Position numbers and translations under genes: made by a program. From NCBI RefSeq assembly GCF_963921235.1, contig NC_086108.1:32800001-32864000 (forward strand): a stretch of 64,000 bases of DNA, written 5' to 3'. The notes under the pieces were generated by a model, which ran no database searches, was not told the origin of the DNA, and worked only from the letters and a program-made list of their open reading frames with translations. This DNA is from Mobula hypostoma (Eukaryota). Shown here piece after piece: positions 1 through 64,000 of the stretch (the first letter of the stretch is position 1; the number at the start of each line of letters is the position of its first letter).

Positions 1-347
1 TGCCAGGATGATCAAGGACAAGACCCACCCAGCCAACACACTTTTTGTCCCTCTTCCCTGCGGGAGAAGGCTCAGGAGCTTGAAGACTTGTACAGTCAGA
101 TTTGGGAACAGCTTCTTTCCAGCTGTGGTAAGACTGCTGAACGGATCCAGATCTGGGCCGTACCCTCCAAATATCCGGACCCGCCTCTCAGTTATTTTGC
201 ACTACCCTACTTTCCATTTTCTATTTTCTATTTATGATTTATAATTACTATCGATTTGTACTCCAGGGAGCGGGAAGAGCAGAATCAAATATCGCTGTGA
301 TGATTGTACGTTCTAGTATCAATTGTTTGGCGACTATAAAGTATAAA
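1..347 (+). mobile_element. Rex1/Babar-type LINE 3' end fragment
   Basis: ORF 8..244 'DKTHPANTLFVPLPCGRRLRSLKTCTVRFGNSFFPAVVRLLN' matches the C-terminal HP..LF..LPSGRR..SFFP motif of Rex1/Babar ORFs; followed by a 3' UTR ending TAAAGTATAA. Confidence 0.8.
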
Positions 348-1638
348 GGATTTTAAAGCATTTGGAGAAGCATAGTTTAGGGAAAGTGTGCATTGCTTTG
401 TGAGGAGCAGGATGTGACAAAACAAATTGATAAAGGTAGAGAAGTGGATGTGGTATACATGCATTTTAGTAAGTCATTTGACAAATGTCCCTGTGCTACA
501 CTCATTCATAATGTCAGGAGGCATGGGATCCAGGGAGCTTGGCTGTGTGGATTCAGAATCAGCTAGCTCACAGAAGACAGAGGGTGTTAATACAAGGAGA
601 GTATTGTGCCTAGGTTTATGACTAGTGGTGTTCCATAGGGGTCTGTTCTGGTATCCCTGCTCTTTGAGGTCTTTAGAAATGACTTAGATGAGGTAGTGCA
701 AAGGTAGATTACTAAGTTTGCAGATGACATGAAGGTTGGTGGTGCTGTGGATAGTGTGGAAAGCTGTCATGTGTTACATTGGGACTTAGACAGGATGTAG
801 ATCTGAGCTGAGAAGTAGCAGATGATGTTCAATTCAGGGAAATGTGAAGTGATTCACTTTGGAAGGTCAAATTTGCAGGCAGAATACAAGGTTAATGGCA
901 GGGTTCTTAGCAGTAGGGGAAATGGGGGGATTTGGGATCCATGACCATAGATCCCTCAAAGTTGCCATGCAAGTTGATAGGGTGGTTAAGAAGGCATGTG
1001 GTGTGTCAGCCTTCATTAGTTAAGGCATTGAGTTCAAGAGCCGCGAGGTAATGTTGCAGCTCTATAAAACTCTGGTTAGACCACATTTGGAATATTGTGC
1101 TAAGTTCACGTTTCCTCATTATGAGAAAGATGTGGAAGCTTTAGAGAAGGTGCAGAGGAGATTTACCAGGCTGCTGCCAGGATTAGAAAGCATTCCTTAT
1201 GAAGAGAGGTTGAGTGAGCTAGGGCTTTACTCTTTGGAGTGAAAGAAGATGAGAGGTGACTTGATAGAGGTGTACAAGATGATAAGAGGTATTGATAGAG
1301 GGCACAGACTGTGCCTTTTTCCCAGAATTGCAATGGCTAATATGAGAGTACATACTTTTAAGGTGATTGGAAGAAATATAGGGTTACGTTAGAGGTAGGC
1401 ATTTACATAGAGAGTGATGGAGTGTGGAATTTACTGCCAGGATTGGTGGTAGAGGCAAAAACATTAGGGGCATTTAACAGACACTTAAATAGGCACATGG
1501 ATGAAAGAAATATTAGAGGTCTATGTGTGAGGGAAGGGACAGACTGATTTTGGAGTAGGTTAAAAGTTTGGTACAACATCTTGGGCTGAAGGGCCTGTAT
1601 GGGGCAGTACTGTCCTGTGCTCTTTGTTCTATGTTCTA
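348..1638 (+). mobile_element. Degraded 5'-truncated CR1 LINE (RT and C-terminus)
   Basis: KFADD-coding sequence near 715; '[13 protein letters not shown]...[17 protein letters not shown]' (1051..1242); many stops; TTCTATGTTCTA tail. Confidence 0.9.
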
Positions 1639-1753
1639 AGCCAGCAGTCCCCAAACACCGTGCCGCAAAGCATGTGCTACCGGGCCGTGAGGAAGCGATC
1701 TGAGTCAGCTGCACCTTTCCTCATTCCCTGTCACGCACTGTTGAACTTGAACA

Positions 1754-2390
1754 TAGGGTTGCCAACTGTCCCGTATTTGCCGGGACATCTGGTATAGTGG
1801 GCTAAATTGGTTTGTCCCATACGGGACCGCCCTTGTCCTGTATTTCCCCCGCTAAGGTACAGCGTTCCTATGAAAACTTTCGTGCCGAAATGGTGTAAAG
1901 CGAAGAAGCAATTACCATTCATTTATATGGGAAAAATTTTTGAGCGTTTCCAGACCCAAAAAATAACCTACCAAATCATACCAAATAACACATAAAACCG
2001 AAAATAATTCTAACATATAGAAAAAGCATTAATGATATGATAAATACACAGCCTATATAAAGTAGAAATAATGTATGTACAGTGTAGTCGGGAAGATTAA
2101 GCCAAAACCGATTTGTGGGGAAAAAAAATCGGCACGTACGCGCATATGCACGTCACATATGCAAACGTCATGCATGCACACACAGGAGCCCGCGCAAGGC
2201 TTCATGGTCATGGCAGTCTTCCTCGGGGTACACACAAGTGTCTCGTCAACACACACCAAAAATGCTGGTGAACGCAGCAGGCCAGGCAGCATCTATAGGA
2301 AGAGGTACAGTCGACGTTTTCGGCCGAGACCCTTCGTCAGGATTTGACTGCTACTTTTGTCCCTTATTTGGGAGAAAGTTGGCAACCCTA
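1754..2390. mobile_element. Internal hAT-like element with TAGGGTTGCCAACT TIRs, nested in the MITE
   Basis: TAGGGTTGCCAACT at 1754 and AGTTGGCAACCCTA ending 2390; no clear TSD. Confidence 0.7.
2247..2342 (-). mobile_element. Penelope-like element (PLE) 3'-end mini-copy with hammerhead motif
   Basis: Minus strand reads TCCTGACGAAGGGTCTCGGCCGAAAACGTCGACTG...GCTGCCTGGCCTGCTGCGTTCACCAGCA; homologous to 11564..11661. Confidence 0.85.
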
Positions 2391-4260
2391 ACTGTAAAAG
2401 ACATTTGCGGTGAGTTTAACCCTACTTGAACATCCCCCCCCCACCCCCGGTCGGCCCGTCCGCAAGAATATTGTCAATATTAAACTGGTCTGCGGTGCAA
2501 AAAAGTTTGGGGACCCCTGTTCTAAGCCATTCCACACTCACAATTGTGGTTCAGGAACTAATATCCAGCAGGCGGTGAAATTGCTGGGTACGGGTGGCTT
2601 GCAGTCAGTGGAGGAGGCAAGGATGGCATGGGTGCCAGCTCACTGAAGGACAAATGCAAACGCAAATCCTTTTGCAGAGGACAGTGATGAAGGGTTTGAC
2701 GGCTACAGAAGAAGACGTAAACAATAAAATGCCTGGTGCATTGCAACACTCCTAAAAGCCTCAAGTGAAAAAAATCAGGATATACCAAGGGGCTTCAGCA
2801 TCAACTTGCTTTGCATGGTGCTTTGGGCTCATCCTTTCAGGTGCAGAGCAGATAACCAGCTCTCTAGTCCCAACCAAACGGCAGGGTATGATACTGCAAT
2901 ACCAATAGAGCAGAGTCAGATCTGAGTGCTGTAGTGGACGTTCAGACAGCTATCAAGCAAGCTGATCGTGTTGCCACTGCAGTCCTGAATCAGTGTTTAA
3001 AGAGATTGGCAGGGGTTACGTCAGCAGCCTCACCTCTGACAGGTTACTGCAGTGCAGCATTAGTGCAACCAGGGACATTCGCAATGTCTGAAATTTGCCA
3101 CCGGCTGTTCTTTACCAGAGGTCACCCAAGGTGTCCGTTTACAGAGAACAAAGCCCTAGCATCGTTCACTCCTGCCAGAGACCAGCAGAGGGAGAAAGCG
3201 TACAGCTCCGCTTGCTCTGCAGGCTTTGCCTAGGGCCAGAATGCCGGTAATTGTGTGTGCCTTGCATTTCACGTGCTTCATTTCAACTTTGTTTTATACC
3301 AGAGTCAAAAGGAGTTCAATTCCATTCCCTCAACAAACTTGCTTACCAATCTCACAGGTCAATGCCTGGTATTCCAGGAGCCTGGAAATACAATCACAAA
3401 ACCTTGTTTTGTTTTGTTATGCATTAAAAATTAATTTTCCCTGGGGTGAAATGCAGTAATACCTATCACAACCCAGATGGTGAGCACTTCCTATGAATCG
3501 TTGTACAATGTCCTAAGGTTCAATAGGTCTTCCAAGTCCATGCTCTTCAATATTGTGGTGCATCACCTCTAGGAGATCCACTAGTTTTGTCCCACTGTTC
3601 ACCAGTCTGGTGAATTTTTTTGTCCAAAGCTAATTTTAATCCCCTGAGATACTTATTATTTTCCATGACATAACAAAACAAATAGTGCATTGAAAATAGT
3701 GTGAAAATGTTACGAAAATCTAATCAAGAGCAAGGGTTAATGTGAATTAAAATTGATTATTTTCAGTACTGGTGCAAGCCTATTGGTCATTTTTTCCTTT
3801 TTTATATCTCTACCACTGTAGTGCTGTTAGGCAGTTTAATTAAATCTGAAAAACCTCATCCAAAACAAGGAAATATTGCGATAAACTGCAAATTTACCTC
3901 ATTGGTGTTTTAAAATATTCGCAGTTGTAATCTATATCTGCATGGTGCTGCATACAATAGAAGACAGTACAGTTTAACTTGCTATTCCACAGTGACAGAA
4001 TCACCTAAACTTGTATAAGAGGCAGATTAGCTTGTTATTGGAGTTTGTGTTGAAATTGTTACACAAGTCTATGATACAGTTAAGTCCCAAAGTAGAAAGA
4101 TTTGTAAAGCTGAGCAAAACTAATCAATTGTAATAACAAGCTTATGCAATGTCCAGCAAGTCAACTCAATTTGTCCAATTTCTTAAAATTATTGCCAATT
4201 GCCAAATACCAACTACTTAACGGCAATTCTTTTTTCTGCAAGTTTCAGATTGTGAGCTTA

Positions 4261-5590
4261 TAGAATATAGAACACAGAACAGTACAGCACAGTACAGGCC
4301 CTTTGTCCCATGATGTTGTGACAACCTTTTAAACTATTCCAAAATCAATTTAACCCTTCCCTCACACACAGCCCTCCATTTTTCTTTCATCTGTGTCTCA
4401 TAAAAGTCCCTGATGTATCAGACCCCACCACTAATCCTGGAAGTGCATTCCAAACATTTACCAATCTTCATGTGAAAAAAACTACTTCTGACCCCCAATG
4501 CTTTCCTCCAATCACCTAAAAGTATGTCCCCTTGTATTAGCTATTGCTGTTCTGGGAAAAAGGTGTTGGCTGTCCACTCTATCTATGCTTCTTATCGTCT
4601 TATACACATCTATCAAGTTGTCCCTCATCCTCCTTTGCTCCAAAGAAAAAATCCTTAGTTTGCTCAACTTTTTCTCAGAAGGAATGCCCTTTAGTCCAGG
4701 CCGCATCCTGGTAAATCTCCTCTGCACCATCTCGAAAGCTTCTATATCCTTCCTATAATGAGGCAGCCAAAACTGAACAAAATACTCTTAAGTATGGCCT
4801 AACCAGAGTTTTATATAACTGCAGCATTACCTCTCTGCTCTTGAACTCAATCCCTGACTAATGAAGAGCAACATGCCATATGCCTTTTTAACCATCCTAT
4901 CAACTTGTGTGGTGTCTTTGAGGACTTTGACTTTAAGATCTCTCTGCTCCTCCGCACTGCTAAAAATCCTGCCATTAACTTTGAAAGCTGCCTTCAAGTT
5001 TGATCTTCCAAAGTGTTATCACTTCACACTTTTCCAGATTGAACTTTCATCTGTCACTTCTCAGCACTGCTGTCCATCTTGTTAACGTTCCACTGTAACC
5101 TACGACAATCTTTTACAATATCCACCACACTATCAACTCCTTATCATTTGCAAGCTTATGAGCTCACCCTTCCACTTCCTCATCCAAGTCACTTATACAA
5201 ATCACAAAGAGCAGGGGTTCCAGAACAGATCCCTGTGGATCACCGCTGGTCACCGACTTCCAGGCAGAATACACTCCGTTTACCACCACCCTCTGCCTTC
5301 TGAGGGTAAGCCAGTTCCAATTCCACCAGTCAAGCTTCCCTGGATCCTATGCCTCCTGATATTCTGATTGAGTCTACCATGGGAAAACATGTGGAACACC
5401 TTGCTAAAATACATTAACTGTATACACATCCACCACTCCATCTTAATCAATTTGTTTTGTCACTTTCTCAAAAAAGTCAGTTGGGCTTGTGAGGCATGAC
5501 ACGCACCCTCACAAAGCCATATATCTATATCTAATCAGATTATGCTTCTCCAAAAATTCATAAATCCTGCCTCTGAGAACCCTCTCGAGA
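4261..5590 (-). mobile_element. Degraded CR1 LINE fragment (RT and 3' end)
   Basis: ORF 4512..4730 'VQRRFTRMRPGLKG...RIFSLEQRRMRDNLIDVYK'; TAGAATATAGAAC (reverse-complement CR1 tail) at 4261. Confidence 0.9.
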
Positions 5591-8067
5591 GGATCCTCTT
5601 ACGTCAGCTATTGAATTGTGGCAGCCTCATTCACCCTCAAGCTGCTCTCAACCTGTATCCATTGAATTCCAATTGGCGACGATCAAGAATATGAAAGCAG
5701 ACATTATTTCCCTCCTAGCCTGCGGCTACTTGTCACTCTTAACCGAGTTCAGCTGACATGTAAACAAAAGAATAAAGTAACAGTGAAATATATTTAACCT
5801 AATCAACACATTCTGGAGCCTTTGAGACATACAATGCAGTACCAAACCGTATGCAACCTTTGTCTTTTTGGTTGCATCTAAGGAGCTTTATGAGGTCGTC
5901 TTTCCTTTAGCGACAGGGAATCAGCTCGATACATTGCCACTCTGATTGACCAAAGGAATAAACAACACATTTTGCTCTTCACTTCCTGTATGTTCACACT
6001 TTAAAAACTGGCTGTGTAGCTCAATATAGATCAAGAACATTGTTCCTGGAAGAATAACACCAATGTATATCAAAGCTGGCTCTTCAATCAAAGTATAAAT
6101 ACAAACATGGAGATAAATATGGTTTTGTGGAATTTAATTCAGACATATCAAGGAAGGGAAAGAAAAGACAAATCTTGGAATGTTTGATCTTTGACAATGG
6201 CTGAAGTTTCAGTAAACTACTTCACATTAGATTAGATGTGTAGGCTTAACTTTCTGAGGTTATTCATATTTTCAGTTGGTTTCTATCAGCAGCTGCTCCT
6301 CTACCCAGCCCAATGAGTCCCCTTGCCTTACACCGTAGATATGTTTGACGTCCTCAAATGTTCTTCCTTGACGATGAGAAAGAGTGAGAGAGCTATGTAC
6401 ACAAAGTATCTCCTTTTCCTCTTCACAATGACTCCCTTTCCTTTTCCATGACTCTTTTGATCTTAAGAGTTCAATCCACATCATCTCTATATCACAATGA
6501 GCAATGTCGCCAAGAGATATTCAATGTTCTCCAGCATGTAGCCCTGGGTACGTTTTTATAAAATCCACCATATCCCTCATTAATTTCATCCCCCATCAAT
6601 AAAGACTGCAACACCATTCGGGGAAAGCTGGTTTTATTGCACCTTGATGGTTTACCTGCAGGGTTATCTGTTTATAGTGGGCATGAAGCTTCCTGCCTTC
6701 AGCCACCAAATGACACTGAACTTCATCCCACAACTCTGCAGGAATAGTCATCCATTACTTTTAAAACACATTGTGTTATCTTATACCTCTGCTTCTCTTT
6801 ATATTTGGTTCTAAGGATGTTGTCTCATCCACTCATTGAAAATAATCTCTATAACCACCCATCATCTCCCCACCAACCTGACCAACCCTTTGCAGGGGAG
6901 TCCTGTAATTTACTCCTCCTTTTAAAAGAAGACACGTATACTTGAGACTCGGGCCTTCATTGAACTTCGAACTTAAAGAACTTAAACTAATTTAATCTAC
7001 CTCCACTTCAAACACTACATGTTGTTCTCATTTTATTAAATTATTCTCAATTCTACACAGCAATTGCATCCTCTCTTAATGCAATTGTTTAGTTGCAAAT
7101 AGAACTTCAATACTATCCTTTTTTAAAAATCTTCTAAAGCATTAAAAATAGGCAAACCAGTCAGGGAAACATTTTTCAATTTCTCATCATCAGTCTGCTG
7201 GGAAATTGACCCATGTTCTTAAAAACAATGAAAAGTTGTAAATCCCCACAGGTTGCACAAGAGTCAAAAGATTTACTGCACCACAGATGAAAAGTAAATA
7301 CTTAGCCATGTTTCCATGGCAACAAGTGCACATAAACCATGAGTGTGTAGTATTAATTTACTGACATTTAATATCATCAGCCAAGCTTAAGTGTTCCAGT
7401 CTATTTATAGGCAGCAATGACCAGAATGCTAACCTGCAATTCTTGGCTCAGTGTAGTCAAAAGCTGTCAAAGGCCATTAGAACGGTGTGGGAAAAATCAG
7501 TCGCAGCTTTAAGGGAGACCTCAGAAGGAAAATGCATACCACCTGGGACTATATTGTGTTTGTGTTGATAGTAATGGATTAAATGCCTGTGTTGGCCCGG
7601 GTTTGCAGTGAGATGCTGGCAAAACTGTAAAGGAACTTGCCTATGACAAGTCATTGTCTGCAACTTCCACTCTTCAGGGCATGTGCATGTGAGTACAGAC
7701 ATTCTGAAATTGCTGTCATGCATTCACCACTGAGCAGTAGGCCGCACTCTGATACTGGGCCTCCTATGGAATTCAGTGCGGAAGCAGGAACTTGAGCAGA
7801 ATTCCCCCCGTCCTCATGTGTTGCCTTTAGCAACAAATCCTGGCTGAGATGAGCATCAAGATTGGTGAACATTTCTCAGGCTACATGGAAGGACATAGTT
7901 GTGAAGACCTCAAGTAAGTGTTCACGAATGTAAAAAGGATCTTCAGAAAAGTTCTCCTAATGTTAAAACAACACTTCAATTTTGTAATCGGAATTTTTAA
8001 AACACATCACAGATTGCTAATTTGGAGTTTTTAAAATCCAGAAATATGGAGTAGAATAAAGAGTAGA

Positions 8068-8554
8068 AGTTTCGGGCTGAGACCTTTCCTCGGGACTGAA
8101 AGGAAGGAGACAGAGACACACACAAAATGCTGGAGGAGCTCAGCAGGCCAGGCAGCGTCTATGGAAAAGAGTACAGTCGACGTTTCAGGCCGAGATCCTT
8201 CAGCAGCCCCTGCTGAAGGGTCTCAGCCCGAAACTTTTGTACTCGTTTCCATAGACGCTGCCTGGCCTGCTGAGTTCCTCCAGGATTCTGTGTACGTTGC
8301 TCGGATTTCCAGCATCTGCAGATTTTCTCTTGTTTGCTGTGGAAAGAGACAGAAGCTGGAATAAGAAGGTGGTGGGGGAGGGGAAGTAGTATAACCTTGC
8401 AGATGACAGGTGAAACCAGGTGAGGCAGCAGGTGGGTGTGTGGGAGGGCGGGGGGTGGAATGAATTGAGAAGCTGAGAGGTGATAAGTGGAAGAGGTAAA
8501 GGGCTGAAAAAGAGAAGTAATCTGATAGAAGTCAATAAGCATCTGCAGAATCTC
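8068..8554 (-). mobile_element. Older PLE 3'-region fragment hosting the 8115..8340 palindrome; its inverted tail is split by the CR1 at 8555 and resumes at 10357..10367
   Basis: GTTTCGGGCTGAGACC...GGACTGAAAGG then a purine-rich UTR homologous to the reverse complement of 11280..11600; tail AGCATCTGCAGAATCTC|TTGTGTTT split by the CR1. Confidence 0.7.
8115..8340. mobile_element. Fold-back (palindromic) PLE mini-element, older subfamily
   Basis: Inverted arms meet at CTTCAGCAG-CCC-CTGCTGAAG (centre 8207..8209); extra tail on the right arm; near-perfect 13-bp TSD GGAA(G/A)GAGACAGA at 8102..8114 and 8341..8353. Confidence 0.85.
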
Positions 8555-10349
8555 AATTATGTGAAGAAAAAAAGGATGACAGGAGTGAAGGTAGGACCGA
8601 TTAGAGATAAAGGTGGGAAGGTGTGTCTGGAGGCTGTGGAAGTAGGCGAGGTCCTCAATGAATACTTCTCTTTGGTATTCACCAATGAGAGGGAACTTGA
8701 TGATGGTGAGGACAATATGAGTGAGGTTGATGTTCTGGAGCATGCTGATATTAAGGGAGCGGAGGTGTTGGAGTTGCTAAAATACATTAGGACAGATAAG
8801 TCCCCGGGGCCTGACGGAATATTCCCCAGGCTGCTCCACGAGGCGAGAGAAGAGATTGCTGAGCCTCTAGCTAGGATCTTTATGTCCTCGTTGTCCACGG
8901 GAATGGTACCGGAGGATTGGAGGGAGGTGAATGTTGTTCCCTTGTTCAAAAAGGTAGTAGGGATAGTCCGGGTAATTATAGACCAGTGAGCCTTATGTCT
9001 GTGGTGGGAAAGCAGTTGGAAAATATTCTTAGAGATAGGATCTGTAGGCATTTAGAGAATCATGGTCTGATCAGGGACAGTCAGCATGGCTTTGTGAAGG
9101 GCAGATCGTGTCTAACAAGCCTGATAGAGTTCTTTGAAGAGGTGACCAGGCATATAGATGAGGGTAGTGCAGTGGATGTGATCTATATGGATTTTAGTAA
9201 GGCATTTGACAAGGTTCCACACGGTAGGCTTATTCAGAAAGTTAGAAGGCATGGGATCCAGGGAAGTTTGGCCAGGTGGATTCAGAATTGGCTTGCCTGC
9301 AGAAGGCAGAGGGTGGTGGTCGGGGGAGTACATTCAGATTGGAGGATTGTGACTAGTGGTGTCCCACAAGGATCTGTTCTGGGACCTCTACTTTTCGAGA
9401 TTTTTATTAACGACCTGGATGTTGGGGTAGAAGGTTGGGTTGGCAAGTTTGCAGATGACACAAAGGTTGGTGGTGTTGTAGATAGTGTAGAGGATTGTCA
9501 AAGATTGCAGAGAGACATTGATAGGATGCAGAAGTGGGCTGAGAAGTGGCAGATGGAGTTCAACCCGGAGAAGTGTGAGATGGTACACTTTGGAAGGACA
9601 AACTCCAAGGCAGAGTGCAAAGTAAATGGCAGGATACTTGGTAGTGTGGAGGAGCAGAGGGATCTTGGGGTACATGTCCACAGATCCCTGAAAGTTGCCT
9701 CACAGGTGGATAGGGTAGTTAAGAAAGCTTATGGGGTGTTAGCTTTCATAAGTCGAGGGATAGAGTTTAAAAGTCGCGATGTAATGATGCAGCTCGGTAA
9801 AACTCTGGTTAGGCCACACTTGGAGTATTGTGTCCAGTTCTGGTCACCTCACTATAGGACGGATGTGGAAGCATTGGAAAGGGTACAGAGGAGATTTACC
9901 AGGTTGCTGCCTGGTTTAGAAAGTATGCATTATGATCAGAGGTTAAGGGAGCTAGGGCTTTACTCCTTGGAGAGAAGGAGGATGAGAGGAGACATGATAG
10001 AGGTGTACAAGATAATAAGAGGAATAGATAGAGTGGATAGCCAGCGCCTCTTCCCCAGGGCACCACTGCTCAATACAAGAGGACATGGCTTTAAGGTAAG
10101 GGGTGGGAAGTTCAAGGGGGATATTAGAGGAAGGTTTTTTACTCAGAGAGTGGTTGGTGCGTGGAATGCACTGCCTGAGTCAGTGGTGGAGGCAGATGCA
10201 CTAGTGAAGTTTAAGAGACTACTAGACAGGTATATGGAGGAATCTAAGTTGGGGGCTTATATAGGAGGCAGGGTTTGAGGGTCAGCACAACATTGTGGGC
10301 CGAAGGGCCTGTACTGTGCTGTACTATTCTATGTTCTATGTTCTATGTT
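8555..10349 (+). mobile_element. Young 5'-truncated CR1 LINE
   Basis: 7-bp TSD GAATCTC (8548..8554, 10350..10356); (TTCTATG)n tail; ORF2 remnant nearly open. Confidence 0.95.
8561..10278 (+). pseudogene. CR1 ORF2 reverse transcriptase (5'-truncated, one frameshift near 8950)
   Basis: KSPGPDGI, PGNYRPVSL, QHGF, DFSKAFDKVPH, GVPQGSVLGPLLF and KFADD motifs across ORFs 8480..8989 and 8917..10278. Confidence 0.95.
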
Positions 10350-11173
10350 GAATCTCTTGTGTTTAACATCTACAGTTTAGTAATAAAAACTTCTTCGAAG
10401 CGAATTTTGAACTTTAAAAATCTTTAAAGCTAGGCTTTTTTTCCTTGCCTTCTAACTTGTTCTATGTTATCTTATTTTTATTTATCTTTTGCTTGTTTCT
10501 GAATGTCCCAGAAGAATTCAGTACATTTTTAAAATGTTTTGACAGTTTGTGTCAGCTCCACTGAAGTGTGAAGTGTGGCAACCATTCCATGTTCAATTTC
10601 CAGTCCTATAGTGGGGTCATCAAAATGGTAACCAGGGAGGGTAAACATGGCCCGAATTCTCGCTCTTGACAGTAAACAATGTTTCAGTGTCCGAGGCTGC
10701 AACCTTACTGGGAATTAATTGGATCTTAAGCAGAAACCTGGGTGATTGGTTAGGTTAGGAACAAGCTGCAGTGATTGCAAATTAGAGACAAGGGAAGATG
10801 GCATTGGATTACACATGGCTGCATTCTTTTCACAGCTGACTGGGCTGAACATTGTGGCCAACTAGCAATGTTTAAGGAACTCATCAATCATGTATCAGCT
10901 TGATTGTGTAAGACAGTTTTTTGTTAAATATAGCAAATAGAGACATTTGCAACAGACTCAGAGATTTGGCCAGTAGCAGTGTTAGTAACAAGATGGTTGT
11001 CCCAGACACTGATTGAGCTGATACAAATTTAGATTTGTAATCCATTGATATTATCACCATAATATGCACATTCTTTGGCCAATGGGAAGAAATGCAATAC
11101 AAAGGCAGGAAACTTAATCTTAAACTGGAATTGAAAGCCTGAAGATTAATCAACAACAGTAATCACATTTACT

Positions 11174-11661
11174 CTAAAGATGAAGCCACACTCAGGTTGG
11201 AGGAACAACACCTTATATTCCGTCTGGGTAGCCTCCAACCTGATGGCATGAACATTGACTTCTCTAACTTCCGCTAATGCCCCACCTCCCCCTCGTACCC
11301 CATCTGTTACTTATTTATATACACACATTCTTTCTCTCACTCTCCTTTTTCTCCCTCTGTCCCTTGCCCATCCTCTGGGTCCCCCCCCCACCCCTCCTTG
11401 TCTTTATTCCCAGACCTCCTGTCCCATGATCCTCTCGTATCCCTTTTGCCAACCACCGGTCCAGCTCTTGGCTCCATCCCTCCCCCTCCTGTCTTCTGCT
11501 ATCATTTTGGATCTCCCCCTCCCCCTCCTACTTTCGAATCTTTTATTCACTCTTCCTTCAGTTAGTCCTGACGAAGTGTCTCAGCTTGAAACGTCGACTG
11601 CACCTCTTCCTAGAGATGCTGCCTGGCCTGCTGCGTTCACCAGCAACTTTGATGTGTGTTG
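11174..11661 (+). mobile_element. 5'-truncated Penelope-like element 3' end (GIY-YIG C-terminus, pyrimidine-rich UTR, hammerhead)
   Basis: Encodes 'DEATLRLEEQHLIFRLGSLQPDGMNIDFSNFR*', typical of the PLE GIY-YIG C-terminus; exact 17-bp TSD CAGTAATCACATTTACT at 11157..11173 and 11662..11678. Confidence 0.9.
11564..11599 (+). ncRNA. Minimal type I hammerhead ribozyme motif (PLE-associated)
   Basis: AGTC-CTGACGA-AGTGTCTCAGCTT-GAAAC-GTC-GACT: conserved core boxes, helix I AGTC/GACT, palindromic ACGT in place of helix III; stem II mutated. Confidence 0.7.
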
Positions 11662-12462
11662 CAGTAATCACATTTACTTTGTTGGGAACAGATTTTACAG
11701 TGGAGTTCAGAATTCAGAGCTTCATGAAGAAAGCAGGGAGGCACAACTGCAGTCAAGTCCATGTTGGTAGTCATGTGTTACCAACTGCAGAGGTTGCTAA
11801 GTAATACTAGGGTAAGAACCATTCGGGGACACCAAAGCAAAGTCACCAGCTTCAGGCTGTACCCGGCAAGCAGCAATACCTGAGGCAGCCAAGATTTCTC
11901 TCTTATCTCTGTCCTGTTAACAGGTCTGATGTGCTGAATACAAATTGAGTTGAATGGAAATCCAGAAATTGTGCTCTAAGGAGCCAAAGGCTTGCCTGCC
12001 ATTGGTGAAGAGGTAGACACCAGAGACATATAGGATAGAAGCAGTAGCATAGAGGCTTTGATGGATTATAAGAAATGGGACAATTATAAAGCTTTGGAAT
12101 CTAATGCCCTTAAAATGCAAGGCTATCCAGAATCATTGCTGCTGGGAAGATCTAAATCCTCCCCGTCTGTCTCATCATCCTTCACTAATGTTGATGGATC
12201 CTGCTCATAGAGGCTTCTTTGTGCCACCTTCTGCCATTCTTCACTGCCCACTGTCTTCTAGGACAGAAATTTAGTAACAGAGACTATTTTAATCAAACAC
12301 AAATAATCTATGTACCGTCTTGACTTTAAGCTCTTAGTGTTCGATGGGGCCCACGCCCTTGCTTGGTCACCTTTGTCTTGTGGCACTCCTGTGATAAACA
12401 ATGTTGCTCTTTGCATTTCTCTAACAATGGAAGGCATGACCTGAACGAGAATGAAGTTCACA

Positions 12463-13121
12463 TTGACATGGTGGAGGATTACAAATACCTGGGGATACGA
12501 ATTGACAATAAACTGGACTGGTCAAAGAACACTGAGGCTGTCTACAAGAAGGGTCAGAGCCGTCGCTATTTCCTGAGGAGACTGAGGTCCTTTAACATCT
12601 GCCAGACGATGCTGAGGATGTTCTACGAGTCTGTGGTGGCCAGTGCTATCATGTTTGCTGTTGTGGGCTGGGGCAGCAGGCTGAGGGTGGCAGACACCAA
12701 CAGAATCAACAAACTCATTCGTACGGCCAGTGATGTTGTGGTGATGGAACTGGACTCTCTCACGGTGGTGTCTGAAAAGAAGATGCTGTCTAAGTTGCAT
12801 GCCATCTTGGACAATGTCTCCCATCCACCACATAATGTACTGTGGGCACAGGAGTACATTCAGCCAGAGTCTCATTCCACCGAGATGCAACACAGAGCGT
12901 CATAGGAAGTCATTCCTGCCTGTGGCCATCAAACTTTACAACTCATCCCTTGGAGGGTCAGACACCCTGAGCCAATAGGCTGGTCCTGGACTTATTTCAT
13001 AATTTACTGGCATAATTTACATGTTACTATTTAACTATTTATGGTTTTATTACTATGGTGCAACTGTAACGAAAACCGATTTCCCCTGGGATCAATAAAG
13101 TATGACTATGACTATGACTAT
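12463..13121 (+). mobile_element. Young Rex1/Babar-type LINE 3' portion
   Basis: 'DMVEDYKYLGIRIDNKLDWSKNTEAVYKKGQSRRYFLRRLRSF...FYESVVAS'; AATAAA and (TATGAC)n tail; near-identical 3' end at 32666..32990. Confidence 0.9.
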
Positions 13122-13329
13122 GTGTCGTATGACTATCACTGTTAGATGAGGGAAGGCTTGAGGCTTCAGTGAAGTGCTTTGCCAAAGGTAAAACGTTAAA
13201 TCAAAGGAACAATTGAGCATCCCAGTGAATCCTCTCACCAGCTAACCTTGCAGGGCAACACGAGAAGGAGAAAGACGGGCAGTCAAGAAGGTGAGATTGA
13301 AAATAAATTAAAGCACAGGGGATATAGAG

Positions 13330-13545
13330 GCGGCGTCCATTGTTAAGGACACCCATCACCCAGGACATGCCCTCTTCTTATGTTACCGTCCGGAAAGAGA
13401 TACAGAAGCCTGAAGACACACACTCAGCAACTCAGAAAAAGCCATGTGATTCCTAAATGGACATTGAACCCATGAATGTTACCTCATCTTTTTTTACATT
13501 ATTTCTGCTTCGCACTATTTTAATCTAACTATTTAATATGCCACG
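13330..13545 (+). mobile_element. Rex1/Babar 3' end fragment
   Basis: GGCGTCCATT..AAGGAC..CCATCACCCAGGACATGCCCTCTTCT..TACAGAAGCCTGAAGACACACACTCA, same motif as 45620..45790 and 56520..56680. Confidence 0.75.
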
Positions 13546-13550
13546 TAATT

Positions 13551-14432
13551 TGTCACGTAAACGGCAACAATGAATATCAATCGAGACAGGTTATATAAAA
13601 ACAACCAAACATTTATTAAACAGGGATAAATGATAAGAAAACAAGACAAATGAAAACTTTAACCGGAAGTTAACTGTTATGCAGCCGTTCAACACCTCGT
13701 CACTCGGCACTGGTTCTTAAAGCGTTAAATGCGAAAACAGTTCTTAAAGCAATAAAGTCAAATATAGTTCTTAAAGCGATAACTTTGAAAGTCCAACAGA
13801 TTTACACGTTCCATTGGGGAGAGACTTCTCTGGAGAAAGATTTCTTCACAGACGCAACTTTCCTGCTGGTTCTGTCCACAGGATTCACGATGCCGAAAAT
13901 AAACAGTCCAAATCAACTGACCTTAAATTCTTTTAGAGAGAGAGCAAACCATTGCAAACTTTTTGGCAAGAGTTATCCTTGATGCAGGTCGCTGCTCTTC
14001 CAATGAAGACTCAATAAGGTTGATCCTTTTTTAAACTGCCAAATGCTGCCGACTCCTCTCGATCCTTCGGTCCTGTAACTTCAATAAATTTTTCACTCTC
14101 CCTTCTACTGTTGGAATTGGGTAAATCAACACATCTAGCAATAATTTTCAGTCCAATAATATGGTATCTTGCAACAGAATGCACACTCTGTTTTAAAAAT
14201 GAAACTGCGTCACAAAAACAAACACGCAACAGAAACGGAGACACAGCACGTTATACCTGGAAATCTACAAACTAAAAAACCCTACTACGTCACCTGGGTC
14301 AACCCTTATATAGCTATGGTGCACATGTCATCACGTGACCTCACATCGGTGGGAAAATCACATCAGGTGACCTCCAAAAGACCATTACATCATTCTCACA
14401 AAAAAAACACAGATCTCCTTGAGCATGTAACA
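13551..14432 (-). repeat. 3' LTR of the Gypsy (Gmr1-like) element
   Basis: TGT...ACA termini; adjacent polypurine tract (GGAGGGAGG on minus, 14433..14441); homologous along its length to 23043..23911. Confidence 0.9.
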
Positions 14433-14631
14433 CCTCCCTCCAAAAAAAAATTTGGTCTCTTAAAGAACAAAATTTTAACAATTTATACAAAAAAAATACA
14501 AAGGCATAAAATTTACAAAATACGCAATATATACAATCTTATATTTCAGCCCTTTACAAACTAATGTACAGTAGGAGTGTTACAAATGTGAAAATACCAG
14601 TCCAAAAAAAACACAAATTTTCATTCTACAT

Positions 14632-16772
14632 TTAACATCTAGACAGACAATCAGCGATCACATTATCTTTACCCTTAATATGAGTGATCAAAATATTGTA
14701 CTCCTGTAACATTAGACTGTATTATTAAACTGGAGTCTAATTTCCTTAACCCTTTTCCTTAACAGTCATAGTGGCATGACCAAATTCACTTTCAGCTAAG
14801 TTAATAGTTAAGTTAGCTTTTGAAAGTCTCTCAAATAGTTTCTCCACCACCGTAATATGTGTTTTCCACGTATTATTCCCTGTAACTAAATCATCAATAT
14901 AGGCATCTGTATCTTTTAATCCCTAAATCACGCTATTAATCATCCTCTGAAAAGTACCTGGTGCATTCTTCATCCCAAATGGAAGAACATTATATTCATA
15001 TAACCCAGATGGGGTTACAAATGCTGAAATCTCTCTACCTCTATCCGTCAATGGAACACACCAATAACCTCTTAACAAATCAATTTTTGTAAGGAATTTG
15101 GCCTGTCCAACTTTATCCACACAATCATCTATCCTAGGGATTGGATATGCATCAGTTTTTGTCACAGCATTCACCTTTCTGTAATCCGTACAAAACCTAA
15201 TACTATGGTCTGGCTTAGGCACCATAACACACGGTGAACTCCAATTTGAATTAGAATGTCTAATAATATCATTCTCTAACATATACTTAAATTCTTGTTC
15301 AGCCATTTCACATTTTTCTCTGTTCATTGGATATGGATGTTGTTTTATGGGTTTTGCATCTCTAACATCTACATCATGTGTAGCTACGGTGGTTCTTCTA
15401 GGGACGTCTGGAAATAAATCTCTATATTTAAAAAATTAACTGTTTCATTTGCTCTCTCTGCTCTGGCTGTAAATGAGCTAATTTTTCATCAAGATTTTCT
15501 AGAATTTTTGAATTTGGTAACCTGGCTGAAATAATATTGGGTTTAAAATGAGTTTCAGACGAATCCTCCAGTAAGTTTTCATCACGATCAGACTCATTAT
15601 TGATCACAACAGTCATAGTAGCAATCTCTCTCTCATAACAACACACATAAAAGTTGCTGGTGAACGCAGCAGGCCAGGCAGCATCTCTAGGAAGAGGTGC
15701 AGTCGATGTTTCAGGCTGAGACCCTTCGTCAGGACACATAATACGGTCTCTCTCATAATATGGTTTTATCATATTTATATGACACAGCTGTGTTGTCTTT
15801 CTCTGATCTGGGGTTTTTACCATATAATCCACATCATTTACTTTAGATTTAATCTCATAAGGACCATGGAATTTGGCTTGTAATGGGTTCGTTTGCACTG
15901 GGAAAAGAACCAACACCTTATCTCCAGGCTTAAATGACCTCATCCTTGCTTCCTTATCACACCACGTCTTCATCTTCTCTTGAGCTAACCTTAAATTTTC
16001 CTTGGCCAAGCTACAAACTTTATACAATCTTTCTTTAAATTTCAAAACATAATCTAGCAAATTAGTGTGTACTTCTTTATTAATCCACTGTTCCTTCAAC
16101 AAAGCCAAAGGTCCTCGAGCTGTATGCCCAAACACAAGTTCAAAAGGACTAAAACCTAATGATTCCTGTACTGCCTCCCTTACTGCAAAAAGTAGTAAAT
16201 GTATACCTTCATCCCAGTCCTTTTCATTTTCATTTTCTACATAATATGTCCTAATCATAGTTTTTAGTGTGGAATGAAATCTTTCCAAGGCTCCTTGTGA
16301 TTCTGGATGATAGGCTGAGGAAATAATCTGTTTTGCTCCCAGTTTATAAACTATCTGCTGAAACAACCCCAACATAAAATTACTACCTTAATCTGATTGT
16401 ATTTCCTTAGAGAAACCAAAATAAGTAAAGAATTTTATAAGAGCCTTTATCACAGTTTTGGCTGTTATATTCCTAAGAGGTACTGCCTCTGGAAACCTGA
16501 CGCTGTGCGCATAATAGTTAATAAATATTGATGTCCAGTTTTAGTTTTTGGCAAAGGTCCTACACAGTCTACAATGATTTTTGAGAATGGCTCACCAAAT
16601 ACTGGAATTGGTTGTAGTGGGGCCACTGGAATAACCTGATTAGGTTTACCCACAATTTGACACGTATGACACGTTTTACAAAATAATACCACATCTTGTC
16701 TTAAACTAGGCCAATAAAAATGTTTAGAAACTTTGTTTATAGTTTTCTTTACACCTAAATGACCACCCAAAG
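14632..16772 (-). pseudogene. Gypsy (Gmr1-like) pol remnant in the order integrase, RT, RNase H end
   Basis: 'GHLGVKKT...FYWP...CKTCHTCQ' (IN zinc finger), 'YHPESQGALERFH' (rve), 'IRFCTDYRKVN...LPFGMKNAPGTFQR' and YIDD near 14890 (RT), 'WSLMLQEYNILITHIKGKDNVIADCLSRC*' (RNase H end); frameshifts, stops, and a deletion covering most of RNase H. Confidence 0.9.
15639..15746 (-). mobile_element. PLE mini-copy inserted in frame into Gypsy pol
   Basis: 12-bp TSD TCTCTCTCATAA at 15627..15638 and 15747..15758; minus strand GTCCTGACGAAGGGTCTCAGCCTGAAACATCGACTG... Confidence 0.9.
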
Positions 16773-17039
16773 GAAAACTGGTAGCAAGAGCAGGACAGAG
16801 CTGGTTAAGGAGAGAGAAACGGATAATGGAGGGTAAGGAGTGAAAGGGAAAATGGTGAGCATGTAAAAGGGAACACCGGAGAAGAAAAGAAGGGAGTGAC
16901 TATGATAAAGAAGTGTAGGGAGAGTCAGAATGCATGGGATTGAAGGAGACAGGGAAAGAGGCCACTCATGTGTTGGTGAACACAAACATGGTTTATATGT
17001 CATCACAAAGCAAAGTTTTGGCAGGCAGCTAAATTAGAG

Positions 17040-17415
17040 GGAAGGCGCTCCTTGGAGTCTACTAGTTGACAGAGTGAGGATGGGATGGAGCTGAAAGGGT
17101 ATCGAAGTATTCCTTCCAACAGGTGTTGATGATCTCCCTGTCCTTGACAGGTTCACCTCTATTCTTGGCTGAAGGTGGGATAGAGCATTAAATGTGGGCA
17201 TGGATGGCTTTGTGAGTGCTCAGGTACCCACACATGACGTTGTTTTATTCCTTTACTCTTTACTCTCACAATCTTTTTTTTTGCTCATGGGGTTTTCTGC
17301 TGGATCTCAGGCCTGAGCCTAAGTGGATTTTCCCAACCAGGGATGACTCTTGTTTGTCGTGAATTAACTCCTGAGTGTCCTGGTCATTCTTATCAAACCA
17401 ATCCTGGTTCTCATT
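17040..17415 (-). mobile_element. Old RTE-clade LINE ORF fragment
   Basis: Minus-strand translation 'ENQDWFDKNDQDTQELI' and 'VKDREIINTCWKEYFDTLF' resembles RTE 'QDWFDEND' and 'RW.EHF..L' motifs. Confidence 0.65.
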
Positions 17416-17493
17416 GGAAGCTAAAAGTCATTTCAAAGGTGACAATAATGGTTCATAAACTGTGAACAGTGTGAGGCACAGGTACATAGAAGC

Positions 17494-18955
17494 ATAACAC
17501 ATACAAAATGCTGGAGGAACTCAGCTGGTCTAGCAGCAACTACGGAAGATAGAGGTGTTCCTAAGATGAAAGTAAACAGCGACTCCTTTACTTTCATCTT
17601 AGGAAACACCTCTATCTTCACCTTTATTATCTTTGTTTTTCCCTTTCAGGGTTCTTTAGAAGACACTGACCTGGTGCTACATACTGACTTTGGTTCTTTG
17701 CGGGAATGGGACCTGCTCTCGGGGTTTCATGACTGGCCGTTATCCAACCTGCCAAGGGCGTGGCCTAAGAGTTTGGCTCGCCTTTTGAGGCCTAGGATCT
17801 CGGGGCTCTGGAAACGGGCGGATCAAAAGTCTGTGTCCCAACAGACCAGCGGTGTCATGGGAGCCGGAAGATCTTTGGCTGTGTGCCCAAAGACCTGAGA
17901 TCATTGGGCACAGAGCTTGAAAAAAGTGATGCAATGGACTTTTAACATTGTAAACCAGTGAGTTGTTTGTTATGTCTCCCCTCTCGCTGTGAAATGGAGA
18001 CATCTCTTCCTCCCTTATTAGGGAAAGAGAGAACCTGTGGTATGTTGAATACCGGGTGAATGGAGTACTGCAAGTCTGTGTCTTTGCTGTTGCTTTGCTG
18101 CATGCTTGAGTGCTCGGTGGTGGGTGTCGATGCTTTTTTTTTGCTGGTGCGGGGAGAGGGATTGTTGCTTGCTGCCACTTACATGTAGGAGGGAGGGGAG
18201 CTGGAGGAACTTTGGGGTTCTAACATTTAACTGTCATTCATTCTTTGGGGCACTCATCTGTTTTCGTGGATGGTTGCAAAGAAAAAGCATTTCCAGATGT
18301 ATATTGTATACGTTTCTCTGACATTAAATGTACCTTTGAAACCTTTGAAGAATAAGTAGTCAACGTTTCGGGCTGAGAGCCTTCATCAGGTCTGGAACTG
18401 GGAGGGGAAGAAGGCAGGATGAGAAGGTGGGGAGAGGAGAAGGAATGGAAGGTGATGGGTGAAGTCAGGTGAGGGGGAAAGTAAGTGGGTGGGGGAGGGG
18501 AGGAAGTAAGAAGCTGGGAGGTAATACTGTAGTTGGAAAAGGGAGGAAAAAGAAGCAATTTGCTAAGAGAGGAAAGTGGACCATGGGAGAAAGGGAATGA
18601 GGAGGGGCACCAGGGGCTGTGATAGGCAGGTGAGGAGAAGTGGTCAGAGGGGAGCCAGAGTGGGGACTGGAAGAAGGGTCATTTACCGGAAGTTAGAGAA
18701 ATCGATGGTCATGCCGTCAGGTTGAAGGCTACCCAGACAGAATATGAGGTGCCTGGATAGTCTCCAACCTGATGGCATTAACATCAATTTCTCTTATTTC
18801 TGGTAATTATTCCCCTCCACCTTCCCTCTTCTTCCATTTCCCATTCTGGCTTCTCCTTACCTCTTTTCTCCTCACCTGCCTATCACCTCCCCCTGGTGCC
18901 CCTCCTCCTTCCCTGCTACCCTGGATCTCAGGCATCTGCAGAATCTCTTGCGTTA
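17494..18955. mobile_element. PLE with inverted arrangement (long minus arm, plus arm with tail), interrupted at 17545..18348
   Basis: ACAAAATGCTGGAGGAACTCAGC (17503) continues at 18350 with GTCAACGTTTCGGGCTGAGAGCCTTCATCAGG; inverts near 18750 into CTCCAACCTGATGGCATTAACATC...GCATCTGCAGAATCTCTTGCGTT. Confidence 0.75.
17545..18348 (+). mobile_element. Unclassified non-coding retroelement with a 5' hairpin and a Rex1/L2-like 3' tail
   Basis: Interrupts the PLE; starts with an inverted repeat of about 32-bp arms; ends TTTCTCTGACATTAAATGTACCTTTGAAACCTTTGAA. Confidence 0.5.
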
Positions 18956-20507
18956 CCTAAAGTATCTCATGAATCTGGAAAGGGGCCACCAACATTGTCC
19001 CTGCACATTTCTCCAAATCCTCTAGAAGAATAAGTGAACCCATTTCTGCTTCCTCTTGTAGACCAGCATTAACACCCATGATTTTTTAAGAACAAACAGA
19101 TCGTATCATTTGCACGCCCGACACCAAACCCTTGGATTAGGCACTTTATTCCATGCTCTGCCACAATGAAAACCTCAGGCCCCTGTGTTGTAAGCATGCT
19201 GAAGCCTAGCTTAAGCAGGCAGAAGGAGCAAGCTGCCTCACAAATCATTCTCCAGCGCAGGTTGTTGTCTAATCCTGTTAGGTACTTCCTCCCTCCTCTG
19301 TGGGTAGGGTCTGCAGCTCCAACAGTTAGCTTCATTGGCCACTTCAGAACCCAGCAAACTGGAATTCGAAGCAAGTTATCCACAATCCAAAGAGCCTACC
19401 TAGATCAGGAGGAGATGAAGGAAAAGATCATGAACTAGAAGGAAATATAAACAAAAGAAGATTGGGAGATGGAGACTGATAAAAAGTTACAAATAAGAAA
19501 CAGATTGTATCAGCAGAATAAGATAGATAAGATAATGATCAAGTGAGTAAAGGTCTCGGCGTGGCGAATGTCATTGGAGGGTGGGAAGCGATTTTGACGT
19601 TTTTGAGGTATGACCCTAAAATTACCATAGTTTTTCCGTGTAAGCAGTTCGGTCACACCTAAAATTGTAACAGTTAATGACCTTAATCTGATCAGCCTCA
19701 ATTCTGAAAAGGCATCATCTGACAAGGCTGGCATTCTATCCCACGAAAAGGCCAAATGGTTGCAGAGTTATTTTTATGTCTTCACTGAGGTTGATTAAGA
19801 GGGTAATTGAAGTTACTGAAGGTAAATCAAGGTCAGGTTCAGAGTGAAAACTGTGCACCTTAACAATCATCCAGTTGGAGACGAAAACATAATCCAATAT
19901 AGTCCCCTAATTAATAAATGTTGATTTAATACTTAGAGAAATTACACCTTGTTTCTTTGTGATGTATTTGCCCTCAAGTAAAATGCTAGGCTAAGCTATA
20001 ATATTGTGAACTTGCAATATATGATCGTAAAACACTGAGTTAATGTACCCATGTGAACCAATAAAACTGATCTCACACTAACTGCAAGATTTATCTGGCC
20101 TTAAACTCGTTGTGTTGCCTGTGATTATACTTATGGTTTTTACTATATTATTTTTGCAAACATAGAAATAATTACTAAAGCAATATTACATATGTAATTG
20201 TTCATCATTCAGTTCGACAAGCCTCTGGCAAGCTGGATATCGAAAGGTTTATAGCCAACACTGCATTTTAATCATGATGCCTGTACATAATGTTACAAAC
20301 ATTGTACAATAGTCCATGCTGTACAGTTCAAAGTTAATTAAATTAGCCTTCCAATTAAGTACTCCTCCACATAAGAACAATAAATTTCATACTATATTTT
20401 CTGATAATAATAGTTGCTAATCCAAGGATTTCCAGTGTTTTTTTTTAACTACAGATTGCCAAAGCAACACTGCAGCACCTCCTCCGTTAGACAAACACTT
20501 GAATAGT

Positions 20508-20878
20508 CTTCTCTGAGGATCATCATCTTGTCATGGTGGAGAGGCAGGTGAGTTCCGGAGGTCCTGAGAGCTCCTGGTAGGGTCACCCACGACGTTAAGG
20601 TCAAGGTGGGGGTTCCAAACAAAAAGCGAGCCAGCCAAGGCCTTAGAGGTGGAGCTGGCGGAAAATGATGACACATCCCAGTGGCGTTGAAGGTGGAGGA
20701 AGGCTGTGACGGTGAAAGGTCCCCAGTTGTCTTGCACGCCATAACACTCAACTCTGACTCTGATCTGTGAAGGACTGTGTGGTGGGTGGCTGCCTGTGCA
20801 TCCGTCTCCCCACATGAAACAAATTCACACTCAGGCATTTTCCATTAAGGGAATAACCCCTGAGGAGAACATCATACA
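20508..20878 (+). mobile_element. Probable non-autonomous RTE-derived element (RTE 5' UTR-like head)
   Basis: CTTGTCATGGTGGAGAGG...CCTGAGAGCT...CCTGGTAGGGTCACCCA...GGTCAAGG...CAAA resembles RTE/Expander/BovB 5' UTRs (recognised by eye). Confidence 0.5.
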
Positions 20879-21660
20879 CAGCTTGAGTGTCTGTACTACT
20901 TGGTTAGTAAATAGTGCCCACCAGTTTTCCAGAGGTTGGCGGTGGGATAGACAAAGAAAGTTTTCAAATGGAGAGAACAGGTGTATATGAGATTGGGGGA
21001 GATATATAGAATTAAACCAGAAACAAAAAGCTTTTAATATTGAAGCTTACTAAGAGGAATACTGCAAAGTTGAAGGTAAATATATGGTGCATGTACATAA
21101 ACGCAAGAAATGTATTAAATAAGTTTAATGAGTTATGGCCAAACTAACAAGTTAAGATGTTGTCTGAGACCTGGCTAAAACAGAGGCAGGTATGGGGTTC
21201 TAAATATTCCCTGATGCAAGGTTCAGAAAACTATAGGGAAGAGAAAAAAGGAGGGGCAATAGAGATATTGGCTAACATGGAGAGGGTGGATGTCCTGGAA
21301 TAATCAAATACTAAATCATTCTGAATGGAGTTGAGCAACAATGGGGGTACAACGATGATGCTATCAGAACTATAGTAGGGAAATCACAAAGATAAAGGAC
21401 TTCGAAATTCAAATTTAGACAGGAAGTTTGTCTGCAGGACTATATGATCCCAGTACACCTGGCCCAGTAAGGATTAGTGGATTTGTTTTGAGAAATAAAC
21501 TAGGCTATGTATATACAAGTACATATAGAGGGACATCAAGGAATCAGCAATCATATTATAATATGGCTTAGAAAAAGATAAAGGTAAAAATAATCCATTT
21601 GACATGGGCCAATTTGAATGGGATGAAACGAGGTAAATTGTGATCAAGTCTTTAAGAAGG

Positions 21661-22030
21661 ACAAACACAAGAGAGTCTGCAGGTGCTGGACATCCAAGCA
21701 ACAGACACAAAATGCTGGAGGAACTCAGCAGAACAGGCAGCATCTATTGTCGTTCCTTCATATGCCTTGTGCTGCATCAGGCAGCATTTCTGCTACTTCT
21801 GTCGCATTTGATTGTTTTTTTATCAGGCTGAGTTGCTAACTTGACGCCCAACCCAGCACAGGTGGAAAGGAGCTGGCCAGATTCGATCTCGGGACCATTT
21901 GCCTCAAAGTCTGGTGCTGATACCACTACATCACTGGCTGGATTGGAAAAAGATGATGAGAAGTCAGAGTAAGAACTTCTCATCTTTTTTTCCAGTCCTC
22001 ATGAAGAGTCTTGGCCTGAAACGTCGACTC
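21661..22030. mobile_element. Degraded inverted PLE remnant (minus arm with tail; plus-strand hammerhead-like segment)
   Basis: AAACACAAGAGAGTCTGCAGGTGCTGG...ACAAAATGCTGGAGGAACTCAGC (21663..21745); CCAGTCCTCATGAAGAGTCTTGGCCTGAAACGTCGACT (21992..22029). Confidence 0.65.
21750..21939 (-). mobile_element. tRNA-derived SINE
   Basis: Minus strand has A-box-like GATGTAGTGGTATCAGCAC and B-box-like GATCGAATCTGG, then GCTGGGTTGGGCGTCAAGTTAGCAACTCAGCC. Confidence 0.55.
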
Positions 22031-22049
22031 TTTTCCTTTTAAAAGGAGT

Positions 22050-22700
22050 TGCTTTAGAGTTTGGAGAAAGTCCTTGTGATGAAGAAACTACTAGGAAAAA
22101 TAATCAATAAAATTGAAGGCCACTTGAGCAAGCTTGCATTGCTTAGAGAAAGCAGCACTGACTTTTTGAAGGCAAATAGTGTCCTACTAACTTAATAAGT
22201 TTTTTGATGAAGTTCAAAGTTGCTCTCTAAGTACAGTACATATATAGTGATAGTATTGATAAGAAAAATGCCTCTTCAAGTAGATTTGAACTTGTAAATG
22301 GCACTTGTTACGGTGCCTCACAATTGGCTGAAACTCATCTATCAATATAGATAAGAGATTAGCTCAGTACTAGGAAACAGAGTTGTAATGAAAGGTCAAT
22401 TTTCAGGCTGGAGAAAAGTGTTCACCTTCAGGTCCCAAATGTACTTCTCTCCAACCTGAAAACCCAAGCAGCCACTTTCTTAATGACATGGACTTGGATT
22501 TCTAAGGAGTAATGTCAAAATTTGCAGATGACTTAAAACTTGGGAGTACCATGAACTGTGAAGAGGGTAATCAGGGAAGTCAGAGATATTCACACTTGCT
22601 GGTACAATAGGCCGATGGGTGTCAAGTGAAATCTAACATTCTGAAATTCTAAGTATTATATGTTAGAGGGAAGAGTGCGAAGAAGTACTGTAACTTAAGA
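22050..22700 (+). mobile_element. Ancient degraded CR1 RT fragment
   Basis: AAATTTGCAGATGAC (KFADD) near 22518 and QHGF/KSCLTNL-like remnants near 22150..22200. Confidence 0.6.
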
Positions 22701-23042
22701 GCACAATTCTAGAAAGAGTACAAGAAATGCACCACCAGCAGTAGCAGAGGAGGCACATTAAAATGAGCCATTTAGAAGGGAATTGGACAAAAGAATTTAC
22801 AGGGCTAGGAGAATGTGAGAGTGGACTGGGCCTAGCCAGACTCATCTTGCATAAAGCTGGCAGAGACCCGGCCTCTTCCCATTCTGTAACCACTCTGCAG
22901 TATTGGACAACAAATTACTGATTTCGCACACCTGCACTCAGGCAATCTAGAGGTTAATATTTGATCTACCCTGATTCTCCATAAACTTTGTTATAATGTT
23001 ACCTCTTTACTAGTCTGGCAATGAAATGCTTGAGGCTGCATT

Positions 23043-23911
23043 TGTTACATAACCAGCAACAATAAATATTAATCGAGACAGGTTATATAAAAACAACAAA
23101 ACATTTATTAAACACGTATAAACGATAAGGAAAAAAAAAACAAAGGAAAACTTTAACCGGGAGTTAACAGGTACGCAGCCGTTCACCAACTCCACTCAGC
23201 TCTGGTTCTTAAAGCATTAAATGCGAAAACAGTTCTTAAAGCGATACAATCGGATATAGTTCTTAAACGATAACTTCGAAAGTCCAACAGTTTTACACAT
23301 TCAACTGGGAGAGACTTCTCTGGAGAAAGATTTCTTCACAGACGCAACTTTACTGCTGGTTCTGTCCACAGGATTCACGATGCCGAAAATAAACAGGTTA
23401 AATCGACTGACCTTAAATTCCTTTAGAGAGAGAGAGCACCTTTTTGCATGAACTCATTGCCCTTTTGCAAGAGTTATCTCGATGCAGGTTCTCCTCCAAC
23501 AAAGACTCAATAAGGTCGATTCTTTATTAAACTGCCAAACAATGCCAACTTCTCTCGATCCTTCGATGAATTCTTCACTCTCCCTTCAAATGTCGGAATT
23601 GAGTAAATTGGCACTTTTAGCCACAAATTCCCGGTCCAAATGTACTGTATCTTATAAGAGAATGCACCCTCCGTTTTAAAAATGAAACTGCGTCACAAAA
23701 TCAAACACGCAACAGAAACGGAGGCACAACACGTTCTACCTGGAAATCTACAAACTCAAAAACGGACTGCATCACCTGGGTCAACCCTTATATAGTCACG
23801 GGGCACATGTCATCACGTGACCTCACATCAGCAGGAAAATCACATCAGGTGACCTCCAAAAGACCATTACATCATTCTCACAAAAAAAAAGATCTCCTTG
23901 AGCATGTAACA
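23043..23911 (-). repeat. Solo LTR of the same Gypsy family as 13551..14432
   Basis: TGT...ACA termini; colinear homology to 13551..14432; flanks CATT/CAGT (4-bp TSD with one mismatch); no adjacent PBS or PPT. Confidence 0.85.
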
Positions 23912-24188
23912 CAGTACTCTCCCTCCTAGACATAACATCCTGAATATAGAATCAGAGCTGGTGCATTAAGATATAGAACAGGGTGTAATTAGTCATAATT
24001 ACAATCATATGGCCTCTCCAGTCTGAAAAACTAATGTCTCATTTTTAGTTTTATTTACATTTGGAGTTTTATAAAATAATATTTGAAGTTGCTATTTTTA
24101 AAAATTTGTCTCTTACTTCCGTTTTTCTTTGCTTTGTTTTTTTGTTTGCTTACTAAACTTGATCCTACACTGAACTAAATGTAGTTAG

Positions 24189-24456
24189 GTGCTGGGGAGT
24201 AGGTACAGAGGAGATGTCAGGGGTAAGTTTTTTACTCAGAGAGTGGTGAGTGCGTGGAATGGGCTGCCGGCAGCAGTGGTGGAGGTGGATACGATAGGGC
24301 CTTTCAAGAGACTCCTGGATAAGTACATGGAGCTTAGAAAAATTAAGGGCTGTAAGTAAGACTAGTAATTTCTAAGGTAGGGCCATGTTCGGTACAACTT
24401 TGTGGGCCGAAGGGCCTGTATTGTGCTGTAGGTTTTCTATGTTTCTATGTTTCTAT
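24189..24456 (+). mobile_element. CR1 3' end fragment
   Basis: GGTAAGTTTTTTACTCAGAGAGTGGTGAGTGCGTGGAAT ([12 protein letters not shown]); GGCCGAAGGGCCTGT stem; TTTCTATGTTTCTATG tail. Confidence 0.9.
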
Positions 24457-26032
24457 AAATACTTTGATTTTCCCTTCTGTATTTCTGCCCTGGTGACTGC
24501 ATTGTTACATTTCGATTGATTACTGGGCCTGCCCTGGATCCTTGATGCTCAGTCTCAGGCACCAAGCTGGAAAGAATCAAAGAACCGTCAAAGAGTTTGT
24601 TGGCAGTCCCATTCAGTCCCATTCCTTCCCTGCTGGTAAGAAAATTTTGGTCAATCTATTGTTTTCCATTGCTGGGTTTGGCTACAACTGAAAGATACTT
24701 GTAAAATGTATTGAGGTTTGGTCTAATATTATTTGTTGCTATACAGACCCTTCTCACCTTATGAACAACTGACTTCGGTATAGCCCGGGCGTACAAATGA
24801 GTATTTGAGAGACAGTGGGATGCATTTGCTGGCGCCTGTAGAGCTGTGTGCATCTTCAACAGTCTGTGGGTGCATTTACAACCTGTGAACTGTCTGGATT
24901 GTGAGGAGATAACTGGAATAGAACACTACTGTTACTAGGTGACGACATGTACTGGCAGGCAGTGACATAAATATAAATTCATTCATTTCCCAGTAATAAC
25001 GTGAAGGAACAGTTAAAGGCATGCTAAACTTTAGCAGCTGTGAAGTTGGAGCCATGAGGTATGAGCTGGTGGTATGGGTGCTTCGAGGCATTGTAATGAT
25101 GACTGCGAGTTGGAGGTGTGGACAATCTGAAGGCGAACTATGAGCAGTAGTGGTGGATGCTGAACAGATCAAATATTCATTAAGCTAGGGCAGGAACTTA
25201 AGCTGTGAACATTTCCTCTGAGTGTTGCTTGTCAAACAACATAAACAAGTGGTAAAGGAAGTTTGCAAAATGTACGAGAGTATAGCAGATGGGAGAAACC
25301 GTGGCCCTGGAGTTCGAACAACCTGCTGTTGTCCTTACTGGCCCCTTTACAGATGAATGGGAGGGACAAATAGGACGTTGGGTGATGCAGAATGAGAGAT
25401 GGGACTTACAGCTCCCTCTCACATTACTGTACTACAGTGTTTGCAGATATGTTCAAGTTCCCTGAGAGGGAATAGTACTGTCATGGAGCTGTGGCATAAC
25501 CTGAACAATGAAATAAGCAACACCTACTAAGGCTAATGAGTTTTGGGCAGCTTTCTACATATGTAGAAACTGAGCACCATTTAGACTATGTGTTCCCGAC
25601 CTTTCTTATGCCACAGATCAATGTAACTAAGCAAGGCGTGTGTGGACCCCAGGGTTTGGAACCCATCATTTAGAACCATCTTCTGAGCAAAGTGATGGAA
25701 GTAGAAGGAATGGAATCATTCAAAGTCCATTTGCTTAGTAAAATGGGAGCGATCTGATAGCTGAAGCTAATCCACAATTATATATTTATATATAGCTTGT
25801 TCAGATGACTATCTCTCCACTTACTGCTCTTTAAATACTGATCTAAATCATTTTAAGTTTCTTGTCCAGTTACTTCAATTCACAGGCAAACAAACTGGTA
25901 AATAAGTAAAAGTCAAATTTATTGTTACCTGCACAAGTACATGTATGCACAGGTGCAATCAAGAACTTTCAGTAGCATCACAGGCACATGGGATAATATA
26001 AGCAGCATTCACATGAAAAACATAAATTAATC

Positions 26033-28825
26033 ATTGTGGCTCAGAAGGGTAGGGAAAGGAAGAGGATGGCAGCAGTGATGGGGGACTCTATAGTTAGGGG
26101 GGTCAGACAGGCAATTCTGTGGACGCAGGAAAGAAACGCGGATGGTAGTTTGCCTCCCAGGTGCCACAGTCCGGGATGTTTTTGGTCGCATCCAAGATAT
26201 CCTGAAGTGGGAAGGAGAACAGCCAGAGGTCATGGTACATATTGGTACCAGCGACATAAGCAGGAAAAGAGAGAAGGTCCTGAAAACAGACTACAGGAAG
26301 TTAGGAAGGAAGTTGAGAAGCAGGACCACAAAGGTAGTAATCTTGGGATTGTTTCCTGTGCCAAGTGACAGTGAGTATAGGAATAGAGTGAGGTGGAGGA
26401 TAAATGCGTGGCTGAGGGATTGGAGCAGGGGCAGGGATTCAGATTTCTGGATCATTGGGACCTCTTTTGGGGCAGGTGTGACCTCTACAAAAAGGACAGG
26501 TTGCACTTGAATCCAAGGGGGACCAATATCCTGGTGGGGAGGTTTGCTAAGGCTATTGGGGAGAGTTTAAACTGGAATTGCTGGGGGGTGGTAACCGAAC
26601 TGAAGAGACGGAAGGAAGAGGCGGTTGGCTCCCAAATAGAGAAAGCTTGGAGACAGTGCGAGAGGGAGGATAGGCAGGTGATAGAGAAGGGACACGCTCA
26701 GACCGATGGTTTGAGATGTGTGTATTTTAATGCGATGAGTATTATGAACAAAGCAGATGAGCTAAGAGCGTGGATCAGTACTTGGAGCTATGATGTTGTG
26801 GCCATTACAGAGACTTGGAGGGCTCAGGGGCAGGAGAGGTTACTTCGAGTGCCAGGCTTTAGATGTTTCACTAAGGACAAGGAGGGAGGCAAAAGAGGTG
26901 GGGGCATTGCAATGCTGATCAGAGATAGTGTCACGGCTGCAGAAAAGGAGGAAGTCATGGAGGGATTGTCTACTGAGTCTCTGTGTGTGGATGTTAGAAA
27001 CAGGAAGGAGCCAATAACTCTACTGGGTAAACAACAGGAATTCTGCAGATGCTGGAAATTCAAGCAACATACATCAAAGTTGCTGGTGAACGCAGCAGGC
27101 CAAGCAGCATCTATAGGAAGAGGCGCAGTCGACGTTTCAGGCCGAGACCCTTCGTCAGCCGAAGGGTCTCGGCCTGAAACGTCGACTGCGCCTCTTCCTA
27201 TAGATGCTGCTTGGCCTGCTGCGTTCACCAGCAACTTTGATGTATGTAACTCTACTGGGTGTTTTTTTAATAGACCACCCAATAGTAACAGGGACATTGA
27301 GGAGCAGATAGGGAGACAGATTCTGGAAAGGTGCAATAATAACAGGGTTGTCTTGGTGGGAGGTTTTAATTTTCCAAATATTGATTGGCATCTTCCTAGA
27401 GCAAGGGGTTTAGATGGGTGGAGTTTGTTAGATGTGTTCAAGAAGGTTTCTTGACTCAATATGTAGATAAGCCTACAAGAGGAGAGGCTGTACTTGATCT
27501 GGTATTGGGAAATGAACCTGGTCAGGTGTCAGATCTCTCAGTGGGAGAGCATTTTGGAGATAGGGAACACAATTCTATCTCCTTCACCATAGCTTTGGAG
27601 AGGGATAGGAACAGACAAGTTAGAAAAGTGTTTAATTGGAGTAAGGGGAAATATGAGGCTATCAGGCAGGAACTTGGAAGCATAAATTGGGAATAGATGT
27701 TCTCGGGGAGATGTACAGAAGAAATGTGGCAAAAGTTCAGGGGATATTTGTGTGGAGTTCTGCATAGGTACGCTCCAGTAAGACAGGGAAAGGATGGTAG
27801 GGTACAGGAACTGTGGTGTACAAAGGCCGTTGTAAATCTAGTCAAGAAGAAAAGAAGAGCTTACAAAAGGTTCAAAAAACTAGGTAGTGATAGAGATCTA
27901 GAAGATTATAAGGCTCGCAGGAAGGAGCTTAAGAGTGAAATTAGAAGAGCCAGAAGGGGCCATGAGAAGGCCTTGGTGGACAGGATTAAGGAAAACCCCA
28001 AGGCATTCTACACGTATGTGAAGAGCAAGAGGATAAGACGTGAGAGAATAGGACCAATCAAGTGTGACAGTGGAGAAGTGTATATGGAACTGGGAAGATA
28101 GCAGAGGTACTTAATGAGTACTTTGCTTCAGTATTCACTACAGAAAAGGATCTTGGCGATTATAGGAGTGACTTAAGCGGACTGAAAAGCTTGAGCATGG
28201 AGATATTAAGAAGGAGGATGTGCTGGAGCTTTTGGAAAACATCAAGTTGGATAAGTCACCGGGACTGGACGGGTTGTACCCCAGGCTACTGTGGGGGGCA
28301 AGGGAGGAGATTGCTGAGCCTCTGGCAATGATTTTTGCATCATCAATGGGGACGGGAGAGGTTCCCGAGGATTAGAGGGTTGCGGATGTTGTTCCCTTAC
28401 TCAAGAAAGGGAGTAGAGATAGCCCAGGAAATTATAGATCAGTGAGTCTTACTTCAGTGGTTGGTAAGTTGATGGAGAAGATCCTGAGAAGCAGGATTTA
28501 TGAACATTTGGAGAGGCATAATATGAAAAGGAGTAGTCAGCATGGCTGCACATGTTGACTCTGTGGTTAAGAAAGCATACGGTGCATTGGCCTTCATCAA
28601 TCATGGGACTGAGTTTAGGAGCCAAGAGGTAATGTTGCCCCTATATAGGACCCTGGTCAGACCCCACTTGGAGTACTGTGCTCATTTTTGGTTCCCTCAC
28701 TATAGGAAGGATGTGGAAACCATAGAAAGGGTGCAAAGGAGATTTACAAGGATTGGGGAGCATGCCTTATGAGAATAAGTTGAGTGAACTTGGCCTTTTT
28801 TCCTTTGGAGTGACAGAGGATGACC
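26033..28825 (+). mobile_element. Degraded CR1 LINE (ORF1 esterase part, APE, partial RT with large internal deletion near 28543)
   Basis: GDSIVRG, VHIGTSD and HLNPRG (SGNH esterase ORF1); FNA.SI.NK, ITETW and RPPNS (APE); PGNYR.VSL and QHG joined directly to the C-terminal 'VVKKAYG'. Confidence 0.9.
27029..27246. mobile_element. Young fold-back (palindromic) PLE mini-element
   Basis: Perfect inverted arms 27068..27154 and 27160..27246 (87 bp), 5-nt spacer TCAGC, 39-bp extra tail on the left arm; exact 14-bp TSD TAACTCTACTGGGT at 27015..27028 and 27247..27260. Confidence 0.95.
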
Positions 28826-28828
28826 ATA

Positions 28829-29697
28829 TAGGTGGAGGGCAGGATGTTTTGAGGAAGTGGAGGGACTACAGAAGGACAGACAGATTAGGAGAATGGGCAA
28901 AGAAATGGAATACAGTGTCGGGATGTGTATGGTCATGCACTTTGTTAGAGGAAATGAAAGGGTTGACTATTTTCTAAATGGAGAGAAGGTACAAAAAAAC
29001 TGAGGAGCACAGGGACTTGGGAGTCATTGTGCAGGGTCCTCTTAAGGTTAATTTGTGGTTGAGTCTGTGGTGAGGGAGACAAATGCAATGTTAGCGTTCA
29101 TTTCAAGAGGACTAGAATATAAAAGCAAGGATGTAATGTTGAGATTTTATAAAGCACTGGTGAGGCCTCACTTGAAGTACTGCAGCCCATTATCTTAAAA
29201 AGGATGTGCTGAAACTGGAGAGAGTTCAAAGGAGGTTCAGGAAAAATGATTCCAGGATTGAATGGCTTGTCATATGGAGAGCGTTTGATAGCTCTGGGCA
29301 TATATTCACTAGAATTCAGAAGAATAAGGGGTGACCTCATTGAAACCTATCGAATGGCGAATGGCTTTGATACAGTGGATGTTTCCTACGGTGGGAGAGT
29401 CTAAGACCAGAGGACACAGCCTCAGACAGAGGGACATTCTTTTAGAACAGAAATGAGGAGGAATTTTTTTTATCCAGAGTGGTGAATCTGTGGAATTCTT
29501 TGCCACAGGCAGCTTTGGAGGCCAAGTTTTTATGTATATTTAAAACAGGGGTTGATAGATTATTAATTGGTCAGAGCATGAAGGAATACGGGAGATTGGG
29601 GCTGAGAGGAAAATTGGATCAGCCATGATGAAATGGCGAAGCAGACTCAATGGGCCAAATGGCCTAATTCTGCTCCTGTATCTTATGATCTTATGGT
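28829..29697 (+). mobile_element. Degraded CR1 3' portion (second subfamily)
   Basis: LGEWAKKW..., 'LEFRRIRGDLIETY'-coding sequence; GGGCCAAATGGCCTAATTCTGCTCCT and TCTTATG tail. Confidence 0.85.
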
Positions 29698-29949
29698 ATT
29701 TTATCCCCATGGCCACCATATTGTATTCCCAGAGTCATAATCAAAGCTTCTGAAGCTAGTGCTGTTATGTTTAAGGCCACGGGTTTGAAAATATTTGAAG
29801 AGCACAAAGATTAATCCTTCACAATACATTCTGCCTCTTGAATGTCATAAGCCTTTTACATCCAGCCTGCAGGCTTTAATAGAACCCCCACAGACACCCC
29901 ACTACGCTACAAGCATATCTCAGGACTACTAAGCAAAAAAACAAAATGG

Positions 29950-30939
29950 CTATAGCATCTCAATAGTACACCAGTCTCCAGGTATTCCAGAGGGCCACCA
30001 ATGCTCTCCTGGGGTATAATCGTTATGGAACTGATATCGTACATTATGAATCTTATCTATTGACCATTGGATATGTTCAGCCAAATCTGTTATACTTTCT
30101 GCCACATCAGGGATGTATGTACAACACTCCTGGCCTATTACAGTGCAGGCGTCTGCTTCCTTTGCCGTGGTATAATCCAAAGCCATTCTGTTCTGTAGGG
30201 TTACTGCCCACATGGCTAGCATCTCGGCCGATAACCGTGTCAGAGCCTGTTTCATTTGCTTCAAAACCAGGGCAGTCTCATTGACTAACACCTCCATGAC
30301 TGAGGTCATCAGGATGACCCGCCTCGATAACCAGGCTGTACCATACAGGGGAAAAACAATCATCCAGAACTGATCAGACTCCGTGATACCCTTTCTCTTC
30401 TGGGTCGGCCGGTTGGCCAGATCATCAACGTGATACACATAGCAGCCGGACCAGCCCTTGGGGAGCTGCACACCCAGCACGTGCCATTCAACTTGGGAAA
30501 CCAACCGGCCTGAAGAGAGTATATTGCCACAGTAATAGTGCCACACTGCTCTGTACCGTTAACGTGCATAGAGGTACACAAGCTATTCCCAATCAGAACC
30601 TGTCCATCTGAATGACAAGGGCAACTATTCCCGGATCATTTAATGTTGGTACTTCAGATTTACTCTGATCACGTGCTGGTACAACAGTTGGACAATGGCT
30701 GACAAGTTCACGATGGCTTCATTCCATGCTCAGTACTGAGTGTCTATCAGAGGGACGGGTATCAGTGCTCCCATTCCTGATTCCGTTGGAACCTGGGAGC
30801 ACACCCAACACTTTGATATGCTCAGACGATCAGCATACTCGTGCACTATTCTGAGAAGGGTGTTAGTCGAGATCACCGTCGCTGCTGTGGCGAGGAGTGG
30901 CAGCAATGTCATGGCTATTTCTGCAAGGGAGGGAAGCAC
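29950..30939 (-). pseudogene. env: Retroviral envelope remnant (SU CxxC; TM with ISD and CX6CC)
   Basis: Signal-peptide-like start and 'SKCWVCSQVP' (30730..30939); heptad, 'LQNRMALD' immunosuppressive domain and 'CTVIGQECCTYIPD' (29950..30546); frameshifted. Confidence 0.9.
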
Positions 30940-31307
30940 ACAATCACTCCCTTTCAGTTAGTGATCGGGTGTTCAGACACGTCGTTCACTGTGCCACTGT
31001 GCCTATTGCCCAGCCCCAGTGCCACCATCTCCCCCCACTCTGGCAGCCCGGCTGGTTGTTGTACCCATACCTTCCCTGACTCCTCTTCCAATTCCACCTC
31101 TCTACGTCAGGGTGGTCAGACACCGCCAAATGTCGGGACAACAGGGACCCTCCCTGACCAGCAGGTCTGGAGTCAAGTTGTCCACCTGACAGTTCTGGCC
31201 TGTTCCTGTAACTCTCTGGATTCATCCCCCGAGGCCCTGCAGCCATCCCCTTAGCTTCACCTGCTGGCATGTTGCACAACTGGCTACTGCAATCTTGGCT
31301 TCATTGT

Positions 31308-31599
31308 TTATTTATTATTCAGAGATACAGCATGAAATAGGCCCTTCTGGCCCTTCGAACAGTGCCACCAGCAACTCACCGATTGAACCCTAGCCTAATC
31401 ACGGGGGAGCTTACAATGACCAATTAACCTACTGGGACATCTTTGGACTGTGGGAGGAAACCGTAGAACCCAGAGGAAACCCATGCATCCACAGGGAGGA
31501 TGTACAAACTCCTTAAAGGTGATGTCAGAACTGAACTCTGAACTCTGACACCCCAAGCGGTAATAGTGTCACGCTAACTGCTGCACCAGCTTGGCGTCC
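31308..31599 (-). mobile_element. V-SINE (HE1-like) nested in the ERV
   Basis: Reverse complement has the V-domain GGAGTTTGTAC..CCTCCCTGTGGATGCATGGGTTTCCTCTGGGT..GGTTTCCTCCCACAGTCCAAAGA, a tRNA-like head and a CR1-like GGGCCAGAAGGGCC tail. Confidence 0.85.
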
Positions 31600-31957
31600 A
31601 CAGTATGTCAGTGCCACCACTCAGGCCTCTGTCCATTTCCTTACTCCTGCCACCCCTAGATGCCCACTCTTCTGATGTGGCCACGTGGCTAAACAACCCC
31701 GACCTTCCTCCTCTGGGGTCGCCGTGGCTGTCGTTATCTGAGCAACTCTGTCAACAGCAGCATTGTATGCCACCTCCTCTGTGTCACGAGAAGTGTGCGT
31801 ATCTTCCTGGTAGACAGTGACCTGCTGCCACTAGGCATTGACCCAAAAGTTTTCCCAATAGGATTGCCCCAAAGGGGAAGCATATGTATCTCCAAATTTT
31901 GTCCATTGAGGCATCTCTACAGCCATCCAATTTGTCACAGCCCAGGAATCAGTATAC

Positions 31958-32425
31958 ATAAGAACATCAGAAATAGGAGCAGAAGTAGGCCACCCGGCCC
32001 ATCGAGCCTGATCTGGCCATGGAGTCATCTCCATCTACCTGCTTTTTCCCCATAATCCTTAATTCCCCTACTATGAAAAAATCTATCCAACCTTGTCTTA
32101 AATATATTTACTGAGGTAGCTTCCACTACTTCATTGGGCAGAGAATTCCACAGATTCTCTGTGAAAAGCAGTTTCTCCTCATCTCCATCCTAAGTCTACT
32201 CCCCCAAATCTTGAGGCAATGTCCCCTAGTTCCAGTCTCACCTACCAGTGGAAATAACTTTCCTGCCTCTATCTTATCCATTCCTTTCATAATTTTATAT
32301 GTTTCTATAAGATCTCCTCTCATTCTTCTGAATTCCAGCGAGTACAGTCCCGGACGACTCAATCTCTCCTCACAGTCTAACCCCCTCATCTCTGGAATCA
32401 ACCTGGTGAACCTCCTCTGCACCGC
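31958..32425 (-). mobile_element. CR1 3' fragment inserted in ERV RNase H
   Basis: 'QRRFTRLIPEMRGL...GLYSLEFRRMRGDLIETYK' (32126..32422); tail near 31960; splits the ERV 'IYTDSW' region. Confidence 0.9.
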
Positions 32426-32665
32426 ACTGATATATTCATACTAATCCCGTGACCCCGCATAGGGGCAGCGTTACAGCCACCAGATCCACCAGCTCCCTCC
32501 CCTCGGCTGTTACCACTTTCCCCATTACAGGGTGGAAGGCAGTGGCCTTCCCCCACAGTTTGCCACTCTGCCAACTGCTAGAGCCATCGGTGAACCACAC
32601 AGGTTTTTCTCCTCCGGGTTTAGGTCATTTACTGGTTTGCCACATTGTGCAGGCAGTTGTCTCCT

Positions 32666-32990
32666 ATGACAATGTCTCCTATCCACTACATAATGTACTG
32701 GTTGGGCACAGGAATACATTCAGCCAGAGACTCATTCCACCGAGATGCAACACAGAGCGTCATAGGAAGTCATTCCTGCCTGTGGCCATCAAACTTTACA
32801 ACTCCTACCTTGGAGGGTCAGACACCCTGAGCCAATAGGGTGGTCCTGGACTTATTTCATAATTTACTGGCATAATTTACATATTACTATTTAACTGTTT
32901 ATGGTTTTATTACTATTTATTATTTATGGTGCAACTGTAACAAAAACCAATTTCCCCTGGGATCAATAAAGTATAACTGTGACTATGACT
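32666..32990 (+). mobile_element. Rex1/Babar 3' end (same subfamily as 12463..13121)
   Basis: Near-identical to 12810..13121, including the GATCAATAAAGTAT..GACTATGACT tail. Confidence 0.9.
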
Positions 32991-34181
32991 TTGACATCCT
33001 ACTACGGCCGCCGTGAGGGGGTAGGGCATGCTTATTTAACTGCCTAAAGTCTATTGTCATTTGTCATGTTCTGCTCCCTTTCTGCACCAGCCACACCAGT
33101 CTATTAAAGAATGAGGGAACGTTGCCAGTCGAATAACCCCTTCTCAACAGTGCTTCCACTCTTGACCTGATCTCCTGGGTGGTACTGCTTGATGTCCTCC
33201 ACCTTGGTTGGGGGTAGAATAACAAGGGGCTTCCCCTTGGCCAGTCCCACAAGAAAAATGGCCCCTTTTGGTCTGCAGGACACACCTGTCAACACATTCA
33301 TACCCAAAGTACCGAGACCATCACCGGGTAGGTCCTGGTTGTTCCAAGCCACTATCTCCCGGTCCGGGTTGGGAAGAGTGACACTCCTAGTCATTCATCA
33401 GCATGCAGGGACCTCCCTACTTGTCGGGATTGCCTGAGATAATAGTATGCTCGACCCCAGTATCGACTAGCGCCATCCATCATTGCACATTTCCCTTCCC
33501 TCAGGTACCACAATAGGTACATAAGGCCTCAGGTCATCTGGATGAAAAAGGGAAATGAGTATATACTCTGGGAGCCTTGGCCACATCCGCTATGGGAGCG
33601 GGTGAGAAGGTGTCGCCCACCAATGCAGTCCTGCTGCTGCAGGCCTCTAAGGGCTTTCTGAAATGCCTCAAGGGAGGGGTCCTTCTCCATCACGGGCTTC
33701 TTCCCAGCACACCCACCCCTGCAACTCCTCTCCCTTCTTATTTTGACGATACAGTAGTCTTTTCATAAAGTACACAGGGTAGTGGTGGGTATACCACCCA
33801 ACCGTTCCTTAGGATGTCTGCCTTGAGCAGGGCCCAAAACATCTCCTTAAAGGTCAGCGGGACCACCCCCCCCCACACCGCTCCATTCTGCTTCTCCATC
33901 TTCCTCACACAGGTACGAGCCCCATCTACATGTTCCAACCTCTTCAAGAGCCTGATGGCCAATCCTACTGCCCTAAAAGGAGCAGTATTATACCCTTCAG
34001 ATGGGGGGGGGGGCTGATGTTTTTACCAGGTACCCTACCATGGTCGCGGTGAACTTCAGATCCTCCAGCAGGTCATCCCCACCCTCATAAATCCCAATAA
34101 TCAGGGTCCTCTGATGAAGAGCTTTAACCCCTTTCTCCGCTGTGTTCCACCCTTCTTGAGATTTTAAACCTCTTTCTAGCA

Positions 34182-35185
34182 GGTAGGGGTTGCAATTGTG
34201 CAATTGTATCCTGGATTTCCTCACTTCCTCACTTGCAGACCCCAGTCAGTTCAGATTGGCAAAAGCATCTCCTCCACAATCTCTATCAGAACAGGTCCAC
34301 CACAAGACAGTGTGCTTAATCAAAGGTGGTGATAAATCAGCAAACAGGAGGGAGATTGAAAATTTGGCCAAGTGGTGTAATAATAACAACCTGTCACTCA
34401 ATGTCAACAAGACCAAGGAGCTAATTGTAGACTTCAGGAGAGGTAAACCAGAGCCAGCCCTTATTGGAAGATCAGAGGTGGAGAGGATCAGTAACTTTAA
34501 ATTCTTAGATGTCACTAGCTCAGAGGACCTGTCCTGGATCCATTGCATAAATGCAATTGCAGAGAAAGCACAGTAGCACCTCTACGTCCTTAGAAGGCTG
34601 CAGAGAATTGGCATAACATCAGAAACCTTGACGAAGTTCTATAGATGTGTGGTGGGAAGTGTATTGACTGGCTGCATTATAGCCTGGTATGGGAACACCA
34701 ATGCCTTTGAATGGAAAATCCTACAAAAGATAGTGGATTCAGCCCAGTGAAACACTGTCATAGGAAAGCAGCATCCATCATCAAAGATCCTCACCACCCA
34801 GGCCATGCTCTTTTCTCGCTGCCGCCATCAGGTAGAAGGTACAAGAGCCTCAGAATTCACACCACCATGTTCAAGAATAGTTACTACCCCTCAACCGTCA
34901 GGCTCTTGAAAAGGATTATTACACTCATCTATTGAGATGTTCCCGCGACAAATGATCTCACTTTAAGGACTCTTTATCTTGTTATTTCATGGTCTCGTTG
35001 TTTATTGCTATTTATTTATAGTTATATTTCAAGTTTGTTGTATTCTATGTTCTTGCTCTTTCATTGATCCTGTTTACAGTTACTATTTTATAGATTTGCT
35101 GAGTTTGCTCACAGGAAAAAGAACTTCAGGGTTTTCTGTGGTGACATGTACGTACTCTGATAATAATTTTTACTTTGAACTTTGA
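34182..35185 (+). mobile_element. Rex1/Babar LINE 3' portion nested in ERV gag
   Basis: 'LCNCILDFLT', 'WCNNNNLSLNVNKTKELIVDFRR', 'IIKDPHHPGHALFSLPPSGRRY'; (TTTGAAC)n tail. Confidence 0.9.
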
Positions 35186-36204
35186 GGGGTGCATATCCTT
35201 TACCTCAGCTGCTACCCTCTCCCACAAAGAAATATCTTCCCCAAACATTCCCCGTAGGGCACTATTTACCCTATGGTTAGACGACACTCCTTCCAGGCCC
35301 CCATTTATTAGTCAGATAAAATCACTCCACCTCCCCCTTCCCCCACGTACCATATCCTTACAAACTATGTTGGTGATGGTTCCCCTGATTTCTGCAGTGG
35401 TAATCTCTCAGTTCTACCAATTCCTTGGATGACTAGTCTTAGTTACCACTGAGACAGCCCCCCTTTCAAGTCTTCAGTCCTACTCTTTCTCATTGTCCCG
35501 GAGTACTGGGTTGCCCACAGGCTGAGGGGTGCTTGGATGTAGTAACTCTATTTGGCCGTGCTTTCACGGGCTGGGGGACATTGGGAGAAGAATGATCATC
35601 CACCCTCTCCTCCTGATCCTCACCATCAAACCAAATATCCCATCCCGGGTATCCAGGTCATCACTCCGTAAAATAAGGGTCTGGACCTTCACTGGGTCCC
35701 ATTGCCAATGAACTCTTTGGACCAAGCCGCTGCCGGACCTTGGCCAGGCAGCACGTGATCTCGAAACTCTTCTCCTCCATCTTGCAGGTCGGTGCTGACT
35801 GGGTGGCCTCTGCCATGGCTGTGCAGTGCTGACTCAATGCCTCCACCTCCTGTTTAAGATTACCTATTTCCTCTTTCCGAAAGATGGTCTCATGTTGTTA
35901 TTTTATGATGGCTGCCAGCAGCCAAAAAGCTCTTTTCTGACTTCCCACCTTGTCCAGAAACCCGAACCTCTTTAGTACAAAGACGCGATGGTGCCTGATC
36001 TCTCTACCCTTAAGGGGTCCAGTTTGTCTGTCTAACCTACCGGGGTACCATGGTCCATTGGCAAATTGGCCAGGCTGACAAAGCCACAGAGTTATCGCCC
36101 CCCCCCCCCCATTCTTTGCACGGTGGTGGTGGGGATCTTCCTTCTTACTCTTACTCCTAAACGTTTCTGCTTTCAACCACATCTGCAAGATCCTTTGTTG
36201 ACCA

Positions 36205-36330
36205 TGTCAAAACGTTTTCTTACACCAAAAGGTTCACAGAATTGGCTTGGTAAGGCAGAAAGCACAAACTCCAATTATCTACTTAGAACTGCAAAACTTT
36301 GTTTATTAGGACAGAAGGGCAAGCATTAGA
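36205..36330 (-). repeat. Possible 3' part of the ERV 5' LTR, with adjacent PBS-like site
   Basis: Minus strand: AATAAA (36302..36307) about 100 bp before ...TTGACA, then TGGTCAACAAAGGATC (36189..36204) upstream of gag; outer LTR boundary not identified. Confidence 0.4.
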
Positions 36331-37544
36331 ACTCTTACCTGGATATGTACGGGCCCCTCTTGCTGCAGCACACTTCCCATTCTGTCTGAACCACGGCACC
36401 ATTCACAAGCCTGTCAGTGAGGCCTCAAGGACTACTCTCAAGTTCTCGACTGTTCTATTTCATACCCTCTGCACTGATATAAAATGCTGTGGTAAGTGGC
36501 CCAGTACATTAGCACCACCTCAAACCACTGAACCAATCATCACCTGCCACCATGCTTCACGACTTTCATATTTTCATGGTTGCATTCCCACAGTTTACTA
36601 TAGAGCAGATGCTGCTACCTTTTCCCTTACCCAACACTGCTGTCCGCTCCATCATAAAGTCTTCAGGCTGGATCACTTTGGCAGGAGAGTTGGGAATGAG
36701 CATTAACTCTGTGAAATAGACTACACAGCCACCCTTAAGTCCCTCTGACAATGCAATCTTGCTCTGAAGTCTTCAGCCTTGTTTTCTAATAACTACACAT
36801 AATAATTATAATAGTATTAATTTTCATTTATTCATTCTTTTTAAAGCAAAAATGTTGAACTTTACATGCCTTTATATAGATGAAGAAAAATTATTCAAAC
36901 ATGCAGAATTATAATAGTTGATCACATTCCGACCTTTAGTAAATAATTTACTACAACTTAAAATAAAAAATGAAAGCATTTAAGTTTTAAGAATTGGGAA
37001 AGGGTGTGAAAGAAATGAGAATCACACAACTCAGTAAAACTAAGTTGTCAGTTTGAGATTAAAGATTAGCTGTGTAGCAAGCAACATTATAACATGTCAG
37101 TTGTAAAAGTGCGGTATGCAAATCATTGTTGTACAAACTCTTTACTTTGCAAACAATCGGAGACCTATGTTAAAAATTTATCTGCTAAACTCAAGGATAG
37201 CTTTATCCTTCATTATTTGTAATTGCCCCATTTTACCGTAATTGACGTTCCACAGATGTTTAAGAGCACTCCATCTATATCAGAATAGGATTTTTTAAAA
37301 ATTCAGGTCTAAACATAATTGGCAGAGCTTTGACAAGCAATCTTTACTGTACTACCATAGTATTAGAGAATTTTCAAGGCTAATTTGTGCAAATTCAGCC
37401 ACTGTGTATAATTTTCTTATAAATACAATTTACTTTCAAATTGGCAATAGTGATAAACAAAGTAATATAGATGTAATATGATTTACATTGTCTTTACTTG
37501 TGACCAAGCTTTAGAATTTTTTCCTGATAAGGACAATGCCATTT

Positions 37545-38212
37545 GAGTAGCACAGTGCTACAGCTAGTGGAGCTGCTGCCTCACAGCTATAGACACACAA
37601 GTTCAATCCTCACCCCTGGTGCTGTCAGTGTGAAGTTTGCATATTTCCTTGTGACTGTATAGGTTTGCTTCAGACCTCAAGGTTTCTTCCCAGATTCCAA
37701 AGACGTGACAATTGGTAGGCTAATTGGTCACTATACATTGCCCCTAGTGTTCAAAGTTGGAAGTAAATTTATTATCAAAGTACATTTATGTCACCATATA
37801 CAACCCTGAAATTCATTTTTTGTGGGCATACTCAATAAATCTATAGAATAATAACCACTACAGAATCAATGAAAGACCGCTCTCCTTGGATGTTCAACCA
37901 GAATACAGAAGACAACAAACTGAAAATATTAAAAAGAAATTAATAATAATAACAATAAATAAATAAACAATAAATATCGAGAACATAAGATGAAGAATCC
38001 TTGAAAGTGAGTCTATTGGTTGTGGGAACATTTCAATGATGGGGCAAGTGAAGTTATTCCCTTTGGTTCAAAGGGTGTAGATGAATGGGACACTCTGGGG
38101 GAAGTTGATGGGAATGTGAGGAATATAGATCACAGGGAAGAGTGGGAAATGGGACTGCTCTGTGAGTTAGCATGGGCCTGATGGGCCAAATGGCTTCTGT
38201 GTTGTATGGAAT
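37545..38212 (+). mobile_element. V-SINE (HE1-like), interrupted by a Rex1 3' end at 37751..38072 (minus)
   Basis: tRNA head with GTTCAATCC B-box, V-domain TGTGAAGTTTGCA...GGTTTCTTCCCAGATTCCAAAGACGT, resumes at 38073 with a CR1-like tail GATGGGCCAAATGGC. Confidence 0.8.
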
Positions 38213-40542
38213 ATGGTAATCAGGGTCTCTGCACCAAAATTGTTGCTCCTTTGTCACATGAAGATCTTCGTTTGAAGTACAGCTCATGTATCAACAATAA
38301 TAATCTGAAGTACATTTGATTTGCCTAGCAGGAATCAATAATGTTTATAAGCATCTTTGTTTACAAATTGCCTTCAGCCGTGTCAACTTTAATCTTGTAA
38401 TCTCTTGCTGGTGGACTCATAAAACCACAAAACAGATTGATTTTGCTGACAAGGTGATCTGAGTTCAAGCTGTACTTTAAAGACAAGGCCTGTCCAGCTC
38501 CAGGCTCCCTGCCATCATCACCACCTCATGATTGAACCTGCTGGGCAACCTGGACACTTATAATGACATACTCTCGGGGCCGTGTGAATTTCCAATTGGA
38601 ACAGACATGAGATTGATGAGATTGGTTGGCACAACCTAACTGAAAGCTGGGAATTAGAATAATTCTAGATATATTTCTGGAGCAGTGCGTAATTCACAGA
38701 ATGCCATTTTGCTAGCCAAATTTTAAGTCAGTGTTATAATCCTCACACAGTGTGACATACTGTACGAACACCAGTACCCAAAGCCTGCACCAAATCTTGT
38801 TTCCATCAGTTCACAACTTTGCAACGCATAATACAGCTAAGGAGCTTAATAGGGGATTATCTAGGCAGTGACTGTTCATAAATCTCCCAGGGAGATGGCT
38901 AATATCTGATGACTGGGATAAGCCTACGATGGAAAAGAAATAACACAGAAGTTGTTACTGCTCAAGTACACTCTTAGTCATTGTTTTCTGTGTAATTCCC
39001 CTGAATATGTGATGCATATCAATTATCTGGCATTCTATTCTAGATTAGTATCAGGGATGCCACACAAATCCCATCCCAGATGTTCCACAACCAGTTCTAT
39101 TATAAGGTTATGACTGACTCGCCCATATTCAGCAGTTCATATATATGAACTTGTGTCCTCTATTCCCCTTAGTTGGCTATTGTTGATAATACCCAATATT
39201 CCTACTGCAATATACTAAGAATAAGGCTCTTATTTTAAGCAATCTCATTATCATTATGATTGCAGGATAGCTGGCCTCCACGGAGTTATTTTGATCTCTT
39301 CACACTGAGCCACAAGATATGACACAAGGAAACAATGACATTTTAGGGAACTGCATGAATACAAATATTAAGACCAGACAGCTTTGTGGAATTTTCTCTG
39401 GTCCTTATGTTTAGTCTTTGAACCTATGACAGTTTTATTTTGAGAGGATGACAGTTGGCTTTAATCCAGTTCCTGTAAGTTTTTACTTTTCCTGTATACA
39501 ACTCAATTCCTTTCTGAATATTATTACACTAGTTTCTTGAACCAGCCTTTCAGGCTGTGTATTCCAGATTAAAACCACTTACTGCCTAAAAACAAATCCC
39601 ATTTCCCCACTTGTTCTTCTGCCAATCACTTAATTTCTGAGTGGTCTGGCTGCAAACTCATGAGTTTTCTTTTCCCCTTATATACACTTTTTTAATATTA
39701 CCTTTCATCTCTAGATAAGGTTTATTTTAACCTTATCTGTCTTATGGAGAACAATTCAGCTTCATTCAAAAGGAAAGATATATTAATAATGCAATTATAT
39801 TTCATCTTGGAATTAATGCATCTTTGATGCCTATCGCGATATAGCCAGCAGTGTGTTTTTACTTGCATCCACTGTGCAGCTGGAGGGGACTGGGTTCTTC
39901 CAGTGGGATCAGAGAGTGCTAGCTGGCAGATTCTCACTGTTTTTTATTGACTTAAAGCCACTGACAAAGGGGTTCTTTCTAACCCTATATAAAAATATGA
40001 GAGATGGTACAGAGGAGTTTTCAAAAACCACTGTAGATATATGCAGTTTGAAAAAATACTAATGGTCACATTAATAGGTCAGAAAGTGTGAGTGCAGAAA
40101 TGTAAAACGACCAACAATTTAGGTTTCTTTCAGATTTAACTTGCTTTCAATACAGTTTTGAACAATACTTTAAACCTGATACTTCTAAACAACAACCAAA
40201 ATCCAATTTTACTCAAGTGAGATTGCCCCAGTGAGCTGAGCTGCTTCATTGAACTTCCAAGAGACTTAACTCAATCGGTCAAACGAGGATCAGAGCATCA
40301 GGGAATTGGAGCAGGTGTATTAACAGTGGTGGAACAGTAAACTCATGCAGGGACTGTTGGCAGTGATCTATGCAGCATATGCAGTTTGTCATTTCCAATC
40401 TTGTCTGTGCATTGGCTGCAAGTCAATGCCTCAGGTGTATAGATGTTTCATCACTGAGACGCTCTTTGTTGGATGTGCCTAATGCTTTGATGTTTATGGA
40501 TTCACATTTTATGATGCAGATGATAGAATCTAAACTTATTAT

Positions 40543-41590
40543 AAGACATAGGAGCAGAATTAGCCCATTTGGCCCAGTGAGTCTTCTCTGCCATTCTATT
40601 GTGGCTGATTTATTATCCCTCTCAACCCTATTCTCCTGCCTTCTCCCTGTAACCTTTGATGCCCTGATTAATCAAGAAACTGTCATCCTCTACCTTAAAT
40701 ATACCCAATGACCTGGCCTGCACAGCAGTCTGCGACAATTAATTCCACATATTTACTACCCTCTGGGCAAAGAAATTTCTCCTCATTTCTGTTCTAAATA
40801 GATGTCCTTCTATTCTGAGGCTGTGCCCTCTGGTCCCAGACTCCTTCACTATAGGAAATCTCCTCTCTACACCCTCTCTATCTGGGACTTTCAATATTCG
40901 ATAGGTTTTAATGAGATCTCCCTCATTCTTCTTAACCCCAGTGAGTACAGGCCCGGAGCCATCAAACAGTCCTCATATGTTAATCCATTCATTCCTGGGA
41001 TCACTCTCACGAACCTCCTTTGGATTCTCTCCGATGCCAGAAAATCTTTTCTTAGCTAAGGGCCCAAGATGGTTCATAATACTCCAGAAACAAGAAGAGA
41101 TCTGCAGATGCTGGAAATCCGAGCAACACACACAAATTGCTGGAGGGACTCACAATACTCCAAGTGCGGTTTGAGCATTGCTTTGTAAAACGTCAGTATT
41201 ACAATTTTGCTTTTATATTCTAGTCCACTGAAAATGAATGCTAACATTGCATTTGTCTTCCTTCCCACCAACTCAGCCTGCAAATTAACCTTTAGGGAAT
41301 CATGCTACAAATATCTCCAAGTCACTTTGCACCTCTGGTTTTTGAATTTTCTCAACTTTTAGAAAATAGCCCACCCACCTTTATTCCTTCTACCAAAGTG
41401 TATGACCACGTACTTCCCTACACTATATTCCATCTGCCTCTTCTTTACCCATTCTTCCAATCTGTCTAAGTCTTTCTGTAGATACCCTGCTTCCTCAACA
41501 CTACCTGCCCCTCCAACCATCTTCATGTCGTCCGTAAATCTGGTCACAAAGCCATCAATTCCTCCATCCACATCATTGAGATATAATCCT
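40543..41590 (-). mobile_element. Degraded CR1 3' portion
   Basis: 'GIDGFVTRFTDD', 'YKAMLKPHLEYC'; CR1 tail at 40543. Confidence 0.9.
41087..41149 (-). mobile_element. Very short PLE tail insertion inside CR1
   Basis: AAACAAGAAGAGATCTGCAGATGCTGGAAATCCGAGCAACACACACAAATTGCTGGAGG; TSD TCA(T/C)AATACTCCA at 41074..41086 and 41150..41162. Confidence 0.8.
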
Positions 41591-42133
41591 TATCACGGAG
41601 TTTTGTGAGCAAACTTATGTTGTTCACATACTTCAGTGCAAGATGAAATACTAAGTAGCAACACTTGGAAGTATAGGTTGAGATTAATATTTTTCTGCCC
41701 AACATATGCATACACAGGAATATTAATAATGCAACACTGCAATAAAAGTCCAATGCTGTGATAATGAGAGTACCAGGGTACCAGAACTGCTAAGCTACCA
41801 GCTGATTAAATTGTTGGGTTTATTTTCTATATAGGACAGTAGAAAATGAGCAGCTGATGTTCATCTTCGTGCCAAATTATATGTCTCCTCGCACCATTAA
41901 TGTGATGCACTGACTGGCTGTTGGTGATGATGCAATATATAATAGGCATAGAAACACACTCACATTGCACTAATGCTTATGATCACTTTTGCTTCATTAA
42001 TTTTAGCGAGAAGCTGCATAGAAGAGGGCTCTGTATACTAAAATATTTATAAGCTCCGAGGAAAGATTGACTGTTATGGCACTGCTGTTCAGGAATGGTT
42101 CAATTTATACTGTAACAGTCTCAACTCCAACAT

Positions 42134-42154
42134 ACACACACACACACACACACA
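42134..42154. repeat. (CA)n microsatellite
   Basis: About 10 CA units. Confidence 0.9.
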
Positions 42155-42879
42155 TATAGATTTGCCTTTGGTTTAATTTCATAAGATTACAGTTTTTAAA
42201 ACATTTTACATAGCAGTGCCTCGTACTGTAGCAAGACAAGTCATTAAAAATCACATTGCAGGATGTGTCAGGATTTTGCAGACAAGTTGATGGTTCTTAG
42301 AATTTGACTGCAAACATGTGTACATATCACTAAGAAGGACGGTGACAGCAAACACATAAAAGCACCACCACTTGCAGATTCATCTTCAATTTGCACGTTA
42401 TCCTGAATTGTACATATACCTCCATTTTATTGTTGCTGGACGCAATTCCACAAACTCCTCACCGATCAGCTACTATTACCTGAAGACTCGTCACCTTGAT
42501 CCACTTCAGGACAATCAAGGATGGGCAACAAATAACAGCCTGCCAATGCCCACGTCCTATGAAATTAGAGTGAAAGAATTAAGTTGAAAAGAGATTATTA
42601 AACCTTTTAGCTTTCAATCTACGTATTAGAAAGTATAGCTTAGAAATCAGATTGCCAAGTTCTTTCTTTTTGACAACATTGGGAAACCTAACTTGGCAAT
42701 ATGAAAATTCAAGGATCTTCTATTATCCGCAAAGTAGGATTAAGCATCAAATGATTTCTCCAACATGTGGTTGTTGAGATACTCATTCAATTGGTGCTTT
42801 AGTAGTGACACTGTCCTTCAGCAGTGACATTCCTTAATAGAGTCACAGTATAGCTATAGACAGTGGAGGATACAGTTTA

Positions 42880-43745
42880 GTCCATACAGGCAAAAGCCCT
42901 CCCCACCATTGAGTACATTTACAAGGAGCATTACCACAAGAAAGCAGCATCTGTCATGAAGGACTACCATTATCCAGGCCATGATCTCTTCCCGCTTCTA
43001 CCATCAGACAGGAGGTACTGGAGCACTACATCCCACACCACCAGGTTCAACAACAGCCTTTCCCTACAACCATCAGGCTCCTCAACCAGTGTGGATAACT
43101 TCACTTCACTTACCCCAACTCTGAACTGATTCCACAACCTATGGACTCACACTTCCAAGGACTCCGCAATTCATGTTCCCAGTATTATTGATTTATTTTT
43201 TATTTGCACTATTTGTCCTTTTTATGCACATTGGTTGTTTCTCAGCTTTTGTTTATGCTTCGTTTTCCATAAATTTAATTGTATTTATAGAAACACAGAA
43301 ACCCTACAGCACAATACAAGCCCTTTGGCCCACAATGCTGTGCTAAACATGTACTTACTTTAGAAATTACCTAGGGTTACCCATAGCCCTCTATTTTTCT
43401 AAGCTCCATGTACCTACCCAGGAGTCTGTTAAAAGGCCCTATCGTATCCACCTCCACCACCATCGCCGGCAACCCATTCCACGCACTCACCATTCTCTGC
43501 ATAAAAAACTTACCCCTGACATCTCCTCTGTATCTACTTCCAAGCACCCTAAAACTGTGCCCTCTCGTGTTAGCCATTTCAGCCCTGGGAAAAAGCCTCT
43601 GACTATTCACACGATCAATGCCTCTCATCATCTTATATACCTCTATCGGGTCACCTCTGATTTTCTTTATTTTCTTGTAAATACCTGCATGAAAATGAAT
43701 CTCAAGGTGGTATAGGTGGCAGATATGTAATTTAATAATAAATTT
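42880..43745 (+). mobile_element. Rex1/Babar 3' end interrupted by a CR1 3' fragment (43288..43659, minus)
   Basis: GGCAAAAGCCCTCCCCACCATTGAG...CCAGGCCATG..CTCTTC; nested 'RGIDRVNSQRLFPRAEMANTRGHSF' (43377..43631, minus). Confidence 0.8.
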
Positions 43746-44824
43746 AAAAATAAAGACTGGCTACTCGGCAGAAAGAAACGCAAGTCAATCAGCGAAGAGC
43801 CAATTTTTATTATGCCTTTGGGATGCCACATTCTGCCTAGACATATCTGATTAACATATCTGATAAACATAGGTTTGGCTTTTCAAACATTGACATCTCT
43901 GAGATATTCTGCATGAAGACTTTTAACTATGTTCCCATTCTCTCTTCTCTCCACAACCTCCCTCCACCTCTCCCCCAACTGCCATCGGGCAGGACGCGCA
44001 AACTCTGAAAGCACGTACCACCAGCCTCAAAGACAGCTTCTATCCCACTGTCATTAAACTAATGAACTGTCCCCTTCAACAATAAGATGGACTCTTTACT
44101 TTATCAAGGCCTTGCACATTATCGTCCATCTGCACTTCACTCTGTGTGTAACATTATATACTGCATTGGGTTATTACTTTTCCCTCATGCTACCTCAATG
44201 TACTAATGTAATAAAAAGTTCCATGTGCATGGAATACAACACAATACTTTTGACTGTACATGTGACGATAATAAACCAATCTACAGTTACTGTTCACATG
44301 TCTAGTGATGGGCATGTCACTGTTCTGGAACGAACACATGACTGAAGGAGTTTGCACCAATGAACATTTTCAATGGCCAACCCTCCCTAAGGGATTTATC
44401 CTGAGGGACAAGGGCTACTTCTCTGCTTCTGTGACTCTAGACATAGTAATTAAGTGGGAACACAAGAGTCACCCATAATGACAGGTGACAAAGTCACTGG
44501 TTTCCTGAGGATGAGAGTGTGTTGGCTGTGTTACTCTGTCGGTGCCATGCAGTACAACCTAGGCAGGTAGTGCAGATTGTTTCATCTTGTGGTGCATGCT
44601 GCACAGTCTTGCCCTGTGATCCGAGCATCCAATGCAGGAGAAAGAGCAGGAAGGATCCCCAGAGCCCGGAAGGCAGGAGGAGAAAGGGATTGTCCTTGTT
44701 CCTTATCCACACTTGCATGAAACAGGTGGGTGTAGGAATCAGGAAATTTCTGCTTGAGATAGAAGGGATTTTTTAACAGAGCAACGCTTTTCACTATTAA
44801 TACTAACTTTTGAATACAAATACA

Positions 44825-45855
44825 TACTGTATGTCAGGCTGCTGCTCAGCAATTAATACAATCATTCCTACAGTTCTGATCAAAAAGCTCCAAAAGCTGT
44901 GACTTTGTACCTCCCTCTGCAACTGGATCATTAACTTCCACACTGGAAGACCACAATCTGTGCGGATCAGAAATAACATCTCTTCCTTACTGATAATCAA
45001 CACTAGTGCACCTCATGGATGTGTACTTAGCCCACTGCTCTATTCTCTCTACACCCATGACTGTGCAGCTCGGCACAGTTCAAGTGCCATCTATAAGTCT
45101 GCTGATGTCATAACTATTGTTGGCAGAATTTCAGATGGTGACGAGAAGGTGTACTGGAGGGAGATACATTGGCTGGTTGAGTGGTGTCTTAGCAACAGCT
45201 TTGCGCTCAACGTCAGTAAGACCAAACAATTGAATGTGGGTTTCAGAAAGGGTAAGATGAGGGAACACACACCAGTACTCATCGAGGGATCAGAAGTGGA
45301 GAGGGTGAACAATTTCAAGTTACTGGGTGTCAGCATCTCTGAGTATCCATCCGGGGCCCAACAAATCGATACAGTTACAAAGGAGGCATGACAGCAGCTA
45401 TCTTTCATTAGGGGGTTGAGATGATTTGGTATGTCACCACGCAACATTTTCCAGATGTACAGTGAAGAGGATTCTAACTGGCTGTATCACCATCTATTAA
45501 GGGGGGTGGGGGAGGGTGCTACGTAACAGGATCGAAAGAAGCTGTAAGCTCAGCCAGCTCCATCATGGGCACTAGCCTCCGTAGCATTAAGGATATCATC
45601 AAAGAGTGATGCTTCAAAAAGGCAGCATCCATCATTAAGGTCCCCATCACCCAGGACATACCCTCTTCTCATTGCTACCATCAGGGAAGAGGTACAGGAG
45701 CCTGAAGGCACACATTCAACGATTCAAGAGCAGCTTCTTCCCCTCTGCCATCAGATTGCTGAATGGATACTGAACCCATGAACATTACCTCATTACTTTT
45801 TTTCCTCTTTTTGCTCTACTATGCCAGTGATATTAAACCTGATTCTGATTCTGAT
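44825..45855 (+). mobile_element. Rex1/Babar LINE 3' portion
   Basis: '[22 protein letters not shown]...[11 protein letters not shown]'; ATTAAACC(TGATTC)n tail. Confidence 0.9.
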
Positions 45856-46374
45856 TAGAAACCTGCAAAATTAGAGCCCCTGATACAAACCAGGTGACCG
45901 TCTCTGCACTCTAATCGATAATAACAACAGACCTCACCAGTAATCAGGTAGGGAAGCCCAGATGGCATATAATATTTGCTCACATCCAGCTTTGCAGGTC
46001 CATCTGCACAGATTATCACACTTGAATGAATGAAGCTCTAATCCAGTTACTGAAATGGCTCACCACAACATTTCTACATTTCTTGATGAGTGGCAGCAGC
46101 TCAGTTAAAGAATACTGATCTATGTGCAGAATATACTCTCTACAGCTGCAGTTATAAAGGGTGGTTCAGACATTCAGGTTGAACATCAATAATGATTGTT
46201 TGCAGTGTCACTGTTATAAAATTACAAAGTTCATGGTTCAAAGTAAATTTTTTTATCAAAGTACATATACAGTATGTCACCATATACAACACAGAAATTA
46301 ATTTTCCTGAGGGCATACACAGAATCTGAATCAGAATCAGGTTTATTATCACCAGCATGTGTCATGAAATTTAG

Positions 46375-49300
46375 ACCATAAGACCATAAGTTATAGGAGC
46401 AGAAGTAAGTCATTTGGCCCATCGAGTCTGCTCTGCCATTCAGTCATGGGCTGATCCAATTCTTCCAGTCATCCCCACTCCCCTGCCTTCTCCCCATACC
46501 CTTTGATGCCCTGGCTAATCAATAACCTATCTATCTCTGCCTTAAGTATACCCAATGATTTGGCCTGCACAGCCGCTCATGGCAACAAGTTCCACCCTCT
46601 GTCTTAAGTAATTTCTCAGCATCTCTGTTTTAAATGGACGTCCTTCAATCCCGAAGTCATGCTCTGTTGTCCTAGACTCTCCTACCATGGGAAATAACTT
46701 TGCCATACTTAATCTGTTCAGGCCCTTTAACATTCAGAATGTTTCTAGGAGATCCCCCCTCATTCTCCTGAACTCCAGGGAATACAGCTCAAGAGCTGCC
46801 AGACATTCCTCATACGGTAACCCTTTCATTCCTGGAATCATTTTGTTGAATCTTCTCTGAACCGTCTCCAATGTCAGTATATGCTTTCTAAAATAAGCAG
46901 CCCAAAACTGCACACAATACTCCAAGAGTGGTCTCACGAGTGCCTTATAGAGCCTCAACATCACATCCCTGCTCTTATATTCTATACCTCCAGAAATGAA
47001 TGCCAACATTACATTCGCCTTCTTCGTCACCGACTCAACCTGGAGGTTAACCTTTAGGGTATCCTGCACAAGGACTCCCAAGTCCCTTTGCATCTCTGCA
47101 TTTTGAATTCTCTCCCCATCTAAATAATAGTCTGCCTGTCTATTTCTTCCACCAAAGTGCATGACCATATACTTTCCGACATTGTATTTCATTTGCCACT
47201 TCTTTGCCCATTCCCCTAAACTAACTGAGTCTCTCAGCAGGCTCTCTGTTTCCTCAACACTACCCGCTCCTCCACATACCTTTGTATCATCGGCAAATTT
47301 AGCCACAAATCCATTAATCCCATAGTCCAAATCATTGACATACATCGTAAAAAGCAGTGGTCCCAACACCGACCCCTATGGAACTCCACTAGTAACCGGC
47401 AGCCAGCCCAAATAGGATCCTTTTATTCCCACTGTTTTCTGCCAATTAACCAAAGCTCCACCCACGCTAGTAACTCCCCTGTAATTCCATGGGATCTTAT
47501 CTTGCTAAGCAGCCTCATGTGCAGCACCTTGTCAAAGGCCTTCTGAAAATCCAAGTACGCCACATCTACTGCATCTCCTTTGTCTACCTTGCTTGTAATT
47601 TACTTAAAAAACTGCAGCAGGTTAGTCAGGCAGGATTTTCCATTCAGGAAACCATGCTGGCTTTGCCTATCTTGTTATGTGCCTCCAGGTACTCCATAAT
47701 CTCATCCGTAACAGTCGATTCCAACAACTTCCCAACCATTGATGTCAGGCTAATAGGTCTATAGTTTCCTATTTGCTGCCTCCCACCCTTCTAAAACGGT
47801 GGAGTAATATTTGCAATTTTCCAGTCATCCAGTATAATGCCAGAATCTATTGATTCTTGAAAGATCATTGTTAGTGCCTCCGCAATCTCTCCAGCTACTT
47901 TCTTCAGAACCTGAGGGTGCATTCCATCAGGTCCAGGAGATTTATCCACCCTCAGACCATTAAGCTTCCTGAGCACCTTCTCAGTCGTAATTTTCACTGT
48001 ACATACTTCACTTCCCTGACACTCTTGGATGTCTAGTATACTGGTGATGTCTTCCACTGTGATGTAATATACACATTCAATTCCTCTGCTATCTCTGTGT
48101 CTCTCATTACAATATCTCCAGCGTCACTTTCTATTGGTTCTATATCTATCCTCGACTCTCTTTTACCCTTTATATACTTAGAAAAGCTTTTAGTAGCTGC
48201 TTTGATATTAGTCACCAGCTTCCTTTCATAATTCGTCTTTTCCTTCCTAATGACCTTCTTAGTTTCCTTCTGCAAGTTTTTAAAAGCTTCCCAATGCTCT
48301 GTCTTCCCATTAGCTTTGGCTTCCGTGTATGCCTCTCTTTTGCTTTTATTTTGGCTCTGACTTCACTTGTCAGCCATGGTAGTGTCCTTCTTCCAGTCGA
48401 AAATTTCTTCTTATTTGGAATATATCTGTCTTGCACTTCCCTCATTTTTCACAGAAACTCCAGCCATTGCTGCTCTGCTGTCCTTCCTGCTAATGTCCCT
48501 TTCCAGTCAACTTTGGCTAGCTCCTTTCTCATGCCAATGTAATTTCCTTTATTCCACTGAAATACCGACAAATTGGAATTTAGTTTCTTCTCCACAAACT
48601 TCAAAGCGAACCTGATCATATTGTGATCACTGTTCCCTAAGGGTTCCTTAACCTTAAACTCTCTTATCACCTCCGATCATTGCACAACACCCAATTCAGC
48701 ACAGCGATACCCGAGTGAGCTCAACAACAAGCTGTTCTAAAAATCCACCAGTAGTGGCCTGGTTTTCCCAATCCACTTTCATGTTAAAATCCCCAATGAT
48801 TATCATGACATTGCCCTCTGACACACCTTTTCTACCTCCTGCTATAATTTGTAATCCACATCCCAGCTGCTGTTTGGAGGACGGTATACAACTGGCATTA
48901 GGGTCCGTGTACCCTTGCCATTTCTTAACTCAACCCATAGAGACTCTATGCCTTCTGATCCTATGTCATCCCTTTCTAATGATTTAATATTATTTCTTAC
49001 ACGCAGGGCCACACCACCCCCTCTGCCTACTAACCTATCTTTCTGATACACCATATATCCTTGAACATTCAGCTCCCAAAGGCAGCCATCCTTTAGCCAA
49101 GTTTCAGAGATGGCCACAACGTCATACTTGCCAATCTGTAGCTGAATTTCAAGATTGTCCATTTTATTTCTTATGCTGCGTGCAAATATAACACTTTCAG
49201 TCCAGTATTTGCTGCTTTCTGTTTTAACTGCACCATGCCTCTATTGCCCTGTAACTCATCCCACTGGCTGTGATTATGCCTCATTGTCTGCCTGTCCTTT

Positions 49301-50600
49301 CTATCATCTCTGTTGCACGCTATCTTTGATTTATTTCTGTTTTCCCCTTCCTCAGCCCTATCATTCCAGTTCCCATCCCCCTGCCAAATTAGTTTAAACC
49401 CTCCTTAACAGCTCTAATAAACCTGCTTGCTAGGATATTGGACCCCTTTGGGTTCAGGTGTAACCTGTCCTTTTTGTAGAAGTTGTACCTCCACCAGAAG
49501 AGGCCCCAATGATCCAGGAATCCGAAGCCCTGCCTCCTACACCGATTTCTCAGCCATGTATTAATATACCTGATCATGCTAGTCTTGCGCTTGTTAGCAC
49601 GTGGCACAGGCAGCAATCCTGAGATTACTACCCTGGAGGTCCTGCCTTTCAGCTTCCTGTCTAACTCCATGAATTTTCTCTTCAGGACCTCCTCCCTTTT
49701 TCTATCTATGTCATTGGTACCAATACGTACCAAGACTTCTGGCTGTTCACCCTCTCCCTTCAGAATATTCTGTACGTGATCCAAGACATCCCGTACCCTG
49801 GCACCTAGGAGGTAAAACACCATGTGGGTATCTCTATCAGGCTGACAGAACCTCCTACCTGTTCCCCTCACTATGGAATCCCCTATGACTACCACATTCC
49901 TCATCTTCTTCTCTCCCTTCTGCACCACAGAACCAGGCTCAGTGCCAGAGACCTGATTGCCGAGGTTGTCCTGTCAGATCACCCCCCTCAACAGCATCCA
50001 AAATGAGATAACAATTACTGAAGGAGATGGACAGAGGGGTACTCTCTGCTATCTGAGCTCTTCCCATCCCTTCCCTGACAGTCAACTTGTCTAACTCCTG
50101 CAGCCTCGGGGTGACTAACTCCTATCTATTTCCTGACCACTTTCCCTAATAAGCTGTAGGTCATCAAGCCGCAGCTTCAGATCCCTAACACAGTCTCTCA
50201 GAAGTTGCATCTCGGTGCACCTGGTGCAGATGTGGCCATCTGGGAGACCGGAAGATTCCCAGGATTCCCTCATCTGACACCCAGTGCAAAGTACTAACCC
50301 TACAGACATGCTCTCTATTCCTCCAAAAAAAAATGCAAGGGGAAAAAAAATGAAGTCCATCTACCCACTTACCTCGCCGAAGCCCGAGTGAGCCAAAGCC
50401 CTACCACTCTGACTCAGACCACTCTGATGATAACCGCTCCTTTGAAGGCCACTCCGCTAGGCAGTGTTCTCCTTTTACATCGGAACCCTCCCTGCTCTCC
50501 AACACACGACTGGTTCACTGGTTATGGCCAAGTTCCCGCGAAACTCGTCCTTTTAAAGGTCGCTCCTGGCCCTGCACACCGCCTCCTTTGTCATAGCTCT
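46375..50600 (-). mobile_element. Near full-length degraded CR1 LINE (ORF1 zinc finger and esterase; ORF2 APE and RT)
   Basis: ORF1 pieces 50115..50360 (CTGC...CTRC) and 49389..49928 (GDSIVRG); ORF2 pieces 48842..49162, 47791..48057 and 46734..47369 (KFADD); (TCTTATGG)n tail at 46375. Confidence 0.92.
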
Positions 50601-50624
50601 CTAACTCACGATTGGTTCGCCAGT

Positions 50625-52912
50625 TAAGTTTGTTAATTTAGCAGCAGCAGTTCAATACAATACATAATATAGAAGAAAAAAAAGTAAAACAATAAATAAA
50701 TAAGTAAATCAATTACAGTATATGTATAGATAAAAAAGCATGCAAAAACAGAAATAATATATATTTACAAAATGAGGTGGTGTTCAAGGGTTCAATGCCC
50801 ATTTAGGAATCAGATGGCAGAGGGAAAGAAGCTGTTCCTGAATCGCTGAGTGTGTGCCTTCTGGCTTCTGTACCGCCTACCTGATGGTAACAATGAGAAA
50901 AAGGGATGCGCTGGGTGCTGGGGGTCTTTAATAATGGACGCTACCATTCTGAGACACCACTCCTTGAATATGCTCTGGGTACTTTGTAGGCTAGTACCCA
51001 AGCTGGAGCCGACTAAATTTACAACCGTCTGCAGCTTCTTTTGGTCCTGTGCAGTAGCTCCCCATACCAGACAGTGATGCCTGTCAGAATGCTCTCCTGG
51101 TACATCTATAGAGGTTTTTGAGTGTTTTTGTTGACGTACTAAATCTCTTCAAATTCCTAATGAAGCACAGTTGCTGTCTTGCCTTCTTTGTAGCGGCATC
51201 AAATGTTGGGACCAGGTTAGATCCTCAGAGATCTTGACACCCAGGAACTTGCAACTGCTCACTCTCTCCACTTCTGATCCCTCTATGAGGATTGGTATGT
51301 GTTCCTTCGTCTTACCCTTACTGAACTCCACAAACAGCTCTTCCGTCCTACTGACATTGTGCAAGATCGTTGTGCGACACTACTCCACTAGCTGGCATAT
51401 CTCACTCCTGTACACCTTCTCATCTCCATCTGAGATTCTACCAACAATGGTTGTATCATCAGCAGGTGGAACTACTGAGATGGTATTTGAGCTATGCCTA
51501 GCCACACAATCATGGGCATAGAGAGATTAGAGTAGTGGGCTAAGCACACACCCCTGAGGTGCACCAGTGTTGATCGCCAGCGAGGAGGAGGTACTATCAT
51601 AATCCATCAGATTGTGGTCTTCCGGTTATGATGTTGAGGATCCAATTGCAGAGGGAGGTACAGAGGCCCAGGTTATGTAACATACAGGATTGTAGGAATG
51701 ATGGTATTAAATGCTGAACTATAGTCAATGAACAGCATTCTGACATGGGTGTTTACATTGTCCAGGTGATCTAAGGCCGTGTGAAGAACCATTGAGATTG
51801 CATCTGCCGTTGACCTATTGTGGCGATAGGCAAATTGCAATGGGTCCAGGTCCTCGCTGAGGCAGGAGTTCAGTCTAGTCATGACCAACCTCTCAAAGCA
51901 CTTCATCACTGTAGATATGAATACTACCAGGCAATAGTCATCAACGCAGCTCACTTTGTTCTTCTTAGATACTGGTATAATTGTTGCCTTTTTGAAGCAA
52001 GTGGGACCTTCTGCCTGTGGCAGTTAGAGGTTGAAAATGTTCTTGAATATTCCTGCAAGTTGTTTGGCACAGGTTTTCAGAGCCTTACCAGGTACTCCAT
52101 CGGGACCTTCTGCCTTGCGAGGGTTCACCCTCTTTAAAGACAGTGTAACATCGGCCTCTGAGACGGAGATCACAGGGTCATCAGGTGCAGCAGGGATTTT
52201 CACAGCTGTAGTTATATTCTCCCTTTTAAGGCAGGCATAGAAGGTGTTGAGTTCATCTGATAGTGAAGCATTGCTGCCATTCATGTTATTGGGTTTCCCT
52301 TTGTAAGAAGTAATGTCTTGCAAACCCTGCCAGAGTTGTCGTGCATCCGAAGTCACCTCCAACCTTGTTCAAAGTTGTCTCTTTGCCCTTGAAATAGCCC
52401 ACCGTAAATCGTACCTGGTTTTCTGGTACAGACCTGGGTCACCAGACTTGAATGCCACAGATCTAGCCTTCCGCAGATGACGTACCTCCTGGTTCATCCA
52501 CGGCTTTTGGTTTGGGAATGTACAGTAAGTCTTTGTAAGCACACACTCATCCACACAGGTTTTAATGAAATCAGTAACAACTGCAGCATACTCATCCAGG
52601 TTCGAAGATGAATCCCTGAATACAGTCCAGTCCACCAATTCAAAGCAGTCCTGTAAGTGCTCCTGTGTTTCCCTTATCCATACCTTCTTGGTCCTCACTA
52701 TTGGTGCTGCAGTCTTCAGTCTCTGCCTAATCTCAGGGAGAAGTACAGCCAGGTGATCAGACATCCCGAAGTGAGGGCGTGGAATAGCACGGTAGGCATT
52801 TTTGATGGTGGTGTAACAGTGGTCCAGTGTGTTGTTTCCTCTAGTATTGCAAGTGATCTGTTGATGGTAATTGCTTAGTGATTTTTTCAGACTGGCCTGG
52901 TTAAAATTCCAG
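50625..52912 (-). mobile_element. Degraded Rex1/Babar LINE (APE end, RT, 3' end)
   Basis: 'SDHLAVLL', 'PNQKPWMNQEV', 'KAEGPDGVPG', '[18 protein letters not shown]...[11 protein letters not shown]', 'HPAHPFFSLLPSGRRY'. Confidence 0.92.
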
Positions 52913-53428
52913 CAAATCTATAGAATAGTAACGATAACAGGATCAATGAAAGATCAACCAGAGTGCAGAAGACAACAAACTGTGCAAATGTAAATATAAA
53001 TAAATAGCAATAAATAATGAGAACATGAAATAATAAGATAAAGAGTCCTTAAAGTGAGATCATTGGTTGTAGGAATATCTCAATGAATGGGTGAGTGTAG
53101 TTATCCCCTTTCGGTCAAGAGCCTGATGGTTGAGGGGTAATAACTGTTCCTGAACATGGTGGTGCAAGTCCTGAGGCTTTTCTACCTTCTATCTGCTGGC
53201 AGCAGCAAGTAAGGAGCATGGCCTGGGTTGTGGAGATCTCTGATGATGGATGCAGTTTTCCTGCGACAGCATTTCATGTAGATGTATTCAATGACTTTAC
53301 CAGTGATGTTCTGGGCTGAATTCACAACCTTTTGTAGGATTTTCCATTCAAAGGCATTGGTGTTTCCATACCAAGCCATATTGCAGCCAGTCAATATGCT
53401 ATCCACTACACATCTATGGAAGTTACAG
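52913..53428 (-). mobile_element. Second Rex1/Babar 3' fragment
   Basis: 'NFHRCVVDSILTGCNMAWYGN...IIRDLHNPGHA'; same subfamily as 34640..35185. Confidence 0.8.
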
Positions 53429-53700
53429 AACTGGTTCTTCACAGAGTCCTCAGCGCATTGAGCATAGCAGACACAAGGAGGAAGAGTGCCACTGGCAATA
53501 TTACCGAGGCAGCAGAGAAAGCGTCGGGATGGCTTTGGATGAAGGGAGAAAGTCCATGGAGACCTGCAGCACTTGCTACCTGAACACAAGTCGTGGCTTG
53601 ATCACTCACAGCTTGGTTGTCTGGATGAGGGTGTCTGATGCTGAAAGACACGAAACACACAACAATCTCAGGTTCAATCACTGATAATGTGTTCAGAGCA
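53429..53700 (+). mobile_element. HERO-like (RLE) non-LTR retrotransposon 3' end
   Basis: Translates 'NITEAAEKASGWLWMKGE.PW', matching the C-terminus of the adjacent copy (AAEESSNWIWIKR); structured 3' UTR. Confidence 0.6.
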
Positions 53701-53719
53701 TCATTAGATGTACTCTTTA

Positions 53720-54765
53720 AATCAGTACAGGATACCATTCTGGAGTTGAGAAGACAGGAGGAGGCAGAGCGACACGCCAAGGTCATCTCAATGGCCAAGC
53801 AGGGCCAATGGACTAATTGGGAGAGCCTGGAAAAGAGGAAGCTTAGCTGGCGTGACATCTGGGAGATGGAGGGATGGTTTTGTCATCAGAGCCACTTATG
53901 ACCTCCTACCCACACCCCAGAATCTGAACCAGTGGTGGGGGAGAAGACCCCGCCTGCTTTCTTTGTCAAGCACCTGGATCACTAAGGCACATTCTAACAG
54001 GATGCACCACAAGCCTCACCCAGGGGTGGTACACTTGGCAGCATAACCAAGTTCTCAGACAGCTGGCATCAACCTTGGAACAGAGGCGAATCACCACAAA
54101 TGCTCTCCCACAAACATTGGCAAGAAATGTCCACATCACATGATTTGTACCAGCAGGCCAACCTCCAGAGCACCATTTAACATCAAAAGATATAAGTATT
54201 CAGCAGGTTACTCGGGATTGGAAAATGGACGTGGACTTGGAAAAAATGCTTGTGTTTCCCCCAGACATTGCGGCTACAACACTCCGGCCAGACATGGTCC
54301 TGTAGTCCACAACAGCCAAGCCGGCATATGTTGTGGAATTGACAGTACCATGGGAAGATGGTGTCGAAGAAGCTTATAAAAGGAAAAAGACCATGTACTC
54401 TGAACTGGCAACTGAAGCTGCCCAGAATGGGTAGAAGACCAAGATTTTCCCTGTAGAAGTGGGATGCAAGGGATTTGTTGCTACTTCTACGACCAGTCTA
54501 CTGAGGAAGATGGGGGTGAGGGGTCACTTCCTCCAACAAGCAATCGAGTCCTTGTCAAATGCAGCAGAAGAAAGCAGCAATTGGATTTGGATTAAAAGGA
54601 AAGACAACAACTGGGCTGCAAGATGAAGACAGGAGGGTATGGAACTGAGGGGGTTGTATCTGGGACGCCAGGTAGCACCGTTGAGCCCTCTGGAGACGTC
54701 GTGGGCTTATCAACGAAACGTCAAAGAAGGAGGGTTCCCACCTGGTGATCCTGATGATGTACCTA
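53720..54765 (+). mobile_element. HERO-like (R2 superfamily) non-LTR retrotransposon 3' part: CCHC knuckle and restriction-like endonuclease
   Basis: 'QGQWTNWE', 'FVIRATYDLLPTPQNL', 'CFLCQAPGSLRHILTGC', 'YTWQHNQVL', 'TLRPDMVL*...ELTVPWED', 'FPVEVGCKGF'; frameshifts and stops. Confidence 0.85.
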
Positions 54766-56409
54766 CCCTCCCTCCTTGTCACCACTCCAAGCCCACTGCC
54801 AACTTACCATAGGGATTGAAACATCAAATCCTAGTAGCTCTGCTACTGCCCATCATATGCATGCCGATTTTCTATCAGAGCGACTCAGTAGTTCCACATG
54901 CCAGCTCTTTCTTCGTACTCATACACAATTATTGCTCACTTTATAACTTTCCCATTCCCTCTTGAAGGCCACACTGACTCCAGCCACATACATTACATAA
55001 AGCAGCTTTTCCTCATGTCATTCTGAATTTACCCTCAGCCTTCTCTACCAAAAAAACTGTTCCAGCATCTTTAATCCAAGCTGGTAACTGCATTCTCTTA
55101 TCTCAAGAACCACCTTTCTGGACCCTCTTTCAATGCCTCCATGTTCTTCCTAAAACTAAACACAGAACCCCACTTGAGACTGAACCGTATTTTATTAAGC
55201 TCCAGTAAAACCTCTCTGTATTTATTCTCTTTCCCTCTGTTGATAAACTTGTGTAAAACTTACTTTCTCAACCTGCCTTGTCATTTTCAATGAATGAGAT
55301 TTTCAATATTGTAGTCAAAGCAGCTGAGAAAAATGCACAACAATAATGAAATACTGTATCAGTAGTGGCAGCAGCGTGTTTCACACCCACAAGATGTGAT
55401 CATTGAGTTGTCAAACGTTCCTGAACAAGCAATCAGTTTCAACTAACACCCTCTCACTTCTTCCTAGAGTTTCAATCTCACACCTAAATGGGGGCTCCCA
55501 GAGAAAAGTTAAACATCTGACCTTCTTCACATTCCTCAGTCTCTTGTACAATCTGGCCCTTTCCCCTACTGGATGTCTTCTTACAGTAGTCATGATTTCA
55601 ACCTTTCAAGCAGTCGCACTCATATTAACTGCAAGAATAACGTAACAGCTAATGCTTGACCCCTTCAAGAGCTGGAGCCTCATGATGGTGGTATCCTTCA
55701 CTAAGGACCCTCACCAACTCTTCGCATTACCTTCATCAGGGAGGAGGTACAAGAAGCTGAAGACCCAAATTCAACCATTCAGAAGCAGCTTCTTCCCTCT
55801 GTTACAGATTTATGAATGGTACATGAATGCTGCTTGTTATCATTCCTTTTTTGCAATACTTATCTACTTTTGTAACTTATAGTAATTTCATGCCATTGTT
55901 ACTTTACTGCTGCGGCAAAACAATAAATAAGTCATCTAAGTCAGTGATAGTAAATTTGATTTGGAGCAGACATGTTAATCCACAACCTCGTGCTTCGCTG
56001 CAATGAGGTCATTGGTTATATTTCAAGTGCAGTTTTATTGGCTACATCAATTAATGCTTACCTCAGAGGTTCCCAACCATTTTTATGCCATGGAACTGAA
56101 GGATCTGTAGTACCCAGGTGGGAGGCTATGGTTTACCTTAAGCTAGTTGGCTATAAATGACATCAACAGTCTTATTAGTTGAAGGAACTAGTAGATCACT
56201 GTGACTTCACTCTACACAATAAAAGATACATTTTCAAAGATAGATACCATTTGCAAAGAAACTGTTCATTTGAGCCTGACTCTGTTGGGAATAGCACACT
56301 GCTCCCAGTTTGGCACTTCTTTCAGGATTTAAATTACCTGATTGACTAATTAATGACTTCTAGCATCATTTTAAAAGATGACTGGTATGGGGGTGGGGGT
56401 GGATGGCTA

Positions 56410-56858
56410 CTGGACGAGAATAAAGCAAGTTGAAGAAACTTGTAAGATTAGTCAGCTCCATCATGGGCACTAGCCTCCATAGGATCCAAGACATCTTCAA
56501 GGAGCGGTGCCTTAGGAAAGTGGCGTCCATCATTAAGGACCCCCACCACCCAAGACATGCCTCCTTCTCATTGTCAGGAAGAAGGTACAGAAGCTTGAAG
56601 GCACACACACAGCAATTCAGGAACAGCTTCTTCCCCTCTGCCATCCAATTCCTAAACGGACATTGAACCCATGAACATGACCTCACTACTGTTTTATTTG
56701 TCTTTTTTTGTGTACTGCTTATTTAAACTTAACTATTTAATAGACATATACTGTGTATATTTGATGTAACTCATTTTTTCTCTGCATTTATATATCATAT
56801 CTTTCATTGTACTGTTGCTGTAAAGTTAACAAATTTCACAAAATATGCTGATGATATT
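56410..56858 (+). mobile_element. Rex1/Babar 3' end
   Basis: 'SIMGTSL..IQDIFKERCLRKVASIIKDPHHPRHA...SGRRYRSLKAHTQQFRNSFFPSAI'. Confidence 0.85.
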
Positions 56859-57794
56859 ATGAGTGTGAGGGCAGTTTGCTGTTCTCGGTGTCGGATGTGG
56901 GAGGCCCTGGAGTCTCCAAGCCTCCCGGACGTCTACATCTGCGCCAAGTGCATCAAGATGCAGCTCCTAAGGGACCGTGTTACGGAACTGGAGCTGCAGC
57001 TCGATGACCTTCGTCTGGTCAGGGAGAGTGAGGAGGTGATAGAGAGGAGATGCAGGCAGGTGGTCACGCCGGGGCCACGGGAGGCAGACAAGTGGGTCAC
57101 GGTTAGGAGGGGGAAGGGGAAAAGTCAGGTAATAGGGAGTACCCCGGTGGCTGTGCCCCTTAACAACAGGTACTCCCGTTTGAGTACTGTTGGGGGGCAC
57201 AGCTTACCCGGGGGATGCGACAGTGGCCGTGCCTCCGGCACAGAGTCTGGCCCTGCAGCTCAGAAGGGTAGGGCAAGGAAGAGGAGGGCAGTTGTGATAG
57301 GGGACTCAATAGTAAGGGGGTCAGATAGGCGATTCTGTGGACGCAGTCCAGAGACCCGGATGGTAGTTTGCCTCTCTGGTGCCAGGGTCCGGGATATTTC
57401 TGATCGTGTCCAAGATATCCTGAAGTGGGATGGTGAGGAGCCAGAGGTCGTGGTACATATAGGTACCAATGACATAGGTAGGAAAAGGGATGAGGTCCTG
57501 AAAGGAGAATATAGGGAGCTAGGAAGGGAGTTGAGAAAAAGGACCGCAAAGGTAGTAATCTCGGGATTACTGCCTGTGCCACGCGACAGTGAGAGTAGGA
57601 ATGCGATGAGGTGGAGGATAAATGCGTGGCTGAGGGATTGGAGCAGGGGGCAGGGATTCAAGTTTTTGGATCATTGGGACCTCTTTTGGCGCAGGCGTGA
57701 CCTGTACAAAAAGGACGGGTTACACTTGAATCCTAGGGGGACCAATATCCTGGTAGGGAGATTAGCGGGGGCTACTGAGGTGACTTTAAACTAG
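56859..57794 (+). CDS. CR1 ORF1 protein (CxxC zinc finger, coiled coil, SGNH esterase domain)
   Basis: Uninterrupted 311 aa: 'CSRC...CAKC', leucine-rich coil, 'PLNNRY', 'VIGDSIVRG', 'HIGTND', 'DGLHLN'. Confidence 0.92.
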   Translation: MSVRAVCCSRCRMWEALESPSLPDVYICAKCIKMQLLRDRVTELELQLDDLRLVRESEEVIERRCRQVVTPGPREADKWVTVRRGKGKSQVIGSTPVAVPLNNRYSRLSTVGGHSLPGGCDSGRASGTESGPAAQKGRARKRRAVVIGDSIVRGSDRRFCGRSPETRMVVCLSGARVRDISDRVQDILKWDGEEPEVVVHIGTNDIGRKRDEVLKGEYRELGRELRKRTAKVVISGLLPVPRDSESRNAMRWRINAWLRDWSRGQGFKFLDHWDLFWRRRDLYKKDGLHLNPRGTNILVGRLAGATEVTLN

Positions 57795-59885
57795 AATGGT
57801 TGGGGGGTGGGAATCAAATTAAAGAGGCTAGGTGTGAGGAGGTTAGTTCACAACAGAGGGATGGGAACCAGTGCAAAGAGACAAAGGGGTGTAAAGTGAG
57901 GGTAGAAGCAAAAAGTACAAAGGAGAAAAGTAAAAGTGGCAGGCTGACAAATCCAGGGCAAGCATTAAAAAGGGCCACTTTTCAACATAATTGTATAAGG
58001 GCTAAGAGAGTTGTAAAAGAGCGCCTGAAGGCTTTGTGTGTCAATGCAAGGAGCATTTATAATAAGGTGGATGAATTGAAAGTGCAGATTGTTATTAATG
58101 ATTATGATATAGTTGGGATCAGAGAGACATGGCTCCAGGGTGACCAGGGATGGGAGCTCAACGTTCAGGGATATTCAATATTCAGGAAGGATAGACATGA
58201 AGGAAGGGGAGGTGGGGTGGCGTTGCTGGTTAAAGGAGAGATTAACGCAATAGAAAGGAAGGACATAAGCCGGGAAGATGTGGAATCGATATGGGTAGAG
58301 CTGCGTAACACTAAGGGGCAGAAGACGCTGGTGGGAGTTGTGTACAGGCCACCTAACAGTAGTAGTGAGGTCGGAGATGGTATTAAACAGGAAATTAGAA
58401 ATGTGTGCAATAAAGGAACAGCAGTTATAATGGGTGACTTCAATCTACATGTAGATTGGGTGAACCAAATTGGTAAAGGTGTTGAGGAAGAGGATTTCTT
58501 GGAATGTATGCCGGATGGTTTTTTGAACCAACATGTCGAGGAACCAACTGGAGAGCAGGCTATTCTGGACTGGGTTTTGAGCAATGAGGAAGGGTTAATT
58601 AGCAATCTTGTCGTGAGAGGCCCCTTGGGTAAGAGTGACCATAATATGGTGGAATTCTTCATTAAGATGGAGAGTGACATAGTTAATTCAGAAACAAAGG
58701 TTCTGAACTTAAAGAGGGGTAACTTTGAAGGTATGAGACGTGAATTAGCTAAGATAGACTGGCAAATGACACTTAAAGGGTTGACGGTGGATATGCAATG
58801 GCAAGCATTTAAAGGTTGCATGGATGAACTACAACAATTGTTCATCCCAGTTTGGCAAAAGAATAAATCAAGGAAGGTAGTGCACCCATGGCTGACAAGA
58901 GAAATTAGGGATAGTATCAATTCCAAAGAAGAAGCATACAAATTAGCCAGAGAAAGTGGCTCACCTGAGGACTGGGAGAAATTCAGAGTTCAGCAGAGGA
59001 GGACAAAGGGCTTAATTAGGAAGGGAAAAAAAGATTATGAAAGAAAACTGGCAGGGAACATAAAAACGGACTGTAAAAGCTTTTATAGATATGTAAAAAG
59101 GAAAAGACTGGTAAAGACAAATGTAGATCCCCTGCAGACAGAAACAGGTGAATTGATTATGGGGAGCAAGGACATGGCAGACCAATTGAATAATTACTTT
59201 GGTTCTGTCTTCACTAAGGAGGACATAAATAATCTTCCAGAAATAGTAAGGGACAGAGGGTCCAGTGAGATGGAGGAACTGAGCGAAATACATGTTAGTA
59301 GGGAAGTGGTGTTAGGTAAATTGAAGGGATTAGGGGTGGATAAATCCCCAGGGCCAGATGGTCTGCATCCCAGAGTGCTTAAGGAAGTAGCCCAAGAAAT
59401 AGTGGATGCATTAGTGATAATTTTTCAAAACTCTTTAGATTCTGGACTAATTCCTGAGGATTGGAGGGTGGCTAATGTAACCCCACTTTTTAAAAAAGGA
59501 GGGAGAGAGAAACCAGGGAATTATAGACCGGTTAGCCTAACATCGGTGGTGGGGAAACTGCTAGAGTCAGTTATCAAAGATGTGATTACAGCACATTTGG
59601 AAAGCGGTGAAATCATTGGACAAAGTCAGCATGGATTTGTGAAAGGAAAATCATGTCTGACGAATCTCATAGAATTATTTGAGGATGTAACTAGTAGAGT
59701 GGATAGGGGAGAACCAGTGGATGTGGTATATTTGGATTTTCAAAAGGCTTTTGACAAGGTCCCACACAGGAGATTAGTGTGCAAACTTAAAGCACATGGT
59801 ATTGGGGGTAAGGTATTGGTGTGGCTGGAGAATTGGTTAGCAGACAGGAAGCAAAGAGTGGGAATAAACGGGACCTTTTCAGAAT

Positions 59886-60121
59886 TTAAACGCAAACAAC
59901 AGGAATTCTGCAGATGCTGGAAATTCAAGCAACATACATCAAAGTTGCTGGTGAACGCAGCAGGCCAAGCAGCATCTATAGGAAGAGGCGCAGTCGACGT
60001 TTCAGGCCGAGACCCTTCGTCAGGAGTCCTGACGAAGGGTCTCGGCCTGAAACGTCGACTGCGCCTCTTCCTATAGATGCTGCTTGGCCTGCTGCGTTCA
60101 CCAGCAACTTTGATGTATGTT
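59886..60121. mobile_element. Young fold-back (palindromic) PLE mini-element
   Basis: Perfect inverted arms 59931..60025 and 60027..60121 (95 bp), 1-nt spacer, 45-bp extra tail on the left arm; exact 12-bp TSD CCTTTTCAGAAT at 59874..59885 and 60122..60133. Confidence 0.95.
60025..60060 (+). ncRNA. Minimal type I hammerhead ribozyme motif (predicted cleavage after GUC at 60056)
   Basis: AGTC-CTGACGA-AGG GTCTCGG CCT-GAAAC-GTC-GACT: both core boxes, helix I, helix II and palindromic ACGT helix III; a mirror copy lies on the minus strand at 59992..60025. Confidence 0.8.
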
Positions 60122-62369
60122 CCTTTTCAGAATGGCAGGCGGTGACTAGTGGGGTACCGCAAGGCTCAGTGCTGGGACCACAGTTGTTTACAATATATAT
60201 TAATGACTTGGATGAGGGAATTAAATGCAGCATCTCCAAGATTGCGGATGACACGAAGCTGGGTGGCAGTGTTAGCAGTGAGGAGGATGCTAAGAGGATG
60301 CAGGGTGACTTGGATAGGTTGGGTGAGTGGGCAAATTCATGGCAGATGCAATTTAATGTGGATAAATGTGAAGTTATCCACTTTGGTGGCAAAAATAGGA
60401 AAACAGGTTATTATCTGAATGGTGGCCGATTAGGAAAAGGGGAGGTGCAACGAGACCTGGGTGTCATTATACACCAGTCATTGAAAGTGGGCATGCAGGT
60501 ACAGCAGGCGGTGAAAAAGGCAAATGGTATGCTGGCATTTATAGCGAGAGGATTCGAGTACAGGAGCAGGGAGGTACTACTGCAGTTGTACAAGGCCTTG
60601 GTGAGACCACACCTGGAGTATTGTGTGCAGTCTTGGTCCACTAATCTGAGGAAAGACATCTTTGCCATAGAGGGAGTACAAAGAAGGTTCACCAGATTGA
60701 TTCCTGGGATGGCAGGACTTTCATATGAAGAAAGACTGGATGAACTGGGCTTGTACTCGTTGGAATTTAGAAGATTGAGGGGGTATCTGATTGAAACGTA
60801 TAAGATCCTAAAGGGATTGGACAGGCTAGATGCAGGAAGTTTGTTCCCGATGTTGGGGAAGTCCAGAACGAGGGGCCACAGTTTGAGGATAGAGGGGACG
60901 CCTTTTAGGACCGAGATTAGGAAAAACTTCTTCACACAGAGAGTGGTGAATCTGTGGAATTCTCTGTCACAGGAAACAGTTGAGGCCAGTTCATTGGCTA
61001 TATTTAAGAGGGAGTTAGATATGGCCCTTGTGGCTATGGGGGTCAGGGGGTATGGAGGGAAGGCTGGGGCGGGGTTCTGAGTTGGATGATCAGCCATGAT
61101 CATAATAAGTGGCGGTGCAGGCTCAAAGGACCGAATGGCCTACTCCTGCACCTATTTTCTATGTTTCTATGTTTCTAAACCCAATTCTGATCAATGGGGA
61201 GACCCAATTTGGTAATAGTATTAAATGGAATTTCATTTTAGGGCACCCAAGTTAAGAGAAATCCAAATTTTTTGACTTGTATGTTAATACAGCACCCTTT
61301 ACAATACTTGTGATGTTTACTCTGAGGGGAACCAAAAAAAGGAAAATGAATATCGAATGCCTATCTCTGGTATTGATTACTTCCAACATCATTGGCATGG
61401 CTAAACCACTCCTCGGACAATTCTTTACATCTCAATTTAGCAAAGAGCAGCACAAAGAACCCATGGCGAAGCATAAGCATCTGGAGCCCTATCTGACAAC
61501 CCTTACCTATGTTCCATTGGGCTCCTTAAATGAAATAAAATGTTTGGGTTGAGGCAGCGACAGAGAAAAAGAGTTATAGTTTTGAAAAATCCCAACAATT
61601 CCATTCCCAAGGAACCAACCTTCTAAATGTTTTATTTTATAGGGAATAGAGATGAATAACTGACAAGAAAAATTATCACCTGAATTAAATGGTAATTACT
61701 AACTTTCTATGCCAAATTGAATAACCAATTAATGTGCAAAGGCATTAACTTCATGACACTCAGATTAAGGGCAAGCTGCTACTTTCAAAGATGTGGGCAA
61801 ACCACTCAACCCACAATGATTCACAAATAATGAGGTGCCTGAATCATGCCACTATTGATATTAATATTCACAGACTCCTTCCCTCACTCCACCCCAGCAA
61901 ATTCTGGCATTCTCATGTTTATTAGGCACTTGTTGAAGTTATGCCATTACAGTTTTCTTCATGTTTAAGTTTATGTCAGTGTTTCTTGGTGAAGAAACAG
62001 CTATCATTACTTTGAGATCCAATTTATTTTTAAAAAAGAACTTAATAGTTGAAAAATATATGCCAGCATTTTGTTATTCCAAACAAATATCTTTAGTTTA
62101 TAATTTCCACAACTGCTGCTACAATTCTCCTTTTTTTTAACTCGGGCATTAGGTGTTAAAACAAATCTAATGAATTTGCATTTTATTGTGTGTATCAATT
62201 TTTTATTGCCTCATATATTTTGCAATGTAATGCTAAACAAAAATAATATAATCAAGTTGCCTTCCTATTCGTTAGTTTCATAAACTTTTAAAATGCTCTT
62301 CATTAGGGGTTTGATCACAGGGTCTTAATTTAATAAAGGATACATTCTTGTATATTACTTTCCACTGAA

Positions 62370-63858
62370 GGCCCTTTCAACGCCTTTTGTGCACCCACTG
62401 AAAGAGAGAATAAAACCACAGCTATGAGGATCCCTGCTGCATCCAGTGACCCTGTAATCTGTCTCAGAGGGTGATGTCAGAACGTCATTGAAAAGGGAGA
62501 ACCCTTGCAAGGCGACAGGCCCCAAATGATGCACCTGGTAAGGTTCTGAAAACCTGTGCCAACCAACTGGCAAGTATGTTCAAAGACATTTTCAATCTCT
62601 CATTGCTACGGACAGAAGTTTCCACCTGCTTCAAAATGGCAACAATCATACCAGCATCCAAGAAGAGCAGGGTGGGCTGTCCTAATGACTATCGTCCAGT
62701 TGCACTCATATCTTCCGTGATGAAGTGCTTTGCGAGTTTGGCTATGGCTAGAATCAACTCTTGCCTCAGCAAGGACTTGGCCCCACTGCAATTTGCATAT
62801 CATCACAATAGGTCCACAGTAGATGCGATCTCATTGGCTCTTCACGGAGCCTTGGATCATCTGGGCAATAGTAATTGTCAGGCTGCTGTTTATTGACTAG
62901 AGCTCAGCGTTTAACACAATCATTCCTACAGTTCTGACCAAACAGCTCCAAAACCTGGGTCTCTATACCTCGCGCTTAAACTGGATCCTCGACTTCCTCA
63001 CCAAAAAACCATAGTCAGTGATGTGACCGGGTCTTGAATTACCCCTATGAAATGTGCTTTTGAAAAGAGAGAGATAGAGTTGTTCAACACAGACACCTTG
63101 TTAAAAAGAGAGAGAAAGAAAGAGAGAAGCGAAGACTGCTCACAGTTCGTTTATACTTTCTGCAAGGACACTAGCAGCTTCCAAGTTCTTACAGAGAGAG
63201 AAGGGAGGAGCTGCTTGATGGACAGCTAGTAGTCAGCACGGGAAGATAAATAGAAGGTCAGCTGTTAGACCTACAGACACATGGTTTTGGACACTGAATG
63301 AGCTTTATTGTGCCCACAGAAAAGGTGGGTTTTGGAGGATCGATCAGTGGCTCTCGCAGTGTGAAAAGGGTGTGACCGGTGGGGAGTTAATCGTGTGTCC
63401 AACCCTCACCTAGGTTGATAATTCCACCACAGAAGAATGGTCCCCTTTGTTGTAGTCACAGTCGGTGACTTCGAAAGGAATTCGGAGGACAAGGGGAAGA
63501 TCGATGGCGTCAGCTCACCTGAAGACCCAAATCTCTCCCTCTCTCTCTCCATCACTACTCAACTAAATACCACGAACTGAACTGTACTCATCATCGTAAG
63601 ACTATCTATTTACCCCTAGACGTGAAGAAGCTTGGTTTTCATATATTTCCACACATATATATAATCATTGCTAACCCGTTTGCTATATCTGATTTTATAT
63701 TACTGTATTGCGTATTTAATAAATACCATTAGTTAATAGCAATACCAGACTCCAAAGTGTTTCCATTTCTGCTAGTTCTTTAAACCGTCACGGGGTACAT
63801 GACAGTGAGGATCAGAAATAACTTCTCCACCTTGCTGATAATCAATACTGGTGCAGCT
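62370..63858 (+). mobile_element. Degraded Rex1/Babar RT fragment interrupted by a solo LTR
   Basis: 'FKDIFNLSL...PNDYRPVALISSVMKCF...LAPLQFAY..NRSTVDAI'; resumes after the LTR with GGATCAGAAATAAC. Confidence 0.85.
63022..63804. repeat. Solo LTR (Gypsy-like, different family)
   Basis: TGTGAC...TGACA termini; exact 4-bp TSD GTGA at 63018..63021 and 63805..63808; cleanly interrupts Rex1. Confidence 0.85.
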
Positions 63859-64000
63859 TAAATATATCTGCTTAACCTACTAAGCATGACAGTGGTTATA
63901 TTTGATTCAGAGCTTGAGGAGAATTGATAGAAAATCGGAGGGGCAGAGCGAACGGTGACCCCTCTGCTTGCATCTTTGGAAACAGCTCTGTTTCTATCAT

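What the first reader, a model, noticed from the sequence alone, without database searches (positions are those of the whole stretch)
59886..60121. Tiny, recently mobile palindromic retroelement built from two back-to-back hammerhead ribozyme motifs
Seen: a 236-bp insertion with a 12-bp TSD made of a 45-bp tail and a perfect 95-bp inverted repeat with a 1-nt spacer. The fold point sits in the 5' strand of helix I of a minimal hammerhead, so both DNA strands carry a CTGACGA...GAAAC-GTC core. A nearly identical element sits at 27029..27246, and an older version at 8115..8340. Established: Penelope-like elements carry minimal, dimer-dependent type I hammerheads in their pseudo-LTRs and can insert with an inverted upstream copy bearing a short 3' tail. 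Inference: this lineage repeatedly yields an ORF-less minimal product of about 220-240 bp. It may be a by-product of PLE integration or a self-propagating non-autonomous unit. Read-through transcription would give a perfect dsRNA hairpin of about 90 bp.
Basis: partly seen in the sequence, partly recalled or inferred. Interest (0 to 1): 0.8.

Follow-up and report, generated by a model that had tools for sequence, protein, structure and literature searches.

The report
Miniature Penelope head-to-head insertion in ray
This 236-base mirror-image insertion is real and is likely a one-off footprint of an abundant Penelope-type jumping gene rather than a self-spreading ribozyme element; its layout is already known, but five of eleven copies nearby stop at the same spot, which likely marks where the copied RNA ends or is blocked.

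Summary
The structure is real: 236 bp, 12-bp TSD, 45-nt tail and a perfect 95-bp inverted repeat, inside a LINE RT gene. It is two head-to-head stubs of the hammerhead-bearing end (pLTR) of a Neptune-type Penelope-like element (PLE), very abundant in this ray-like genome. Inverted pLTR plus tail plus TSD is a described PLE layout.

'Two back-to-back ribozymes' overstates it. Both strands carry the core only in this copy, helix I is only 4 and 2 bp, and the perfect hairpin is predicted to bury the motif (~63 kcal/mol). The three short palindromes have three different centres, and the outer ends match known-type RT start sites. This favours separate integration products over a propagating unit.

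What remains of interest: 5 of 11 scorable insertions in the window end within 9 nt at the hammerhead's 5' edge, not at its cut site. That edge is also a branch-point/polypyrimidine/AG site. Likely mechanism: two cDNAs primed from both target strands stop at that boundary and join. This scan noted the same pattern before, in this genome and in others.

The parts
59874..59885 (+). left target-site duplication (12 bp)
59886..59930 (-). 45-nt PLE tail, present on one arm only (3' end of the tail-bearing arm, outer RT start)
   Evidence: tail concept PMC11167929
59931..60025 (-). tail-bearing arm: PLE pLTR stub read on the - strand, 5' end equivalent to native position 11566; hammerhead core with only 2 bp of helix I
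60026..60026 (.). centre base G; together with A60025 it matches the native AG just before TCCTGACGA
60027..60121 (+). tail-less arm: pLTR stub ending at the internal start site shared with single-arm copies; minimal hammerhead 60025-60060 with 4-bp helix I
60122..60133 (+). right target-site duplication (12 bp)
57779..61080 (+). host LINE ORF2 (endonuclease + RT; CR1-like by recall), split by the insertion
27029..27246 (.). sister palindrome E2: 14-bp TSD, 88-bp IR, different centre and tail start
8115..8340 (.). older palindrome E3 of an older subfamily, inserted into another copy of the same PLE family just upstream of its hammerhead
11174..11661 (+). longer single-arm 5'-truncated copy with the ORF C-terminus (GIY-YIG end), pyrimidine-rich UTR, native hammerhead (core at 11568) and 17-bp TSD; used as the native ruler
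15639..15746 (-). single-arm short copy, 12-bp TSD, 5' end at native 11565 plus 12 extra nt resembling the right flank
2247..2342 (-). single-arm short copy, 5' end at native 11566, no TSD found
18345..18960 (.). older, larger head-to-head pair whose centre (~18750) lies in the ORF end, about 350 nt upstream of the hammerhead; boundaries approximate

Best explanation
This is a 236-bp insertion of two head-to-head stubs of a Penelope-like element's hammerhead-bearing end, likely built once, during insertion, when the element's enzyme likely primed two cDNAs from the two nicked target strands and both likely stopped at the same boundary on the RNA before being joined. Shown by sequence: TSD, tail on one arm, arms derived from a PLE pLTR, different centres in each palindrome, 5' ends clustered at the hammerhead's 5' edge, outer ends at two positions about 36-45 nt apart. 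Taken from literature (Anolis Poseidon in vitro, PMC11167929): both target strands are cut and extended, RT starts at two internal sites bracketing the tail, and hammerhead cleavage is not needed. Inferred: one cDNA starts at the tail end and the other at the internal site; both end at native 11564-11572; their 3' ends are joined by 0-1 nt of microhomology or 1-2 untemplated bases; fill-in gives the perfect palindrome. The cause of the shared stop is open. My odds: RNA 5' end (initiator-like site) 0.4; the 3' splice site there (bound splicing factors or a very short first exon) 0.35; a local RNA hairpin 0.2. The hammerhead is a passenger and is predicted to be inactive in the palindrome.
For: Centres differ in 3 of 3 short palindromes, although the E1 and E2 arms have 0 differences over 87 compared positions in all four arms. 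Tail-less arms end at ruler positions 95 and 93, the same place as 3 of 3 young single-arm copies (96, 96, 96); tail arms end at 140 and 132. So both outer ends look like priming sites, not truncations. The E1 centre needs no untemplated base under a two-cDNA join: the tail arm runs to native T11566, the other arm starts at native A11564/G11565. A fourth head-to-head pair folds about 350 nt further upstream, its two arms again ending within about 25 nt of each other. A contig of run X10 joins 11179 to 11578 on opposite strands, so unequal arms exist too. 5 of 11 scored insertions end in one 9-nt window; simulated P = 0.0002 (uniform), 0.003 (exponential, mean 150), 0.026 (mean 80). None of the 11 ends at the predicted cut site. 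PLE identity: the 33-aa ORF end matches P0013 (24 of 28 identical), which has an RT YIDD motif, a CX2-5CxxC linker and a GIY-YIG-like motif. Abundance: 152,984 and 124,664 contigs laid in two DNA-type runs.
Against: Only one window and 11 events; several 5' ends of old copies were placed by eye, and detection favours copies of at least 40 nt. No genome was held, so no genome-wide junction table could be made. The loose-end peak at 11564 (39 contigs in each of X1 and X5) is confounded: its consensus ends like the upstream sequence of an older subfamily. Different centres could also arise after insertion by deletion at the hairpin tip; E2's centre equals E1's with 9 nt replaced by 1. The in-vitro two-site priming was shown for a Poseidon element, not a Neptune one. 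A second search for gene models entering at the acceptor found none.
Confidence: 0.68

Rival explanations
1. Still a one-off integration product, but made by self-priming: one cDNA (or an antisense template) folds back at its 3' end and copies itself, as proposed for Adineta Penelope palindromes.
For: PMC3846280 (passages read) interprets junction palindromes as self-priming. E1's centre can be drawn as a 3-nt loop and E2's as a 5-nt loop. The native RNA and cDNA have a predicted hairpin whose loop (11562-11567) overlaps the hotspot (-7.0 kcal/mol as RNA, -4.1 as DNA). It explains identical arms directly.
Against: None of 3 centres keeps the native cDNA loop expected from folding at that hairpin. 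Fold-back from the tail-less cDNA cannot create the tail; fold-back from the tail cDNA needs untemplated bases that happen to equal the native sequence, and does not explain why the second arm stops at the single-arm start site. The hairpin is weak or differently placed in 2 of 3 old copies.
Confidence: 0.17
2. A self-propagating non-autonomous palindromic unit: a ~220-240-nt hairpin RNA is retrotransposed as a whole by the PLE enzyme.
For: Similar size in 3 copies; E1 and E2 share 3 diagnostic bases absent from the 3 other young copies and not listed among variants above 10% of depth; non-autonomous PLE derivatives exist (retrozymes, bioRxiv 10.64898/2026.07.22.740005; Chlamys MRC1, PMC8557442).
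Against: Three different centres, different tail starts, tail-less ends at the priming site, no shared transduced flank, and a continuum of single-arm and longer copies. A hairpin of about -206 kcal/mol is a poor RT template, and the ribozyme fold costs 63-65 kcal/mol. Described retrozymes are direct tandems, not inverted.
Confidence: 0.08
3. Assembly artefact (fold-back chimera) or chance.
For: Perfect palindromes are a known assembly hazard (recalled); I did not lay reads across this junction.
Against: Exact 12-bp TSD (chance about 6e-8 at fixed offsets), restored host frame, one-sided tail, and the same layout in three other copies of different age.
Confidence: 0.02

Closest known systems
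EN+ PLE insertions with inverted pLTR, optional tail and TSD (Adineta vaga Pen2a/Pen3, PMC3846280; general scheme in PMC8557442 Fig. 2)
   Same: Head-to-head inverted 5'-truncated copy, tail on one side only, TSD, palindrome at the junction.
   Different: Here both copies are reduced to about 95 nt, so the whole insert is a palindrome with no ORF; the tail is 36-45 nt; centres cluster at the hammerhead's 5' edge.
[quoted passage not shown]
   Same: CUGANGA core, extra base before helix II, no loop 3, palindromic ACGU at helix III, 4-5 bp helix I; dual motifs on opposite strands 100-700 bp apart were already seen in Schistosoma; in D. virilis the intron end maps to the 5' end of helix I.
   Different: The two motifs abut and truncate each other's helix I; sharks and rays are not mentioned in that paper's main text (0 hits for 'shark').
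Poseidon_Ac in-vitro mechanism (Frangieh et al. 2024, PMC11167929)
   Same: Two internal RT start sites define the tail; both target strands are cut and extended; hammerhead cleavage is dispensable.
   Different: Different clade (the linker motif here points to Neptune/Nematis type); the parts I read do not describe how the inverted copy is joined or a 5' stop site.
Non-LTR retrozymes (bioRxiv 10.64898/2026.07.22.740005)
   Same: Short, ORF-less, hammerhead-bearing, related to PLE pLTRs.
   Different: Retrozymes are direct tandem repeats with consecutive complete hammerheads; this is an inverted pair whose motifs lie on opposite strands.

Membership tests
EN+ Penelope-like element insertion | Linked to an ORF with RT and C-terminal GIY-YIG endonuclease | tested here: met
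   Arms are collinear with the copy at 11174-11661, whose 33-aa ORF end matches P0013 (RT and GIY-YIG-like motifs by pattern) and P0010 (weak Pfam GIY-YIG hit, E 0.002, below the cut-off). No full-length element was recovered.
EN+ Penelope-like element insertion | Inverted 5'-truncated pLTR copy, head to head | tested here: met
EN+ Penelope-like element insertion | 30-40 bp tail at one end only | tested here: met
   45 nt in E1, about 36-39 nt in E2; slightly longer than the published range in E1
EN+ Penelope-like element insertion | Target-site duplication | tested here: met
   12, 14, 13, 17 and 12 bp in five copies; none found for 2247-2342
Neptune/Nematis-type PLE | CX2-5CxxC linker upstream of GIY-YIG | tested here: met
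   Present in P0010 and P0013, 2 of 4 relatives checked; feature as defined in PMC8557442. Shown in relatives, not in the window itself.
Neptune/Nematis-type PLE | RT phylogeny groups with Neptune | not tested
   No reference set held.
Minimal type I hammerhead | Core CUGANGA / GAAA / NUH with helix II and palindromic helix III | tested here: met
   Both strands of E1, one strand of E2, neither of E3
Minimal type I hammerhead | Helix I of 4-5 bp | tested here: inconclusive
   4 bp on E1 +, 2 bp on E1 -, 0 on E2 -, 5 in the native copy
Minimal type I hammerhead | Self-cleavage (as dimer or protein-assisted) | not testable with these tools
   Predicted penalty of 63-65 kcal/mol inside the palindrome versus 10.9 in the single-arm context
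Non-LTR retrozyme | Direct tandem units, each with a complete hammerhead | tested here: not met
   Inverted pair; motifs on opposite strands
Self-propagating non-autonomous family (SINE/MITE-like) | Copies share internal junction and ends | tested here: not met
   3 of 3 centres differ; tail starts differ; small sample

The most novel reading that the evidence does not exclude
These palindromes are the fossil record of an undescribed step of PLE transposition: both cut target strands prime cDNA at the 5'-proximal start sites of one RNA, both run about 95-140 nt to a fixed boundary set by a conserved 3' splice site (or RNA start) at the hammerhead's 5' edge, and the two ends are joined head to head. 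This would explain inverted pLTRs in general and tie PLE intron retention to 5' truncation: the enzyme copies unspliced RNA and collides with splicing factors bound at the acceptor.
Probability: 0.3. Interest if true: 0.6.

Novelty: new member of a known kind. Interest (0 to 1): 0.35.

Why it matters
As an object it is an ordinary, miniature PLE footprint. Its value is mechanistic. How PLEs make their inverted pLTR is still unexplained in the papers I read (self-priming was proposed in PMC3846280; later steps are called unvalidated in PMC11167929). Very abundant, young palindromes with readable junctions make two-ended priming versus fold-back testable, and the clustered stop points to an RNA boundary that can be mapped by 5' RACE or CAGE. 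If transcribed inside host genes, such perfect hairpins would also be a source of dsRNA, which was not tested here.

Tried and rejected
No whole genome was held, so no genome-wide BLAST. Rfam found no hammerhead family; the mir-3926 matches (37-52 bits against a gathering score of 82) are generic hairpin hits and were rejected. Contigs laid on the single-arm copy showed abundance but no fold-point census: tables were cut (1789 and 206 loose-end rows not shown), and most listed loose ends are subfamily divergence. The 11564 peak is confounded by an older subfamily, and depth by bin was not used. RNA-type runs X10 and X16 are guesses and contigs only, so they say nothing on strand, start or level. 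Hammerhead cleavage as the source of the 5' ends: rejected, 0 of 11 scored ends lie at the cut site. A shared first exon at the junctions: not found; the 12 extra bases at 15735-15746 resemble the right flank, and the 2343 flank has no match longer than 8 nt to the UTR. A search with the older subfamily's frame found no gene models. P0013 has no Pfam hit at E<=0.01 and no PDB match at E<=1. The bacterial promoter/terminator scan is not relevant to a vertebrate. A sequence look-up of earlier findings gave nothing. Left out of the clustering count: the copy at 21994-22029 (5' end ambiguous) and two weak hits at 61859 and 48332. Paper searches that found no description of ray/shark palindromic PLE stubs or of the stop site: (open-access library only; supplements not read; Repbase/Dfam entries and Lunse et al. 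2017, recalled, were not available and may already describe this family).

Full report
Observation. Window 59886-60121 is flanked by an exact 12-bp duplication, has a 45-nt unpaired segment and then a perfect 95-bp inverted repeat around base 60026. It interrupts a LINE ORF2. The part before matches Exo_endo_phos and RVT_1 5-107, the part after matches RVT_1 115-194, and skipping the element plus one duplication restores an open frame through the site. E2 (27029-27246) has a 14-bp TSD, an 88-bp perfect repeat and a 5-nt spacer. E3 (8115-8340) has a 13-bp TSD with one mismatch and arms 76 of 92 identical.

What the arms are. A BLAST of the window with the arm and with a longer copy gave a series of relatives. 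The copy at 11174-11661 has a 17-bp TSD and carries, 5' to 3', a 33-codon ORF end, about 290 nt of pyrimidine-rich UTR, the hammerhead (core at 11568) and the same downstream 90 nt. That peptide retrieved 35 proteins at E<=0.001. The seven I looked up are ray or skate gene models (Hypanus, Hemitrygon, Rhinoraja). P0013 matches it at 24 of 28 residues and has an RT YIDD motif, a CX2-5CxxC linker and a GIY-YIG-like motif. PMC8557442 (passages) gives that linker as the mark of Neptune and Nematis. The arm's own open frame hit two Mobula gene models. So the host is likely a ray and the element a Neptune-type PLE; no full-length copy or tree was obtained. The family is very abundant: 152,984 and 124,664 contigs from two DNA-type runs of two organisms were laid on the 621-nt copy.

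The hammerheads. The native motif fits the minimal type I hammerhead of PMC4209133 (parts 1-2 of 4 read): core, extra base before helix II, ACGU helix III without a loop, 5-bp helix I. In E1 both strands have the core, but contiguous helix I is 4 bp (+) and 2 bp (-). E2 has the core on one strand only, with no helix I. E3 has a changed core in both arms. A transcript of E1 folds at -206 to -208 kcal/mol as one hairpin, and forcing the core open costs 63-65 kcal/mol, against 10.9 in the single-arm context. The two motifs lie on opposite strands, so one transcript cannot supply both halves of a dimer. The ribozyme is therefore predicted to be a passenger. PMC11167929 (parts 1-2 of 4 read) found hammerhead cleavage dispensable for insertion in vitro.

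Unit or by-product. All four E1/E2 arms are identical over 87 compared positions and share three bases absent from the three other young copies, yet the centres of E1, E2 and E3 all differ and the tail arms start 8 nt apart. The tail-less arms end at ruler 95 and 93, where the three young single-arm copies end (96, 96, 96). If a palindromic RNA were the template, that end would be an arbitrary truncation and the centre would be conserved; the opposite is seen. A fourth head-to-head pair near 18345-18960 has its centre about 350 nt upstream, again with both arms ending close together, and one X10 contig joins 11179 to 11578 on opposite strands. Against this reading: tip deletion after insertion could also diversify centres, and E2's centre could be derived from E1's.

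The shared stop. In native coordinates the 5' ends are 11566 and 11564/5 (E1), 11568 and 11572 (E2), 11567 and 11568 (E3), 11565 (15735) and 11566 (2342). Counting one value per insertion, 5 of 11 fall in 9 nt; the other six lie about 11174, 11220, 11380, 11604, 11611 and 11633, some placed by eye, and one ambiguous copy and two weak hits were left out. A scan statistic over any 9-nt window gave P = 0.0002, 0.003 or 0.026 depending on the null. None lies at the predicted cut site. In the read data, 11564 is among the six listed loose ends in both X1 and X5 (39 contigs each, agreement 0.43 and 0.41), but its consensus resembles an older subfamily's upstream sequence, so I count it as weak. Three of the 16 listed contig pieces carry long unlike flanks, and they leave at 11562, 11565 and 11568 (a selected list).

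What lies at that spot. (a) A 3' splice site: majority contig letters at 11542, 11546 and 11548 give TACTCAC or TACTAAC (branch-point consensus recalled), then a pyrimidine run and AG at 11560-61 and 11564-65. Two older copies also have pyrimidines then CAG before TCC. One of two Mobula models enters at V-S-P-D-E, consistent with the first AG; the other is uninformative, and a second search found none. In D. virilis the intron end maps to the 5' end of helix I (PMC4209133), with the start 46 nt upstream of a 75-nt intron (PMC2377424, sections 14 and 18 read). (b) An initiator-like TCAGT (consensus recalled). (c) A predicted hairpin whose loop is 11562-11567 and which hides CUGA, weak or shifted in 2 of 3 older copies. 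These cannot be separated here.

Mechanism. PMC11167929 shows both target strands cut and extended and two RT start sites bracketing the tail. I infer that each nick primes a cDNA, one from the tail end and one from the internal site, that both stop at the same boundary, and that their 3' ends are joined. E1's centre then needs no untemplated base. The published alternative is self-priming (PMC3846280, passages). It explains identical arms but not the tail asymmetry, and none of three centres keeps the native loop.

Comparison and novelty. Inverted pLTR, one-sided tail, TSD and junction palindromes are described (PMC3846280; PMC8557442, passages), as are opposite-strand hammerhead pairs 100-700 bp apart (PMC4209133). 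Retrozymes are direct tandems (bioRxiv 10.64898/2026.07.22.740005, abstract and passages), so membership fails. I found no paper on ray or shark miniature palindromes or on the stop site; subscription papers, supplements and repeat databases were not seen. My reading was noted, before I saw that this scan had reported the same pattern several times in this genome and in others; those notes are unchecked and are not counted as support.

Verdict. A real, young, miniature PLE insertion of a known layout; not a two-ribozyme self-propagating element on present evidence. Interest 0.35, carried by the testable junction mechanism.

Noticed in passing
window 8050-8114 and about 8341-8530: E3 sits inside an older antisense copy of the same PLE family; its TSD lies in the pyrimidine tract just upstream of that copy's hammerhead (self-insertion).
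   Followed up: partly
window 18345-18960: Older, larger head-to-head PLE pair with centre in the ORF end; the right arm appears internally deleted but ends in a tail-like sequence.
   Followed up: partly
window 41087-41149, 21662-21747, 17495-17552: Even shorter stubs of the older subfamily (63 bp with a 13-bp TSD, about 86 bp, about 60 bp) lacking the hammerhead.
   Followed up: partly
P0001, P0002, P0003, P0004, P0008, P0031: Ray and skate gene models contain peptides from this PLE (hammerhead frame or ORF end) fused to host genes, suggesting frequent exonisation or model contamination.
   Followed up: partly
window about 18688 (- strand) and 18804 (+ strand): Older copies have a donor-like GGTAA across the PLE stop codon; splicing from there to the AG before the hammerhead would join the ORF end in frame to the open frame over the hammerhead. 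The young copy at 11272-11277 lacks the GT. Untested idea.
   Followed up: no
window 29950-30558: ORF resembling a retroviral envelope transmembrane segment (LQNR-type motif and cysteine cluster; family recalled, not searched).
   Followed up: no
window 14923-16387: Gypsy-like LTR retrotransposon RT/integrase fragments (recalled motifs), with the 15639 PLE stub inserted in them.
   Followed up: no
window 27029 and 59886: Both young palindromes landed inside LINE ORF2 sequences and carry the same minority haplotype 33 kb apart.
   Followed up: partly
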